From Verrucomicrobiales bacterium (lineage in GTDB: Bacteria > Verrucomicrobiota > Verrucomicrobiia > Verrucomicrobiales > SLCJ01), in assembly GCA_046075565.1 (NCBI GenBank), contig JBJTQJ010000040.1, positions 1 through 64,000 on the forward strand: a DNA stretch of 64,000 bases, written 5' to 3'. Positions 1 through 64,000 of this stretch are shown piece after piece. The notes under the pieces were generated by a model. That model was not told the origin of the DNA. It ran no database searches and saw only the letters and a list, made by a program, of their open reading frames with translations. Both the position numbers and the translations under genes were made by a program. How positions within the stretch are numbered: the stretch's first letter is position 1; every line of letters begins with the position of its first letter.

Positions 1-108
1 CCATGGGAGCAAGTCCAGGAGATCGACAAGATGATCGAGGCGAAAGGCAGGACGCCAGGTAATGAGGAAGAAGCAGAAGCGACTGCTACGGACGATGTTG
101 AATTCTGA
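1..108 (+). CDS. 3' end of a gene truncated by the window edge (…PWEQVQEIDKMIEAKGRTPGNEEEAEATATDDVEF*)
   Basis: Open frame from base 1 to TGA at 106-108 with a protein-like acidic tail; too short to identify. Confidence 0.45.
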   Translation, partial: PWEQVQEIDKMIEAKGRTPGNEEEAEATATDDVEF

Positions 109-127
109 GACTCCGAACCCGGACATG

Positions 128-222
128 AAAACCACGAATGAACACGAAGAAACACGAACAAGATCTGAGGATCATCTGCTAGTGGGCCTTCTCCTATAGA
201 ATTCGTGAGCATTCGTGCATCG
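128..222 (+). repeat. CACGAA-periodic dispersed repeat, copy 1, with a degenerate inverted arm at 201-222
   Basis: AAAACCACGAATGAACACGAAGAAACACGAACAA (128-161) matches the reverse complement of 63352-63385 at 31/34 positions; ATTCGTG..ATTCGTG at 201-217 is an inverted arm. Confidence 0.8.
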
Positions 223-259
223 ATTCTTTCCATAAGCGTTCAACTCGCCAACCCAGAAA

Positions 260-1852
260 ATGTCCGAAGAGAAACCCACCGGCTCGACGCGCAAGGCTAG
301 TTATCTGGTCGGCGCGGCCGTCATGATCAGCCGCGTGCTCGGGTTGCTGCGTGAAATCGTCTTCAGTTCGCTCTTCGGCGGCACGCGCGCCTACGAGTGT
401 TTTATCGCCGCCTATCGTTTGCCCAATTTGCTTCGTGACCTTTTCGCCGAAGGCGCGCTCAGCACGGCCTTCGTCACCACCTTCACGAAAACCCGCCAGC
501 AAAGCGGCCCCAAGGCGGCATGGGAACTCGCCAGCAAGATTATCACGCTCGCCATCATCTTCATGCTCGGAGTTTCGCTGCTCGGCATGCTCTTCGCCCC
601 GCAGCTCATGGCCTTTCTCACGAGCGGCTTCACTCCCGATGAACAGGCCTTCGCCGGTGGACTTGCCCGCGTGATGTTCCCCTTTATCCTGCTCATCTCG
701 CTGGCCGCGCTCGCCATGGGCATGCTCAACTCCTGCGGCGTCTTTTTCCTGCCCGCGCTGGCTTCGAGTTTCTGCAATCTCGGTTCAGTGATCGTCGGAT
801 TGCTCGTCGCGTGGTCCATCGATCCCTCGTGGGGACCGAAGGCGCTCGGTGGTATGGCCGTCGGCGTGCTCGCGGGAGGACTCCTGCAATGGCTTGTGCA
901 AGTCCCGGCTTTGCGCAAACAGGGTTTCCGCTTCCGGCCCGATTTCCGTTGGCGTGATCCGGGGGTGAAAAAAGTGCTCCAGCTCATGGGACCGGCCGTG
1001 CTGGCCGGCAGCGCCGTGCAAATCAATGTGATGGTCAACACCAGCTTCGCCTCCCATCTCGCGGAAGGCTCCATGGTCTGGTTGAACAACGCCTTCCGCC
1101 TCATGCAATTCCCCCTCGGTGTCTTCGGTGTCGCGGTCGGCACAGTCGCCTTGCCAGAATTGGCCCGCCGGGCTGCCAACCTCGGGGATGGCACGTTTGG
1201 GAAAACCATCGGGCAGGGCTTGCGCCTCGTCTTTTTTCTCAATCTTCCCAGCGCGGTCGGGCTCATCCTTCTCGCCGACCCGCTCATGGCCGTGCTTTAT
1301 GAACACGGGAAATTCGGAGCCCATGACCGGGCCATGGCCGCCATGGCATTGCAAGCCTACGCATTCGGGCTGATGGGCTACTCCGCGCTCAAGGTTCTGG
1401 CTCCCGCGTTTTATGCCATCGACAAACGCCACCTCCCGATGTTGGTCAGTTTTCTCTCCATCGCCATCAACGCGAGCCTCAACGCATGGTTCATCTTCGG
1501 ATTGAAACTCGGCCACAGTGCGTTGGCCGGTTGCACGGCCATCGTCGCCACCCTCAATTTCGCGCTCCTTTACCTCATCCTCCGCAAACAAACCGGCTCA
1601 CTCGATACCGGGCGCACGGCACGGGAAATGGCGCGCATCGCCCTCGCCATCTTGCCCATGGCCGCCATCTGCCACCTCGCGTGGAAGTTCTCCTCCGTCT
1701 GGTTCCTTCACGCCGCTCTTTTCCCGCAAGTCCTCTGGACCGGCGCGGTGGTCGTGGTGGCAGCCCTTTGTTATTTCGCCGCCGCCCGCATCTTCAAGGT
1801 TGAGGAAGCCACCATCGTGACCTCGGGGATCTTGCGGAGATTAAAACGGTAG
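260..1852 (+). CDS. murJ: Lipid II flippase MurJ (MviN)
   Basis: SRVLGLLRE, AYRLPNLLRDLFAEGALSTAF and RLMQFPLGVFG motifs; multi-TM, 530 aa. Confidence 0.96.
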   Translation: MSEEKPTGSTRKASYLVGAAVMISRVLGLLREIVFSSLFGGTRAYECFIAAYRLPNLLRDLFAEGALSTAFVTTFTKTRQQSGPKAAWELASKIITLAIIFMLGVSLLGMLFAPQLMAFLTSGFTPDEQAFAGGLARVMFPFILLISLAALAMGMLNSCGVFFLPALASSFCNLGSVIVGLLVAWSIDPSWGPKALGGMAVGVLAGGLLQWLVQVPALRKQGFRFRPDFRWRDPGVKKVLQLMGPAVLAGSAVQINVMVNTSFASHLAEGSMVWLNNAFRLMQFPLGVFGVAVGTVALPELARRAANLGDGTFGKTIGQGLRLVFFLNLPSAVGLILLADPLMAVLYEHGKFGAHDRAMAAMALQAYAFGLMGYSALKVLAPAFYAIDKRHLPMLVSFLSIAINASLNAWFIFGLKLGHSALAGCTAIVATLNFALLYLILRKQTGSLDTGRTAREMARIALAILPMAAICHLAWKFSSVWFLHAALFPQVLWTGAVVVVAALCYFAAARIFKVEEATIVTSGILRRLKR

Positions 1853-1919
1853 GACGTTGCCCGCTGGCATTCCATGCCCACGGTCTGGCGCAGTTCTTGC
1901 GTCTGGTGTCTCCTTAACC

Positions 1920-2756
1920 TCACTTTTTCTCCGCCGCTTCTTTCTCTTTCTTGGCGCGTTTGGCTTCTTCCCGCGCCTTGGCCGCCTCTGCGGCGGCGGC
2001 ACGGAGGGGTTCCCAAGAGGCCTTGGCTTTTTCCATTTCCTCCTTGTTCAATCCAAAGGCCTGAAGCACACCGGTGGCCATGAGCGCATTGCCTTCGGCA
2101 TTCATGTGCACGCCATCGCCGGTTAATACATTCACACCGGGTTTGTTAGCGGCTTTGATCGCCTCATGGAACATCACATTAAGATCGGCGAGGGGAAGGT
2201 TTTTCTCCTTGGCCAACGCGCGCAGGAATTCGTTGTATGGGACGATCTTCTGGTTGAGATTGCCTCCGAGATCTTCCTTGATCACGGTGGCGGTCAGGAT
2301 GACCGGCCGCACCCCGGCGGCGGCGGCCTGATCGACGATAGCAGTGATGTTTTTCTTGTAGGTGCCGCGCGCGGCCACCTTGTCGTCGTATTGGCCATTC
2401 GCGGCCATGGCATCATCGAGCGGCACACCACGCGGCCCGTGCCAGACATCGTTCACTCCGCAGCTCAGGGTCATCCATTGCGGTTTCTTGGAAAGCACGT
2501 CCTTGTCCAGACGGGCGAGCATCTGATCGGATTTGTGGCCGCTGATCCCGGCCGGCACCGCCTCCGCCTCGATGCCGTTCGCTTTCAATCCGGCCATGAC
2601 GAGTTTCACATAGCCATTCGGTTGGCCCCATCCGCCGGCGGTGATGGAATCGCCGAGGAAGGCGATTTTGTCTCCGGATTTGACGAGAATTTCCGCACTA
2701 GCCTGGTGAGGGCTGAAAATGGCGGCAGCGAGAACGAGGGAAGCGATGGTTTTCAT
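1920..2756 (-). CDS. Secreted SGNH/GDSL hydrolase
   Basis: Signal peptide MKTIASLVLAAAIF..; FLGDSIT, GISG, GVND and DGVH catalytic blocks. Start moved to ATG 2756. Confidence 0.9.
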   Translation of the reverse strand: MKTIASLVLAAAIFSPHQASAEILVKSGDKIAFLGDSITAGGWGQPNGYVKLVMAGLKANGIEAEAVPAGISGHKSDQMLARLDKDVLSKKPQWMTLSCGVNDVWHGPRGVPLDDAMAANGQYDDKVAARGTYKKNITAIVDQAAAAGVRPVILTATVIKEDLGGNLNQKIVPYNEFLRALAKEKNLPLADLNVMFHEAIKAANKPGVNVLTGDGVHMNAEGNALMATGVLQAFGLNKEEMEKAKASWEPLRAAAAEAAKAREEAKRAKKEKEAAEKK

Positions 2757-2913
2757 ATGGGTAGGATAGGTGATGGATTTACGCTGGGAAGGCGCGATTG
2801 ATTTCATCCCAAGTGCAGGTATCGCGCACGCGAGCACGAATCTCCACCCCGGCGGAGAGCAGCGATCCCTGGTTTGTCGAGCCTAGCAATCGGACATTCG
2901 CTTCTCCCGCGCC

Positions 2914-4170
2914 TCAGGGAAGCGAAGCCTCCGGAGCCTTCGGATAGGCGACGAGCCAGTTGCCGCAGTGGAATTTGTCGATGGTGATGGCATTGACGCC
3001 ATACACGGTGGAATGTTTCAGCGTCACGACCACGGCTTTCGGGGAGTCTCCCCAATTGACGAGCGGGGCGATATCGACACCGGCTTCCGTGCCGAGATCC
3101 AGAAGGGCCTGGCAAATGACCGGAGTGTAGGGACCAAGGCGCACATTCACGCAGATATGTCCGCAGGGGCTTTCCTGGTTTTCCCCGGAGAAAAAGTGGG
3201 CCCGCTCGATAAAAACGTAGGCACGCAGAGATTGCGACGCGGGGTCGGCGGCGAATTTCGGCAAATCGTTGGCCAATTGGAAACGAAGCGCATCGCCATT
3301 CACGCGGAAGCCTTTGTTCTCGTGGTTGGCCAAATGCAGGAGAATCTCGCGGTCCGGAGCTTCTTCCTGGGCGGCAGTGTTGGTTACGGCGACGTAGTAT
3401 TGGCTGATGCCTTCGCGGGGTCCATCAAACGCAATCACCGCTTTGTATTCGAGTTTGGGCATTCTGGAGAGAGCTCCGGTCTGCACGGCTTCGGCAAGTT
3501 TCGACTGCTCTTCAATTTGGCTGAAGAGCAAGGGCCCGCGATCCTGCGGTGTGGCGGCTTTGAAAAAGGAATCGAGTCGGCTCTGGAATTCACGGACCAT
3601 CGATTCCTGCAATTCGGGAGGTGTGGCGGTCGGGTCGGGCGGAGCGGGCGGCACGACATCCTCAACGGCCATGGCACCAGGCGTGGGAATCGCTGGAACT
3701 TGAGCTGGTGCTGGCTCGGGCGCGGGCGTTGGCGGAGCCTCGGGAGGAGGCGCTTCGATAACCGGAGGTTCAACTTCGGGAGCGGCAACAGGAGCCACGA
3801 CCTGTGGTGGTTTGACCGGTTCGGGTTTGGCCGGTGATGGTTTGACCGGCTCCGGGGCGGGAGGTTTATCGCGTTCGGGTTTGGCGGGTGCCGTCACTTC
3901 GCTTGCCGGCTTTTTCGGCAGCGGGGTCCGGTCGAAGAGAGGGCGAAAAAAATGCCATGCGGCCGCGCCCACGCCTCCGAGGATCAGGATGATAGCGAGG
4001 GCAGAGGCGAGCGGTGAGCCGGAACTGGATCGGGGTGGGTCGTAAAGCGGAACCGGCGCGGTATCAGAAGATGGCTGGCCCCATGGCATGGGTTTCTCCA
4101 CACGAGGCGGCGGCAGGGTGGTTTTCGTGGGCTCGGCCGGGGTGGCTGCTTGGGGCGGCGGGATTTCCAC
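2914..4170 (-). CDS. Pro-rich single-pass membrane protein of unknown function (start uncertain)
   Basis: One TM helix (LAIILILGGVGAAAW), long P/A/E-rich linker, globular C-terminal ~200 aa; follows pilT on the same strand. Confidence 0.75.
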   Translation of the reverse strand: MEIPPPQAATPAEPTKTTLPPPRVEKPMPWGQPSSDTAPVPLYDPPRSSSGSPLASALAIILILGGVGAAAWHFFRPLFDRTPLPKKPASEVTAPAKPERDKPPAPEPVKPSPAKPEPVKPPQVVAPVAAPEVEPPVIEAPPPEAPPTPAPEPAPAQVPAIPTPGAMAVEDVVPPAPPDPTATPPELQESMVREFQSRLDSFFKAATPQDRGPLLFSQIEEQSKLAEAVQTGALSRMPKLEYKAVIAFDGPREGISQYYVAVTNTAAQEEAPDREILLHLANHENKGFRVNGDALRFQLANDLPKFAADPASQSLRAYVFIERAHFFSGENQESPCGHICVNVRLGPYTPVICQALLDLGTEAGVDIAPLVNWGDSPKAVVVTLKHSTVYGVNAITIDKFHCGNWLVAYPKAPEASLP

Positions 4171-4219
4171 CGGAGCGGGAGCAGGTGATGGTGTCGGACA
4201 TGGTGTGGCTGCTGCTTTG

Positions 4220-5332
4220 TTATTTCTTCTCTTCCAGACCGCTGCCCGTGGCGTTGCCGAGGGCTTCGAGCTCTTTGGGGAGGAATTTCTTGAAGCGGGT
4301 CTTGTCGATGGCCTTCATGTAGGCTTCAACTGGAGAAACGAGACCCTCGCGGAGTTTGTCCCAGATCGCCTCGTCCATGAACTGCATGCCCTGGGCTTTG
4401 CCCGAGGTGATAACGTCGTAAAGTTTCTGGGTCGCGCCCTCGCGGATAATCGCGGCCACGGCGGGAGTGGAAACCATGATTTCGTTCACGGCCACCCGGC
4501 CTTTGCCATCGGCTTTTTTCATCAGCAACTGCGCCACGACTCCTTTGAGAGATGCGGCGAGCATGGTGCGGACCTGGCTTTGTTGATCAGAGGGGAAGAC
4601 GTCCACCAGACGGTCCACGGTTTTGCGGGCGTTGTTGGTGTGCAAGGTGCCGAAAACCAGCAGACCAGTTTCGGCGGCGGTGAGAGCGAGCGATACGGTT
4701 TCGAGGTCGCGCATCTCGCCGACCAACACAATATCGGAATCTTCCCGCAAAGAGGCACGGAGACCATCGGCGAAAGAAGGCGTCTGGATGGGCACTTCGC
4801 GCTGCGTGATGATACTGCGCTTGTTACGGTGAACGAACTCAATCGGTTCCTCGATGGTGACAATATGCCGTGAGAAATTCGTATTGATGTAATCGATGAG
4901 CGCGGCCAGCGTGGTCGACTTTCCGGAGCCCGTCGGACCAGTGACGAGCACCAGTCCGCTGCGCAAATGGCCGAATTCCTTGACGACCGTGGGAATGCCG
5001 AGTTGCTCCAGCGACGCGATATTGGTCGGAATCAATCGGAACACGGCCGCGAGTCCATTCCGTTGTTTCAGATAGTTGCAGCGGAAACGCGAGTCCTCGT
5101 CCATCTCGTAGGCAAAGTCGAGGTCGCCTGTATCGAGATATTTCTGGTAGGCATTCGGCTCGCAGATCTCCGAGAGCAAGGCCTGCATCTGGTTGTGGGT
5201 AAGCGGTTCACATCCCGGAATGGGATGGATACTGCCGTGGATGCGGACCTTGGGCGGCTGCCCCTCGCTGATGTGGAGGTCGGATCCCTTGGAATCAACC
5301 AGATGTTGGAAAAAAGTGTCGATGAGAGCCAT
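4220..5332 (-). CDS. pilT: PilT/PilU-family type IV pilus retraction ATPase (paralogue 2)
   Basis: SDLHI, Walker A GPTGSGKSTT, EEPIE, VGEMRD, GTLHT, AVAAIIRE (AIRNLIRE-like). Confidence 0.93.
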   Translation of the reverse strand: MALIDTFFQHLVDSKGSDLHISEGQPPKVRIHGSIHPIPGCEPLTHNQMQALLSEICEPNAYQKYLDTGDLDFAYEMDEDSRFRCNYLKQRNGLAAVFRLIPTNIASLEQLGIPTVVKEFGHLRSGLVLVTGPTGSGKSTTLAALIDYINTNFSRHIVTIEEPIEFVHRNKRSIITQREVPIQTPSFADGLRASLREDSDIVLVGEMRDLETVSLALTAAETGLLVFGTLHTNNARKTVDRLVDVFPSDQQSQVRTMLAASLKGVVAQLLMKKADGKGRVAVNEIMVSTPAVAAIIREGATQKLYDVITSGKAQGMQFMDEAIWDKLREGLVSPVEAYMKAIDKTRFKKFLPKELEALGNATGSGLEEKK

Positions 5333-5347
5333 GGAAATCTCGGGGGC

Positions 5348-6448
5348 TTAGCTCTTGAAGAAGCGCTGCATTTCGATTTTGTCCTCGGAACGGGCGAGGG
5401 TTTCATCCTGCGTGATGAGGCCCTGCATGTAAAGTTTCCGCAGGGCATCGTCCATCGTGACCATGCCCACATTCTTGCCGGTCTGCATGACACCGGGGAG
5501 CATGAAAGTTTTTCCCTCGCGAATGCAGTTGGCGACGGCGGGAGTATTAACCAGAACTTCGAGGGCGAGCACACGGCCATTGCCATCGGCGCGTGGGACG
5601 AGTTGTTGGGAGAGCACGCCGCGCAACGATTCGCTGACCATGATACGGATTTGCTCGCGTTGATCGACGGGAAACACGTCGAGCACACGGTCGAGCGTGC
5701 GGGCGGCGGAACCCGTGTGCAAGGTGCCGAGCACAAGGTGGCCGGTTTCGGCGGCGGTGATCGCGAGCTGGATGGTTTCGAGGTCGCGCATTTCCCCGAC
5801 CATGATCACATCCGGGTCTTCCCGCAATGCGCCGCGGAGGGCCTTGGCGAAAGAATCGGTGTGGGTATGCACTTCCCGCTGGTTCACGTGGCAGTTGCGG
5901 GAATCGAATACGTATTCAATGGGGTCTTCCAAGGTGATGATGTGATCTTCACGGTCGTCATTCACGAAGTCGACCAGCGAGGCAAGCGTGGTTGATTTTC
6001 CGGATCCGACGGCACCGGTGACGAGCACGAGTCCGTTGTGATATTGCGTGAGGGGTTTCACGTGCGACGGCAAGCCGAGTTCATCAATGGTGCGGATCTT
6101 GGTGCTGATGATGCGGAAGACCATGTCGTAGCCGAGACGCTGCTTGACCACGGATGCGCGGAAACGGCCGAACTGGGTCGTGTAGGCGAAATCGACGTCG
6201 CCGACCTTCTGCAGGCGGTCCCATTCCTTGTCGGCGAGGAAATTGCGGGCGAGGCGTTCCGTGTCGCGAGGGGTCAGGAGTCCGGCGTGGGCCCAAATCG
6301 GCTGGAGCAACCCATACCTGCGCCAGTGGGGTTGGGCACCCGTGGCGAGGTGGATGTCGGAGCAATCGTAGTCCTGACCGAGGTGCAGGTATTCATCCAC
6401 GTGCTCGAGCACGGGAACGTCTTCAACGCTGGGCGGATGTTCGTCCAT
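5348..6448 (-). CDS. pilT: PilT/PilU-family ATPase (paralogue 1)
   Basis: SDIHL, GAVGSGKSTT, EDPIE, LREDPDVIMVGEMRD, AETGHLVLGTLH, AVANCIRE. Confidence 0.93.
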   Translation of the reverse strand: MDEHPPSVEDVPVLEHVDEYLHLGQDYDCSDIHLATGAQPHWRRYGLLQPIWAHAGLLTPRDTERLARNFLADKEWDRLQKVGDVDFAYTTQFGRFRASVVKQRLGYDMVFRIISTKIRTIDELGLPSHVKPLTQYHNGLVLVTGAVGSGKSTTLASLVDFVNDDREDHIITLEDPIEYVFDSRNCHVNQREVHTHTDSFAKALRGALREDPDVIMVGEMRDLETIQLAITAAETGHLVLGTLHTGSAARTLDRVLDVFPVDQREQIRIMVSESLRGVLSQQLVPRADGNGRVLALEVLVNTPAVANCIREGKTFMLPGVMQTGKNVGMVTMDDALRKLYMQGLITQDETLARSEDKIEMQRFFKS

Positions 6449-6454
6449 GGAAAA

Positions 6455-6898
6455 TCAGGGTCGGGACAGGGGTCGCGGTATGCGGGGGCCGGAGGGTTTG
6501 TTGTTGACGCGCTCCCGAATGGTCCGGAGCAGGACTTCCTTGAGCACGGGCTTTAATAGGAAACCAGCCGAGGAAAGAAGCAACTTTTTTGCGACGCCAC
6601 CGCTGGAAAGTGGGGCCGGCGCCGCCGCCTTGCGGCGCGGACGAAAGAGGACGCGGGCAGCAATAAAACCGGCCGCCGCCAGACCCGCCGACCATGGGAG
6701 AGGGTGCCGCGCCAATTGCTCCGGCAAATCAACTGTCAGACCCCGGCGGACCCGCGCGGAAACATTACCTGCGTCCCGGAGAACGCGGGTGGCTTCGGTG
6801 AGTCCCGTTCTGGCAGCGGCGAGTTCCTCCGCCAGCTTCCTTTTCAGGTCGTGGGCGGATTCTTGGTCGAATCCTGGTTCTTGAGGCTTCGCATCCAT
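6455..6898 (-). CDS. YqjK-like small membrane-associated protein
   Basis: Helical N-terminus, HPLPWSAGLAAAGF hydrophobic segment; third gene after DUF883 and YqjE-like genes. Confidence 0.55.
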   Translation of the reverse strand: MDAKPQEPGFDQESAHDLKRKLAEELAAARTGLTEATRVLRDAGNVSARVRRGLTVDLPEQLARHPLPWSAGLAAAGFIAARVLFRPRRKAAAPAPLSSGGVAKKLLLSSAGFLLKPVLKEVLLRTIRERVNNKPSGPRIPRPLSRP

Positions 6899-7275
6899 TG
6901 CTCGTCGTTTTTCATTTGTTGGAGGGATTCACCGAAAAGCGGCTTGTCTCCCTTGCGGAGAGCGCCTCTCAGCAAGGGAATTGCCATGAAAAAATGACAG
7001 ACCGCCGCGATGATGGCGGCCATGGGCCAAGTACCGGGGCGGTAATGCTCGGCGACTCCGATCAGTCCGGCCAGCAGCAGGGCGTAGCCGAAAAACAGCA
7101 GAATCCCCGCCGTAATTCCGTAGCGCAAGCGCCGGGAAGTCACTTCCGCCGCCTCCGAAGCTTCGAGGCGCAACAGGGCCAGTCTGGCCCCCGCGTAGCG
7201 CGCGGCCTGGGTTTTGAAACCATCAATGGCCGCACGAATCCCCTGAGGACTGGCGGAAGTTTCTGGATCCGGCAT
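6844..7275 (-). CDS. YqjE-like / phage-holin-like two-TM protein
   Basis: RLALLRLEASE, two TM helices, F.ES.QQMKNDEQW tail typical of the family; start at MPDPETS. Confidence 0.75.
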   Translation of the reverse strand: MPDPETSASPQGIRAAIDGFKTQAARYAGARLALLRLEASEAAEVTSRRLRYGITAGILLFFGYALLLAGLIGVAEHYRPGTWPMAAIIAAVCHFFMAIPLLRGALRKGDKPLFGESLQQMKNDEQWMRSLKNQDSTKNPPTT

Positions 7276-7342
7276 GGGAAGTCGTGGGGAAATCCCCGTC
7301 ACACGGGAAAAAGCTCCGGCGGCGGGCTGCGGAAATCCAACG

Positions 7343-7723
7343 TTAGCGGCGGAAGATCAATCCGAGCACAAACCCGACTCCCAATGCCGCGAGCACAGCT
7401 TTGGCGGGATTTTCACGGACATAAGCTTCCCCTTGTTCCTGCCAGTCCTTGGCGTATGTGCGGGCGCTTTGCCATTGCTGGTTGGCATACTCGCGGGCCC
7501 GGACGGCGCGTTCCTCGGCGGTCTCGCGCAGTTTTTTCGTTGTCTCCGCGGCGGTTTCACGGAACCGGGCGGCGCTCTGGCCCGCCGCTTCCCTGAGTTG
7601 CTGGGCTTTCAACGCCGCGGCCGCCTTGAGTTCCTCGGCCGCCTGCAGAGCGTGGGACTTCGAGGACTGCAAAAAATCGGTGGTTTCGGTTCCTGGCACG
7701 GCTGGAATGGTTTCTTCGTTCAT
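7343..7723 (-). CDS. DUF883 (YqjD/ElaB) family tail-anchored protein
   Basis: C-terminal YVRENPAKAVLAALGVGFVLGLIFRR signature; coiled Ala/Glu-rich body. Confidence 0.9.
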   Translation of the reverse strand: MNEETIPAVPGTETTDFLQSSKSHALQAAEELKAAAALKAQQLREAAGQSAARFRETAAETTKKLRETAEERAVRAREYANQQWQSARTYAKDWQEQGEAYVRENPAKAVLAALGVGFVLGLIFRR

Positions 7724-7839
7724 ATTGATTACCTTTCGGATATTGCGGGCGCGGCACCATGCCGAACCCAATCTATTTGCGATGTTGTCATGTTCGGCCC
7801 GGAAATGCAAGGATCCTCTCCGTTTTTTGCGCGATTCCA

Positions 7840-8082
7840 TCAAAGTTTTTTCTCTTCCGGGGCCGGATCGGCAAATCCAGCGATCCTCGCGTGGTCGAAA
7901 TCATAGGGTGAGAGTTCCCCGATGACGGCGGTTCCGGTAGCCAACGAGCGGAGAGCGGCGGGCGCTTTCCGCTCCAAATGGGCGACAACCTGTTTCCCAT
8001 TTGGCAAACGGGCACTATAGTGCCGATCCGAGAGGGCGGCTTCGATGATCATCCGGGCTCGGACGGGGACTTCGCGGGGCAT
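7840..8082 (-). CDS. Divergent translation initiation factor IF-1-like protein
   Basis: LPNGKQVVAHL and ELSPYDFDHARI align with IF-1 LENGH.VLAH and ELSPYDLT.GRI; the central SGKMR..IRI motif is absent. Confidence 0.75.
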   Translation of the reverse strand: MPREVPVRARMIIEAALSDRHYSARLPNGKQVVAHLERKAPAALRSLATGTAVIGELSPYDFDHARIAGFADPAPEEKKL

Positions 8083-8157
8083 TTCGTGACAATCGCGCGA
8101 TTTTTCGAAAAATCCTCGCCAATTTCGCACATTCTCTGCTAAGGATTTTCCCCGAGA

Positions 8158-11037
8158 ATGTATTCGGATCCCGCCAACCGATTGATCAAGTTCATTTGCC
8201 GCGCGCGGCGAACGCGCTACGCCATTTTCCCGGCGTTATTTTTTGTTTGGCTGGGACTCGGAGCTATCGCGTCCGCCCAGGCACCGGTCGATGCGCCCCC
8301 GGCTGCCGGAGGAGGTACCATTGTCGAACGCGTCACCGCCGCGCGGGCCGATTTCGACGCCGGGCGTTTTGCCGAAGCCGCGGATGGATTCGCCGGCATC
8401 GAACGCGATTACGGCCAAAATCCCCAGGCCGCCAAAGTCATCGCTTCCCATCGTGCCTTGCATGCCATGGCCGTCGCCCGGGCGGGGCGCGCCGCCGACG
8501 CGCTCCCGCTAATCGAAACCGCCGCGCGTCAACCGGAGACCCTGCCGGCCACGCGCGATCTGCTCGCCTATCTCCGGGCGGTGTGCTTCTACCAGCTCGA
8601 AAAATGGCCGGAAGCCCGCGAAGCCCTGCTGGCAATTTTTAACAATCTCGGACAGCCCCGCGCCCGGCGCCTCGAAGCCTATCTGATGGCCGGCTCGACC
8701 TTTCAGAAGGAGAACGACCATGAGGGAGCCGCGAAGTTTTTCCTCGAAGCTTCGGAAAAACTCCGCAAAGCCGAACCCGCCCTCGCCGCCCGCGCGGGAT
8801 TGATCAGCCTGCAATCGCGTCTCCAAGCTGGAGATCTCGATGGAGCCCTCGCCAGCGTGCGCGCCGGTTACCTCACCATCCGCGAACAGCCGCAGATCAT
8901 CACGTTCCAAATGCTCACGCTCGATTTGGGCAACCGCTTCCTCGCGGAAAAGAAATGGCTCGAGGCCATCGTCTGCTTCCAACGCGTCTGGACACGGGAG
9001 CGCCTCCTGCGCCATCAGCGTGATCGCATCGCCGCCTGGCAACGCGACCGCGCTGTCGCGGCCAAACAACCTGATGCCCCCGAGCAACTCCCTCGGCTCG
9101 ATGGACTCATCGCCGCCGCCGAAAAAGAAGTCGCCACGCTTGATGCGAACCCAGGATTCGACGCCGCGACCCGCTTCCGTCTCGCCAATGCATTTCTCCA
9201 GCTCGGACGCCATGCCGAAGCTGCCACCATCCTCGGCACCATGCTCGAATCCCTCCCGCCCGATCCGGTGGTCGAGCAATCCGCCGTCGCCCTCGTGCAG
9301 TGTTGGCTGCAGGAAAAACGCTGGGAACGCGCCATTGCCGCGGTCAATCTCTACGAGAAACGTTTTGCGACTAACACGATTGCCGTCCACCACCCTGATC
9401 TGTTATTGCTCAAAGCCGTCGCGCTCGAAAGCGACGCCCGTTACGCGGATTCCGCCGAAGTCTGCGCCGATCTCGTTCTCCGTTTTCCGAAAAGTAACGC
9501 CGCCGAAACCGCCGCTTTTAAAAACGGGTGGCTGCTCCTCATGGCCGACCGCAACGAGGACGGCTTGCGTGTCCTGCGCGCATTTCCGGAGAAATTCCCC
9601 AAGTCGCAACTCCGCGAAGATGCGACCTACTGGGAAGGTGAGGCTCTGGCCATGCTCGGACGCCACGATGAAGCGCGTGACCATCTCTCCAACTACCTCT
9701 CCGACGTGAAGAAGAAGAAATGGCGCGGCGACTATGCCGATGGAGCGGCTTTCCGACGCGCCTTCTGCCTATTCGCGGCTGCCCGCTACGATGATGCCAT
9801 CACTGAATTCCGCGCCTTTCTCCGCGCCCATGAAGGCAGCGAATACATCGATGAAGCCTATCTCCTCTTGGGCGACGCCCTCGGGGGAGTCGGCAAAACC
9901 GATGCCGCCCTCGAGGCCTACGCGAAGATCAAACCATCCTCCGGGCGCTTCCACGAGGAAGGCATCTTCAAGACCGGCAAAGTGCTCAAACTGACCGGCG
10001 AAATCAAGGCCATGCGGGAACACTTCAGCGCCTTCCTGAAGAAATACCCGCGCAGCAGCCGCGCCGCCGAAGCCGTGCATTGGGTATCATGGACATGGCA
10101 ACAGGAAGGCGATGAAAACAAAGCCCGCGAAGCTGCCTGGGATGCCTTCACCCGCTTCGGTGGCGATCCCGAGCAATCCGGCGTTGAGGACATTCTGGAA
10201 GCGCTCGCGAAGATGCACCGCCGTGATGAAGAAAGCGCGACTCTTTTCCGACTCCGCCTCTACCAACTCGCTCAACCCGGTCGCGATGAAAAGGCCGATG
10301 CCGCATCCCGTCTTCTCGCCTGTCGCGCTCTCTGGGCCAGGGCACGTTTTGTCGAACGCACCGACGCGACCAACTTCCGAGCCGACATGCTCGCGGCCTC
10401 GGCGCTCATCCAACCCAAGGATCACCCGCCGCGCCTGACCGTCGACATTTCCCTCGCCCTCGAATCGATCGGTCTCGGCGAACGCGCCCGCGAGCTGCTC
10501 GCCGAAACCCGCAAATGGCATCCGCGCACGTTAGAGAAAGCCCGCCTCTACGCCGCTCTCGGTCGTCTCGCGGAAAAAGCAGGCGACGCGAAGGCGGCCC
10601 TCGCTGCCTATGATCGCTTCGACACCGAAGGCATCACGCCTCCGGCCGATGTGCGCGCGGAAGTCCAGCTCGCCCGCGCCCGCCTCGAAGCCGCCGCCGG
10701 CAAAACCGATTCTGCCTTCGCACGATGGAAAGATGTTCAGACCGACCGCACCTTTCCCGCCCGAGCGCGGGCCACCGCGTTTTTTGAGAACGGCCTCGCT
10801 CTCGTGGAAAAAGACCCGTCCACAGCTGCGCCATTCTTCGAACGTGTCTATGTCGCCTTCGGAGGACAACACGATCTCGTTGCCGCCGCCTATCTCGAGC
10901 GCGCCCGCTGCCTCGAACGTATTGGCGAAAAAGAAAAAGCTCTCGAAGTTTATCGCGAACTCGCCAACCGCGATGATCTCCCCGGCCAGGAAAAAGCAAT
11001 CAACGAAGCCCGCGGCAAAGCCGGTGTCTCCCGATGA
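8158..11037 (+). CDS. Large exported tetratricopeptide-repeat protein
   Basis: Signal peptide (..IASA|Q); many TPR-like units with P.S...A.Y..G turns; 959 aa. Confidence 0.88.
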   Translation: MYSDPANRLIKFICRARRTRYAIFPALFFVWLGLGAIASAQAPVDAPPAAGGGTIVERVTAARADFDAGRFAEAADGFAGIERDYGQNPQAAKVIASHRALHAMAVARAGRAADALPLIETAARQPETLPATRDLLAYLRAVCFYQLEKWPEAREALLAIFNNLGQPRARRLEAYLMAGSTFQKENDHEGAAKFFLEASEKLRKAEPALAARAGLISLQSRLQAGDLDGALASVRAGYLTIREQPQIITFQMLTLDLGNRFLAEKKWLEAIVCFQRVWTRERLLRHQRDRIAAWQRDRAVAAKQPDAPEQLPRLDGLIAAAEKEVATLDANPGFDAATRFRLANAFLQLGRHAEAATILGTMLESLPPDPVVEQSAVALVQCWLQEKRWERAIAAVNLYEKRFATNTIAVHHPDLLLLKAVALESDARYADSAEVCADLVLRFPKSNAAETAAFKNGWLLLMADRNEDGLRVLRAFPEKFPKSQLREDATYWEGEALAMLGRHDEARDHLSNYLSDVKKKKWRGDYADGAAFRRAFCLFAAARYDDAITEFRAFLRAHEGSEYIDEAYLLLGDALGGVGKTDAALEAYAKIKPSSGRFHEEGIFKTGKVLKLTGEIKAMREHFSAFLKKYPRSSRAAEAVHWVSWTWQQEGDENKAREAAWDAFTRFGGDPEQSGVEDILEALAKMHRRDEESATLFRLRLYQLAQPGRDEKADAASRLLACRALWARARFVERTDATNFRADMLAASALIQPKDHPPRLTVDISLALESIGLGERARELLAETRKWHPRTLEKARLYAALGRLAEKAGDAKAALAAYDRFDTEGITPPADVRAEVQLARARLEAAAGKTDSAFARWKDVQTDRTFPARARATAFFENGLALVEKDPSTAAPFFERVYVAFGGQHDLVAAAYLERARCLERIGEKEKALEVYRELANRDDLPGQEKAINEARGKAGVSR

Positions 11038-11984
11038 AAAGAATCGCCGCCATCATTCTCCCGCTCCTGCTTTCGACGCCTCTCGCGTCGGCGCAGGACA
11101 CGATCCATTTCAAGGATGGGAAAACAGAAGCCGGCACCGTGGTTGAATTGACCGGAGGCTTCGTCGTCCTGCGCCTGCCCGCGCCCAACACGACGGTCCG
11201 GCGTCATCGCGCGGAAGACATCGCGACCGTGCGCTTCAGTGATCGGCCTGAAATGGCGCGCGCCCGCGCCGCCGAAGGCAACGAACGTGTCGACTTGCTG
11301 CGCCGCGTCTGGTATCTGCTGAGGCCTTCGATTGGTCTGCCCGAAAGCCCGGCCGGTGATTGGGGACTCCTCTTCGCGACTGCAATCCTCGGCAGCCAAG
11401 TTCAGGACAACGTGAAACTTTCCTTCGAAGTATTCCAAACCATCGAGCACCAAGATTGGAACCGCGAGCGCCGACACGCCGCCAGACGCGGGCGTTTCAA
11501 CGCCATGCTCAACCTCGGACTCATGGAGGAAGCCATGGCGGAGGCCCGCGCTGTCGCATCCGATCCCGCGCAGGAAGATCCGGAATTGCTCATTATCGCG
11601 CGCATGATGCTCGGCGACCTCGCTTTCCGCCAACTCAAGGAATTGGAAGAGGAAAACCCGCGCTGGGATCTCGATGATCTCGTGAGACCGCGCCGTAATG
11701 CCTTGCGCGACGACGCGCTTGATCAATATCTATTCGCCCACCTCTACCATGGCGATTTACCGGAGTCCGCGGCGCGCGGCCTCGCCGCGGCCATCGAAGT
11801 CATCCTCCACGACACCGACCGCACCGGAGCCGCCGCCCGCGCCCGCGACCTTGTGACTTTGTATCCAGACACCGAAGCAGCCAAGTCCATCGCCGCCCTT
11901 GCCGAAGAGGGCAAAAAAGCTACCGACAAGGAAAACGATTCTCCCGACAACACCGAAGATTCAACCAATCCAAACGAACCATGA
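11034..11984 (+). CDS. Exported helical/TPR-like protein
   Basis: Signal peptide, DTIHFKDGK..G N-terminal beta motif, YPDTEAA TPR end; ATGA overlap with the upstream gene. Confidence 0.85.
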   Translation: MKRIAAIILPLLLSTPLASAQDTIHFKDGKTEAGTVVELTGGFVVLRLPAPNTTVRRHRAEDIATVRFSDRPEMARARAAEGNERVDLLRRVWYLLRPSIGLPESPAGDWGLLFATAILGSQVQDNVKLSFEVFQTIEHQDWNRERRHAARRGRFNAMLNLGLMEEAMAEARAVASDPAQEDPELLIIARMMLGDLAFRQLKELEEENPRWDLDDLVRPRRNALRDDALDQYLFAHLYHGDLPESAARGLAAAIEVILHDTDRTGAAARARDLVTLYPDTEAAKSIAALAEEGKKATDKENDSPDNTEDSTNPNEP

Positions 11985-12946
11985 TCACTCCCCTACCCCA
12001 GACGCTTCGCGGCAAGACCGCCTCGGTTTTGCCCTTGCTCTCACTTCACCCTTCCGGGCAAGAGCGGGACGCTCTTGCTTCGACCCCCAATCCATCTCCA
12101 AATTCCCACACCCATCGTAGCAAGACCGTCTCGGTCTTGCCTTCTGGTTTCGGATTCTTCTTCCGAGCCTTCGGCGTTTTCGTCCTTCTCTGCCTCCCCG
12201 TCTTCGCCCAGGAAGCGCCTGCGGAGCCATCCCCGGTCGCCGAGGTGAAAACCAAAACCGCTCTCGACTACTACAACAGCGGGGGCTCGATGATGCATCC
12301 CATTCTGTTATGCAGCATCGGCACCATCGCCGTGCTCGGTTACGCCTTCCTCCAGATCACCCGCAAGAAAATGATGCCGATGGGCCTGCACCAGACCCTC
12401 ACGCGCCACATGCAACACCGTCAGGTCGGCGAGGCCTTCCAGATCTGCCAGGACAACCCCAACAGCTACACCAATGTGGTTTCCTCCGCCCTGCTCAAGG
12501 TGAACTTCGACCGCGATCTCGCCAACAAGGTTTCCATGGAGCAAGCCATCATGGACAGCCTCGATGAAGAGGAAACCAAACAGATGATGTGGGTGAACTA
12601 CCTCAATGTCTTCGCCACCATCGCTCCCATGCTCGGTCTGCTCGGCACGGTCGGCGGTATGATCCTGAGCTTCGACCAACTCGCAGCCGGCAAATCCGAC
12701 CCAAGCGAACTGGCTGGCGGCATCGGTGTTGCCATGATCACCACGGCGGGCGGGCTCCTCGTCGGCATTCCCGCCATGTTCTTCTATTTCTTCTTCCGGA
12801 ACCGCGTCATGGGCATCATGACCAGCATCCAGAAGAATGCCACCTTCCTCATCGACGTGCTCTCGGGTGAAGTGCGTCTCTCCGGAGAAGGCGCGCCCGC
12901 CGGCGAAAGCGAGGGCGTCGAAGCCGAGGAATCACGTCCCGAGTGA
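11981..12946 (+). CDS. exbB: MotA/TolQ/ExbB proton-channel subunit with an unusual N-terminal extension
   Basis: GGSMMHPILLCS, ATIAPMLGLLGTVGGMI, LAGGIGVAMITTAGGL.V.IP motifs. Confidence 0.9.
   Translation: MITPLPQTLRGKTASVLPLLSLHPSGQERDALASTPNPSPNSHTHRSKTVSVLPSGFGFFFRAFGVFVLLCLPVFAQEAPAEPSPVAEVKTKTALDYYNSGGSMMHPILLCSIGTIAVLGYAFLQITRKKMMPMGLHQTLTRHMQHRQVGEAFQICQDNPNSYTNVVSSALLKVNFDRDLANKVSMEQAIMDSLDEEETKQMMWVNYLNVFATIAPMLGLLGTVGGMILSFDQLAAGKSDPSELAGGIGVAMITTAGGLLVGIPAMFFYFFFRNRVMGIMTSIQKNATFLIDVLSGEVRLSGEGAPAGESEGVEAEESRPE
12009..12141. repeat. Three alternating-orientation GTAG-type REP palindromes (BIME-like) within the 5' part of the exbB ORF
   Basis: GCGG-CAAGACCG-CCT-CGGTTTTG (12009), reverse-strand GAAG-CAAGAGCG-TCC-CGCTCTTG (hairpin 12058-12078), GTAG-CAAGACCG-TCT-CGGTCTTG (12117). 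Confidence 0.8.
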
Positions 12947-12967
12947 CGCCCAACACCCCCTCTTGCA

Positions 12968-13381
12968 ATGGCCAGCCGCCGCCGCAAACGCACCGAAGAC
13001 GATGTCGGGTTCCAATTGGCCCCGATGATCGACATGACGTTCCTGCTGCTTATTTTCTTCATGCTCACCTCCACCGTCACGAATCTCAAGGTGCGGCAGG
13101 AAGTGAAGGTGCCCGTGGCCCCCAGCGCGGTCATTCCCAAGGATGCTTCCCATCGTCTGCTCATCAATATCGAGGCCAAGGGCGACCTTTTCCTCGGCGA
13201 CAAGGCCATCGGTGAAAAAGCACTCGCCGAAGAACTCAATCGCCAGTTCCAGAGCAATCCGCCCCTCCAACTCTATATCCGCGCTGACCGCGCCGTCGAG
13301 GCCAAACGCATCAAACAAATCGTCCGCCTCGCCACGGAAGCAGGTGCCGTCAAAGTGATCATCGCCACGACGAAGAAGTGA
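12968..13381 (+). CDS. exbD: ExbD/TolR family protein
   Basis: LAPMIDMTFLLLIFFM TM with the conserved Asp; IRAD motif. Confidence 0.95.
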   Translation: MASRRRKRTEDDVGFQLAPMIDMTFLLLIFFMLTSTVTNLKVRQEVKVPVAPSAVIPKDASHRLLINIEAKGDLFLGDKAIGEKALAEELNRQFQSNPPLQLYIRADRAVEAKRIKQIVRLATEAGAVKVIIATTKK

Positions 13382-13445
13382 AGTAAAGAGCCTGATTGCC
13401 GTCGCCCTGTCCTGGTTGGTTTATCCGGCGTTGGTGGCTTTCGAC

Positions 13446-14163
13446 CGCCCCTTCAGGGCTCGGCAACGTTTCTCTCTTGTGTTCCCGGGGCGTCGCCCCG
13501 GGCTGTCTTGGTTTGCCCCTTCGGGGCGTGGGGAATGAGCGGACAGTCGAACGTATCCCATGCCAAGTTTATTTGCACACGGAGAAAATTGCCGAGCCCT
13601 CACCTCCCAGGGTCAACCGCCCGACCGCACTCGCCTCGCGTGTCGGGAAAGAGCGCATCCTCTTCAAGGAGCCAACGGCCAGCCCACACTCGCACAGCTG
13701 TTCGGGAAGAACGCATCTTCTCCAAAGGGCCAACGGCCCGCGTCAAAGGCACCCCGCGTATCTGGGAAGAGAGCATCCTCTCCAAAGGGCCAACGGCCGG
13801 CCCACACTCGCACGGCTGTTCGGGAAGAACGCATCTTCTCCAAAGGGCCAACGGCCCGCGTCAAAGGCACCCCTCGTATCTGGGAAGTGAGCATCATCTC
13901 CAAAGGGCCAACGGCCAGCCCACACTCGCCTCGCGCGTCGGGAAAGAGCGCATCCTCTTCAAGGAGCCAACGGCCGGCCCACACTCGCACGGCTGTTCGG
14001 GAAGAACGCATCCTCTCCAAAGGGCCAACGGCCTGCGTCAAAGGCACCCCGCGTATCTGGGAAGAGAGCATCCTCTCCAAAGGGCCAACGGCCCGGCCCA
14101 AGGCAGCCCGGGGCACCGCCCCGGGAAGACCCCACGCCCCGACAATCAAGCCCTGAAGGGGCG
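13446..14163. repeat. Left repeat cassette: forward tripartite hairpin unit (13446-13528), 8-unit ~59-nt tandem array (~13610-14093), reverse tripartite unit (14082-14163)
   Basis: Unit = CGCCCCTTCAGGGCT-N~23-CCCGGGGCnnnGCCCCGGG-linker-terminal hairpin. Array core G(G/A)GCCAACGGCC at 13669, 13727, 13787, 13845, 13905, 13964, 14022, 14082. Confidence 0.93.
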
Positions 14164-14192
14164 GCCAAAACACAAGGTCAACCGTTCACACT

Positions 14193-14645
14193 TCAATCCC
14201 AGACGTAGCGCTCATCAAATGCGATCCCGTGCCGTTTCAAAAACCCCCGGTACTCCTCCTGAAAGGTTTTCATCCGATGATGTTCGCGCTGATTGGCAAT
14301 ATATTCGCGGACGACTTCCACATTTGACTCGGAGACGGCAAACGCACCATAACCGGATTGCCATGCGAATGCCGTGAATCCCGGCCCATTCGTCTTGATC
14401 CATTTCGACGAGGATTTTTTCACATCCTCGACGACCTGGCTAAGCGCCACGGTTCGGGAAAGATCGAAGAGAAGATGCGCATGGTCTTCCATGGAATTGA
14501 TCAGCACGGGAACGCAGCCCATGTTCTGCAACACACTTGCCATGTAACCGTGCAGGTGCTCACGAACCCCGTCGGTTATGAATGGCTCCCGATTCTTGGT
14601 GCTGAATACGAGATGGATATGCAGACGTGCGAGGGATTGCGGCAT
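14193..14645 (-). mobile_element. tnpA: IS200/IS605-family HUH (Y1) transposase TnpA, REP-associated type, no tnpB
   Basis: HLVFSTKNR, HUH motif EDHAHLL, K..SS.W, FAWQSGYGAFAVS, catalytic YIANQREHH; 150 aa, intact. Confidence 0.93.
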
Positions 14646-14654
14646 CGGGAGGTT

Positions 14655-15131
14655 CGCCCTTTCAGGGCTCAGCAAGGTTTTGTTTCGTATTCCCGGGGCG
14701 TTGCCCCGGGCCGTCTTGGTTTGCCCTTCGGGGCGAAAGAAGCATCGATGGATGGACCCTATTCCATGCTCCGATGATTTGCATCCCCAGAAAATTGCCA
14801 AGAGCCCACCTCAAAGGCCCAACCGCTTGATCGCACGCGCTTCGCGCGTCGGAAAGAACGCATCTCTCCAAAGGGCCAACGGCCCGACCCACACTCGCCC
14901 GGCTGTTCGGGAAGAACTCATCTTCTCCAAAGGGCCAACGGCCTGCGTCAAAGGCACCCCTCGTATCTGGGAAGTGAGCATCATCTCCAAGGGCCAACGG
15001 CCTGCGTCAAAGGCACCCCTCGTATCTGGGAAGTGAGCATCATCTCCAAGGGCCAACGGCCCGGCCCAAGCCAGCCCGGGGCATCGCCCCGGGACTCTCA
15101 TGCGCCCCACAAACCAAGCCCTGAAAGGGCG
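14655..15131. repeat. Right repeat cassette, a direct homologue of the left: forward unit (14655-14735), 4-unit array, reverse unit (15050-15131)
   Basis: Same hairpin units and homologous linker (ATTTGCA..AGAAAATTGCC..CACCTC); array cores at 14873, 14932, 14991, 15050. Confidence 0.93.
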
Positions 15132-15167
15132 ACCTAAGGCCGCTATCCTCAAGGAACCGCCCACCTC

Positions 15168-15614
15168 CTAATCCCGTTGCCCCGGGATGATCAGGGTCGG
15201 CAACTCGGCGCGTCGAACGATGCCTTGGGCGACCGAACCCATGAGCAACGCGCTGATGACTCCGTGGCCATGAGCCCCCAACACCAGCAGATCCGCTTTT
15301 TTCTCCCGGCAGAAGAAAAGAATTCCCTCCACGGGCGTGGAGAATAGAACGGCGGTTTTTACCGTTCCGATGGGCAAACCAAGCCCAACCGCCAATTCCG
15401 CGATCCGGGATTCCGAAGCCGCCCGCAGGCGTTCATCCGGCGGGACCGCTGGAAACTCGGCCGGCGAAAATCCGTAGAGCCCGTAATCCGGACCCGGCGG
15501 AAGCGCATGCACGAGGTGCAGTTCCGCACCAAACGCGCGGGCCAATGCCGTGGCCTGTTCCAGGACAGGCGCCGTCACATCCGAGAAGTCAACCGCTGCC
15601 ACAATTGTTTGCAT
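15168..15614 (-). CDS. Universal stress protein (Usp family)
   Basis: IVAAVDFS, ADLLVLGAHG, LMGSVAQGIVRRAELPTLIIP. Confidence 0.93.
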   Translation of the reverse strand: MQTIVAAVDFSDVTAPVLEQATALARAFGAELHLVHALPPGPDYGLYGFSPAEFPAVPPDERLRAASESRIAELAVGLGLPIGTVKTAVLFSTPVEGILFFCREKKADLLVLGAHGHGVISALLMGSVAQGIVRRAELPTLIIPGQRD

Positions 15615-15946
15615 AGGAACTCCGGGGCCAACCGACCCCGCCTCCATGCTCATTGGAGCAGAAATTAGGGCCCTCTGTAAAGCAAAATCCTCGGGATCCG
15701 GGGCAAATCAGCCTCCGCCATTGTGGCGTTTTCGGCACGAAGGACGAAACCGTGCATTTTTTCTGTTCCAAGATTGCCACAAACGGACTTCAGGTCATTG
15801 CGCCCCCTCCGCACGGCGACGCCAATTGTGACGAAAATGTAAGATTTGAGGACTTGGCAGGGATGGTCGGGGTGAAGTAATGTTACAGGATCGTTGCACG
15901 GAAGAAACTACCGGAGCGCGACGCCCACCAATCCGCACTCCCATCC

Positions 15947-17107
15947 ATGAGAACTCGTTCCATCGTTCCTATCCTCGTCGCCACCGGCGCCCTCGCGTCG
16001 TTTGCCTCACTCCAAGCCGGCGAAGCCCCGGCCTCCGCCAAAGCCGTGGTTCCCGAAAAGGAAACGTCCTTTTATGACGACCTGTGGGCGCTGACCACCC
16101 TCTATTCGAACAAGGACAACCCGTTCCTACAGGAGTTGAAGTTCACCGGTCGCGCCCATTTTGACCTCTACGGGGTCGATGCCGATCAGGGCGACGCCAG
16201 CGACGCCGATGTCCGCCGCCTGCGCTTCGGCCTCAAGGCGAAGGTGCTCGAGGACTTCACCTTGCATGCGGAAGTGGACACGAATGTGGAAGATCCGAAT
16301 CCGTTTTACACCCGGCTGACCGACGCCTACCTCGCCTGGGAACCCAACAAGGCGTTCAAACTGACCATCGGGAAACACGGCATGCCGTTTACCCTCGACG
16401 GACGCACTTCCTCGAACCAACTCCTCACCATCGACCGGAGCAATCTGGCGAACAACTTCTGGTTCCCGGACGAATACCTCCCCGGGGTTAGCGTTTCCGG
16501 AGTGCAGGATGAATGGTCCTACCGGGTTGGCGTCTTCTCCAACGGCACAGCAAACTCTGAATTCGGTGAGTTCGATGCCACGTGGACGGCACTGGTTGGT
16601 TTCGGCTACGATTTCAAAGAGGCCCTCGGGGCCGACAAGGCCCTAGTCGGATTCGACTACGTGTATCAGGATCCGACGAAACAAACCACTTTCACCCGCG
16701 CCCACGAGCACGTGGCTTCCGTGAACCTGGACTATCAGGAAGGCAGGTTCGGTTTGGGTGCTGATATGTCCGCCTCGAGTGGATACGGCAGCCAGAGTGA
16801 TCTCTTTGGATTCTCTCTCATGCCCAGCTACTACCTGATCGACAAGAAGCTCCAGGCCGTGGCGCGCTACACCTTCATCAATAGTTCCGACCCGAAGGGA
16901 ATTCGCCTCGGCCGCTACGAGCGCGAGGTGGTAAGCGGCCGCGGTGACGAATACCAAGAGCTGTATGCCGGACTCAACTACTACCTCTACGGACACAAAC
17001 TCAAACTTCAGGCCGGGGTGCAATACACCGTCATGGAGGATGAAACCAATAGCGGCGGCGACTACGACGGCCTGCAAGGCGTTGTCGGGCTCCGCATGAG
17101 TTGGTAA
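15947..17107 (+). CDS. Phosphate-selective porin OprO/OprP-like outer-membrane beta-barrel
   Basis: Signal peptide, RRLRFG, LTDAYL.W, TSS..LLTIDRS, GLNYYL.GHKLKLQ, C-terminal Trp. Confidence 0.85.
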   Translation: MRTRSIVPILVATGALASFASLQAGEAPASAKAVVPEKETSFYDDLWALTTLYSNKDNPFLQELKFTGRAHFDLYGVDADQGDASDADVRRLRFGLKAKVLEDFTLHAEVDTNVEDPNPFYTRLTDAYLAWEPNKAFKLTIGKHGMPFTLDGRTSSNQLLTIDRSNLANNFWFPDEYLPGVSVSGVQDEWSYRVGVFSNGTANSEFGEFDATWTALVGFGYDFKEALGADKALVGFDYVYQDPTKQTTFTRAHEHVASVNLDYQEGRFGLGADMSASSGYGSQSDLFGFSLMPSYYLIDKKLQAVARYTFINSSDPKGIRLGRYEREVVSGRGDEYQELYAGLNYYLYGHKLKLQAGVQYTVMEDETNSGGDYDGLQGVVGLRMSW

Positions 17108-17139
17108 TCCGGCAAAAGTTTGCCATTGTCCTGGTTATC

Positions 17140-17180
17140 CGGCCGCGGGGGGCTTCGTCTCCCGCGGCCGTTCTGTTTTC
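17140..17180 (+). terminator. Intrinsic terminator after the porin gene
   Basis: Stem CGGCCGCGGG…CCCGCGGCCG followed by TTCTGTTTT. Confidence 0.7.
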
Positions 17181-17342
17181 AGGAATCTTTACCGCACATG
17201 CCCGATGGCCGCGAACAGGCGGTGCCGGGCGATGACGGAATCCACCTCCCCTTGGTCAGCTTCAACCAGCAGCCGGATCGAGTCCATGCCCCACGGCATG
17301 CTGGCGCAGGGAAATCCAGTTCGTTTGGTTTGAGCTGGATGG

Positions 17343-18827
17343 TCAGCTTTCAAGACCGATGCTCGTCTTGAATCGGCCATAAGCCTCTTCCCACGGGGCG
17401 GGGTCGCAGGGGCTGAAGGTTCGGATATCCAGGGACCTGCGGATCAACTCGCGTCCTGCCGCGATATCCGGAAGATGACCGGTGGCAACCATCTGGGTGA
17501 TGATGTTTCCGCACGACGTGGCTTCCACCGGACCCGCGAGCACCTCGATCCCGAGCGCATTGGCGGTCGCTTGCGTGAGCATCGAATTCTGAATGCCGCC
17601 CCCGCCCATGTGGACTCGGGAAAATTCGCGCCCGGTCAGGCGGCGGAGTTTGTCGAGAACGAAGCGGTATTTCAGTGCGAGTGACTCCGTGGCGATGCGC
17701 AGGATGGTGCCTTTCTTCTTCGGAACGTGCTGGCCGGTGCGTTTGCAAAAATCCTGGATCTTCGCGGGCATTTCGCCGGGCGTGGCGAACGAGGGATCAT
17801 CCGGATCGATGAAGGCTTTGAAGGGATCGGCTTCCTCGGCCAGGGCCGCGAGCGCGGCGTAATCCAAATCCTCGCCATCGAGAGCCCATTGGCGGCGGCA
17901 TTCCTGGATGAGCCAGAGGCCGGAGATGTTTTTCAGGAAACGCACCGTGCCTTCGACACCGAGTTCATTGCCAAACCCCGCGAGTCGCGCTTCTTCGGTT
18001 AGGACGGGCGCGTCGAGTTCGACCCCCATGATGGACCATGTGCCGGAGCTGATCCAGAGATGGCCTTTTTCCGTTGCCGGGATACCCGCGACCGCGGCGG
18101 CCGTATCATGGCTTGCCGTGGCCACGACTTGGATGTTCTCGCGACCAACCATGCGCGCGACTTCGGATCGCAATTCACCGAGCACCGTCCCCGGAGATAC
18201 GACCTTGCCGAAAATTTTGCGCGGCAACCCGAGTCCCGAGATGACAACATCCGACCAATCGCCCACGCGGGGATCCAGCAACTGGCTGGTGCTGGCGATG
18301 GTCCGTTCGTTCGCCATCTTTCCGCTCAACCAGTAGGAGAGGAGATCGGGGATGAAGAGCAAATGTTCGGCATTCGCCAAGGCGACGCCGCCAGCAACCT
18401 CCTCCGCGAGCAGATGACCGCTCGTGTTATAAAAGGCGGGCATGATGCCGGTCTCGGCGTAGATCCTCGCTTGCCCGATGCGTTTCTCCGCTTCTTCGAC
18501 CATGCCCTGCGAGCGCGGGTCGCGGTATTGGTTCGGCAGACCGAGAAGACGTCCGCTCCCGTCAAGCAGGCCGTGATCGCAGCCCCAGGTATCAATACCC
18601 ACCGAGACCACCCGCTCGCCGTAGAGTTCAACCGCCTTGCGAATCCCTTCGAGAATCTCGCGATAAAGACCGAGCACATTCCAGAACGAACCGCCCGGCA
18701 AATCCGTGCCCGGATTGTCGAACCGGCGCATTTCTTCCAGATAGAGTTTTTCGAGGTCGGTTTTGCCGATAAGAACACGTCCGGAGCCGGCTCCGAGATC
18801 CACCGCGATGAAGACTTTTTTGGGCAT
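17343..18827 (-). CDS. rhaB: Rhamnulokinase (FGGY family)
   Basis: AVDLGAGSGR, GIDTWGCD, YRDPR, SHDTA.AV, ISSGTWS.MG, LKNISGLWLIQECRR.W, GPVEAT..GN. Confidence 0.88.
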   Translation of the reverse strand: MPKKVFIAVDLGAGSGRVLIGKTDLEKLYLEEMRRFDNPGTDLPGGSFWNVLGLYREILEGIRKAVELYGERVVSVGIDTWGCDHGLLDGSGRLLGLPNQYRDPRSQGMVEEAEKRIGQARIYAETGIMPAFYNTSGHLLAEEVAGGVALANAEHLLFIPDLLSYWLSGKMANERTIASTSQLLDPRVGDWSDVVISGLGLPRKIFGKVVSPGTVLGELRSEVARMVGRENIQVVATASHDTAAAVAGIPATEKGHLWISSGTWSIMGVELDAPVLTEEARLAGFGNELGVEGTVRFLKNISGLWLIQECRRQWALDGEDLDYAALAALAEEADPFKAFIDPDDPSFATPGEMPAKIQDFCKRTGQHVPKKKGTILRIATESLALKYRFVLDKLRRLTGREFSRVHMGGGGIQNSMLTQATANALGIEVLAGPVEATSCGNIITQMVATGHLPDIAAGRELIRRSLDIRTFSPCDPAPWEEAYGRFKTSIGLES

Positions 18828-18963
18828 GGGTATGGGGAATACGTAAGCTATTTCATCGCGCCGGATTCCCGTCCGCGCAAGAGCGGATATCACCGCCCGT
18901 TGGCCCACCCGCCAAGTGCATTTCATGCTTGGCGGGAGGCCCGCCCGCCGCCATTATGTCCGA

Positions 18964-21141
18964 ATGAGCGGGCGCGGCGTCGAATCACTCCGCGGCGAAG
19001 TCGAACGGGTCACGTTTTTCAGCGAGGACTCCGGCTTCGCCGTGCTGAAGGTGCACGTCGCCGGCAAACGCGAGCCGGTGACCGTGACCGGACGCGCCGC
19101 CACCGTGCAGGCCGGAGAAGAAATCCACGCCACCGGCCAATGGGTGGAAGACCGCACGTTCGGGCGGCAGTTCAAAGCAGATCACCTCTCCCTCTCCTCT
19201 CCCGAGTCTCCCGCGGGCTTGGTCCGGTTCCTCGGCAGCGGCTTGATCAACGGGGTTGGTCCCGTGCTCGCCGAGCGCATCGTTTCCAAATTCGGCACCG
19301 AAGTCATTTCCGTGCTTGACCACGCCTCGAAGCGGCTTGAGGAAGTTGAGGGCGTCGGAGCCAAGAAGCGCCGAGAAATCAAAAGTTCCTGGGATCAACA
19401 GCGCGCCATACGCGAGATCATGGTTTTCCTCCACGGGCACGGGATCTCGACTTCACGCGCCCTGCGCATCCATAAAACCTATGGCGACGAGGCACGCGCC
19501 GTGCTCGAAAAAAATCCCTACCAACTGGCGGAAGATATTTTCGGTATCGGTTTCAAGACGGCCGACGACCTCGCCGCCAAACTCGGACTCCCGCCCGACG
19601 CCCCGACCCGCCGCGAGGCGGCCCTGCTCCACGTCCTGCGCACGGCCAAGGAAGAAGGACACTCCGCCCTGCCCCGTGCCGATGTTCTGGAACGCGCCGC
19701 CGCCCTGCTCGATCAGGAACCCGGCGAACTCGCGGCCGTGCTGCCGGATCTCATCGCCCGAAGCTGCATTTATCCGGAGACGATGGACGATGTTGATTTG
19801 TTATTCACCCCCGCGCTCCGCCACGCCGAATGTTCGATTGTCCGATCACTCAAATCCCGGCGGGCCAGCCAGCCTGTTATCGAAGACGGAAAAATGGAGG
19901 CAGCCATCGACGCCGCGGCAGCCAAAGCCCGCATCGATCTGTCCCGCGGCCAACGGGTCGCCGTGCGGCTCGCTCTCGTCGAACAGTCCGCCATCATCAC
20001 CGGTGGACCCGGTGTCGGCAAGACAACCGTGCTGCGGACTGTTCTGGGCGTTCTCGATTCATTGCATCTGCATTCCGTGCTCGCCGCGCCAACCGGGCGC
20101 GCCGCACGCCGGCTCTCGGAAAGCGGAGGACGTGAAGCCTCGACGCTGCACCGTCTGCTGCAGTATCAACCGGCCACGGGATTCAACCGCAACCGCCGCC
20201 AACCCTTGGAAGGTGATGTCTTCATCATCGACGAGGTTTCCATGGTGGACCTGCCGCTCATGGCGGGTTTCCTCGACGCGCTTCCGCCGAAAACAAGGCT
20301 GCTGCTCGTAGGCGATGCCGATCAGTTGCCCTCCGTCGGTCCGGGAAATGTGCTCGCAGACCTGCTCTCAACCGAAGTGCTGCCCGTCGCCCGATTGACC
20401 GAGATTTTCCGCCAAGCCGCCGAAAGCAGGATTATCGCGGCCGCCCATGCCATCAACCACGGGGAGTTGCCCGACCTCACCCCGGCCAAAGGTAGTGACT
20501 GCTTTTTCCTCGCCCGACCGGATGCGGAGACGACCCTCGACACCATTCTCCATCTCACCAAGGAGCGGCTTCCTTCCGGCCTCGGGGTGGATCCCATCCG
20601 GGACGTGCAGATTCTCACGCCGATGAACAGGGGATTGTTAGGAACTACCGAGCTGAACAAACGCCTCCAGCAGGCCCTGAATCCTTCGGATGAGTTCAAA
20701 CCCGAGATCGAACGTTTCGGAATCATTTTCCGGCGCGGCGACAAGGTGATCCAGCTCCGCAACAACTATGACAAGGAAATCTCCAATGGAGACATCGGGC
20801 GCGTGGTCGGCATCGATCTGGAACCAACCCGTGTGTGGATTCGTTTCGATGACGGAAAGGTGGTCGATTACGACCCCGGCGAACTGGATGAAGTGCGCCA
20901 TGCCTATGCGGTGACCATTCACAAGAGCCAGGGTTCGGAATTTCCCGTGGTGGTAATTCCCCTTGTCGCAGCTCATTTCATGCTCCTGCAACGCAACCTT
21001 CTCTACACCGGCCTGACAAGAGGGAAAAAGCAGGTTGTCCTCGTCGGCGAGGAACGCGCGCTGCGGATGGCCGTGCAGCGCGCCGAAGCCATCAAACGCT
21101 GGGGAGGGCTCGCCCACCGGCTGCGCGCCATCGAGTCATGA
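18964..21141 (+). CDS. recD2: ATP-dependent RecD2-type DNA helicase
   Basis: GIGFKTAD, GGPGVGKTT, APTGRAA, DEVSM, GDADQLPSVG, AYAVTIHKSQGSEF, RNLLYTGLTR. Confidence 0.95.
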   Translation: MSGRGVESLRGEVERVTFFSEDSGFAVLKVHVAGKREPVTVTGRAATVQAGEEIHATGQWVEDRTFGRQFKADHLSLSSPESPAGLVRFLGSGLINGVGPVLAERIVSKFGTEVISVLDHASKRLEEVEGVGAKKRREIKSSWDQQRAIREIMVFLHGHGISTSRALRIHKTYGDEARAVLEKNPYQLAEDIFGIGFKTADDLAAKLGLPPDAPTRREAALLHVLRTAKEEGHSALPRADVLERAAALLDQEPGELAAVLPDLIARSCIYPETMDDVDLLFTPALRHAECSIVRSLKSRRASQPVIEDGKMEAAIDAAAAKARIDLSRGQRVAVRLALVEQSAIITGGPGVGKTTVLRTVLGVLDSLHLHSVLAAPTGRAARRLSESGGREASTLHRLLQYQPATGFNRNRRQPLEGDVFIIDEVSMVDLPLMAGFLDALPPKTRLLLVGDADQLPSVGPGNVLADLLSTEVLPVARLTEIFRQAAESRIIAAAHAINHGELPDLTPAKGSDCFFLARPDAETTLDTILHLTKERLPSGLGVDPIRDVQILTPMNRGLLGTTELNKRLQQALNPSDEFKPEIERFGIIFRRGDKVIQLRNNYDKEISNGDIGRVVGIDLEPTRVWIRFDDGKVVDYDPGELDEVRHAYAVTIHKSQGSEFPVVVIPLVAAHFMLLQRNLLYTGLTRGKKQVVLVGEERALRMAVQRAEAIKRWGGLAHRLRAIES

Positions 21142-21854
21142 AACCGCACGTCGTCATTCTAACAGGAGCGGGCATTTCCGCGGAAAGCGGTTTGCCGACC
21201 TTCCGCGACGCCAACGGCGTATGGGAAGGGCATCGCTTCGAGGATGTCGCGACCCCGGAAGCTTTCCAACGGGATCCGGAACTCGTGCATCGTTTCTACA
21301 ATCTCCGGCGTGCGGCCGCCATCCGCGTCGCGCCGAATGCGGCCCACGCGGCCATTGCACGGCTTGAAGCCGCCTTGCCCGAACATTGCCTCCTTGTCAC
21401 ACAAAACATCGATGGCCTCCACCAGCGCGCTGGATCTCAGCCACTATGTATGCACGGCGAAATCGCGAAGGCTCGCTGCGCATCCTGTGGCGAAATCAGC
21501 GAGTGCCCTGGCGATCTAGACACGGCATCCGTCTGCCAAGCCTGCAGCGCGACCGGTTCACTCCGTCCCCATGTCGTCTGGTTTGGAGAAATGCCACTGT
21601 TTCTCGATGAGATTAGCGAAGCCCTCGCCCGGTGCGACTACTTCCTTTCCATCGGGACATCCGGCCACGTTTATCCGGCCGCAGGATTTGCCCGCATGGC
21701 CAATCAGAGCGGAGCCCGGTGCATCGAGTTCAATGTCGCCGAAACCATGACTTCGCGCGATTTCCACGAACACATCACCGGGCCGGCCACCGAGACCGTT
21801 CCTCTGTGGATCAGCGAATTCGCCCGCGGGCATGGGATCGAAATCTCATCCTAA
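21138..21854 (+). CDS. cobB: NAD-dependent protein deacylase (sirtuin, class III-like)
   Basis: GAGISAESG.PTFR, FYNLRR, TQNIDGLH, HG, Cys4 zinc site, RPHVVWFGE, GTSG.VYPAA. Confidence 0.95.
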   Translation: MKPHVVILTGAGISAESGLPTFRDANGVWEGHRFEDVATPEAFQRDPELVHRFYNLRRAAAIRVAPNAAHAAIARLEAALPEHCLLVTQNIDGLHQRAGSQPLCMHGEIAKARCASCGEISECPGDLDTASVCQACSATGSLRPHVVWFGEMPLFLDEISEALARCDYFLSIGTSGHVYPAAGFARMANQSGARCIEFNVAETMTSRDFHEHITGPATETVPLWISEFARGHGIEISS

Positions 21855-23246
21855 GTCCACGGTTTCTCCGTGGTCCGGCAACCAGGCCTCGATGCCATGG
21901 CGGGCCTCGATGGCCGCCTTCAGCGCATTGCGCTGGCGTTCTTCACCGTGATTGAGGAAAACCGCCGGCTTGGCCCCCGCCACACAATCGAACCAGCGCA
22001 ACAAATCCGTCTGTCCGGCATGGGCACTGAATCCGTTCAAGGTATGGATGGTCGCCTTGACCGCGATCGTTTCGCCGAACACGCGAACTTCCTTCCTGCC
22101 ATCGACCAGCAATCTGCCGAGGGTTCCTTCCGCCTGGTAACCGACAATCAGCACATGCGTGTCCGCCCGCCACAGTCCATGGCGCAAATGATGGAGAATT
22201 CTTCCCGCATTCGCCATTCCTGAGCCTGCCATGATCAGGCAGGGCCCCGCCAGATCGTTGAGGGCACGCGAGTCATCCACCGACTCGGTTTCTTGTGCAT
22301 GGCGGCGTAAGAGATCACGGTGCAAACTCGAAGCTCCGGCCTGTCGTGCCTCCTCGTCGAACAACTCCGGGTGCTTCTCGTAAATTCGGTTTGCACCGGA
22401 AGCCATCGGACTATCCACAATAACCGGGAAGGGATCGACCTGACCTTTGGCGAACAAGTCCATGAGATGGAAGATCATCTGCTGGGTGCGTCCCACCGCA
22501 AACGCCGGAACAAGCACCCGGCCACGCGTGCGGGTTACTTCTCTCAGAATATCGCGTAGTTCTTCGACGGTTTTCTCCAGCGAGCGGTGATCGCGATCGC
22601 CGTAAGTGGACTCCATGATTACAGCGTCGGCCTGCTCGAAACATTGGGCATCTTTCAAAATGGGCAGCCCCCTCGGTCCAATATCTCCCGAAAAGACCAC
22701 GGTCTTGGTTTTGCCATGTTCGTCAACACGCAATGAGATGCTGGCCGATCCCAACATGTGTCCCGCCTCATGATATTCGGCTTCAATCCCGGGTGCTACC
22801 TTTTCAGGTGCATTATAGGCGACCGGCCGGAAAAGGCGCATTGTTTCTTCCACTTCTTCCGCTGTGAACAAAGGTTCGATTGGCGGCAATCCCGCCCGCA
22901 ATCGTTTATTGTTCTCCCGTTCGGTGTCGTGCGCCTGGACCTTTGCCGCATCCCGGAGAATCAGTCCCGTCATCTCGATGGTAGCCGGTGTGGCCCGGAT
23001 TTTTCCACGGAACCCTCCTTTAACCAACAAGGGCAGGCGTCCGCAGTGATCCAGATGTCCATGGGTCAATACAACCGCATCGATTTGCGCCGGGCGGATC
23101 GGTGTGCCGATCCGGTTTCTCGCCTCGATCTTCTTGCCGCCCTGGAATTGGCCGAAGTCCACCAGTATTCGTGCGCCCTTTGTTTCAACCAGCGAACAGG
23201 ATCCGGTGACAACACCACCGACAGCACCAAGGAACGTGATTTTCAT
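21846..23246 (-). CDS. MBL-fold beta-CASP ribonuclease
   Basis: VTGS, THGHLDHCG, AGHMLGS, FSGDIG, MESTYGDR, PAFAVGRTQ, FSAHA, HGE. Confidence 0.93.
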   Translation of the reverse strand: MKITFLGAVGGVVTGSCSLVETKGARILVDFGQFQGGKKIEARNRIGTPIRPAQIDAVVLTHGHLDHCGRLPLLVKGGFRGKIRATPATIEMTGLILRDAAKVQAHDTERENNKRLRAGLPPIEPLFTAEEVEETMRLFRPVAYNAPEKVAPGIEAEYHEAGHMLGSASISLRVDEHGKTKTVVFSGDIGPRGLPILKDAQCFEQADAVIMESTYGDRDHRSLEKTVEELRDILREVTRTRGRVLVPAFAVGRTQQMIFHLMDLFAKGQVDPFPVIVDSPMASGANRIYEKHPELFDEEARQAGASSLHRDLLRRHAQETESVDDSRALNDLAGPCLIMAGSGMANAGRILHHLRHGLWRADTHVLIVGYQAEGTLGRLLVDGRKEVRVFGETIAVKATIHTLNGFSAHAGQTDLLRWFDCVAGAKPAVFLNHGEERQRNALKAAIEARHGIEAWLPDHGETVDLG

Positions 23247-23318
23247 AAGAGAGATGGGAAGACCGGCAACTGGTCGTCCGGCCAATCTCGCTTTACGCGT
23301 TTTTTCTACCAACCGCAA

Positions 23319-24098
23319 TCAGAATTCGGCGGACGAATCCGTCCGGCGACGCCAAACCGTCACCGCCGACACCGACCACTGGAATTTTCTAGCGTGCTCC
23401 CGAATGAGAAACGGTTCATCCCGGTATTCGATTTCCTCAAAATCGTCCCTGAACAATTGGCGCAACCGGTCGACCGTTCGCGTGGAAATGCCCTTCTCCA
23501 CGCGCCCTCCCAACCAATTTGCTTCCGGGGTGTATTGCTCGAGCCACGAACAAGGTGTTGCCAAGACCAGTAGACCTCCCGGCCGAACGAGTTTGGGGAG
23601 ACGATGAATCAACTTCATCGGTTCCGGCAGCCTGCACAACAGGTTTGCCGCATGAACGAGGTCGAATCCGCCAAGACCAGTGGGCAGGTCCGTGGCATCA
23701 GCCTGTTCAAAAATCACCCGACCAAGGTTTGCAAGATCCAATGGTCCTGCCACCTGGGAAACGCTGATGCCGCCCTCATCGATCCGGTCATATGCAATGC
23801 CCCCTCCGTTCGCCAAAATGGCTGCCGCTTCAATAAAGCGATGGGAGTAATCCATGCCGACAACTTCTTCGAATTTCTCCGCAAGCACGAAGGAGGACCC
23901 GCCCACAGCACATCCAAGATCCAATGCGCGACCAGAAATCCCGTCGCTTGAGAAATGTCTGATGCCCGCCATGGCAGTTCGGCGCGTAAACCCAAGTGCC
24001 TCACGCGGACCAAACGACCAAGGAAGGATACTCTCAGGATCCCCGTAATGGAAAAGCAGATACTCCGCCAAGTAGCGGTCAGACTCGTAGGGATTCAT
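23319..24098 (-). CDS. Stand-alone SAM methyltransferase of the OvoA C-terminal type (putative mercaptohistidine N-methyltransferase)
   Basis: NPYESD...EY..FHYG, ALDLGCAVG.SSF.LA, NLLCRL..P, W.EQYTP..NWLGG, IREHARKFQ. Confidence 0.8.
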   Translation of the reverse strand: MNPYESDRYLAEYLLFHYGDPESILPWSFGPREALGFTRRTAMAGIRHFSSDGISGRALDLGCAVGGSSFVLAEKFEEVVGMDYSHRFIEAAAILANGGGIAYDRIDEGGISVSQVAGPLDLANLGRVIFEQADATDLPTGLGGFDLVHAANLLCRLPEPMKLIHRLPKLVRPGGLLVLATPCSWLEQYTPEANWLGGRVEKGISTRTVDRLRQLFRDDFEEIEYRDEPFLIREHARKFQWSVSAVTVWRRRTDSSAEF

Positions 24099-24149
24099 CG
24101 AAGAAGAACGATGGCCTAATGTGGCTTTATCGAGGACGGGACACCGCCT

Positions 24150-25340
24150 TCAACGCACTGACCGCAACGCGTTCAGAATGTATTCACTGGCGCGGAAGTT
24201 CTCGATGATGATTTCCTCGGTTCCGTCTCTCTTCATCCTGACTTGTCGGATATTAAAGTTAGGAGTCTTGTGCGGGGCGAAGAGGATGTCGTCATGGGTG
24301 GCATTCTCGTGTTTCTTGAACATCTCTGGAATGATGTCTCCTCCGAGATGGTCATCGCGACCTGTCGCAAGATGGCAAGTGCCAAGCACCTTTTCATCTT
24401 GGATGTCAGCGCCCGAAACTGGCAGCACTTGAGTGCCGAAGCCAAGCTCACCGAGTGTGCCGGTCATTGGATCTTCAGCCAGCCGGCGGTTGTGCGCATC
24501 AATGGTTTCCTGGTTTCCAGAAATAAGCGTAGACTTCATGATGCATCGATCATGCACATCGAGCACACCGAGCGTTCCGTCTTCATATTTCATGGGGAAT
24601 TCTCCCCGAGCGTCCGTGGGAACGAAATAAATCTCTCCGGCTGGCAGATTCGCGATATCAGGTTGTAGTCCAACACACAATCCGTGGCTTTTCTGCGCTT
24701 CCTGACCATCCAAGCCGAGCCAAGCAGTGAGGATTCGACCGTCCTCCAGTTCGAAGTCGATTTCAATGGCCTCCGCCCGAGTCATCGCCAAACGCATGGC
24801 CTCGGCATCTCGGCTTACATCTCGATAGTCAACAGCGAGACCGGAATTCAGAATAATGTCGTTCAATCCGTGGAGTGTGGCGCCGCGGAACCCATACACC
24901 TTGGCCTTTGCCGTAAGCGGAGCTGTAGCGGAATAAGTCGAAACGCACAAGATGATATCGTAATGCGGATAAATGTCCTGCTCGAGGCTGAGTTGGTTGC
25001 CAGCCTCATCCCAGCACTCGTCATCGAGATCGAGATTGCTGCCGCTTGTAATCTTGTAAGCAAACATTTCACCGCCGCTCATGCCGAGCTCGCGCATGGT
25101 TCCATCGCGCAATCCAAGGTAGAACACCTCGTGGGCTTTCTTTTGAACCGCATGCCCCTCGCTTTGGAGATAGGCGTGATCTCTCATCATCACAGCCGGA
25201 TCCTTGAAGTCCGTCAGGATGCAAACACGACACTCATGGGTCGGTTCAAACACCGTCCCTAGAAGGCGACGAAGACTGAATTGCGGGAACTTCCTCAGGC
25301 TGGGGTCGAGGAGGATTTCTGGATCGAGGAGGTGAGGCAT
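24150..25340 (-). CDS. Peptidase M29-like (aminopeptidase T-like) metalloprotein; its ATG is in frame with the upstream transposase
   Basis: ANLPAGE, GELGFG, DEKVLGTCHLATG and H.D metal-ligand motifs. Confidence 0.72.
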   Translation of the reverse strand: MPHLLDPEILLDPSLRKFPQFSLRRLLGTVFEPTHECRVCILTDFKDPAVMMRDHAYLQSEGHAVQKKAHEVFYLGLRDGTMRELGMSGGEMFAYKITSGSNLDLDDECWDEAGNQLSLEQDIYPHYDIILCVSTYSATAPLTAKAKVYGFRGATLHGLNDIILNSGLAVDYRDVSRDAEAMRLAMTRAEAIEIDFELEDGRILTAWLGLDGQEAQKSHGLCVGLQPDIANLPAGEIYFVPTDARGEFPMKYEDGTLGVLDVHDRCIMKSTLISGNQETIDAHNRRLAEDPMTGTLGELGFGTQVLPVSGADIQDEKVLGTCHLATGRDDHLGGDIIPEMFKKHENATHDDILFAPHKTPNFNIRQVRMKRDGTEEIIIENFRASEYILNALRSVR

Positions 25341-26435
25341 GGTCGCTGGGCTATTGGTTAATGATTCGTAATTTTCCTTACGAGCCGGTGTCCCCAGCGG
25401 ATCGAATATTTTCTTGACCCGGTTGCCCGCTGGCATGCTGCCCCGGACATCCATCCGAAGAACACCCGATCCCTCCCCCTCAAGCACCTTTCTTGGTTTC
25501 CCCCGGCGGTAAGTGCCGAAGTGCTCCGCATGTTGCCGGGCCACATCCTCCAACCATGGTTCATCACCCATGGCCATCCCTTCAGAAAAGGCTCGCTGAC
25601 GACGCAGGCCCCGCTGCCCGCCTTTGGGTATTTCTGCACCATCTGATGCCAACTGACGAAGAGAATGCTCTAATAGGGCTACATAGCGGGCAACAGCATC
25701 AATCCCGTCAACCTCACCATTGGCGGCAAGTTGATGCAAGCGGCAAAGGCCCTTCCTCGCTTCCCTATCGCCTCGGGTAGCTGCGGCCAATCCGCACCAA
25801 CGATACTCCCGGGGATGGTTAGCCAGACCGGCACGAACGGGATTTAGATCGATATACAAGGCCATGCATTGAAGGGCCGGTCCATTCTGCACGAGCACAT
25901 TACGGAACCTCTCCATCCAAATGGTGCCTTGACGGTTCCTTCGCCGATTCAGCCATCGGCTGTATCGTTCCTTAACCTCCTTGGCCCAGACGCTCACATC
26001 GCACATGCGGCGTTTTATGGAGTCGATGATCTTGGCTGCTTCGTCGGCCTGTCCCCCTTGACGGGCCTCGTCCACCCGGCGGCGGAGACGAAACAACGAA
26101 TCGCCTTGGTAAAAAGTTGCCAGATGCTTCCAAAAGGCCACTTCTCCTTGCGGGCCTTCAAAACGGGCTAGCCATCCGGATTTTTCGGGGATTTCGAGCA
26201 GGGCATGGAAATGATTTCCCATGACGGCGTGAGTGAGAAGGCGAATGCCGAGGAAATCAGCCATCTTCTTCAACAGGCGGTCTAGCGCCTCTTTCTCCAC
26301 GTCGTCCCAGAATTTCAGCCCTTCGACCATGCGACTCATCACATGCTGGCATGCGGAATCGGCACCGGCCAGTGCCAAGATCCGCCGTCGGGCGCCCGTC
26401 CCCCGTCGAAACCCCGGCGGAGGGCAACTATCCAT
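25341..26435 (-). mobile_element. Long-form HUH/Y1 transposase-like protein lacking its own stop codon (part of the 775-aa ORF 24150-26477)
   Basis: HVMSR, VMGNHFH (HUH), W.NRR..R.GT.W.ERF, YIDLNPVRAG, YRWCG. Confidence 0.85.
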
Positions 26436-26482
26436 CCGCGTCTTTGCATCCACCAGCCCAAGGGAAGGATCAAACATCCGGT

Positions 26483-26533
26483 ATTCTCACCAAATCCTCC
26501 GAAAATGTCAATTGTAATATGTCTGACATATTT
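26483..26533 (-). promoter_or_regulatory. Sigma70-like promoter for the transposase plus an adjacent palindrome
   Basis: Minus-strand TTGACA-N17-GAGAAT; palindrome AATATGTC-T-GACATATT just upstream of the -35. Confidence 0.55.
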
Positions 26534-26549
26534 ACTTAGTTGCGAAATG

Positions 26550-26575
26550 AGCGGCTCCCCGGGTGGGGAGCCGCT
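26550..26575 (-). terminator. Hairpin downstream of the beta-barrel gene (possible terminator)
   Basis: AGCGGCTCCCC-GGGT-GGGGAGCCGCT perfect 11-bp stem; weak U-tract. Confidence 0.5.
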
Positions 26576-26583
26576 GGGTTGGG

Positions 26584-27534
26584 TCAGCATTTCCAAACGA
26601 GGTCGGCTGTGATGCGGTATTCCATGAGGTTGTCCAGGTCGTTGGTGAGCGGTAACTCGAAAGCAGCGCCGAGTTCGATGCTGTCGGTGAGGATGTAGCA
26701 GAAGCCAGCAGCAACCGTCACGATATCCGCATTGTCAGTGGCATGGCTGGACCCGAGGTTGACGAGGTCGCCTCCCTCGAATTGGGCGACCGCAGGGACG
26801 GCTCGCCCAACCTGGTTGCTGAAGCGGCTTTCGCCCGATTCATCGTCAAGGACGTGGAACCAATTCACTTCGACCAAAGGCATGAATTTCTCCGTAAGGG
26901 CATAGCTGAGATGCGCCGAGCCGAAACCGATGGTAGAGTCACCGTCGCTAAATGGGATGCGTGCACCGATGGAGTTGGCGAACTGCCAGTCACCGGCCAT
27001 TTTGAGGTTATTGAGGATGATGTTGATCGCACCGTCGCCTTCTCCTTGCCAGACTTCGCTGTCACCGAGCGGGACTTCAACGGTAGCCGTGCCGCTCATG
27101 GCGTAACCTGCTTCAGGTCGAGCGAGCAGGACGTATTTCAAACCGGCCGCGGTGTTGGCGAATCCCTCGTCCGTGGCGAAAGTAGCGTCCGGGTTGAAAT
27201 CGATATAGCCGTCCTTGGTTGCGACCAAGGACAGTTTGTCGTTAAAAGCGTATTCAGCCTGAATGGCATAAACTTGGAAATCACCGCCGACGGGAAGCTC
27301 ACCAAGGGTGGTGGAAACTTTGTCGGGAAGGGATTGATACATGAAGATCGGATGAATATTCGTGCGTGGAATGGCCAAATCAAAAAGCGTAGGATTGGTA
27401 ATCGGCCGGCGGGCGAGGGCGAATGGATCGCTGGGCGGCGGCGGCGGGACAGGAGTTTTTCCGGAGGCGGGTTCGCCGGCGAAAGCCGGGATGGCAAGCA
27501 GGGTGGCCAAGATGGCGAGGCTATTGGTATTCAT
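26584..27534 (-). CDS. Exported probable outer-membrane beta-barrel/transporter of unknown specificity
   Basis: Signal peptide (..AFA|GEPASGKTPVPP), alternating beta-strand pattern, C-terminal LVWKC. Confidence 0.75.
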   Translation of the reverse strand: MNTNSLAILATLLAIPAFAGEPASGKTPVPPPPPSDPFALARRPITNPTLFDLAIPRTNIHPIFMYQSLPDKVSTTLGELPVGGDFQVYAIQAEYAFNDKLSLVATKDGYIDFNPDATFATDEGFANTAAGLKYVLLARPEAGYAMSGTATVEVPLGDSEVWQGEGDGAINIILNNLKMAGDWQFANSIGARIPFSDGDSTIGFGSAHLSYALTEKFMPLVEVNWFHVLDDESGESRFSNQVGRAVPAVAQFEGGDLVNLGSSHATDNADIVTVAAGFCYILTDSIELGAAFELPLTNDLDNLMEYRITADLVWKC

Positions 27535-27676
27535 TGTGTGGGGGATGGGCAGGTGGGTTCAGTCAGATACCGGATGCGACTATCCGCATCTGGATGAGGC
27601 AAGGCTCGCACCTGCGATTGGAAAAAGCTCCGCATGGTTTCCCGCAAACCACGCATATTTACGCGTGGAATTGGTG

Positions 27677-27712
27677 AAAAAAGAAACCCGCACGGCGAAA
27701 TAACCGTGCGGG
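27677..27712 (-). terminator. Intrinsic terminator of the suf operon
   Basis: CCCGCACGG/CCGTGCGGG stem preceded on + by AAAAAAGAAA (U-tract on minus). Confidence 0.8.
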
Positions 27713-27747
27713 GTGGAGAGTTCGGAATGAGCCGAAAGGCGGAGGAA

Positions 27748-29022
27748 TCAGGCTCCAATCAGCCGGAACTTCTCCTCCATGATTTCGTCGGCCAATAACC
27801 GGACGGCCTCGTGCCCGAAGCGCTCGAAGACCTCTTCCAGGAAGCCGCCGGTAATAAGTTTCCGCGCGGCCTTTTCGGGAATCCCGCGCGCCAGAAGGTA
27901 GAAGAGTTCCTCTTTCTCGATTTGCCCGGAGGTCGAGCCGTGGCTGCACTTTACCTGGTCGGCATTGATTTCCAAGCCAGGGAGTGAATTGGCCTCGGCT
28001 TCCGGTGTCATGAGCAGATTCCGGCAAGTCTGGTAGGCATCGGTGTGGTGGGCACCTTCTCCCACGATGATGAGGCCGGAGAAAATTGTGCGGCTCTTGT
28101 CGAACAGCGCATTCTTATAGAGCAAGTCGCTGGTGGTGTTCCGGGCTTTGTGGAACTGGTAGGTGCGTTGGTCGAACTCCTGTTCATCGCCGGGAATGCT
28201 GGCGGAAAGAAGATTCACGTTGGCGCCTTCCCCGGTCACATGGCTCACGCTTTCCGTCCGCACCCATTTTCCGCCGGTGTTGAGAATAAAACTACGGGCA
28301 TCCGAATCCCGCGCGGCGGTGGTATTGTTGATGAAGATCCCTTTGCTCTGTTGGTTCAATCGCTGGAAGCCCGCGTATTTGAGACGTCCGCCACCGCTAG
28401 CGACGAGGTCATTTACCCCGATGACAAAGGTCGCGTCATCATTGGTGGAGATCCAATGTTCCAGCACGACAACGTCCGCACCGGCTTCCGCGACCATAAG
28501 GGTGTGGGGAAAGTGGGCCGACAACTGACCATCGATGAAATGAACAATCTCGACGGGAGCTTGGGGAATGCAGTTACGGGCGGCGTGAATGAAGACACCT
28601 GCGGTAACATTCGCCTCGTGAAGGGCGGCGAACTTCTCCGAGCCGAGAGGCGTCTCGCTGGCCATGAAATGGGGCTCGATCAAATCCGGACATTTGCGCA
28701 AGGCCTCATCGAGCGGCAGCACGGTCAAACCGTCACGCGATCCGATTCCTTCGCTGGCGACGAGGCAGCCATTATGGAAAACGAGGCGGGCGGCGTGAGC
28801 TTCGAGCGAGTGGCTGGGAATGGCGACGGGGACAGTCGGTTCCGGTGCGGCGACATAGCCTGTGAGATCGGGTTGTTTGACGGAACTGAATCGCCATTTC
28901 TCGTCGGTGCGGAGGGGAGACGGAGTGGAGAGAAATCGGTCCCAAGCGGCTTGGCGGCGTTGGAGGAACCATGCGGGGGCGCCATCAGGGGCGGGGACCG
29001 CGGATGCAAGGACCGAATTCAT
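27748..29022 (-). CDS. sufD: Fe-S cluster assembly protein SufD
   Basis: P....EKWRF, NLL....EA.S.PGLEI.AD.VKCSHG.T, ELFYL.ARGI; follows sufB. Start uncertain (29022 or 29046). Confidence 0.92.
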   Translation of the reverse strand: MNSVLASAVPAPDGAPAWFLQRRQAAWDRFLSTPSPLRTDEKWRFSSVKQPDLTGYVAAPEPTVPVAIPSHSLEAHAARLVFHNGCLVASEGIGSRDGLTVLPLDEALRKCPDLIEPHFMASETPLGSEKFAALHEANVTAGVFIHAARNCIPQAPVEIVHFIDGQLSAHFPHTLMVAEAGADVVVLEHWISTNDDATFVIGVNDLVASGGGRLKYAGFQRLNQQSKGIFINNTTAARDSDARSFILNTGGKWVRTESVSHVTGEGANVNLLSASIPGDEQEFDQRTYQFHKARNTTSDLLYKNALFDKSRTIFSGLIIVGEGAHHTDAYQTCRNLLMTPEAEANSLPGLEINADQVKCSHGSTSGQIEKEELFYLLARGIPEKAARKLITGGFLEEVFERFGHEAVRLLADEIMEEKFRLIGA

Positions 29023-29077
29023 GCGGACGGCTGGATCTTGAAGCAAAGTGGTCGTGGGATGAGGTGGATGGGCAGGT

Positions 29078-30499
29078 TCAACCGACGGACCCTTCCATTT
29101 CGAGTTCGATCAGGCGCTTGAGTTCAACGCTGTATTCCATGGGGAATTCGCGCACGAGGTCGTTGATGAATCCGTTGACGGAAAGGGACATGGCTTCGCC
29201 TTCGCTGAGGCCTCGCTGGCGCATGTAGAAGATTTGTTCTTCGCTCACCTGGCTAACACTGGCCTCGTGTTGGGTGGCATGTTGGTTGCCATTTACGGTG
29301 ATGGCGGGGTAGGTGTCGGTTTGCGAGCTGGAGTTAATCAACAGGGCGTCGCATTCGGTATTGTTCTTGCAGCCCTTCAGGTGGCGGGGAATATGAACTT
29401 GGCCACGGTAGGTAGCGCGTCCGGTGCCCACGCTGATGGACTTTGACACGACATTCGAACTGGTCTCGTCCGCGGCGTGGATCATTTTTGCTCCGGTATC
29501 CTGATGCTGGCCGGTATTGGCGAGAGCGATAGAAATCACCTCTCCCCGAGCTTTGCGGCCTTTCATGACGACGCCAGGGTATTTCATCGTCAAGCGGGAG
29601 CCGATGTTACAATCGATCCAGCGAACCTCGGCTTCCTCCATGGCGAGTCCACGCTTGGTCACCAGATTGAAGACATTTGAACTCCAGTTCTGCACGGTGA
29701 TGTATTGGATCTTGGCGCCTTTCAGGGCGACCAGTTCGACGACGGCGCTGTGGAGAGTGGCCGTCTCGAATTTCGGGGCGGTGCAGCCTTCCATGTAGGT
29801 CACTTCGGAGCCTTCGTCGGCAATGATGAGCGTGCGCTCGAACTGGCCGAAGTTTTCCGAGTTGATGCGGAAGTAGGCTTGCAGCGGATGTTTCACCTTC
29901 ACGCCCGGAGGGACGTAGATGAAACTTCCGCCGGAGAAAACGGCGCTGTTGAGGGCGGAGAATTTATTATCACCGGTCGGGATGACCTTGCCAAACCATT
30001 TGCGGAAAATGTCAGCGTGCTCCTTCAAACCTTCGGTACTATTGACAAAGATGACACCCTGATCCGCGAGAGCGGTTTTGATATTTGAGTATGCGGCTTC
30101 GGAATCGTATTGGGCTTCGACGCCGGCGAGGAACTTCCTCTCCTGCTCGGGAATGCCGAGGCGTTCGAAGGTGTTCTTGATGTCTTCGGGCACCTCGTCC
30201 CAGCTCCGCTTCGGCTTTTCGCCGTCGGAAAGGTAGTAACGGATCGCGTCGAAATCGATATTCTCGAGATCGCGGGTCGCCCAGTGGGTGGGCATCAGTT
30301 TCTCGCGGAAAACCTTGAGGGCGCGGTGGCGGAATTCACGCACCCAATCGGGATCACTTTTGACATCGCAGATGTAATCGATGGTCTTATCCGTGAGACC
30401 GTAACCGGCGTTGAATTTGTGACGCTCCGGGAACTGGAAATTCCCGATGTCGTCCTTTTCGACCGCCAGTTGGGCGACCATGGTGGATTCGTCGTACAT
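29078..30499 (-). CDS. sufB: Fe-S cluster assembly protein SufB
   Basis: [52 protein letters not shown]. Confidence 0.97.
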
Positions 30500-30526
30500 G
30501 GCTGTGAGTATGTTTGGGGTGGAATC

Positions 30527-31267
30527 TCAGACGGCGGCGGTTTCGTAGCCTTTTTCCTCGAGTTCGAGGGCAAGTTCCTTGCCGCCGGTCTGGCGGATGC
30601 GGCCTTCATACATGACGTGTACTTTGTCCGGCACGATGTAATTGAGCAGACGCTGGTAGTGGGTGATGACGAGGAAGCCGCGATCAGGAGAACGCATGGC
30701 ATTGACTCCGTTGGAGACAATGCGCAAAGCATCGATATCGAGGCCCGAATCGGTTTCGTCGAGCACGGCGAACTTCGGCTCCAGCATCATCATCTGCAGG
30801 ATCTCGTTGCGTTTCTTTTCACCGCCGGAGAAACCCTCGTTCACAGCCCGGGCGGTGAACTTTCGGTCCATTTCAAGCTGGTCCATGCGCGCGTAGAGTT
30901 GTTTGTAGAAGGCGACGGCATCGATTTCTTCTCCTTGGGGGAGACGGGCCTGGAGGGCGGCGCGCAGGAAATTGGCATTGCTCACACCGGGGATTTCGTG
31001 CGGGTATTGAAAGGCGAGGAAGAAACCGGCGCGGCTGCGCTGGTCGATTTCAAGATCGAGGAGGTTGACTCCATCCATGAGGACTTCTCCGTCGGTCACT
31101 TCATACCCCTCGTGCCCGGCGAGGACTTTGGCGAGGGTGCTTTTGCCGGAGCCGTTCGGGCCCATGATGGCATGGACTTCGCCAGCGGGCAGGACGAGGT
31201 CGAGGCCCTTGAGGATTTCCTGACCGTTGACGTTGGCGTGGAGGTTGCGGATGACTAGGCTGCTCAT
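30527..31267 (-). CDS. sufC: Fe-S cluster assembly ATPase SufC
   Basis: [58 protein letters not shown]. Confidence 0.97.
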
Positions 31268-31307
31268 GATGTTAATTTGTGATTATGTATTTGGTAGAGG
31301 GTCTGGT

Positions 31308-31754
31308 TTATTTGCGGCGGGCCGCGGCGAGGGTGCCTTTGAGGGAGATATCCGCGCGATTCACGCGGGCTCCGCGGGGCAGTTTGAAAATGCTGTGGAG
31401 ATCGATGCCCTCGCGTAACTCGACGTCGAGCACTTCTCCTGTCGATTCGTCGTAGAAGTGGGCGTGTTCGCGAAGGTTTGGACAGAAGCGGGATGGGCCG
31501 CGTTCGATGTTCACCTGCCGGATGAGCCCGGCCTGGGCCAAGGTCTCAAGACAGTTGTATACCGTAGCCAACGAAATAGCCGGCATGTGGGTTTGAGCAC
31601 GAATGAAAAGCTCGGACGCGGTCGGGTGGTCGCGCGTCTCGATCAGCATCTGATAGACTTCCCGGCGCTGGCGCGTCCAGCGGAAACCCTGCGGTCCTCC
31701 GGGCAACGGAGACTCGTTTGATGCGTTCGGCGTGATGGTTGGAGATGCTGGCAT
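31308..31754 (-). CDS. Fur-family transcriptional regulator (PerR/Irr-like)
   Basis: TRQR, HPTA.E, SLATVYN.L, HAHF; no CxxC motifs. Confidence 0.88.
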   Translation of the reverse strand: MPASPTITPNASNESPLPGGPQGFRWTRQRREVYQMLIETRDHPTASELFIRAQTHMPAISLATVYNCLETLAQAGLIRQVNIERGPSRFCPNLREHAHFYDESTGEVLDVELREGIDLHSIFKLPRGARVNRADISLKGTLAAARRK

Positions 31755-31805
31755 GAAATCCTGGGTTGGCAAAGGCGCGTAACGTGCCGCAAGCCACCTT
31801 GGATT

Positions 31806-31820
31806 CAAGAATTATTCTAA
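31806..31820. promoter_or_regulatory. Per-box/ICE-like 7-1-7 operator upstream of the Fur-family-suf operon
   Basis: CAAGAAT-T-ATTCTAA, AT-rich inverted repeat in GC-rich DNA, ~50 nt upstream of the regulator ATG. Confidence 0.6.
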
Positions 31821-33520
31821 TTTTTGTTCTTTTCCTCGCCTTCTTCCTGTCGCAGGGCTTCGTCGGCGGCCGCCCAGACGGAGGAGAGGGCAACGGCGGC
31901 GGCTTCGGTTCCCGCCCGGTCCCCGGTTTTTGAACGGGCATTCTGCAGCCCCCTCAGCGCCCAACCGGATTGGGGGCGTTCGCGCACGGCTTGTTCCCAA
32001 GCGCGAACGGCGGTCGGAAAATCCCCCGCACGACCGAAAGTTGCGGCCATGGACTCGGCGGCTCCGCGCGGCCAGCGCGGAATGGCACGGGATGCTCCCG
32101 AGATTTGTCGGCCGGTGGCTCTGCGCCACCACACGGCAGCCATGGTCCGGTCCCCGGAAAGGAATTTCTCCCCTGCTCGAAGGTCATATTGCAGGAAATC
32201 CGCGAGCCGGAAAACCTCGGCGAATTGCGGTTCCATGCCCGCTTTTTTCGACTGTTCGACCAACTCGCCCAGTTGGGCGAAGGATGTCTCCAGTTTTTTC
32301 AGCACCTCTTTTGCCGATGCTGATTGGCCTGATTCCAGAGCGAGCTGGCCTTCGATGTAAAGACGCAGGCACTCCATGGAGCGGGCAAAAAATGGCGAGG
32401 AGGCAAGAATCGGGTGATCGATCGGAGGTAGACTGTGAATGGCCTGCCGCCATTCGCTGGCACGGGCGTGAACCCGCGCCTCCGCCGACAAGGAAAAAAA
32501 GCCGAACTCGCGGGTAGCGGAGGAGGGTGGGAGACCGCTTGGCAGATCGATCTGGCGGGCGGCACGAGCCAAGGCGAGGGCATCTTCTTTCCGGCCGGCT
32601 TCGACGAGCGCCATGGCCAGCATGTCGAGGTTGTCGAAATAAGTTGGCGCGGCGACGGGCGAAATACCCTCTTCGGCGAGGCTTTTTTCTTCGAACCGCC
32701 GGGCATCATCGAGAGCAGCAGCGGCGGCGGCAGCATCTCCGGAGCGGTAGAAAACCATCCCCGCGACCTGGCGAAAGTAGGCGGATGGTGGCGAAAGAGC
32801 CAGCAGCAGGCGCGCTTGTCCGAGGGCTTCATCAGGACTCGGGCCGACGAGGGCGAGTTGGCACCAGGCGTGCAAGACGACCGGATCCTCGGGATATTTT
32901 TCCAGATGAATGGCGAGCAGAGCCCGGGCAGCCTTTTGCCCGAGGTGGGGTTCGCCAGCGAGATCGTGACCGTCGCGTAGCATCAGGGGAAGCCAGACCT
33001 GGGCATTCCGGTCATCAGGGTGGGCTTTGCGGATGGCTTCAAGAGACTCGGCGAAAGCGCGGACGCCGCGCAAGTGAAGAGCGGCGAGCGCGTCCACCCA
33101 CATCTGCTCGCGGGGATTGGTGCGGATGCGGAGAAGGTTGGCGCTTCGGTAACATTTCTCGCGCACCTCCTTTGCCTCGTCGCCTCTTTCAAGCAGGGCA
33201 AGGTAGAGGCCGACCCAAGCCATCGGGCAGGAATCGTCCTCGCGCAGAGCGGTTAAAAAATGCCGTGCCGCCTGGGGGCTGCGGAAAAGCTGCAGTTGGT
33301 AGAGCCCGCGGTTGGTGAGGTCGGCGGGGGAAGGCCCGGCGGCGGTCACTTCGAGGGAATATTCGGGCACCAGAGGCCCCCACTTTCCCGTCTTGATATT
33401 TTCCATGCCGCTGATGACCGGCAAGCCGTGCGGGCCCACCGCCTTGGCCTCGGGAGCGGCCCCTGCGAAGGGGATTGCGCTGCTTAGGAAGAGGAGAAAA
33501 ATGAAAAATGCCACACGCAT
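31817..33520 (-). CDS. Exported TPR-containing protein
   Basis: Signal peptide MRVAFFIFLLFLSSAIPFAGA; CPMAW.G and P.SGWAL.GL helical repeats. Confidence 0.8.
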   Translation of the reverse strand: MRVAFFIFLLFLSSAIPFAGAAPEAKAVGPHGLPVISGMENIKTGKWGPLVPEYSLEVTAAGPSPADLTNRGLYQLQLFRSPQAARHFLTALREDDSCPMAWVGLYLALLERGDEAKEVREKCYRSANLLRIRTNPREQMWVDALAALHLRGVRAFAESLEAIRKAHPDDRNAQVWLPLMLRDGHDLAGEPHLGQKAARALLAIHLEKYPEDPVVLHAWCQLALVGPSPDEALGQARLLLALSPPSAYFRQVAGMVFYRSGDAAAAAAALDDARRFEEKSLAEEGISPVAAPTYFDNLDMLAMALVEAGRKEDALALARAARQIDLPSGLPPSSATREFGFFSLSAEARVHARASEWRQAIHSLPPIDHPILASSPFFARSMECLRLYIEGQLALESGQSASAKEVLKKLETSFAQLGELVEQSKKAGMEPQFAEVFRLADFLQYDLRAGEKFLSGDRTMAAVWWRRATGRQISGASRAIPRWPRGAAESMAATFGRAGDFPTAVRAWEQAVRERPQSGWALRGLQNARSKTGDRAGTEAAAVALSSVWAAADEALRQEEGEEKNKN

Positions 33521-33596
33521 GGCCCCATGGTGCCCGCCATGGCGGTTCCGCGCAACGGGGAATTGCGCCCGCGACGGGGCGGGGGTAGTTTCCGGC

Positions 33597-34439
33597 ATGT
33601 ATCAACTCGCACTCATCGGCTGCGGAAAAATGGGCCAGGCTCTTTTGCGCGGCATTCTCCGCTCGGGCTTTTTGTCGGCATCCGAAATCCTCGTCTGCGA
33701 TGTCGCCCGCGAGCCCTTGGCCAAGCTGCTTGATGAAACCGGCGTGGCTTTCACCAACTCGCCGATGGAAGTCGCGGAAAAAGCCGCCGCCATTCTCGTG
33801 GCGGTGAAACCGAAGGACGTGTCCGCCCTTTTCCTGGACATGCCGCCGGGAAACATGGCCAGCAAACTTGTCCTTTCGGTGGCGGCGGGCGTCACCCTCG
33901 CCCAATTGGCCAACTACCTCCCGCGCGGGGCCCGCATCGTTCGCGTCATGCCGAACACGCCCGCGCTCGTGGGCAAAGGCGCGAGCGCGTATGCATGCGA
34001 GTCGGATGTGACCGCCGCGGATGTCGAATTTATTGAAAAGGTTTTCGGTTCCGTCGGGATCGTCCGGCGGGTCGAGGAAAAACTGCTCGATGCCGTCACT
34101 GGTCTCAGCGGCAGCGGTCCGGCCTATGTTTTCATGGTCATCGAGGCGCTCGCCGATGGCGGCGTGCATTGTGGTTTACCCCGGGCATTGGCGCTTGAAC
34201 TCGCCGCTGCTACCGTGGCGGGAGCAGCCGCCATGGTCTCGGAGAGCGGCGAACATCCGGCCGCCCTGCGCGATGCGGTGGCCAGTCCCGGTGGCACAAC
34301 CATCGCTGGCATCGCCGCTCTCGAAGCGGATGGGCTCCGCAACGCGCTCATCCGCGCCGTCACCGCGGCCGCCCGCCGCAGCGCGGAAATGTCCCGCCCG
34401 GCCAATGGCCACGGGGCGGCGCGTCCGGAAGAAGCCTGA
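33597..34439 (+). CDS. proC: Pyrroline-5-carboxylate reductase
   Basis: IGCGKMG, AVKP, RVMPNTPA, LSGSGPAY, SPGGTTI; start at MYQLALIG. Confidence 0.96.
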   Translation: MYQLALIGCGKMGQALLRGILRSGFLSASEILVCDVAREPLAKLLDETGVAFTNSPMEVAEKAAAILVAVKPKDVSALFLDMPPGNMASKLVLSVAAGVTLAQLANYLPRGARIVRVMPNTPALVGKGASAYACESDVTAADVEFIEKVFGSVGIVRRVEEKLLDAVTGLSGSGPAYVFMVIEALADGGVHCGLPRALALELAAATVAGAAAMVSESGEHPAALRDAVASPGGTTIAGIAALEADGLRNALIRAVTAAARRSAEMSRPANGHGAARPEEA

Positions 34440-34457
34440 GCGGCGTTTGGTGTGCGC

Positions 34458-34958
34458 ATGTCCCGTCCCGCCCAATCCCGTGCCTTTCTCGTCGGCCTCG
34501 GCCTGCTCCTTGCTGTGATCGGCGGAGGATTCTGTTATTGGCTCGGAAGCAGTTATCTCCGCGTGAAGGCAGTGGATGCGTGGCCGGAACTGCGTTGCGT
34601 GATCCTGCGTTCCGAGGTCGAGGAATTCCTGCCCGTGCCGAATGTCGCCCCGCGTTACCGGGTGAAAATCGATTACTATTATGAATACAATGGACGCTCC
34701 TGGCATTCGGGGCGCGTGCGTTCCCGCGAACGCGCCACCGCTTTAAAGAACCGCGCCGAACAGTGGCAGGCGAAATACCCCACCGGCCGGGAGACGGTTT
34801 GTTTTGTCAATCCTGCCGATCCTTCCTTCGCCATTCTGGAGAAAGATTCAAAGGCCGTCATCTACACCATCTGGTTTCCCGGATTGTTCGTCGTCGGAGG
34901 CCTCGGCATGGCCTTGCAAGCCTTGCGGAAGAAGGGCGATGCTCCTCGCACAGCCTGA
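34458..34958 (+). CDS. DUF3592-like membrane protein
   Basis: N-terminal TM, W.E..C.I..S, Y.Y.Y.G, YP.G....FVNPADP..A.L, C-terminal TM. Confidence 0.8.
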   Translation: MSRPAQSRAFLVGLGLLLAVIGGGFCYWLGSSYLRVKAVDAWPELRCVILRSEVEEFLPVPNVAPRYRVKIDYYYEYNGRSWHSGRVRSRERATALKNRAEQWQAKYPTGRETVCFVNPADPSFAILEKDSKAVIYTIWFPGLFVVGGLGMALQALRKKGDAPRTA

Positions 34959-34965
34959 GGTCGCC

Positions 34966-36336
34966 TCAGCGTTTCGCCACCAGATCGTAGCCGCGCCAAC
35001 CTTCGATGGTCACCGCGGCGAACTCGCCCACCGGCAACGACTCATCCACGAAGACCGTCCCATCGATCTCCGGCGCGTCCCACTCCGTGCGCGCCACGCC
35101 GGCTGATTCGACCAACACGCGCTGCCGCTGGCCGACTCTCTCCTCGTTGAGTTCGGAAGCGATCTTCTGCAATTCGGCCATGGCGCGGTTCCACCGGCTT
35201 TTGCGTGTCTGGTGGTGCAAGTGCCCGTCCATCTTGTAAGCTCGCGTGCCTTCTTCCTTCGAGTAGTTGAAGACACCCGCCCGCTCGAAACGGAATTCTC
35301 GGATGAAGCCGAGCAACTCCTGGAAATCATCTTCCGTTTCCCCGGGAAACCCGACAATAAAGGTGGTGCGGATTCCCAGCCCCGGAATGCCCGAGCGCAT
35401 CCGGCGGATCAAATCACGGATGTAATCCCCGCTCGTCTCGCGTTGCATGAGTTCCAGCATACGATCGGAAATGTGCTGCAAAGGGATATCGACATACTTC
35501 GCCACCTTCTTGCTCTCCGCGATGGCCGCGATCAACTCGTCGCTCCAATGAGCCGGATGGGTGTAGAGCAAACGAACCCAGAAATCCCCCTCGATGGTAT
35601 CCAATTCGCGGATCAAAGTCGCCAGTGATTCCCCTTTGCTCGAATCGACCGGCGAACGGGGACTCGGGCGCGCGTCTTGCCAGCGATCCATGCCGAAATA
35701 CGTCGTGTCTTGCGAGATCAAATTGATCTCCTTGCAACCGGCTTTGACCAATGCCCGCGCCTCGCGCACCACACTTTCCTGGGTGCGGCTGCGGTGCCGC
35801 CCCCGGATCTGAGGGATGATGCAGAATGTGCAGGGATGGTTACAGCCTTCCGCGATTTTAATGTAGGCGCTGTGCCTCGGCGTGAGCCGGAATCGCGGTG
35901 TGTCGTAATCGGGAATATATTTCGGCTGGCGTGTGACCAGATTCTCCGGCTCTTCTCTTTTGCTCCGGTCTTTCGCCACCAGACCTTCGATGATCGGCGC
36001 AACCTTGGTGATTTGATCCAGTCCGATAAACGCGTCCACTTCCGGCATCAACCCCGGCAACTCCTTGGAAAACCGTTGCGAGAGACATCCGGCTACGATG
36101 ATTTTCTGGCGCGCCCGCTTTTTCGAGGAGGCCCGACCATCAACGGCTTCGCTAATCGCGCCGATGCTCTCCTGTTTCGCCATATCGATGAACGAGCAGG
36201 TATTTACAATGAGCACGTCGGCCAGCTCCGCTTCCGGGGTCATGATCATGCCCGCCTCTTGCAGGTGACCGACCATGATTTCGGAATCGATGAGATTCTT
36301 TGCACAACCGAGGGAGATGAGACCGACACGGACCAT
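34966..36336 (-). CDS. rimO: Ribosomal protein S12 methylthiotransferase RimO
   Basis: SLGCAKNLIDSE, NTCSFI..A..ES, IAEGCNHPCTFCIIP, APEIDG. Confidence 0.96.
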   Translation of the reverse strand: MVRVGLISLGCAKNLIDSEIMVGHLQEAGMIMTPEAELADVLIVNTCSFIDMAKQESIGAISEAVDGRASSKKRARQKIIVAGCLSQRFSKELPGLMPEVDAFIGLDQITKVAPIIEGLVAKDRSKREEPENLVTRQPKYIPDYDTPRFRLTPRHSAYIKIAEGCNHPCTFCIIPQIRGRHRSRTQESVVREARALVKAGCKEINLISQDTTYFGMDRWQDARPSPRSPVDSSKGESLATLIRELDTIEGDFWVRLLYTHPAHWSDELIAAIAESKKVAKYVDIPLQHISDRMLELMQRETSGDYIRDLIRRMRSGIPGLGIRTTFIVGFPGETEDDFQELLGFIREFRFERAGVFNYSKEEGTRAYKMDGHLHHQTRKSRWNRAMAELQKIASELNEERVGQRQRVLVESAGVARTEWDAPEIDGTVFVDESLPVGEFAAVTIEGWRGYDLVAKR

Positions 36337-36415
36337 AAGGGCGCATATTATACATCCAATTGCCGGATGGGAAAGCAAAGCTTGAGCCCGACTCCGATTC
36401 GGGCGATACTTGCAT

Positions 36416-37099
36416 ATGTGACGGATATCCCAAGTCCTCAGCGTAGGTCTGCTTTCCCTCGCTGTCCTGCCCGCCACCACCTCCTGCGACAAGATTTCAG
36501 CGCTCGCCGACCGGGTCCGCGGAAAAAAAGACGTGGCCCAAGAAACCACCGCCCCCGCCGCACCGGGGGAAAAATTGGCCGGGGGGAAAGCCCACTACAT
36601 CCAAGAAGCCGACTACGCCCGCCTCGTTCTGGTCGATTTTTACGCCGACTGGTGTGGGCCTTGTCGGGGGCTCGCTCCCACCCTCTCCACCCTCGCGTCC
36701 GAAAATCCGGATCGGCTTCTCGTCATCAAGGTCAATGTTGACGGCTCCCGTTCCTTGGCCAGCCGCCTCGGGGTGCAGGGAATCCCAGACATCCGGTTTT
36801 ACCGGGGCGGCAAACAAATCGACTCCATGGTTGGGGCGGCGCCCTTGGAAGACATGCGCCGCATCGTGCAAGCCCACCTGCCTGCCAAAGAACCCGACCT
36901 GGTAGCGGACGCACCCGCCGCGCCCGTCGGCATGGTGAACAAGCTCAAACAGACCTTCACGAAAAAGGAGGAAGCCGCCGCGCCTCCTCCGACAGCGGCC
37001 CAAGTTCCCTCCGTTCCAGCCCAGCCGCCCATCCAGCCTGTCAAAAAGGGCGACGATTGGCTGCCCGAGGGGATGACTAGAGACAAGGCGCGCGCCTGA
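36416..37099 (+). CDS. Thioredoxin-family lipoprotein; codon 2 is TGA (intact ORF from GTG 36533 lacks the signal peptide)
   Basis: DFYADWCGPC active site; upstream in-frame M*RISQVLSVGLLSLAVLPATTSC with a lipobox-like Cys at 36485. Confidence 0.8.
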
Positions 37100-37137
37100 T
37101 TCCGGCCTGCAGCGCTGGCCTAACGGGGGAGGGAAAC

Positions 37138-37170
37138 GTCAAGCAAAATATGTCTGACATATTTTGTGAC
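37138..37170. repeat. Solo copy of the transposase-associated palindrome
   Basis: GTCAA-N4-AATATGTCTGACATATTT, same sequence and spacing as 26507-26533; perfect 11-bp inverted arms CAAAATATGTC/GACATATTTTG. Confidence 0.8.
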
Positions 37171-37199
37171 TTACCTCTCGTGGGTCCTGGGGTCCGAAC

Positions 37200-38288
37200 T
37201 CATTTTCCTCGGAATTGATTGAGCGTGGTTTCGATGACGTAATCGGCCAGCTTGTCGAAGGCGTGGTGCCGCGCCGTGTGGTCCTGGGCCTGGCGGCCGA
37301 TTTGATGAAGCCCTGCGGGCTCCTGCAGCCGGGCACGCAGAACCTGATAAAGATGGTCTCCCTCGATTCCATAGTAGAGGGCGTGAACGCCATCGACCAG
37401 CGGAGCATGGCGATGAATGGTTGGATATTGCAGAAGGGGCGCCGAACCCATGGCGGCAGCTTCGTAAGTGCGCGTGCAGTCGTAACCGAATCCTTCCGGA
37501 CTCCAAACGGTCAATGCACGGGCACAACGGGTCAGAAACTCCGGGCGTGAAATTTTAATCTCCGGGATGTCGATGCGAAATCCCTCCTCGCGCAACCGCA
37601 GGAGATTCGCGAGACCCGCAGGACGGTTCGGGCGGTTCTCCACGCGCCCGGCGAAGAACACATCGCTTGATTTTTCCTCTTTCTGTTTGAGTCCCTTGGC
37701 CAGTATCGATGGTTCGACGCCGATGGAGATGGGACGGAGTTTTGGCAAGATGGAAGCAAAAAACGCCTGTCGGGGGATGTTCCCGTTGTCCTCGTTTTTA
37801 TCTGTCGTGTAAAGAAAGGAATTGGCGGGATTTTGCGGAAGCTCCCTCTTGAAGTAGAGCTGACTGAGCGCGGCGGCATGAAATCGCCGGTTGTCGATGA
37901 TTGGACGATCCTCGAGGTCAAGAACCACCAGACGCGGGGAAAATATCGAAAGTGATCTCTCCACTGCCAGAGCGCGAAGGGCGAGCGCCGGAGTCAGCGC
38001 CGCCCGAGCAAGGTTGGCCACGCGGTGGGTTAGGTTTTTTCGCGGATTCGGGAACGGGCGCGGAATCAATCCGGCGACCACAACGTCATAGAAGCCAGCC
38101 CGGAATTTCGAAATGGCCTGCTCAAGCGAAAGGCCGCGGTCCATGGCGTGACGCTGTTCGCGCAAGCCAGCGTGCACGAATTCCGACCCCGGATGGTGGA
38201 GAAAATACCGCAGGTCACATTTGCGCTCCTCGCTCCAGCCCAAGTCTCCAAGGCAAAGAATCTTCACGCCTTTTATGCTGTCTGTCAT
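37200..38288 (-). CDS. Glycosyltransferase-like protein (GT-B, CgeB/Glyco_trans_1_2-like C-terminus)
   Basis: YFKRE, DVFFAG, SPEGFGYDCTRTYEAAAMGS.P, GVHALYY, IG..A... Confidence 0.75.
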   Translation of the reverse strand: MTDSIKGVKILCLGDLGWSEERKCDLRYFLHHPGSEFVHAGLREQRHAMDRGLSLEQAISKFRAGFYDVVVAGLIPRPFPNPRKNLTHRVANLARAALTPALALRALAVERSLSIFSPRLVVLDLEDRPIIDNRRFHAAALSQLYFKRELPQNPANSFLYTTDKNEDNGNIPRQAFFASILPKLRPISIGVEPSILAKGLKQKEEKSSDVFFAGRVENRPNRPAGLANLLRLREEGFRIDIPEIKISRPEFLTRCARALTVWSPEGFGYDCTRTYEAAAMGSAPLLQYPTIHRHAPLVDGVHALYYGIEGDHLYQVLRARLQEPAGLHQIGRQAQDHTARHHAFDKLADYVIETTLNQFRGK

Positions 38289-38479
38289 CAACCGGGACCC
38301 TAACTTCCCGGCTTTGCGTTGCCAAGCCCATTCTGGCCCGAGTGGGCTTCCTCGACACGAGCAGGAGCGCCGAAACCGACTGGCCCACCCGCGCTTTTCG
38401 GCGGGCAGGGCATGTTCGAAAGCTCAACTCCCCCGCAAAATCCCCTTTTCCAGAAGCCGGGTCCGCTGTTTTGTAAGGG

Positions 38480-40198
38480 ATGGCATCTGAAGAGTCCGCA
38501 TCCGCCCCCCGTCTCGATTTTATCCGCGAGATCATTCGTGATGATCTCGCGTCGGGCAAACATGCCGTGCCCGTCACCCGCTTTCCGCCGGAACCGAATG
38601 GCTACCTGCACATCGGCCATGCCAAGAGCATCTGCCTGAACTTCGGGGTCGCCGAGGAATACGCCGCCACGGGCGCACGCTGCCACCTGCGTTTTGACGA
38701 CACGAACCCAACCCGCGAGGATCAGGAATACGTTGATTCGATCCAGAAGGACGTGCGTTGGCTTGGATTCAACTGGGGCAAACACCTCTACTTTGCCTCC
38801 GATTATTTCGATCATTACGAGAAGTGCGCCCGCCATCTCATCGAAACCGGACGCGCCTACGTGGACGAGCAAACACCCGAGCAAATCCGCGCCACCCGCG
38901 GCACACTCACCGAACCCGGCACACCCAGCCCGTGGAGGGACCGTCCTACGGCGGAAAGCCAGGAGCTGTTCTCTCGAATGAAAGCGGGCGAAGTCGCCGA
39001 GGGCTCGATGGTCCTGCGCGCGCGCATCGACATGGCTGCCGCCAACCTCAACTTGCGCGATCCAGTCATCTACCGCGTCATCCACGCCAGCCACCACCAC
39101 GCCGGCGACAGATGGCGCATGTATCCGATGTATGATTACGCGCATCCGCTCGAGGATGCCTTGGAGGATATCACCCACTCGCTCTGCACCCTTGAATTCG
39201 AAGACCACCGGCCGCTTTACGACTGGGTTATCGAACATTGCCAACCGGTGATAGCGGAAATCAGGGGCCACGAGAGCCGTCCGCGCCAGATCGAATTCGC
39301 CCGCCTGAACCTGACGTATACGGTCATGTCGAAACGCAAACTCCTCCGCCTCGTGCAGGAGAATCTCGTTGATGGCTGGGACGATCCGCGCATGCCGACC
39401 ATCTCCGGTCTGCGTCGCCGCGGCGTGCCACCGGAAGCCATCCGCCGCTTTTGCGCCACCATCGGCCTCACCAAGACGAATTCGCTCAGCGACATCGCCC
39501 TGCTCGAGCATGCGACCCGCGAAACGCTGAACCGCACCTCGCCCCGCTACATGGCCGTTCTCGATCCCATCCGGATCACCCTTTCGAACTGGGATGACGG
39601 CCGCGTGGAAAATCTAACAGGGGATTTGAACCCGGAAGATCCCGCCGCCGGTTCGCGTGCGATTCCCTTTGGCAAACATCTGCTCATTGAACGCGATGAC
39701 TTCATGGAGAATCCTCCAAAAGGATACTTCCGCCTTCAGCCCGGTGGCGAGGTGCGCTTGCGCCACGCTTGGATCATCCGCTGCGATGAACTGATCCGGG
39801 ACAGTGATGGACTAGTGATCGAACTGGTTTGTTCGGTCGATCACGACACCCTCGGAAAAAATCCCGAAGGCCGGAAAGTCAAAGGGGTTATCCATTGGGT
39901 ATCGGAAGCCCATGCTGTCACGGCCGCCGTGCGCCTCTACGACCGGTTGTTCGCCATGGAAGAACCCGAAGCCGCACCCGGCGAGTTCACGGATCACATC
40001 AATCCCGCCTCGCTCTCCGAACGGGTGGCCAAGGTAGAGCCCGCGCTCGCGGCAGCAGCCACGCCGGAGAATCGCGTGCAGTTCGAGCGAATCGGTTATT
40101 TCTGCTCCGACCGCAACCATTCCACGCCCGAGCATCCGGTCTTCAACCGCACCGTCACCTTGCGTGATTCGTGGGCGAAAGCCGCTGCCAAGGCCTGA
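38480..40198 (+). CDS. glnS: Glutaminyl-tRNA synthetase
   Basis: TRFPPEPNGYLHIGH, LRFDDTNP, THSLCTLEF, MSKRKL, KVKGVIHWVS, QFERIGYF, FNRTVTLRD. Confidence 0.97.
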   Translation: MASEESASAPRLDFIREIIRDDLASGKHAVPVTRFPPEPNGYLHIGHAKSICLNFGVAEEYAATGARCHLRFDDTNPTREDQEYVDSIQKDVRWLGFNWGKHLYFASDYFDHYEKCARHLIETGRAYVDEQTPEQIRATRGTLTEPGTPSPWRDRPTAESQELFSRMKAGEVAEGSMVLRARIDMAAANLNLRDPVIYRVIHASHHHAGDRWRMYPMYDYAHPLEDALEDITHSLCTLEFEDHRPLYDWVIEHCQPVIAEIRGHESRPRQIEFARLNLTYTVMSKRKLLRLVQENLVDGWDDPRMPTISGLRRRGVPPEAIRRFCATIGLTKTNSLSDIALLEHATRETLNRTSPRYMAVLDPIRITLSNWDDGRVENLTGDLNPEDPAAGSRAIPFGKHLLIERDDFMENPPKGYFRLQPGGEVRLRHAWIIRCDELIRDSDGLVIELVCSVDHDTLGKNPEGRKVKGVIHWVSEAHAVTAAVRLYDRLFAMEEPEAAPGEFTDHINPASLSERVAKVEPALAAAATPENRVQFERIGYFCSDRNHSTPEHPVFNRTVTLRDSWAKAAAKA

Positions 40199-40233
40199 CG
40201 CTGCCGCCGGTTTCCTAACAAATTTACGACATC

Positions 40234-40686
40234 ATGCGCGCGGTTCTCCAACGGGTCCGGCAGGCCGAGGTAACCTCCGACGGGCGGGTCACCGGATCCA
40301 TCGGGCCGGGTTTGGTCATTCTGTTGGGGATTGCCACCGACGACGGACCGGCCGACCGCGACTGGTTAATCCAGAAAATACTCGGCCAGAAAATCTTCGA
40401 GGACGCGGAAGGCAAAATGAACCTCGATGTGGTGGCGGCGGAAGGCGGGCTGCTTGTGGTGAGCCAATTCACCTTGTTGGCCAGCACACGCAAGGGCACG
40501 AAACCGAGTTGGCATCGCGCCGCCGGGCCCGGGGTAGCATGTCCGCTCTACGAGGATTTTGTTTCCCACCTTGCTGTTGCTGCTGGCCGAGAGGTGGCCA
40601 CGGGAATCTTCGGCGAGGAAATGCTCGTCTCGATCTTGAACGAAGGACCGGTCACGCTGATACTCGACAGCCGGCTCAAGGAGTAA
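40234..40686 (+). CDS. dtd: D-aminoacyl-tRNA deacylase
   Basis: MRAVLQRV, SQFTL, NEGPVT. Confidence 0.96.
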   Translation: MRAVLQRVRQAEVTSDGRVTGSIGPGLVILLGIATDDGPADRDWLIQKILGQKIFEDAEGKMNLDVVAAEGGLLVVSQFTLLASTRKGTKPSWHRAAGPGVACPLYEDFVSHLAVAAGREVATGIFGEEMLVSILNEGPVTLILDSRLKE

Positions 40687-40728
40687 GTTGGAGCCGGAAT
40701 CCGAAGCCCGATGCCGCGCTTCGGCAAA

Positions 40729-41037
40729 TCAATGTCTGCGTTGTCTGGCCTCGTCCACGGCGTGGCTGGAGCCGTCGGTGGCGAGGGTGTGCAGTTTGAA
40801 CCGCACGCGGCAGCCGTTTTTCTCTCCGGCCGCGTCGAGCAGGCTGCGGATAGAACTGATGACGAATCCGTTTTTCCCTATGATACGCCCGAGGTCGCTT
40901 TCGGCGAGGGTGACGTCGAAGTGGAGCGTGTTACGCACCTCGTCGAAACGGCGGTTGATGGTGGCTTGTTCGGGGCTGTCGATGAGGGCCCCGATGACAA
41001 ATTCGGTGAATTCCTGGATGGCGGCTGCGGCGTCCAT
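40729..41037 (-). CDS. khpA: KH-domain RNA-binding protein (KhpA/YlqC)
   Basis: DLGRIIGKNG..I.SIR.LL; directly downstream of rpsP. Confidence 0.85.
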   Translation of the reverse strand: MDAAAAIQEFTEFVIGALIDSPEQATINRRFDEVRNTLHFDVTLAESDLGRIIGKNGFVISSIRSLLDAAGEKNGCRVRFKLHTLATDGSSHAVDEARQRRH

Positions 41038-41081
41038 GATAAAGTGATGGTAGAGTGGCACAGTCCGGGCCTTGCTTCCAG

Positions 41082-41117
41082 AAAAAAGAAAGGACCGGCG
41101 AGGATTCTTGCCGGTCC
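41082..41117 (-). terminator. Intrinsic terminator between rpsP and khpA
   Basis: GGACCGGCGAG/CTTGCCGGTCC stem with an A-tract on + (U-tract on minus). Confidence 0.7.
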
Positions 41118-41165
41118 CTCGAATGGAGCGATGGTCAAACCGCTCCGGAAGCTCTGGTCGCCGGC

Positions 41166-41417
41166 TTAGGCGAGCGCTTTTTGGCGGGCGAACTTGATGA
41201 TATTCGCGACCTTGTCGGATGGCAGGGCGCCTTGACCTAGCCAGGCTTCAGCCTTGGGAAGGTCGATTTTGAAGTTTTCGCCTTCGACGAGCGGGTCATA
41301 AACTCCGAGTTGCTCGATATAAGCACCATCGCGGCGGGCGCGTTTGTCCGTGACAACGATGCGGTAGTATGGGCGATTTTTCGTGCCTTCGCGGCGGAGA
41401 CGGATAACGGCGGCCAT
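41166..41417 (-). CDS. rpsP: 30S ribosomal protein S16
   Basis: IRLRR.G.KNRPYYRIVV.D.R..RDG.YIE.LG.YDP, WL.QGA.PSD.V. Confidence 0.97.
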   Translation of the reverse strand: MAAVIRLRREGTKNRPYYRIVVTDKRARRDGAYIEQLGVYDPLVEGENFKIDLPKAEAWLGQGALPSDKVANIIKFARQKALA

Positions 41418-41489
41418 GTTTTTAAAGTTTTGTCAGTTAGAAGGGTGGAGAATATGGACTCCCGGAAAAATTTTGCAAATGCTCTTTTT

Positions 41490-43637
41490 TCAGGCCGTGA
41501 ACCAGCCGACGAGGCGGTAGGCGGCGAAGGCCGCGATCACGGCAAACAATGACTGGTAGCCGAACTGGAACCAGGCCCATTTCCAGCGCCCGGACTCACG
41601 AGCGGTGGCGGCCAGCGTGGCGATACACTGCATGGCGAAGACGTAAAAAACCAGGAGGGAGGCGCAGGTGGCCTTGGTGAAAACAGGAGATCCGTCCGGG
41701 TGGCGGGCCTCGGCCATCCGCTCCCGGAGAAGCAAATCGCCGTCCCCTTCTTCCTCCTCGGGCTGGAAAAGCGCCCCCAGACGCTCTCCGAGCGGGGTGG
41801 CGTCGATTTCTCCCTCTTCTTCCTCGACGTGGTAAAGAATGTTCATCGTGCCAACAAAGACCTCGCGGGCGGCGAAGGAGGTGACGACTGCCGCCCCGGT
41901 CTGCCAGTCCCATCCGAGGGGGCGCACGGCGGGTTCGATGGCATGACCAATTCGGCCAATTGCGCTGGCTTCGAGTTTTGCGGCAGCATCCGGGGCATCG
42001 CTTTTCGGATAGGTGGCCAGCGCCCAAAGCAGGATGGATAGCCCGAGAATGATCGTCCCGGCTTTCGTGAGGAACGACCAGGCTGCCGAACCCGTGGACC
42101 GCCCAACTTCCCGCCATGACGGCAACCGGTAACGGGGCAACTCGAGCAGGAAGGGCGGTGGGGCCGCCTTGTGGGGTAAGGTTCGGTCGAAGAGCCAGGC
42201 AAACCCGAAAGCACCCATGGTCCCGAGCGCGTAGAGGCCGAGCATGAACATGGGTTTTTCCATTCCGTCGCCGGGAAATATCGCGGCGAGCAAAAGGGCA
42301 TAGACCGGAAGGCGCGCCGAGCAGCTCTGGAAAGGAGCAACCAGAATGGTGATCAACCGCTGGCGTGGATTCTCAATTGTTCGCGCCGCCATAATGCCGG
42401 GAATGGCGCATGCGTAACTCGACATGAGGGGCAGGAATGCCTTTCCATTTAACCCCACTTTTCCCATGACCCGATCCATGAGAAAAGCCGCCCGGGCGAG
42501 GTAGCCGCTTCCTTCGAGGATCCCGATGAATGCGAAAAGAATGATGATTTGGGGCAGGAAGATAATAACACCGCCCACACCCGCGATGACGCCGTCGGCG
42601 ATCAAATCGCGCAAATCACCTTCGGGCATGGAAAGCTTCACCTGATCAGCCAGCCAACCAAAGGTCACATCAATCATGTCCATGGGCAGGGAGGCCCATC
42701 GGAAAAGGGAAAGGAAGACGGTGGCGAATATTCCGCCCATGAGCAACCAACCGAGAACCGGATGAAGGGCGATGCGATCAAAACGATCGGAGAAGGAGGC
42801 CCGCGCCGGGTCGGCGCCCCGAATCGCGCGCGCCAGCGCGCGGCGGATGAATTCGTAACGAGCCGCAGCCAGTTGGGTGTCCGTCTCGCCTTCCTTGTCG
42901 CCGACGGATTCCTTGGCCAGTTGCCGGGCATACTGCCGCAATGGTTCCGGCAATCTGGAGGCTCCCCCGGGCGAACGATATTGGATATCTCCTAACAAAA
43001 GGAGGGCATGAGCTGCGGGATGCCGCAAACCCGCTTCAAGGCAACGCGCCTCCACTCGCATGAGCGCGCTCTGCAAATGGGATGGCACTTGCCATGGCCG
43101 GACGGGCGGAACGCCCTTCGCGAGGCCGCTCAGCGCCTGTTTCAGTTCCGTGACCCCGCGGCCCAGCGTGGCGCTCACCGCGACCACCGGTATACCCAGA
43201 TCGGCCGATAGCCCGGCGGGATCCAGGCGAAGTCCTTCCCGCTCGGCGGCATCAATTTTGTTGAGGGCCAATAAAATCGGAATGCCCAGATCGATGAGCT
43301 GGGTAACCAGATAGAGATGGCGCTCCAACTGTGAAGCATCGACTACCGCCACCACCGCATCCGGTCTTGCGGCTCCCGGCAGGTCCCCCAGCAAGGCATC
43401 ACGCGACACCGCCTCATCCGGGCTTCGGGGTGACAGACTGTAAGTGCCCGGCAGATCCAGCAAGCTGACCTTCACCCCGTGCGGTGTAAAAATGGACGCT
43501 TCGGATTTTCCCACCGTGACCCCGGCGTAATTGCCAGTGCGGGCCTTCTTGCCCGTGAGCGCATTAAAGAGTGTGGACTTCCCGCTATTCGGGTTCCCGA
43601 TCAGAGCAATGCGCGGCAGTGTGGAGGTGGATTCCAT
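41490..43637 (-). CDS. feoB: Ferrous iron transporter FeoB
   Basis: GNPNSGKS, NYAGVTV, DLPGTYSL, NKID, E.SGYLARAAF, SCSARLP, FAAREV.V. Confidence 0.96.
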   Translation of the reverse strand: MESTSTLPRIALIGNPNSGKSTLFNALTGKKARTGNYAGVTVGKSEASIFTPHGVKVSLLDLPGTYSLSPRSPDEAVSRDALLGDLPGAARPDAVVAVVDASQLERHLYLVTQLIDLGIPILLALNKIDAAEREGLRLDPAGLSADLGIPVVAVSATLGRGVTELKQALSGLAKGVPPVRPWQVPSHLQSALMRVEARCLEAGLRHPAAHALLLLGDIQYRSPGGASRLPEPLRQYARQLAKESVGDKEGETDTQLAAARYEFIRRALARAIRGADPARASFSDRFDRIALHPVLGWLLMGGIFATVFLSLFRWASLPMDMIDVTFGWLADQVKLSMPEGDLRDLIADGVIAGVGGVIIFLPQIIILFAFIGILEGSGYLARAAFLMDRVMGKVGLNGKAFLPLMSSYACAIPGIMAARTIENPRQRLITILVAPFQSCSARLPVYALLLAAIFPGDGMEKPMFMLGLYALGTMGAFGFAWLFDRTLPHKAAPPPFLLELPRYRLPSWREVGRSTGSAAWSFLTKAGTIILGLSILLWALATYPKSDAPDAAAKLEASAIGRIGHAIEPAVRPLGWDWQTGAAVVTSFAAREVFVGTMNILYHVEEEEGEIDATPLGERLGALFQPEEEEGDGDLLLRERMAEARHPDGSPVFTKATCASLLVFYVFAMQCIATLAATARESGRWKWAWFQFGYQSLFAVIAAFAAYRLVGWFTA

Positions 43638-43640
43638 GTC

Positions 43641-43889
43641 TCAGGGCTCACTGGAATCGGTCATCGGGACAACCCGAACATCGCGCGCCGTGTTCTTGTC
43701 TACGGCCAAGCGGGTTCCACAAACGGTGCAAACGAGGAGGTGATGATGCGCCAACTTTTCAACTCGGGCGTCCTCACAGAGACCCATTTCACGCAAACGC
43801 TGGCAGACCGCCAGTGAGCCGGTCAGACCAGTCACCCGCAGCACCGTGCCCACACTGGCTTTCTCAAGGGTCATTTCCACAGCCGCCAC
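43641..43889 (-). CDS. feoA: FeoA family protein
   Basis: RLREMGL, V.GTRLAV...A..V.V; immediately upstream of feoB. Start GTG 43889 or ATG 43874. Confidence 0.88.
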   Translation of the reverse strand: MAAVEMTLEKASVGTVLRVTGLTGSLAVCQRLREMGLCEDARVEKLAHHHLLVCTVCGTRLAVDKNTARDVRVVPMTDSSEP

Positions 43890-43897
43890 TTTATACT

Positions 43898-43916
43898 AAT
43901 GAGACAAGGTATCAAC
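43898..43916. promoter_or_regulatory. Possible Fur-type box upstream of feoA
   Basis: AA-TGAGACA-A-GGTATCA-AC imperfect TGA(T/G)A…T(A/C)TCA inverted repeat just 5' of feoA. Confidence 0.4.
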
Positions 43917-44042
43917 TAAAATCCGAGCGACGAATTTTAGCATTTTGCATAAACTGGCAAAAAGTGAGCCCCATAGAGCGATTTTTCTTTCCTCAAGACC
44001 AAATTATGGTAATTTCATCCCAACCACCGCTCCGTTCTAATT

Positions 44043-44888
44043 ATGAAAATCTCGCTTCTCCGACTGGCTATTCTTGCCGCGCTCACGACGAGTCCCTAGG
44101 TGATGGCACAGAAACTCGCCGAGCCCGCGGCCCCGGCGCCCCAGCCGGTGACTTATCTGCTCGGCACAGGCGTGACTGCTCCCGGGGCGCTGATGTATCG
44201 AGCGCCCGTAGCGGGTCAGTTTCTCGCCCCGATGGTCCCTTCTTCACAGGCCAAGACGGTTTCGGCAGTGGCCGTGGCGATTCCAGCGGAAACCCTGCCC
44301 ACGCCAACAGCCGGAGCATCCTCGCTCACCTGCATCCAACTCGCCGCCCGCGTCGAAGTCGAGATTGGCAAGGCGCCATCCGAGGTGCTCAATATTGTGC
44401 GCCGCGCCATGGTGGACAACGATGCCTGCGCCTGCGATGTGGTCAAAGCGGCCATCAAGGCATCCAAGGCCGACGATACCCTCACCGGCCTGATCGTCGA
44501 GACGGCGGTCAAGACCCGGCCGGCCCGGTTCAAGGAAATCGTCGAATGTGCTATTTTGGCCAAACCCACCGCCAGAGCACAGGTGCGCGCCGCCTTGGAG
44601 CGCGTCTTCGGCACCAAAGGCTCCGCCAAGGGCAGAAAAATCGTTGTTGCCAAGGCGGAATCCGCCATGCCCCGCACGGTCGTCAAAGAAATCCCTGAAA
44701 TTTTCTTCCCGCCCCTGTTCACCGGCAATCCGCCCCCCAGAGACGGGGATAAGGAAAATGACAAGGACAAGGACAAAGACGGCGGTGGCGACGGTGGCGG
44801 AGCAACCCCCACAAATCCAGTTTTCGACTTCGGTTTGCAGAGTGGCGGCACCAGCTTCGATGACTCGGGCTTTGCTTTTGACTTCTGA
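44043..44888 (+). pseudogene. Secreted hypothetical protein with an in-frame TAG inside its signal peptide (or N-terminally truncated CDS from 44100/44103)
   Basis: ATG 44043 gives MKISLLRLAILAALTTSP*VMA|QKL..; rest of the frame intact (CACDVVKAAI helical domain, D/K/G-rich tail). Confidence 0.6.
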
Positions 44889-44917
44889 TTCTAACGCCAA
44901 CTTCTATACCCACGCAT

Positions 44918-44951
44918 CCGCCGAGGCCCAGCCCCGGCGGGTTTTCTTTTT
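44918..44951 (+). terminator. Intrinsic terminator
   Basis: CCGCCG…CGGCGG stem followed by GTTTTCTTTTT. Confidence 0.65.
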
Positions 44952-44983
44952 GCCCCGGACTTCATCCGCTTCCATTTTTGCTG

Positions 44984-45601
44984 ATGCCCGACCCTCAGAT
45001 TTTTACCGGCGGTTTTGCCCAAACCAACGGCTACCTTCATGGCCACCCAAGTGGGCCCCTGCTCATCGATGCCCCCTCCGGTAGTCTTGCTTGGCTCCAA
45101 AGGATGGAGAAGAAGCCCGTCGCCTTGTTGCTCACCCACCAGCATTACGACCATGTGGAAGATGCCGCGGCCATCGCGGCATGGGCCGGATGCCCCATTA
45201 TCGCGTGGAGTCCCTATGAAGAAATGCTGACCTTGGTTCCGCTCATGCGTGTGGTCGGCATGGAAATCGAGGTCGCGCCGTATTGGGTCACCACCACGCT
45301 CGAAGGGAAAACAGAGCTTCCGTTGCCGGGAGTGGATTGCCGACTGCTCCACCTACCGGGCCATGCCATCGACAGTGTGGTCTTTTACTTCCCCGGAGAA
45401 TCCATCGCCTATGTCGGCGACACGCTGATGCCCGGTGGCATGGGCCGCACCGATCTACCGGGCGGAAGCTGGCAGCAGTTGGAAGAAGGCATCCGAGAAA
45501 AACTCTTCACCTTGCCACCGGAAACCCTCGCCCTCTCCGGCCACGGACCACCCACCACCATAGGACGGGAAATGGCCACCAATCCCTTCTTGCGCGTTTG
45601 A
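44984..45601 (+). CDS. MBL-fold metallo-hydrolase (glyoxalase II-like, YcbL/GloC type)
   Basis: LLTHQHYDH, PGH..DS, GDTL..G.GRTDLPGG, GHGP.TTIG.E...NPFL. Confidence 0.92.
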   Translation: MPDPQIFTGGFAQTNGYLHGHPSGPLLIDAPSGSLAWLQRMEKKPVALLLTHQHYDHVEDAAAIAAWAGCPIIAWSPYEEMLTLVPLMRVVGMEIEVAPYWVTTTLEGKTELPLPGVDCRLLHLPGHAIDSVVFYFPGESIAYVGDTLMPGGMGRTDLPGGSWQQLEEGIREKLFTLPPETLALSGHGPPTTIGREMATNPFLRV

Positions 45602-45655
45602 GACCCGCGGTCGTTGCGGCGTCCCCGAATATCGCTATCTTGCGCCCCTCCCCCG

Positions 45656-47008
45656 ATGCCCACCGTTTACATCAAAACCTACGGCTGCCAGATGAACGAA
45701 CGCGACTCCGAGCAAGTCGGAGAAATGTTCATCGAGCGGGGCTATACCCTGACCCGACGCGAGGACGACGCCGATGTCATCCTCATCAACACCTGCAGCG
45801 TGCGCGATCAGGCCGAACAAAAGGCGCTCGGCAAGATGGGTTTGATGGGCCGCCACCGCCGCCGCAAACCCCATCTCGTTTACGGCTTCATGGGATGTAT
45901 GGCGCAAAGCCGCGGCTCGGAACTTTTCGGGACCATTCCTCACCTCGACCTCGTGGTCGGCACCCAGAAATACCATCGCGTGGTGGATCATGTGGATACC
46001 ATCGTGCGCGCCCGCGAAGAAGCCGAGATGGATGATCTGCGATTCGCCATCACCGACACGGAGGAAGAAGCTGGGTCTCAAAACACCATCCGCGATCACG
46101 AAATCACCGATGGCCAGGCCACCGCCTTTGTTTCCATCATGCAAGGCTGCAACATGAAATGCAGTTTCTGCATCGTGCCTTACACGCGGGGTGCCGAACG
46201 CTCGCGCCCTATCACCGACATCGTGCACGAAGTTCGGGGGCTCGCGGACTGCGGCGTGAAAGAGGTCACGTTGTTAGGACAAATCGTCAATCTCTACGGT
46301 CGCACCGAATTCGAACGCATGGATGGCAAGAGTCCGTTCGTGCAATTGCTGGAAGCCGTGCACGAGGTCGGAGGCATCGAGCGCATCCGCTTCACTTCCC
46401 CGCACCCGATTGGTTACCGCGAGGATCTCGTGGCCGCGTTCACCTATCTGCCCAAACTCTGCCCCCATATCCACTTCCCCATGCAGAGCGGCAGTGATCG
46501 TGTGCTTAAGCTCATGCGCCGTCCCTACAAGGCGGAAAAGTTCCTCGAGATCTGCAATCAGATGAAAGCCGCGCGGAAAGGGCTCGCCATCACGACCGAT
46601 ATCATTGTCGGTTTTCCGGGAGAAACGGAAGAAGACTATCTCGCCACGCGCGCCATGGTCGAGACCATCGGCTTCGACAACGCCTTCATCTTCCGCTATT
46701 CGACCCGCCGGGGCACGCCGGCCAGCGACTTTGAGGAACAAGTGCCGGAACGGATCAAAGAGGAACGCAACCAGGACCTGCTCGCGCTGGTCAATCGCCT
46801 TGCCATCGCCCGCAACAGCGCCCTCGTCGGCAGCGTGCAGGAAGTTCTGTGTGAAGGACCCAGCAAAACCAACAAAGAGCGCCTCACGGGACGAACACCG
46901 CACAACAAACCCGTGATTCTTGATGGCCCCCCGCACCTGCGCGGGAAAATTTTCCCGGTCGCCATCCGCGAGACCACCGGCTTCACCCTCTACGGCGATG
47001 TCCTGTGA
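45656..47008 (+). CDS. miaB: tRNA methylthiotransferase MiaB
   Basis: TYGCQMNERDSE, NTCSVR..AE.K, GCMAQ, GCNMKCSFCIVPYTRG.ERSR, IRFTSPHP, TRAM tail. Confidence 0.97.
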   Translation: MPTVYIKTYGCQMNERDSEQVGEMFIERGYTLTRREDDADVILINTCSVRDQAEQKALGKMGLMGRHRRRKPHLVYGFMGCMAQSRGSELFGTIPHLDLVVGTQKYHRVVDHVDTIVRAREEAEMDDLRFAITDTEEEAGSQNTIRDHEITDGQATAFVSIMQGCNMKCSFCIVPYTRGAERSRPITDIVHEVRGLADCGVKEVTLLGQIVNLYGRTEFERMDGKSPFVQLLEAVHEVGGIERIRFTSPHPIGYREDLVAAFTYLPKLCPHIHFPMQSGSDRVLKLMRRPYKAEKFLEICNQMKAARKGLAITTDIIVGFPGETEEDYLATRAMVETIGFDNAFIFRYSTRRGTPASDFEEQVPERIKEERNQDLLALVNRLAIARNSALVGSVQEVLCEGPSKTNKERLTGRTPHNKPVILDGPPHLRGKIFPVAIRETTGFTLYGDVL

Positions 47009-48287
47009 CCCGAAACCACCCCAAAGGAGAGGCTGCGCCGGGAAAATCCGGTCGTCGATTCTGATTGCCGCGTTAGCGGTGATATCGTCGGGTTTGTTGT
47101 GGTTGAATGTGAGGCTCTATAGCCCTCCGCCCGGTGCGGCGCAGCGCGGCGTGGTCGCGGATGATGCGCCGCAGCAACTCGCGAACATCAAGCGAAGGCT
47201 TCGCGATGGCGAAGGAGGAGACATGCAGAAGATTTTCCCAGAGGGCTGGTTCTTCAGTCACGCGCTTTACGGGATGGCATGGATAAATGTGGGAATGCAG
47301 AGCGGGGATGCTGCGGTGAAAAAACGGGCGGCGGAAGAGGCGCGCTGGGTTCTCGAGCGGATGGAATCCGCGGAAGGGCTCGCGCCTTTCACCCGCTCCA
47401 CGCAAGTGCGAAACGGGGTTTTCTATCTCGGCTGGAAAAACCGGCTGCTCGGTGGATTGCTGGCGTTAAATCCCGAGCCCTCCCCCACCCCTGCGGAGGT
47501 CGCGGCATTTCTGCGGCAGAGCGAGGAATTGGGAGCGGCGTTTCGCTCCCATCCCACCCGGCATCTCGACGCCTATCCCGGTTTGGCTTGGCCATGCGAC
47601 AATGTGATGGCACTTGCTTCGCTTCGTCTGCACGACACGCTTTATGCTCCGAAGTTCGCGGATGTGATCAGCGCGTGGGTGGAATTCACCAAAGCGCATC
47701 TCGATTCCGCCACCGGGCTGATAGTTCATGAAATCGACGGGCACACGGGTGCGATGCGCGCCTCCGCGAGGGCATCTACGCAAGTTTATATCCACGCTCT
47801 CCTGCCTGAGTTGGACACCGGGTTCGCGAGAGAGCAATACACGGGATTCCGCCGATTGTTCGTCGAGGACTGGCTCGGCTACTTGCCGGTGCGCGAATAC
47901 CCGAAAGGGCAATCAGGCCCGGGGGATGTGGATACCGGACCGCTCATCTTCGGAATCAGCCCATCGGCCACCGTGGTTTCCATCGCGGCGGCTCGGGCCA
48001 ATGGTGATTGGGAACTGGCGGAACGCAATGTGATCCTCAGCGAAACGATCGGCTTTCCTTGGACCACCAGCGGGGAAAAATCCTTTGGCTTCGGTGCGAT
48101 TGTGGTCGCCGATGCTTTCCTGGTTTGGGGCAAAACATTTGTTCCATGGACTCCAACAGCAGCCGCGGATTTTCCACCCACTACTTCACGTTGGTGGAAA
48201 TGGCGCATCCACGGAATCTCGCTCGCATTGCTAGGAGCACTAATCGCCATCATCTTGCGCCGGAGAAAACCGGTGCCGGTGCAGTGA
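46998..48287 (+). CDS. Membrane-anchored helical-barrel protein, remotely linalool dehydratase/isomerase-like
   Basis: N- and C-terminal TM helices; FPEG..F, YPG.AWPCDN, VREYP.G..G.GDVD.GP motifs. Confidence 0.6.
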   Translation: MSCDPKPPQRRGCAGKIRSSILIAALAVISSGLLWLNVRLYSPPPGAAQRGVVADDAPQQLANIKRRLRDGEGGDMQKIFPEGWFFSHALYGMAWINVGMQSGDAAVKKRAAEEARWVLERMESAEGLAPFTRSTQVRNGVFYLGWKNRLLGGLLALNPEPSPTPAEVAAFLRQSEELGAAFRSHPTRHLDAYPGLAWPCDNVMALASLRLHDTLYAPKFADVISAWVEFTKAHLDSATGLIVHEIDGHTGAMRASARASTQVYIHALLPELDTGFAREQYTGFRRLFVEDWLGYLPVREYPKGQSGPGDVDTGPLIFGISPSATVVSIAAARANGDWELAERNVILSETIGFPWTTSGEKSFGFGAIVVADAFLVWGKTFVPWTPTAAADFPPTTSRWWKWRIHGISLALLGALIAIILRRRKPVPVQ

Positions 48288-48307
48288 TTTTTATATTATG
48301 GTGACGG

Positions 48308-49594
48308 ATGGTCCGAGCAGCGCAAAAAAGCCGTCCAGCCGCGGATTCGCCACCGGGGGTTAAGTCTTTCTTCGGTTGGCTTCCTTGCGCCTTATTGACC
48401 TGTCTCTTCCTTTCTGCCTGCGGGGAGAAGTCCCCTGCCCCAAGCGGCCCGTTGGTTCATGAGGCCTATCTCTGGCAAGACCCACAACGACCCGGAGTCG
48501 CTGCCGCGCTCGCAACTGCCCGGGGAAAACTTTCCGCCATCGCTATCCTGGCTGCTGAAGGGTCGGCCCGCGAAGGGAAGCTTGTCTTCCGCGAGGTCAA
48601 GAATCTTCCGATTGGCCCGGACATCGCCCATGTCATCCGCCTCGGACAATCCACCATCGAACAGGTTTGGTCGCCCGAGAGTCGGGAGATGATTGCCCGG
48701 CAAGTCGCACGCCTCGCCGCCGCCCGGCCGAGGGAGATCCAGATCGACTTCGATTGCCCGGCCAGCCGCCTTGGAGACTACAAGGAGTTGCTGCTTGCCC
48801 TGCGTGCTAGCGCGGGTCCCGTGCCGCTCGTATTCACCTCCTTGCCGAACTGGCTCGATGCGCGCTCGTTTGCCGATCTCGCCCGCGCTTTTCCCCGCTT
48901 CGTGCTACAAGTCCATTCCCTCGATTTGCCTTCGAAGCCCGGGGAATCGGTCATTCTCTGTGATCCGGATGCCGCCCACCGTGCCGTAGCGAAGGCTTCC
49001 GCCCTCGGCGTTGAGTTCCGTGTCGCCCTACCGACCTACGGGAGCGAGGTGCTTTTTGATTCCAATGGGAAAGTCCTGGATGTCGTGAGCGAGGATTCTT
49101 CCCGCGTGCCTGCCGCCGCCATCGCCAGCCGCCAACGAGTCTTCGCCGATCCGGAAGTCATGAGCACACTCGTTCGCGATTGGACGGCGAATCGTCCGCG
49201 TGGGCTGACCGGCATTTGCTGGTATCGCCTCCCGGTGGAAGGTAACAGGCGAAATTGGACATGGGCGACCTTTGCTGCCGCCATGGAAGGCACGGCCCGC
49301 ACGGGGATAGTGGAGGTGCATGCCGCGCCGGGAAGTGGCGGAGCATTCAATGTGACGCTGGTCAACCCGAGCGACGCCCACGCGCCGATGCCGGAAAAGA
49401 TCTTTTTGCCTGCGGGAACACTTGCCGCCGATGCCACGAGGCCATATCATCCATCCAGCGGCGCTGCTCCAGTTTTTCTTCGCGATTCCGCTGATCCAAT
49501 CTGGCCCTATCTCGCTCCCGGCGAAGGTGTGGTCGTTGGTTGGTTTCGCCATCCGAATCCGCCCTCGAAACTCTCACCAAATCCCCGTCCATGA
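48308..49594 (+). CDS. DUF3142-family lipoprotein (GH18-like TIM-barrel motif)
   Basis: LSAC lipobox; AYLWQ, IQIDFDCP..RL..Y, T.LP.WL, VLQVH, VALPTYG, WYRLP. Confidence 0.8.
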   Translation: MVRAAQKSRPAADSPPGVKSFFGWLPCALLTCLFLSACGEKSPAPSGPLVHEAYLWQDPQRPGVAAALATARGKLSAIAILAAEGSAREGKLVFREVKNLPIGPDIAHVIRLGQSTIEQVWSPESREMIARQVARLAAARPREIQIDFDCPASRLGDYKELLLALRASAGPVPLVFTSLPNWLDARSFADLARAFPRFVLQVHSLDLPSKPGESVILCDPDAAHRAVAKASALGVEFRVALPTYGSEVLFDSNGKVLDVVSEDSSRVPAAAIASRQRVFADPEVMSTLVRDWTANRPRGLTGICWYRLPVEGNRRNWTWATFAAAMEGTARTGIVEVHAAPGSGGAFNVTLVNPSDAHAPMPEKIFLPAGTLAADATRPYHPSSGAAPVFLRDSADPIWPYLAPGEGVVVGWFRHPNPPSKLSPNPRP

Positions 49595-51945
49595 AATCCT
49601 CCGCCATCGGTCTTGGCCTGATCATTTCGGGCTTCCCCGTATTTGCTTGTGGCCCGTGGTTTCCAGATACCGTGCTCGACAACCCGCGATTCGCGCTACA
49701 GGTGCCACCAGTTTGTTATGAAGCGGAGATCGCCGCTCTCTTTCCGAATCGCAAAGCTCCCGCAGAGGCGCCCGCAGTCGCCAATGACGATGTCGCCGCC
49801 GCCATCGAAAACAAAGGTTCGGATTTGCTTTTGCGGCAGATCCCCCGCGAACTCGGGGAGTTGCAAGATTGGTGGAAAAAGAAGGGATTGAATGACGAGG
49901 AGATCTCCCGGCGCTCTAAAGCTTACGTCGATTTGCGGGTGCGTCAGCTCTCCGCCATTGGCAATGTCGCCTTCAAGGAATTCGAGGTGGCGGAACCGGA
50001 TGCCGCCAACGGAATCGCCGAACGTCCTCTCGCTGATATTCTTCCTCCGGATGTGGCGGACTTTGTCGAAGCCAGTCGTCTGGTCATCGTAGGTCGACCC
50101 GGCGAAGCGCGGACCATTTGGCAATCCATTCTTGACCGTCCAGCGGAAGAGAAAAAATTTCGCGCCGCATGGGCCGCCTGGATGTTGGCCAAGACTGGCG
50201 AGGATTGGATCGACGCGGAAAAATGGTATCTGCGCGTCCGCGAGGAAGTCGCCGCCGGTGCCTATGACTGCATCTCGCTCGGCCCGGATGCCGCCGGTTG
50301 GTTGGGCCCGCGCCAGGAAGACCCCATCCAGGGATTGAAACTGCTTGCCCAAGCCTGGTGCGAAGGCCGCAAAGAAGCCCTCATTGATATACGGCGGCTC
50401 GCTCAGGACTTGCTCGAAAAAGCCACTCCTGAAGAACTCGCCGCTCTCGCCCGCGATCCTCTTGCCCGCCAGATCCTGAACATCGAAGTCTTCACCACCC
50501 TCGACAGTGGATGGAATGATGCGGCCATCGACCCGTCGGAACCGTTTCCCTACGCGAACTGGCTTGCCGCCATCGAGAACTATGGCGGCGGCCAAATCGA
50601 ACGAGCCGAACAGATCGCTTGGGCATTGTATTCGCGCGGCCACTACGATGCCTCCCGCGCCTGGCTGGCCCGGGCCGAACCGGGCACGGAGCGTGTGCTC
50701 TGGCTCAAAGCCAAATTTGCTCTGATGGACGGACGCTCGTCGCAAGCCGATCGCGCGCTCGAACGTGCCGTCACTATTGCCAAACGTTCGCCCGATTGGA
50801 AAGCCTCGAATCCCCTCCTTGATGAAACCAGTTGGCTCGACTCTGACGAGCGGCATTCCGCGACCAACGGTCATCTGCTCGCCGATGCCGCTGTGCTTGA
50901 TTTATCACGCGGCGAATACTCCAGTGCCCTTGCCCGCTTTACCGAAGCCGGATACTGGAGTGACGCCGCCTACATCGCGGAGCGGGTTCTCACCACCGAT
51001 GAGCTCGTGGATCACGTCAATCGCCATGCACCGAAGTGGTCGGAGAATCTCACCGCTTACTGGGAGGGCAAACGCCTGGGCAACCCTGAGCCTGATGACA
51101 TCAACGCTGGTGCTCTACAGCCTGTCCCAGAGCTTGAACTCGAGGACAACCCGAAGCCCGAGGACATCAAAGCCGATGCCAAACAAATGCCGGACATGTG
51201 GAACTTCACCGATCAATTCGACACGAAGGATAGGCTCCGCTACCTGCTCGGGCGTCGCCTGACGCGCGAGTTCCGCTTCCGCGAAGCCAGAGCCTATATG
51301 CCCAAGCCTATGCTGCCACTTTACGACCACTACGTTGCGTTGCATCGCGCCGGAATATCCGGCGAATACACTGCCACGGAAAAAATCGCCATCTTGTGGA
51401 ACGAGGCCGCCATCCTGCGCGAATTCGGGTTGGTGATGATTGGCACGGAAGGTGCGCCCGATGGGTTCGAGCGTTGGGGCTCCTTCCCGGCCATCAACTA
51501 CTTCTTTCTCCGTTCGCGCCGCGACGGATGGAAAAACTGGTGGGACTATGAGGAGGAATCCGCCAATCCGCCCGCATTGAAGGAAAAGCTTGAACCCCAC
51601 CAGGTGGCCAATCCACGTGTGAGCATGGGTGAAATCGAGCGTGCACGCAGCCATGCCGTTGTACCAAACCTGCGTTATCATTACCGCTACCGTGCCGCCG
51701 ACATCGCATGGAAAGCAGCTGAACTCGCGCCCGACAACAGCAATACCAAAGTCCACATCCTCAACACGGCTGGAAAATGGCTCGCCAGCCGAGATCCCAT
51801 CGCCGCCGACCGCTTCTACAAAGCCATGGTCCGCCGCAACTGGTCGCACCCACTCGGTCAAACCGCCGACAAAAACCGCTGGTTCATCTCCATGGATGTC
51901 CCGCCCGATCTTCCGCAATTGCCCGAAAAGTTGCGGCCGAAGTGA
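49591..51945 (+). CDS. Large exported helical protein partnered with DUF3142
   Basis: Signal peptide ending FA|CGPWFP; YWSDAAYIAERVLT.DEL, YLLGRRL.RE, RYHYRYRAA; ATGA overlap. Confidence 0.8.
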   Translation: MKSSAIGLGLIISGFPVFACGPWFPDTVLDNPRFALQVPPVCYEAEIAALFPNRKAPAEAPAVANDDVAAAIENKGSDLLLRQIPRELGELQDWWKKKGLNDEEISRRSKAYVDLRVRQLSAIGNVAFKEFEVAEPDAANGIAERPLADILPPDVADFVEASRLVIVGRPGEARTIWQSILDRPAEEKKFRAAWAAWMLAKTGEDWIDAEKWYLRVREEVAAGAYDCISLGPDAAGWLGPRQEDPIQGLKLLAQAWCEGRKEALIDIRRLAQDLLEKATPEELAALARDPLARQILNIEVFTTLDSGWNDAAIDPSEPFPYANWLAAIENYGGGQIERAEQIAWALYSRGHYDASRAWLARAEPGTERVLWLKAKFALMDGRSSQADRALERAVTIAKRSPDWKASNPLLDETSWLDSDERHSATNGHLLADAAVLDLSRGEYSSALARFTEAGYWSDAAYIAERVLTTDELVDHVNRHAPKWSENLTAYWEGKRLGNPEPDDINAGALQPVPELELEDNPKPEDIKADAKQMPDMWNFTDQFDTKDRLRYLLGRRLTREFRFREARAYMPKPMLPLYDHYVALHRAGISGEYTATEKIAILWNEAAILREFGLVMIGTEGAPDGFERWGSFPAINYFFLRSRRDGWKNWWDYEEESANPPALKEKLEPHQVANPRVSMGEIERARSHAVVPNLRYHYRYRAADIAWKAAELAPDNSNTKVHILNTAGKWLASRDPIAADRFYKAMVRRNWSHPLGQTADKNRWFISMDVPPDLPQLPEKLRPK

Positions 51946-51986
51946 AGGGAAAAGGGCGAGGATGCATGGAAACCTACCGACTCAAG

Positions 51987-52059
51987 GTTGGAGTTCGGGC
52001 TTTAGCCCGTCTCATGCCGCAGTGAAAAGGATCCTACGGGCTAAAGCCCGAACTCCAAC
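51987..52059. repeat. REP doublet (REPIN-like) inverted repeat
   Basis: Perfect 24-bp arms GTTGGAGTTCGGGCTTTAGCCCGT / ACGGGCTAAAGCCCGAACTCCAAC, each internally palindromic, 25-nt spacer, between convergent genes. Confidence 0.85.
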
Positions 52060-52111
52060 AAACCAGCAGCAACCATGCCGCTCGGATCGAAGCTCGGCTA
52101 GCGATTGTCCC

Positions 52112-53095
52112 TCACGCTTCCCAAGCGCCGCCACCCGAGATGGCATCGAGGCGCGCGAGTTCCGCGTCGCTGAAGGTTGCGCTTTCCAAAGCCCTGAGAT
52201 TTTCCTCCAGTTGCGGGAGGGTGCGGGCGCCGATGAGCGCGCTTGTTAGGTAGGGCAACTGCAGGACCCAGGCGAGGGCCATGATGGAAAGTGGTTCACC
52301 GCGATCGCGTGCGACCTCCGCGAAGGCTCGGATCTTCGGCAATGCATCCGCGACTTGCCGGGTTTGCAGGAAACCTTCCGGGCGTTCGGCGCGCGATCCC
52401 GCCGGGATTCCATCGAGATACTTGTCGCTGAGCATTCCCTGGGCGAGCGGACTGAACCCGATGCAGCCCACGCCCTCCTCTTCGAGCACGGAGGGAAGAG
52501 CATTCGCTTCCGGCCAGCGGTTGAGCAAGCTGATGGGCGGTTGGTGGATCAAACAGGGCACGCCCATATCCCGGAGAATGTGGATGGCTTCTTTGGCCAG
52601 CGGGCCGGGGTATTTCGAGATGCCCACGTAGAGCGCTTTGCCCTGCTGGACGGCCGTAGCGAGCGCGCCCATGGTTTCCTCGAGGGGAGTCTCCGGATCC
52701 GGCCGGTGGGAATAAAAAATATCCACGTAATCGAGCCCGAGCCGGCGCAGGCTCTGGTCGAGGCTGGCCAGCAGGTGTTTGCGAGATCCGCATTCGCCGT
52801 AGGGCCCATCCCACATGAGATGGCCGGCCTTGGTGGAGATGATCAATTCATCGCGATGCCCGGCAAAATCGCGGCGCAAGGCGCGGGCGAAATTCCGCTC
52901 CGCACTTCCGGGCGGCGGGCCGTAGTTGTTGGCGAGATCGAAATGGGTGATGCCCGCGTCGAAGGCCCGGCACAAAATCGCCCGACCGGTTCGCGGAACA
53001 TCGACATCACCGAAATTGTGCCAGAGCCCGAGCGAGATGGCGGGCAAGAGCAAACCGGAACGGCCACAACGGCGGTAGGGCATGGACGAGTTCAT
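52112..53095 (-). CDS. Aldo/keto reductase, YghZ/Gpr-like
   Basis: [59 protein letters not shown]. Confidence 0.92.
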
Positions 53096-53229
53096 GGCAT
53101 AAAACATGGACCATCGGCAACCCGAGGCAATCCGAATATCTGGTCGAACCGGTAAAGCGCTTGCTCGTGGAGAAAACAAGCCGATCTTCGGGCAAGCCGC
53201 CGGTTTCCTTTCGCCGGCACCACACGCCC

Positions 53230-53442
53230 ATGCGAGAACACCCCAATGACCCGCTTCACGGCATCACTCTCGAAGCCTTGCTTCGCGAGATGGTGGATCG
53301 ATATGGCTGGGAGGAAATGGCCGCGCGGATGCCCGTGCGTTGCTTCATGTTTGATCCATCCATCAAGTCGAGCCTGACTTTCCTGCGCAAGACACCATGG
53401 GCGCGCAAACGCCTCGAGGATTGGTTCGTGGCGGTGAAGTGA
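53230..53442 (+). CDS. VF530 (DUF2132) family small DNA-binding protein
   Basis: [34 protein letters not shown]. Confidence 0.9.
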
Positions 53443-53473
53443 AAAAGCACCTGACCAAGAGCGCCGGCGTTTT

Positions 53474-54262
53474 TCAGACGTAGTCCCTGAGCGGCACTTT
53501 TCCATTGCTGGCGCAGATGAACATTTTGCCATCGGCCGCTTCGGGGTCGGAAGCGCCGCGGAGGATAACCGTGCCGCCGGCCGCTTCGACGAGAAGGTGT
53601 CCGGCCGCGATGTCCCAGAGGCTGATTTGTTCCTCGATATAGGCATCGAGACGACCGCTGGCGATATAGGCCATGGCGAGCGCGGCACTGCCCATGAGGC
53701 GGGTTTTCCGAACTTCATAGGCGATGCGGCGGTAGCGTTCGAATCCATGATCGAGACTGGCTTTCGATTTGGAAAATCCAACCGTGACAATGGCCTCGGC
53801 GAGCGTGTCGCGGTCGCTCACGTGGATGGCTCTTCCATTCAGCAAGGCCGGGCCACCTTCAATGACCGTCCATGTCTCACCGAGCATGGGATCATGAATG
53901 AGACCGAGCACGGTCCGGCCTTCGTGGCGGAGCGCGATTGAGATGCAGAAATGCGGGATGCCGTAGAAAAAATTCACCGTGCCATCGATGGGATCGATGA
54001 CCCATTGCCAAGGCGCGCCCTGATCGCCGGTGCTGCCTTCCTCGCCGAGGATGACGTGGTCGGGAAAAGCGGCGAGGATGTGGCCTTCGAGGAAGAGCTG
54101 GGTCTCGCGATCCAGGGCGAGTTTGATGTCGTAGGCTTTCTTTTCATCCACCGCCAACTCGCCGCCGAAGGCCTGACGGAGGGTCTGCCCGGCAAGCAGG
54201 GCGGCATTTTCGGCGGTGGCGAGGCAGGAATTGAGGAAATCGGACGGATTGTTGTCGGGCAC
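53474..54262 (-). CDS. Inositol monophosphatase family protein (SuhB-like)
   Basis: ILGEE, WVIDPIDGTVNF, GSAAL.MAY.A.GR.DAY.E, WDIAAG.L.V.AAGG; start approximate (GTG 54262). Confidence 0.9.
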   Translation of the reverse strand: MPDNNPSDFLNSCLATAENAALLAGQTLRQAFGGELAVDEKKAYDIKLALDRETQLFLEGHILAAFPDHVILGEEGSTGDQGAPWQWVIDPIDGTVNFFYGIPHFCISIALRHEGRTVLGLIHDPMLGETWTVIEGGPALLNGRAIHVSDRDTLAEAIVTVGFSKSKASLDHGFERYRRIAYEVRKTRLMGSAALAMAYIASGRLDAYIEEQISLWDIAAGHLLVEAAGGTVILRGASDPEAADGKMFICASNGKVPLRDYV

Positions 54263-54336
54263 GGCGCAGGAATTGGGTTGTTGGAACCATGGCAATGATG
54301 GCACATTTCCGGGGAGCCGCATCCGTTCTTTCCAAG

Positions 54337-55743
54337 ATGGCCAGCCGCGAAGAAAATCTACACCGCACCTATCTGAGGATGACCCGTCAGGGTCGTTCGG
54401 TGGTGCTGCGCGTGCGTCCGGCAGGCTGGCTGGCCTGCCTGCTTTCGATGAGCCTGCTCTTCCTCGGCGCGGATCCCACGCGTTCGCTGGCCTACCAGCT
54501 TTTCGCGCTGATCTTCGCATTCATCTCGGTGGCAAGCATATCGACCATGTTTTTCCGCGTGCGAGGCGAGGCGAACCGCTCGGTTTCTGCAACCGCCATA
54601 CCCGGAGAACCGCTGCATGTGGAAATCGAAGTGCGCAACCTCGGCCGGCGCGCTTGGAAAAATGTCCGGCTGCTGGAAATCCCACCCGCACCCGCGCCGA
54701 CGGTCGAGGAATTTTCCCGGCAAACGGAACCAGGCGAGAAGAAGCGGAATTTTTTCGACCGCTATTTCATCTTCTACCGATTCTCCTGGCTCGGGGAACG
54801 AAGGCAGACATTCCATGTCTCGGCGAGCGAAATATTTGATCTCGCACCGGGAGGGAGCACGAAGGTGAGGATCCGTCTTTTGCCTTTGCGCCGTGGCAGT
54901 CTGGAATTGCGGGATCTGCGCTTGGCCAAGGATGACCTCTTTGGTTTTTTCCGCAGGGTGCGACCGATTGATGCTCCGGTGGTCCGAGTGGCGATTCTTC
55001 CCCGGCCATTGCGTCTCGCAGCCCTTCCTTCGGCGGGCGCGGCCGCGAAACCGAGCCCAGCAGGAGCTTCGCCCGGACATCGTGCCGGCCAATCGGATGA
55101 ATTTCTCACCTTGCGCGAATATCGCCCGGGTGATGCCATGCAACATATCCATTGGGCGGCTTTCGCGCGCGCCGGGATTCCGATCGTGCGCGAGTTCGAG
55201 GATATCCATCAACCGCGGGCGGCCTTGATCTTCGACTCGCTCGTGGGCGATGAGGGCGATGCGATGGAAGTGACCAAGGCCTTCGAACTGGCGGTGCGGG
55301 TGGCCGCATCGCTGGCGGGACGATTGCGCCAGGGCGAGACTTTGCTCGAACTTCTGCTGGTGCAGGGGCGTGCGCATTCCTTCACCGGGGGACCGGGTCA
55401 TTTGCAAATGCGGCGTTTGCTTGAGATCCTGGCATCGGTGCATCCGGAGACACGGGGCTCGTTCGAATCGCTGGAACGTTTGTCGCTCGCGTATGCTCCG
55501 GTCTGTGGCAGCGCCCATTTCATCACGACCCACTGGGATGAAAATCGCGAACGTCTACTCGAGCGCCTGCGCGCGCGGGGGCTTGACGTGAAAGCCGTGC
55601 TGACGCCACCGGCAAAGCCGGCGAGGGAATGGACGGATTTGCCGGCATGGGTCACCGTGCTGCATGCGCATGAAATCGAGCGTCTGGAATTGGAACAACA
55701 CGCCGATGAACCCGCAACCGAAGAGGAGGCGGTGACCGCATGA
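54337..55743 (+). CDS. DUF58-domain membrane protein
   Basis: Two N-terminal TMs, RRG, D.FG, EF..LREYRPGD...IHW...AR, VREFED. Confidence 0.88.
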   Translation: MASREENLHRTYLRMTRQGRSVVLRVRPAGWLACLLSMSLLFLGADPTRSLAYQLFALIFAFISVASISTMFFRVRGEANRSVSATAIPGEPLHVEIEVRNLGRRAWKNVRLLEIPPAPAPTVEEFSRQTEPGEKKRNFFDRYFIFYRFSWLGERRQTFHVSASEIFDLAPGGSTKVRIRLLPLRRGSLELRDLRLAKDDLFGFFRRVRPIDAPVVRVAILPRPLRLAALPSAGAAAKPSPAGASPGHRAGQSDEFLTLREYRPGDAMQHIHWAAFARAGIPIVREFEDIHQPRAALIFDSLVGDEGDAMEVTKAFELAVRVAASLAGRLRQGETLLELLLVQGRAHSFTGGPGHLQMRRLLEILASVHPETRGSFESLERLSLAYAPVCGSAHFITTHWDENRERLLERLRARGLDVKAVLTPPAKPAREWTDLPAWVTVLHAHEIERLELEQHADEPATEEEAVTA

Positions 55744-57749
55744 ATCTGCCACGCCAAGTGCCGGGAGTTTACGGCCTCGCCTATTTGTTGTGGGCAAAGT
55801 CGAGCGGAGAGTGGGTTCTGGGAATACTACTCGCGCTCACTCTTGAACTTCCACGATTGCTCAACCGGCGGATCGAGGTGGACGCCCGCGCTTACCGCAT
55901 GGTGTGGCTCATGTCCCTTCTGCTCGAGTGGATCCTCGCCATCAATGGCTGGCTGGAAGGCGGACGCATCGAGTCCATGCGCTCGGTCTTAAAATGGACG
56001 CCGGTAGCGCTGGCGCCATTGGCTGTCGCATCGGCCTGGGCCATCCAACCGGGCATCCCGGTTTCTTCCTTGTTGTTGCTGCTCCGCAACCGTTTCTCCC
56101 GCCCGAGTATGGGTGGCGTGGTTCCGGTGGTGCCGCGCATCGATCCGTTTTTCCCCTACCTATGGGTCCTGCTCGTGGCCACGAGTTACCAGTCGCCGGG
56201 CTCGTTGTTTTTCCCCGCGGCGGTCGTGTTGGTGGCGGCTGCGGTGTTAGCGCAACCAGAACACCGGCGGCGCTTCCATTCTTCCCTCGCCTGGATAACC
56301 ATCGCCGTCGGCTTGTCCATGGTTTTTCATACCGGCATCATACGCGTTTACCGATTCGTCGAAAACGCCATCTACGGTCGCATGCAATTGCAGGGGCCAC
56401 AGGAAGTGAACCGAACCCTCGCTCGTATTGGTTCGGTCGGAGAGATCAAACTCTCAAAGCAAGTGCTCTGGTATGTGACCCACGAGAGCGGTCCGGCACC
56501 GGAGTATCTCTACGAGGCCACCTACGATGGATTTGATCCGGTGCAAAACGCGTGGCTGAATAGCCAGCGTGACAACCGGAAATTCGAACGTGTTCCTTCC
56601 AGCAGCGACATCCGACCACCGGATCAATGGTCGCTCGGGGGAACCGGCCAGATAGTCACGCGCGCGCGAGTCAGGGGGGAGATATCCGAAGAGTTCGCCG
56701 TGCTTCCCTTGCCCGAGAACGCGGCGATTATCCAATCCCTGCCCGCCTATCGATTGGATCGAAACGGCCTCGGCGTGGTGCGCGCCGATTTGGCAAGACC
56801 GGTGATCAACATGAGCGTTACGGGCACGACGGGCACGCCGCTGCGCCCGGACCCGGAACCATCCGTGGACCTCGAGCTCGGGCGCGCCCTGCCTGTCGTC
56901 GCGGAAACCGCGGAAAAACTCGGGCTCGCGAACTTGCCGCCTGAGGAAGCGGTCCGACGCATCCGTGGGTTCTTTGCGACGAATTTCAGTTACACGCGCA
57001 AAGCCGGCATGCTGTCGGCACGTTCTTTCCTTGAAACCGAACGCCTCGGGCATTGCGAATATTTCGCAAGCGGCACGGCTTTGCTCCTCCGCGCGGCGGG
57101 CATCCCCTCCCGCTACCACACGGGCTTCGCCCTCGTCGAATTGGACCCGCGCACGCGACAATGGAAAGTCCGCGGCACACACGCCCATGCCTGGGCAACC
57201 GCATGGCTCGACGGACGTTGGCAGGTCATTGATACCACACCATCGAATTGGCTTGAACAGGATTCCGAAGGGATTGATTTCTGGCAAATGATGCAGGACT
57301 GGTGGGAGGAAAAGCGGCTCGCCTTTCAGGACTGGCGGACCTCAGGGGATACCGGCGGATTGCTTGCATGGCTCGCGCCCACCCTTGCCGCATTGGTGGT
57401 CCTTTACACCATCATTCGGATTCTTTTGCGGCGGAAGAAAAAGCGGACGGTGCGCGTCGAGCCCGTGCATGAGTTGCCCGTTTACGCAACATGGGAGGCA
57501 AATTCGCGCTGGTCGGTATTGCTGCCCGCCCTTGAACGCTCCCGTGGAATGCGGCCGGAAAACTTGCCCGCCCTCACGTGGGTGCGTGGATTCGAGGACT
57601 GGTCTCCGGCTCTGCGTGGACACGCCGCCACCCTCGTGCGCGACCACTACCGCCGCCGCTTCGGCACCGCGGGCAGCGCGGCTCTGCCAGAGGACCCAGC
57701 CCTCCTCCACGCGGAGGAATCCCTGCGCCAGCACCTCGGGATTTCCTGA
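55740..57749 (+). CDS. Membrane transglutaminase-like protein (TgpA-like)
   Basis: Multi-TM N-terminus; GHCEYFASG..LLRAAGIPSR...GF, HAHAW, W...D.TP catalytic triad. Confidence 0.9.
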   Translation: MNLPRQVPGVYGLAYLLWAKSSGEWVLGILLALTLELPRLLNRRIEVDARAYRMVWLMSLLLEWILAINGWLEGGRIESMRSVLKWTPVALAPLAVASAWAIQPGIPVSSLLLLLRNRFSRPSMGGVVPVVPRIDPFFPYLWVLLVATSYQSPGSLFFPAAVVLVAAAVLAQPEHRRRFHSSLAWITIAVGLSMVFHTGIIRVYRFVENAIYGRMQLQGPQEVNRTLARIGSVGEIKLSKQVLWYVTHESGPAPEYLYEATYDGFDPVQNAWLNSQRDNRKFERVPSSSDIRPPDQWSLGGTGQIVTRARVRGEISEEFAVLPLPENAAIIQSLPAYRLDRNGLGVVRADLARPVINMSVTGTTGTPLRPDPEPSVDLELGRALPVVAETAEKLGLANLPPEEAVRRIRGFFATNFSYTRKAGMLSARSFLETERLGHCEYFASGTALLLRAAGIPSRYHTGFALVELDPRTRQWKVRGTHAHAWATAWLDGRWQVIDTTPSNWLEQDSEGIDFWQMMQDWWEEKRLAFQDWRTSGDTGGLLAWLAPTLAALVVLYTIIRILLRRKKKRTVRVEPVHELPVYATWEANSRWSVLLPALERSRGMRPENLPALTWVRGFEDWSPALRGHAATLVRDHYRRRFGTAGSAALPEDPALLHAEESLRQHLGIS

Positions 57750-57819
57750 GAAATGACCGCCGGAAGCGGTTCCGGCGTTGCCCGAACCGATTCGGCGGCG
57801 TATGGTTGTCCTCCCCGCT

Positions 57820-59043
57820 ATGACACCCGCCGCTCCATCTCCCGTTTCCCTTCCCGACGCCCACGGCCACTTCGGTCCCTTCGGTGGTATGTTTGTGCCG
57901 GAGACCCTGATGGCGGCCTTGAGGGAATTGGAAACCGCCTACGCTCAAGCACGGAAAGACCCTGCCTTCCACGCCGAGTTGGATTCCCTGCTCCACAACT
58001 ACTGTGGCCGTCCGACTCCGCTTTATTTCGCCGAGCGTTGGACGGAAAAACTGGGAGGCGCGAAAATTTATCTGAAACGCGAAGACCTCCTCCACACCGG
58101 CGCTCACAAAATCAACAACGCCCTCGGCCAGGTCCTGCTCGCCAAACGCCTCGGCAAAAAACGCATCATCGCCGAAACAGGAGCCGGACAACACGGAGTC
58201 GCCACCGCCACGGTTTGCGCGCGCTTCGGTCTCGAATGTGTCGTCTACATGGGCAAGGTCGATATGGAGCGCCAGGCTCTCAATGTCGCACGCATGCGCT
58301 TCCTCGGGGCCGAAGTGCGAGCCGTCACCGCCGGCCAGCAAACTCTCAAAGAAGCGGTCAATGAAGCGATGCGCGATTGGGTGACCAATGTCGCGCATAC
58401 CCATTACATCCTTGGTTCCGCTCTCGGTTCGCATCCCTTTCCCATGATTGTCCGCGATTTCCACCGCGTCATCGGGGTCGAAGCCCGCGAACAAATTCTC
58501 GCCAAGGAAGGTCGCCTGCCGGATCTGCTGGTCGCCTGTGTCGGTGGCGGCTCGAATGCCATCGGCCTTTTCCACCCCTTCATCGACGATACCTCGGTGC
58601 GCATGGTCGGAGTCGAAGCCGGCGGTGAAGGCATCGTGAAAGGCAAACACGCGGCCCGTTTCCAAGGAGGCAAACTCGGCGTGCTTCAGGGGACGAAAAC
58701 TTTCCTACTCGCCGACGATGACGGACAAATCGAACTCACCCATTCGGTCAGCGCCGGTCTCGACTACGCGGCCATCGGCCCCGAGCACGCTTGGCTTCAG
58801 GATCAAGGTCGCGTGGAATACACGTATGCCACCGATGACGCCGCACTTGCCGCCTTCAAGGAACTCTCTTCCGTCGAAGGTATCTTGCCAGCTCTCGAAT
58901 CCGCCCACGCCATGGCCTACATCCATGACGTCGCCCCCCATCTGCCCAAGGACCAACTCATCATCGCCAACTGCTCCGGCCGTGGTGACAAGGATGTGGC
59001 ACAAGCCGCGCGGATGATCTTCGGTGAGGAACTGAAGTTCTGA
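57820..59043 (+). CDS. trpB: Tryptophan synthase beta chain
   Basis: [56 protein letters not shown]. Confidence 0.97.
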
Positions 59044-59068
59044 TTTCGGAAGCATAAATTCAGATCCC

Positions 59069-60481
59069 ATGACGCGAGCCGTTCACTTCATCGGGATCTG
59101 CGGCAAAGGCATGGGCGCACTCGCGGCTGCGCTCCACCGCGAGGGCTGGAAAGTGACCGGCTGCGACGAGAACCCGCGCCCACCGATGAGCAGCTATCTC
59201 GAGGAGGCGGGAATCCACATCGATTCTCCTTGTTGCGCCGAAAACCTTCCGGATGACGGCGCCGAAATCATCGCGGGCAAAAGGATACCGTCCGACCATC
59301 CCATCCTCACCGCCCTGCTCGCAAGGCAAGGATCGTGGTCCTCCTTTCCTGCGTTTCTCTCGAAACATTTTCTCTCTAGGTCCCGCAACGCGGTCGTTGC
59401 CGGTGGTGTGGGAAAAACAACCACCACCAGCCTGCTCGCGCATATCCTCCGTCATGCCGGCCTTGATCCGGATTATCTGATCGGAGCAAAGCCGTTCGGT
59501 TTCCCCTCCCCGGCCAAACTTGCCGGAGCAGGCACGTTTGTCATCGAAGGCGATGAGTATGCATCGTGTGGCGACGATCTCCGCCCGAAGTTCGTCCATT
59601 ACCATCCGGAAGTGGCGGTCATTACCAATCTGCTCGAGGACCATCCGGATCTTTATGAAAACATGGATATGCTTGCCACGGCCTTTCGGGCTTTTGTCGC
59701 CTTGCTGCCGACGCACGGGCTGCTTGTCCTACCCGATGATGATGCGGACGCCCTCGCCCTCGCCCGTCACGCCGCCTGCCCGGTGAAGCGAATCGGCTTC
59801 GGAGAAAGCGCGGATATACGTATTATTGTTAGAGAAGCCACCCCCGGCTCATCCGGATTTCTCATCGAAGGCACGGCGGTTGATTTTCCCATGAGCGGTA
59901 GGATGAATGTGCGCAACGCCGCCATGGCCATGGTCGCGGCCGGTCATTTTGGGATCCATGCATCCACCTCTGCTGCCGCACTTTCCTGTTTCGAAGGCAT
60001 CGAAAAGCGACAGGAATCTCGCGCCATTGGCAGCCTGCATTTGATCACCGACAAGGCCACCCACCCTGCCGCCATCGCGGGCCTTTTCGAAGCGATCCGC
60101 CAGCGTTTTCCCGGACGCCGACTCGTCTCCATCCTGCAACCGCGAGCCACCGGCGGCAAAGCCTGGATCTACCAATCCCAACTACCGGAAACTCTATCCG
60201 CTGCCGACCTCGTCGTGCTTTTCCCGGCCTACGAACACCAGCCTGAACCAGGCCGTGAATGGAAGGGCGGCGCCTTCGATATGGAAGAACTGGCCCAGGC
60301 GACCCGCACCACCGGAACCAGAGTGGAGCAGGCCGCAGGCATCAGTGATACCGCCTCCCTTCTCCCGCGAATCCTGGAATCCGGCGATGTCATAGTTCTC
60401 AGTCTTCCCGAACAAGCCGCCGCTCTCGATTCCGAGGTTAAAAAAACTCTGGAAAAGCTCGGGTCTCGTCTGTCTCGCTGA
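59069..60481 (+). CDS. Mur ligase family protein (Mpl/MurC-like, divergent)
   Basis: HFIGICG.GMG.LA, GKTTTTS, IEGDEY, DH.D.Y, G..N..NA. Confidence 0.8.
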   Translation: MTRAVHFIGICGKGMGALAAALHREGWKVTGCDENPRPPMSSYLEEAGIHIDSPCCAENLPDDGAEIIAGKRIPSDHPILTALLARQGSWSSFPAFLSKHFLSRSRNAVVAGGVGKTTTTSLLAHILRHAGLDPDYLIGAKPFGFPSPAKLAGAGTFVIEGDEYASCGDDLRPKFVHYHPEVAVITNLLEDHPDLYENMDMLATAFRAFVALLPTHGLLVLPDDDADALALARHAACPVKRIGFGESADIRIIVREATPGSSGFLIEGTAVDFPMSGRMNVRNAAMAMVAAGHFGIHASTSAAALSCFEGIEKRQESRAIGSLHLITDKATHPAAIAGLFEAIRQRFPGRRLVSILQPRATGGKAWIYQSQLPETLSAADLVVLFPAYEHQPEPGREWKGGAFDMEELAQATRTTGTRVEQAAGISDTASLLPRILESGDVIVLSLPEQAAALDSEVKKTLEKLGSRLSR

Positions 60482-60511
60482 AGTTCAACCTCCCTCCACT
60501 CGAGAATCCCG

Positions 60512-60548
60512 TTGACACCCCATGGCTCCATGGACCATGGAGCCATGG
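60512..60548 (+). promoter_or_regulatory. TA promoter/operator: TTGACA followed by a perfect 14-1-14 palindrome overlapping the start codon
   Basis: TTGACA 60512-60517; CCATGGCTCCATGG-A-CCATGGAGCCATGG 60520-60548. Confidence 0.75.
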
Positions 60549-60781
60549 AAAAGCTCCAAGTTCTTTTTCCGCAGGATTCCATGCGACGGCTTCGAGAAGC
60601 GGCCAAAGCCGCGGATCGGCCAATGAGCGAGATCGTGCGCAGGGTCACGGAGGATTGGCTGGACGGCCAGCCCGCGGGCTCCCTCGCCGATCCTTCCATT
60701 CCGGTCTTCAACCTTGGCCTGCGTGTCTCGGATACGGAAACACTCAAGGACCTCGCCTACATCCGGGAGGACGAACCATGA
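60545..60781 (+). CDS. vapB: RHH/CopG-type antitoxin (VapB-like)
   Basis: MEKLQVLF beta-strand, L...A......SEIVRR helix; ATGA overlap with the PIN gene. Confidence 0.8.
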   Translation: MEKLQVLFPQDSMRRLREAAKAADRPMSEIVRRVTEDWLDGQPAGSLADPSIPVFNLGLRVSDTETLKDLAYIREDEP

Positions 60782-61221
60782 AGAGCCTCGATACGAATAT
60801 TCTCGTCCATGCGCTCGACACCGGCTCACCCTACCACTCGGCCTGTTTCCCAATCTACGAGAGCCTGCTGCGCGACCGAAACGAGTGGCTCGTCGCCGAC
60901 CAGATGCTGTTCGAGCTTTATCGACTGCTCCGCAATCCCGTGGTTTTCAAAAACCCGCTGGGCGCGTCGCAGGCCACGGGCCTGATTGAACGCATCCGCA
61001 ACGGCGGCGCGGCCATGCACTGCGCTTACGACGCGCGACTCTGGCCAAGAGTCATGGACCTGTTGCGCCGTTTCCCTGACCGCAAAGGCGACCTCGTTTT
61101 TGACGCGGCCTTGGCCGTAACGCTGCAATCCAAAGGGGTCAAGACATTCTACACGCGCAACACGCGCGACTACCAGGCTTTCGAAATGTTCGATGTCGTC
61201 GACCCGGTGGCGGAAGACTGA
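60778..61221 (+). CDS. vapC: PIN-domain toxin (VapC)
   Basis: LDTNILVHA, conserved E (LFE), FDAALA, TRNTRDY acidic PIN residues. Confidence 0.9.
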   Translation: MKSLDTNILVHALDTGSPYHSACFPIYESLLRDRNEWLVADQMLFELYRLLRNPVVFKNPLGASQATGLIERIRNGGAAMHCAYDARLWPRVMDLLRRFPDRKGDLVFDAALAVTLQSKGVKTFYTRNTRDYQAFEMFDVVDPVAED

Positions 61222-61264
61222 GCTACCCGCGCACCGCCTCGACGAGTTGGAACCTCGTGAATGT

Positions 61265-61789
61265 TCACCCTCGGCTGCGCGGAAGATCGTGGGGTTGGTA
61301 AACGAGAATCCCCTGGTGGTTGCCGAAATTGCGGTCAGCGGAAGCAATTTCCTGGATCCCGAGGCGGAGGGCTACGGCCAGGAAGAGGGCATCGTTGATC
61401 ATGTGTGAATAGCGCTTCTACAATTGGAGCGCGGTGATGAAGTCATCCCTCTCGACGGTTTCCAGATCGAGATTGCCATGGAGGACAGAGGTGGTGAGCC
61501 GCTGGTAGTGATTGAGCTGGGGAATGATTCCGGACGACTTTGCGAGTTTGGCGGCGGGATTGGAGCCGGTGATGAAGCCTTTGCCAACTGCTTCCTCCAT
61601 CATTCAACGATGGCAAAGCTCGCCGAGAACGAGAGTCGTGATCACGCGATTGATGCTGCCGTTGGCGCAACGTCTGATGAACTCGGCGCATTGGCGTGAG
61701 CGCCCGCTCGACGCGTAAAGCAGGATATTGCTGTCCGCCAGCACACGCGCTCCGTCCCGGATATCATCGATGTCATGATTTTGGGTCAT
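61265..61789 (-). pseudogene. vapC: PIN-domain (VapC) toxin interrupted by two in-frame stops
   Basis: One frame reads ..DSNILLY..ELCHR*MMEEA..ITALQL*KRYSHMINDALFLAVALRLGIQEIASADRNF..; TGA at 61604-61606, TAG at 61418-61420, natural stop 61265-61267. Confidence 0.88.
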
Positions 61790-62025
61790 TGGTCGTAGTA
61801 GTCAGACTCGATGATTTCGGCGAATTGCTCGTCGGAAAGGCGGGTCGGGCTCCCGAGGATTCGCAGAAGGGAATCCCGCCGGGAGGTTTTTGTCGGTTTA
61901 TCCCTGAGGTAGCGCTCAAGGGCGGTCTGTATCACATCTGCCATTGCCAGGCGTTCCCGGGCAGCATAGACCTTCAACGATTGCAGCAAGTCCTCCTCGA
62001 TTTGGGTGCCGATTTTGACTTTCAT
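61786..62025 (-). CDS. RHH-type antitoxin of the pseudogenised PIN toxin
   Basis: MKVKIGTQIEEDL...LK..AARE....ADVIQ.AL..YL; ATGA overlap with the toxin start. Confidence 0.8.
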   Translation of the reverse strand: MKVKIGTQIEEDLLQSLKVYAARERLAMADVIQTALERYLRDKPTKTSRRDSLLRILGSPTRLSDEQFAEIIESDYYDQ

Positions 62026-62147
62026 AGGGCTGACTTTTGTTGAGTTCTTTTCGGGAACACTGGCCAAACAGGGAGGTGCCAAGCAATTTTTTCTAGAAAC
62101 GTCAAGAAATCTTCCTGTTTCTAGATTGGCTCGGGGTCCGCGACAAC

Positions 62148-62177
62148 GGACACGACCCTGCGGGATCGTGTCCCTCC
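62148..62177 (-). repeat. Single GGAG-type REP-like hairpin
   Basis: Minus strand GGAG-GGACACGATCC-CGCA-GGGTCGTGTCC, 5 nt after the methyltransferase stop. Confidence 0.55.
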
Positions 62178-62182
62178 GGTTG

Positions 62183-63322
62183 TCAGATGGAATTCGCCGA
62201 CGGCATTCGCAAGGCCTCCAGAATCTGGAACTTCCCTCCCAAATGCTGCGGGTGGGTGAGCGTCTGGAATTGGCGCAGTCGTTTGGCCGTATCGGGCACC
62301 GGATTCTTTTCCAAATCGAGCAACCAATCCATACCGACGCGGGTCAGCCAGCGGCCTTGATCGAGGCTGGGCGAAACCGCGAATCCCGCCTTGGCGAGGG
62401 CGGAGGCTACCCGGGTCCAGTTGACGTGGGCCGTGATGTCCGAATGCCCGATGGCGGCGAATGGATCGTCAAGAGCCCGATGGTCGCGATAGGTGCGCAG
62501 GGTGCCTTCTGTCCGCGTGCGATGAAAATAGTCTTCCTCTTCGAATCCGTAGTCGGCGAGCAAGACGAGGCCGGTGGAGAGCAGCCCCACAAGGCCTTCG
62601 GCCCAACTTCCAAATCGAGTGCAAAGCTCTGTGGTATAGCCGTCGGGAAATGGCCCGATCTCTTCGGCGGGCAGATGGCACGACCATTCGCAAGGCCATG
62701 GAGTCGATGCCCATTGGAAAGATGAGGACTCGGTATCATATCCAACGCCCAACCGCGACCACTGACCATTTTCAAACCGGAGGCGTTCGATCGGAAAAGC
62801 ATCGAGCAATTCGTTGGCGAAGTAGACAGTCGGCAACGCGGGTTCCATGGCCGATGGGGTTTTCAGCCAGCGTGGCGTGGCACCTAGCGCGGCCATTGTT
62901 TCCGTCTGCACTGCGCGAGTGCGCTCCGATGGCTCGATGATCACGATCTCGGCTGCAGCCCGGCAGGGTTCGGGAAGCGAAGAGATCACATCGGCCAACA
63001 ATCTCCCGTCATTTGCACCCTGTTCCGCCAATTGCCAAGCCGACGGCTTGCCATTTTCTTCCCACCACCTCGCGATGCGTTTTCCCAACAGAACGCCATA
63101 GACTTCTCCCACGCTCACGCTCGTGAAAAAATCACCGCCGCGACCGACGCGGGCGCGCCCGGACCCATAGTAACCATGCTCCGGATCATAAAGAGCGGCT
63201 TCCATAAAGCGGTCGAAAGAAATCCATCCTTCCGCGTCGGCGATTTCCTCGCGCAAACGAGCGACCAGCTTCGGATCGGATTCGGCAAGAGTAGTCACGT
63301 TGGAAAGGGGAAAGAAAACCAC
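62183..63322 (-). CDS. SAM-dependent methyltransferase, MidA/NDUFAF7 family (start may be GTG 63298)
   Basis: FMEAALYDP..GYY, GDFFTS, E.GA..G.L..D, NELLDAFP, DYG, DITAHVNW. Confidence 0.9.
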   Translation of the reverse strand: MVFFPLSNVTTLAESDPKLVARLREEIADAEGWISFDRFMEAALYDPEHGYYGSGRARVGRGGDFFTSVSVGEVYGVLLGKRIARWWEENGKPSAWQLAEQGANDGRLLADVISSLPEPCRAAAEIVIIEPSERTRAVQTETMAALGATPRWLKTPSAMEPALPTVYFANELLDAFPIERLRFENGQWSRLGVGYDTESSSFQWASTPWPCEWSCHLPAEEIGPFPDGYTTELCTRFGSWAEGLVGLLSTGLVLLADYGFEEEDYFHRTRTEGTLRTYRDHRALDDPFAAIGHSDITAHVNWTRVASALAKAGFAVSPSLDQGRWLTRVGMDWLLDLEKNPVPDTAKRLRQFQTLTHPQHLGGKFQILEALRMPSANSI

Positions 63323-63385
63323 AGTTTTCTCAGATGAGCAAGAATCCAGGTTTATTCGTGTTACTTCGTGTCCATTCGTGGTTTT
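63315..63385 (-). repeat. CACGAA-periodic dispersed repeat, copy 2
   Basis: TTATTCGTGTTACTTCGTGTCCATTCGTGGTTTT (63352-63385) is the reverse complement of copy 1; degenerate opposite arm AAAACCACAG.. near 63315. Confidence 0.8.
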
Positions 63386-63413
63386 TCGGCCGTCCTCATT
63401 TCAGGATTCGGGC

Positions 63414-64000
63414 TCATGTTTTCAAAGCAGCTACCGCCGCCGCCATACGACGCAGTCCTTCGGCAAGCAGCTCGGGCGGACATCCGAAATTGAGGCGCAG
63501 GAATCCGGGCGCGCCGAAATCACGCCCAGACGAAAGATAGACATCCGCCTTCTCGAGGAAAAACGCATGGGCATCCTCGACCCCGAGACGATGGGCGTCG
63601 ATCCACATCAGATAGGTGGCTTCCACCGGATAGGCGTGCAGGCCGGGCAGGGCATTGATGGCGGCGAGGGCGGTGGCATGGTTCGCGCGAAGAATCCCAA
63701 GCACTTCCTCCAGCCAAGAACCACCATGGCGGTAGGCTGTTTCGGCGGCGGTGAGGCTGAGAGAATTCGGATACGGCACGAGGCCGCCCATGGCGCGTTG
63801 GAAAGACCGCCGCAGCGATTCATCGGGAATCACTGCATACGAGAGCCCGAGCCCCGCGATGTTGTAGGTCTTGCTCGGTGCATGCAGTGTAATCGTGCGC
63901 AATCCATTTTCGCCTTCCCAATGGATAGCCGTCTCATGCGGCGTCTTCTGTTTGTCGAGAATCAAATCACAATGGATTTCATCCGAACAAAGCACGAGCT
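63414..64000 (-). CDS. MalY/PatB family PLP-dependent enzyme (cystathionine beta-lyase-like), 5' end outside the window
   Basis: SDEIHCDL, APSKTYNIAGL (PLP Lys), EATYLMWID, FLRLNFGCP. Confidence 0.92.
   Translation of the reverse strand, partial: LVLCSDEIHCDLILDKQKTPHETAIHWEGENGLRTITLHAPSKTYNIAGLGLSYAVIPDESLRRSFQRAMGGLVPYPNSLSLTAAETAYRHGGSWLEEVLGILRANHATALAAINALPGLHAYPVEATYLMWIDAHRLGVEDAHAFFLEKADVYLSSGRDFGAPGFLRLNFGCPPELLAEGLRRMAAAVAALKT

Follow-up and report, generated by a model that had tools for sequence, protein, structure and literature searches.

The tandem arrays on either side of a transposase gene in DNA of a Verrucomicrobiales bacterium (contig JBJTQJ010000040.1; the 64,000 nucleotides analysed are referred to here as the window) are locally multiplied, worn copies of the hairpin repeat that flanks the gene itself, a REP-like pile-up. 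Each array unit is a module consisting of a worn hairpin 2, a linker, a hairpin 3 and a short tail. The locus is a known kind of element, similar to REPtrons and BIMEs, and an ordinary selfish-repeat pile-up. On balance, we consider it probable that the locus is REPtron-like and that its arrays are tandem-amplified, decayed repeat modules, which have changed mainly by homology-driven exchange and have no function of their own.

The locus consists of a single IS200-like Y1 (HUH) transposase gene with inverted copies of a three-hairpin DNA repeat on its two sides. In the sense of the gene, the order on each side is hairpin 1, then n copies of a module made up of hairpin 2, linker, hairpin 3 and a ~14-nt tail, then a spacer and an inverted three-hairpin unit. 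The 59-nt arrays probably result from tandem amplification of this module, in which hairpin 2 has apparently decayed into three variants (A, B and C) and hairpin 3 and the tail have stayed nearly constant. The features are, from left to right:

13436..13535, plus strand: forward three-hairpin unit, left copy, from a repeat and inverted-repeat search and a DNA fold with three hairpins (hairpin 1 ~13446-13460; hairpin 2 13484-13502; hairpin 3 13515-13527)
13541..13609, no strand: spacer, left copy, 58/82 = 71% identity to the right spacer
13610..14093, plus strand: left array, a degenerate hairpin 3 copy (13610-13622) and then 8 units (A1 13622-13680; B2 13681-13738; C3 13739-13798; B4 13799-13856; C5 13857-13916; A6 13917-13975; B7 13976-14033; C8 14034-14093)
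14082..14170, minus strand: reverse three-hairpin unit directly 3' of the transposase gene, from repeats and DNA fold (hairpin 3 14082-14094, common to this unit and the last left-array unit; hairpin 2 14107-14125; hairpin 1 ~14135-14165)
14193..14648, minus strand: Y1 HUH transposase gene, 151 aa, PF01797 at 95.2 bits
14654..14735, plus strand: forward three-hairpin unit directly 5' of the transposase gene, from repeats and DNA fold (hairpin 1 14654-14669; hairpin 2 14692-14710; hairpin 3 14723-14734)
14741..14812, no strand: spacer, right copy, from alignment with the left spacer
14813..15061, plus strand: right array, a degenerate hairpin 3 copy (14813-14826) and then 4 units (A9 14827-14884; B10 14885-14943; C11 14944-15002; C12 15003-15061)
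15050..15140, minus strand: reverse three-hairpin unit, right copy, from repeats and DNA fold (hairpin 3 15050-15062; hairpin 2 15075-15093; hairpin 1 15117-15132)

The constant-block anchor CCAACGGCC has 12 matches on the plus strand, within 13672-15053, and no minus-strand match. These anchors and the alignment of the units bear out the order given in the original prediction, A-B-C-B-C-A-B-C for the eight units on the left and A-B-C-C for the four on the right, with a unit length of 58-60 nt across all 12. Tandem Repeats Finder scores are far over chance (546 at period 118, 612 at period 177 and 270 at period 59). Each unit joins a ~26-nt constant block, which hardly varies among the 12 units, to one of three types of variable segment; these are 92-100% identical within a type (79.7-93.2% for type A) and have ends that are common between types. 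At the end of each array, the final constant block coincides with hairpin 3 of the reverse three-hairpin unit next to it, as the prediction had proposed in equating the repeated hairpin with the terminal hairpin of that unit.

Segments B and C can be aligned globally and collinearly with the linker and hairpin 2 of the adjoining reverse unit, and the observed score was matched by 5 of 5000 shuffles for B7, 3 for B10, 4 for C8 and 24 for C5. The likeness to the reverse unit that had been noticed for segment C is therefore upheld by the collinear alignment and also holds for B, but segment A gave no alignment with the adjoining repeat in this test. When A, B, C and the tail were aligned locally with the repeat and the spacer, most scores were at shuffle level and non-significant. 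At the level of sequence, the collinear alignments show B and C to be derived from the adjoining repeat; with the identity of the constant hairpin to hairpin 3 of the flanking unit, they substantiate the link drawn earlier between the arrays and a hairpin-repeat/TnpA system. The cores of the four flanking units, running from hairpin 2 to hairpin 3, are ~94% alike. None of the array units retains hairpin 2, which is the strongest hairpin of the repeat, and the folding of the units is at the level of shuffles (z -0.6 to +0.5). A check for arrays elsewhere in the same genome, which had been suggested, found the units confined to this locus (own-genome BLAST).

The periodicity had been called CRISPR-like, and the dimensions are indeed those of a CRISPR array, with a 26-nt block, carrying a small hairpin, repeated 12 times at 58-60-nt spacing (CRISPR repeats being 23-55 nt long and regularly spaced) and 'spacers' of 32-34 nt. 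However, the 'spacers' are not unique: they belong to three recurring, mutually related types with common ends, of which B and C stem from the adjoining repeat. Furthermore, Cas1 (PF01867) has no match in the window's own genome, which is rated 100% complete (the control was positive in 7/14 genomes). The recurring 'spacers' and the lack of Cas1 rule out a CRISPR array. A CRISPR-like or small-RNA array, transcribed and processed into RNAs of ~59 nt that each join a constant handle to a variable part, would fit these sizes and the filing of the parent motif by Rfam as an sRNA, but no Rfam family matches inside the arrays at E <= 1, the 'spacer' types recur and Cas1 is missing, and we regard such an array as extremely improbable.

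A coding reading was rejected, since the 59-nt period is not a multiple of 3 and none of the 5 ORFs that cross the arrays matches Pfam (best E = 0.052, below the cut-off). A terminator reading was also rejected, with 3 sites against 2.3 +/- 1.5 in shuffles and none of them in the arrays; at the locus, only hairpin 1 of the right reverse unit (15130..15118) is terminator-like. The right spacer has one sigma-70-like site on the minus strand (14801..14774), directed at the transposase gene, which is weak (1 against 0.4 +/- 0.8 in shuffles).

The 3' regions of exbD (plus strand) and of the transposase gene contain the arrays, which also occupy the interval from usp to the transposase gene. Their position is what might be expected of a functional cis-element, either a 3'-end stabiliser or terminator for the exbD, usp and transposase mRNAs or a set of decoy sites titrating the enzyme; such roles are held by E. 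coli REP arrays (excerpts of PMC3333891 and PMC6006769), and the near-invariance of the constant block would also agree with a cis-element. Yet this invariance is explained by recent duplication, and both unit folding and the number of terminator-like sites (3 against 2.3 +/- 1.5) are at shuffle level. In addition, the arrays of the window have no match in 60 relatives or in 400 genomes of the order (~460 in all), so no conserved role is visible among the genomes searched. A cis-acting function is therefore very unlikely in our view.

The transposase has HAH as its HUH motif and YIANQREHH as its Y motif. It reaches 67.6 bits with NF033573 (cut-off 55) and is accordingly an IS200-type TnpA, and its 24.8 bits with NF047646 (NCBIfam REP_Tyr_transpos) are below the cut-off of 80. 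Homologues align with it across residues 1-151. The closest solved structures in a PDB search are those of IS200/IS605 TnpA (2f4f, 2fyx, 2xm3, 2a6m), and no TnpA-REP structure is among the PDB matches at E <= 0.01. A second DNA copy of the gene was not found in its own genome, where the other Y1_Tnp loci (C112, C124) differ from the window gene and have no comparable arrays. The Y motif carries the Y---Q--HH signature of TnpA-Y1 subclass 1.2 (Quentin et al., 2018, PMC6006769), whose members are described in excerpts of that paper as near IS200 transposases, not behaving as insertion sequences and low in copy number. The window gene differs from this subclass in its clear inverted hairpin flanks. 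It resembles IS200/IS605 elements in encoding an IS200-type TnpA, but its flanks are inverted copies of one repeat, not different subterminal hairpins on the left and the right, and no set of several near-identical element copies was found in the window's genome.

The flanking repeat resembles the Rfam motif Acido-Lenti-1 (RF01687), with which it shares the two-hairpin architecture in its hairpin 2-linker-hairpin 3 core (excerpts of PMC2864571). This motif is listed among sRNAs whose function is unknown, and not as a transposase-associated DNA repeat (Rfam RF01687; Weinberg 2010, PMC2864571). The copies in the window differ from the motif in scoring 24.7-28.4 bits, below the gathering score of 37: 28.4 bits at 13484-13528 (left forward unit), 24.7 bits at 14081-14125 on the minus strand (reverse unit 3' of the gene) and 27.4 bits at 15049-15093 on the minus strand (right reverse unit). 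The fourth flanking unit and all 12 array units have no RF01687 match at E <= 1. Six matches occur in the window's own genome, an assembly of 129 contigs from which copies may be missing, and the copy on contig C13 scores 40.3. Clean hairpin-2 palindromes, among 17 loose matches, number four at the locus and two elsewhere (contigs C13 and C85). The repeat family is low-copy here (~6), and the term 'REP-like' fails in the sense of a high dispersed copy number.

Among relatives, 40/61 genomes have RF01687 matches, with up to 67 per genome, and copies at the gathering score flank homologues of the gene in 15/40 loci examined, at fixed offsets and in inverted orientation. Some copies above the gathering score stand in 67-74-nt tandem arrays. 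In L070 an array of 67 nt x 7.7 with intact hairpins directly follows hairpin 1 downstream of the homologous gene, in L109 an array of 70 nt x 6.5 with intact hairpins includes six RF01687 matches above the gathering score, and L065 and L058 are further analogues with intact hairpins. One module (hairpin 2-linker-hairpin 3-tail) has been amplified in Verrucomicrobia (the window), Acidobacteria (L070) and Planctomycetes (L058, L065). Tandem arrays occur within 400 nt of the gene in 17/80 homologous loci. Their density is 0.306 per kb near the gene and 0.020 per kb farther off, a ~15-fold contrast which is inflated because the far territory is mostly coding. A metagenome scan with the exact 20-nt constant block gave 0 matches, and one for a pair of anchors separated by 47-53 nt yielded 121 stretches. 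Comparison of 80 of these (with the window by blastn, with the gene by tblastn) showed none to be related; the metagenome stretches with ~57-60 nt periods were rejected as unrelated repeats. Three genomes of the same family offered no orthologous intergenic site for an empty-site comparison, because exbB-exbD are only 72% identical at best and usp is elsewhere.

The relations between units indicate how the arrays may have changed. A1B2C3 and A6B7C8 are identical at 169/177 positions, and the adjacent, repeat-proximal units C11 and C12 are identical. Between the two arrays, B4C5 and B10C11 have 113/118 = 96% identity, whereas the flanks of the two sides agree at 82/106, 58/82 and 72/98 positions (71-77%; Fisher p = 7e-8 against the B-C units). 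The polarised, unit-wise growth that had been envisaged is not supported in that form by this pattern, as the newest duplications are multi-unit blocks of 177 and 118 nt and the one pair C11 = C12. The outermost unit is the most degenerate in both arrays, as had been stated: A9 is 80-81% identical to A1 and A6, so that the 'A' on the right resembles those on the left at only ~80%, and the positions at which A1 differs fall within its first ~20 nt. The polarity in divergence that had been read from this is an edge effect and not a gradient. The multi-unit duplications and the high B-C identity between arrays favour unequal exchange and gene conversion as the likely process over strictly polar, unit-wise growth, although the B-C identity could reflect constraint instead, the four flanking cores being similarly alike. 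We infer a single seeding of the array, from the repeat end, after which change may have come chiefly through slippage, gene conversion and homology-driven unequal exchange. These processes would have acted on blocks of one to five units, with exchange also between the two arrays, and the array itself would be a selfish by-product that serves no function.

The mechanism in the original prediction, TnpA nicking and slippage or rolling replication, corresponds to the published model of BIME amplification, with nicking, strand transfer and rolling replication (excerpts of PMC3333891). Here, the Y1 transposase would nick single-stranded DNA beside the hairpins and, by strand transfer or rolling replication, add modules singly at the repeat-proximal end. 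The repeat-proximal position of the identical pair C11 = C12 agrees with such growth, as do the tandem BIME products that E. coli TnpA-REP yields in vitro (excerpts of PMC3333891). Arrays adjoin gene homologues in 17/80 loci, with ~15-fold enrichment, and the identical module has been amplified in independent lineages (Verrucomicrobia, Acidobacteria, Planctomycetes), so that an enzyme-directed process fits at least as well as host recombination. However, the array in L109 has no gene homologue within 2.5 kb, the youngest relations in the left array are the 177-nt and 118-nt blocks and not single terminal units, hairpin 2 is lost in every unit, and no activity is known for this transposase subclass. 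Enzyme-driven seeding of the arrays is possible. As a full account of their growth, enzyme-driven addition is rather unlikely, even though nicking and rolling replication by TnpA and host recombination would fit the data of the window alike. Because the module has been amplified independently in three phyla and preferentially beside the gene, the arrays might also be viewed as natural products of the subclass-1.2 Y1 enzyme, and the array ends would then map its cleavage and strand-transfer sites. Since units that lack hairpin 2 still exchange, hairpin 3 and the constant tail would then be the minimal enzyme site. We hold this to be unlikely.

A point against the preferred reading is that the order and number of the units come from a short-read metagenome assembly, the order being only partly corroborated by Logan contigs (4 runs, one study). 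The repeats may be real and the number and order of units in part products of this assembly. In all 4 runs the Logan contigs break inside the arrays, and two pieces that occur once in the assembly (13897-13966 and 13937-13995) reach depths of 45.6 and 59.8, compared with 19-27 in the flanks. Some array-internal X1 pieces have ~2x the depth expected for the assembled copy number, a quantity that Logan depth and contig gaps cannot yield. The number of identical C units in the right array (C11 = C12) is likewise not fixable from contig pieces of ~151 nt. On the other hand, zero-mismatch pieces (X4 13789-13944 and X3 13887-14043) span B4-C5-A6-B7-C8, the only part of the left array that they corroborate, the X1 piece 14064-14948 and the X2 piece 14862-15012 bridge C8 through A9-B10-C11, and enough sites differ between units to place a 150-nt read. 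An assembly artefact of this kind is quite unlikely. In a data set of short contigs only, one low-depth X2 contig differs at subtype-diagnostic positions in a way that implies an order of neighbours not present in the window, and is a hint of copy-number variability.

Among the nearest known systems are REPtrons and tandem REP/REPIN clusters beside RAYT (TnpA-REP) genes, for example in Pseudomonas fluorescens SBW25 (excerpts of PMC3116915), in which a single Y1 gene is also bracketed by inverted palindromic repeats and adjoined by ordered tandem repeat clusters; tandem REP arrays in direct orientation, with as many as 12 units, are reported as well (excerpts of PMC3116915). The window differs in that its enzyme is of class 1 (IS200-like, Y---Q--HH) and not a class 2 RAYT (Y---NP), falling below the NCBIfam REP_Tyr cut-off. 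Its repeat is a three-hairpin unit of which only part is amplified, with the main hairpin decayed, and the cognate repeat family is low-copy in the genome. E. coli BIME-2 loci are also tandem mosaics of REP and linker motifs, with copies that are well conserved within a locus and a copy number reported to vary between strains (excerpts of PMC3333891). However, BIME-2 alternates REP and inverted REP (excerpts of PMC3333891), whereas the units in the window are all direct (12 plus-strand anchors) with one small hairpin each.

In annotation, the arrays are not to be labelled as CRISPR, as a cluster of sRNAs or as a repeat protein. The strong identity of the B-C units between the arrays, where the flanks have diverged, illustrates concerted evolution clearly and on a small scale. 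The locus also provides one more well-resolved case tying the orphan Rfam 'sRNA' motif Acido-Lenti-1 to a subclass of IS200-like Y1 enzymes, and this subclass, 1.2, has been described in print without partner repeats and without a known DNA substrate. The intact arrays in relatives and the decayed three-variant array here form a natural series, which could show which hairpin is needed for recognition and in what way such arrays grow.

The two arrays consist of 58-60-nt units, each made of one of three 32-34-nt segments (A, B or C) and ending in a ~26-nt constant block (GCATCnTCTCCAAAGGGCCAACGGCC). When 13000-15700 was read for the anchor CCAACGGCC, 12 copies were found on the plus strand and none on the minus strand. 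The original prediction was correct in describing 8 + 4 units, a ~26-nt constant block and three segment types. The features of the locus, and a second transposase gene elsewhere in the genome, are as follows.

12968-13381, plus strand: exbD, outer flank of the locus
13610-13622: degenerate small-hairpin copy ahead of the first left unit
13622-14093, plus strand: left array, eight units A1 B2 C3 B4 C5 A6 B7 C8, anchor CCAACGGCC
14193-14648, minus strand: gene for a 151-aa Y1 transposase, between the arrays (Pfam Y1_Tnp, 95.2 bits)
14813-14826: degenerate small-hairpin copy ahead of the first right unit
14827-15061, plus strand: right array, four units A9 B10 C11 C12, anchor CCAACGGCC
15168-15653, minus strand: usp gene, outer flank of the locus
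Contig C112, 43244-43588: second full-length Y1_Tnp gene of the same genome (86.2 bits)

Tandem Repeats Finder scored periods of 177, 118 and 59 nt at 612, 546 and 270, respectively. The right-hand A unit, A9, is only 80-81% identical to A1 and A6. Several other readings of the arrays were rejected: CRISPR (the 'spacers' recur, and the genome has no Cas1), coding sequence (a 59-nt period, and no Pfam match for 5 ORFs across the arrays), terminators (none within the arrays) and known RNA (no Rfam match at E <= 1 inside them).

The gene product matches the NCBIfam IS200/IS605 transposase model at 67.6 bits (cut-off 55) and REP_Tyr_transpos at 24.8 bits, below the cut-off of 80. Its nearest solved structures are IS200/IS605 TnpA proteins, with no TnpA-REP chain among the structure matches at E <= 0.01. 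The translation contains HAH and YIANQREHH, the latter corresponding to Y---Q--HH, which is given as the subclass 1.2 signature in Quentin et al. (PMC6006769). A sigma-70-like site in the right spacer (14774-14801, minus strand), the only one in 13300-15300, aims at the transposase gene, and a similar stretch in the left spacer aims at the 3' end of exbD. At the second Y1_Tnp gene there is no tandem array; a palindrome resembling hairpin 2 lies ~300 nt upstream (C112:42927-42945).

Inverted copies of a three-hairpin unit bracket the gene, and each array has one more copy at its outer end. Read in the sense of the gene, each side runs hairpin 1, array, degenerate hairpin 3, spacer and inverted unit; this composite is present in two direct copies, and the gene thus lies between them. 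The flanking units show their three hairpins in folding (z -1.2 to -3.4); for the array units, folding is at the level of shuffled sequence (z -0.6 to +0.5).

Each array closes with a constant block that doubles as hairpin 3 of the reverse unit next to it. Segments were aligned globally and collinearly to the linker plus hairpin 2 that follow the last constant block (14094-14130), and their scores were reached by few of 5000 shuffles: 5 for B7, 3 for B10, 4 for C8 and 24 for C5 (z 3.2-3.9). This lends moderate support to the earlier proposal that C represents the unit with a collapsed central hairpin, and the reading has as much support for B. A6 and A9 gave no stand-out score in this alignment, alignments to the other three flanking units were weak, and local alignments of the segments, and of the tail against the spacer ends, stayed at shuffle level.

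Between the two composites, the forward units are identical at 82/106 positions, the spacers at 58/82, the reverse units at 72/98 and the outer A units at 47-48/59. B4C5 and B10C11 agree at 113/118, more than the pooled flanks do (Fisher p = 7e-8). In the left array itself, A1B2C3 and A6B7C8 agree at 169/177, with C3 and C8 differing only in their first base; C11 and C12 are identical and share three diagnostic bases with C5. From these comparisons, the pattern appears to be a mosaic whose blocks hold one to five units, with exchange between arrays and the oldest sequence at their spacer-side edge. This mosaic fits gene conversion and unequal exchange, together with the edge effect that tandem arrays usually show. 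The B-C identity could instead stem from constraint on the units, because the hairpin 2-hairpin 3 cores of all four flanking units share ~94% identity as well. The identical pair C11-C12 is repeat-proximal, as polar growth by unit-wise addition, originally predicted, would have it; the mosaic as a whole does not show such addition.

Parts of the stretch occur in four DNA runs (X1-X4) of one freshwater study, whose contigs break inside the arrays. Zero-mismatch pieces span B4-C5-A6 (X4, 13789-13944) and C5-A6-B7-C8 (X3, 13887-14043), and X1 and X2 pieces (14064-14948 and 14862-15012, respectively) connect the gene side and A9-B10-C11. One X2 contig of depth 3.8 (13866-14057) differs from the window at 13896, 13976, 13991 and 14013, all subtype-diagnostic, and so reads C(3/8-type)-A-B(2-type), a neighbour order missing from the window and a hint that the array is polymorphic. 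In X1, two pieces present once in the assembly are covered about twice as deeply as the flanks, and the assembled unit count may therefore be a lower bound. All X1 contigs covering 13914 (depth 73/73) have A rather than G, so the best-holding run differs from the window within the C5 constant block.

The units match only at this locus in their own genome. No match in 60 relatives extends further than ~22 nt into either of the arrays, matches in 400 genomes of the order are limited to 20-40-nt pieces (E >= 2e-4), and two metagenome scans for the arrays returned nothing related. Analogous arrays beside gene homologues are common: 17/80 loci have a tandem array within 400 nt of a gene homologue, and 19 arrays in 62 kb near homologues compare with 6 in 293 kb farther away, a contrast exaggerated because the far territory is mostly coding. 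In a MAG labelled Pyrinomonadaceae (L070), hairpin 1 directly follows the stop codon and precedes a 67-nt module x 7.7, composed of hairpin 2, linker, hairpin 3 and a 22-nt tail. Its eight modules (2624-3139) carry two hairpin-3 variants, ACCGC..GCGGT and ATCGC..GCGAT, which differ by paired changes and whose alternation gives higher-order periods of 135 and 202 nt. Another array (L109:2170-2622, G036:C59) is a 70-nt direct module x 6.5 with no gene homologue within 2.5 kb, and six of its copies match Rfam Acido-Lenti-1 (RF01687) above the gathering score. L065 and L058 have runs of 74 and 69 nt, respectively. The window arrays share this architecture, except that their hairpin 2 is worn down and their period is 59 nt. 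At L015, a 33-nt x 6.8 array (3060-3282) lies downstream of the homologue and two abiF RNA motifs (RF03085; 2122-2158 and 2260-2295; 47.2 and 43.9 bits, gathering score 37) upstream. Homologues at 79-82% protein identity in MAGs labelled Gammaproteobacteria, Gemmataceae and Thiocapsa (L016, L017, L018) reflect either horizontal transfer or binning errors.

In three of the four window units, the hairpin 2-linker-hairpin 3 core matches Acido-Lenti-1 at 28.4, 27.4 and 24.7 bits, all below its gathering score of 37. With 83 candidates scored per genome, RF01687 matched at E <= 0.01 in at least 40/61 genomes and above the gathering score in at least 29/61, with up to at least 67 matches in a relative's genome; the motif is a dispersed repeat in relatives. 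The family is rare in the genome studied here (6 matches), where clean hairpin-2 palindromes are confined to four local sites and contigs C13 and C85. At gathering score, RF01687 lies within ~250 nt of the homologue in 15/40 loci, typically as a minus-strand match ~60-110 nt upstream and a plus-strand match ~40-200 nt downstream. In L023-L050, typical positions are 2386-2446 (minus) and 2992-3148 (plus) around a homologue at 2501-2950; these inverted flanks at fixed offsets come mostly from MAGs labelled Pyrinomonadaceae and Planctomycetota. Acido-Lenti-1 was listed as a probable sRNA in a 2010 motif paper (PMC2864571), and a literature search on its name found it in no title or abstract. This 'sRNA' motif behaves as the partner DNA repeat of the Y1 gene.

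Published precedents include REP and REPIN clusters in tandem next to RAYT genes, direct tandem arrays of REPs with as many as 12 units, and BIME-2 arrays whose copy number varies between strains; models in which such arrays grow by nicking, strand transfer and rolling replication have also been published (PMC3116915, PMC3333891). The locus works like a REPtron. However, its enzyme is class 1 and its repeat is low-copy in its own genome, unlike RAYT systems, and it therefore stands outside RAYT membership while being REPtron-like in its workings.
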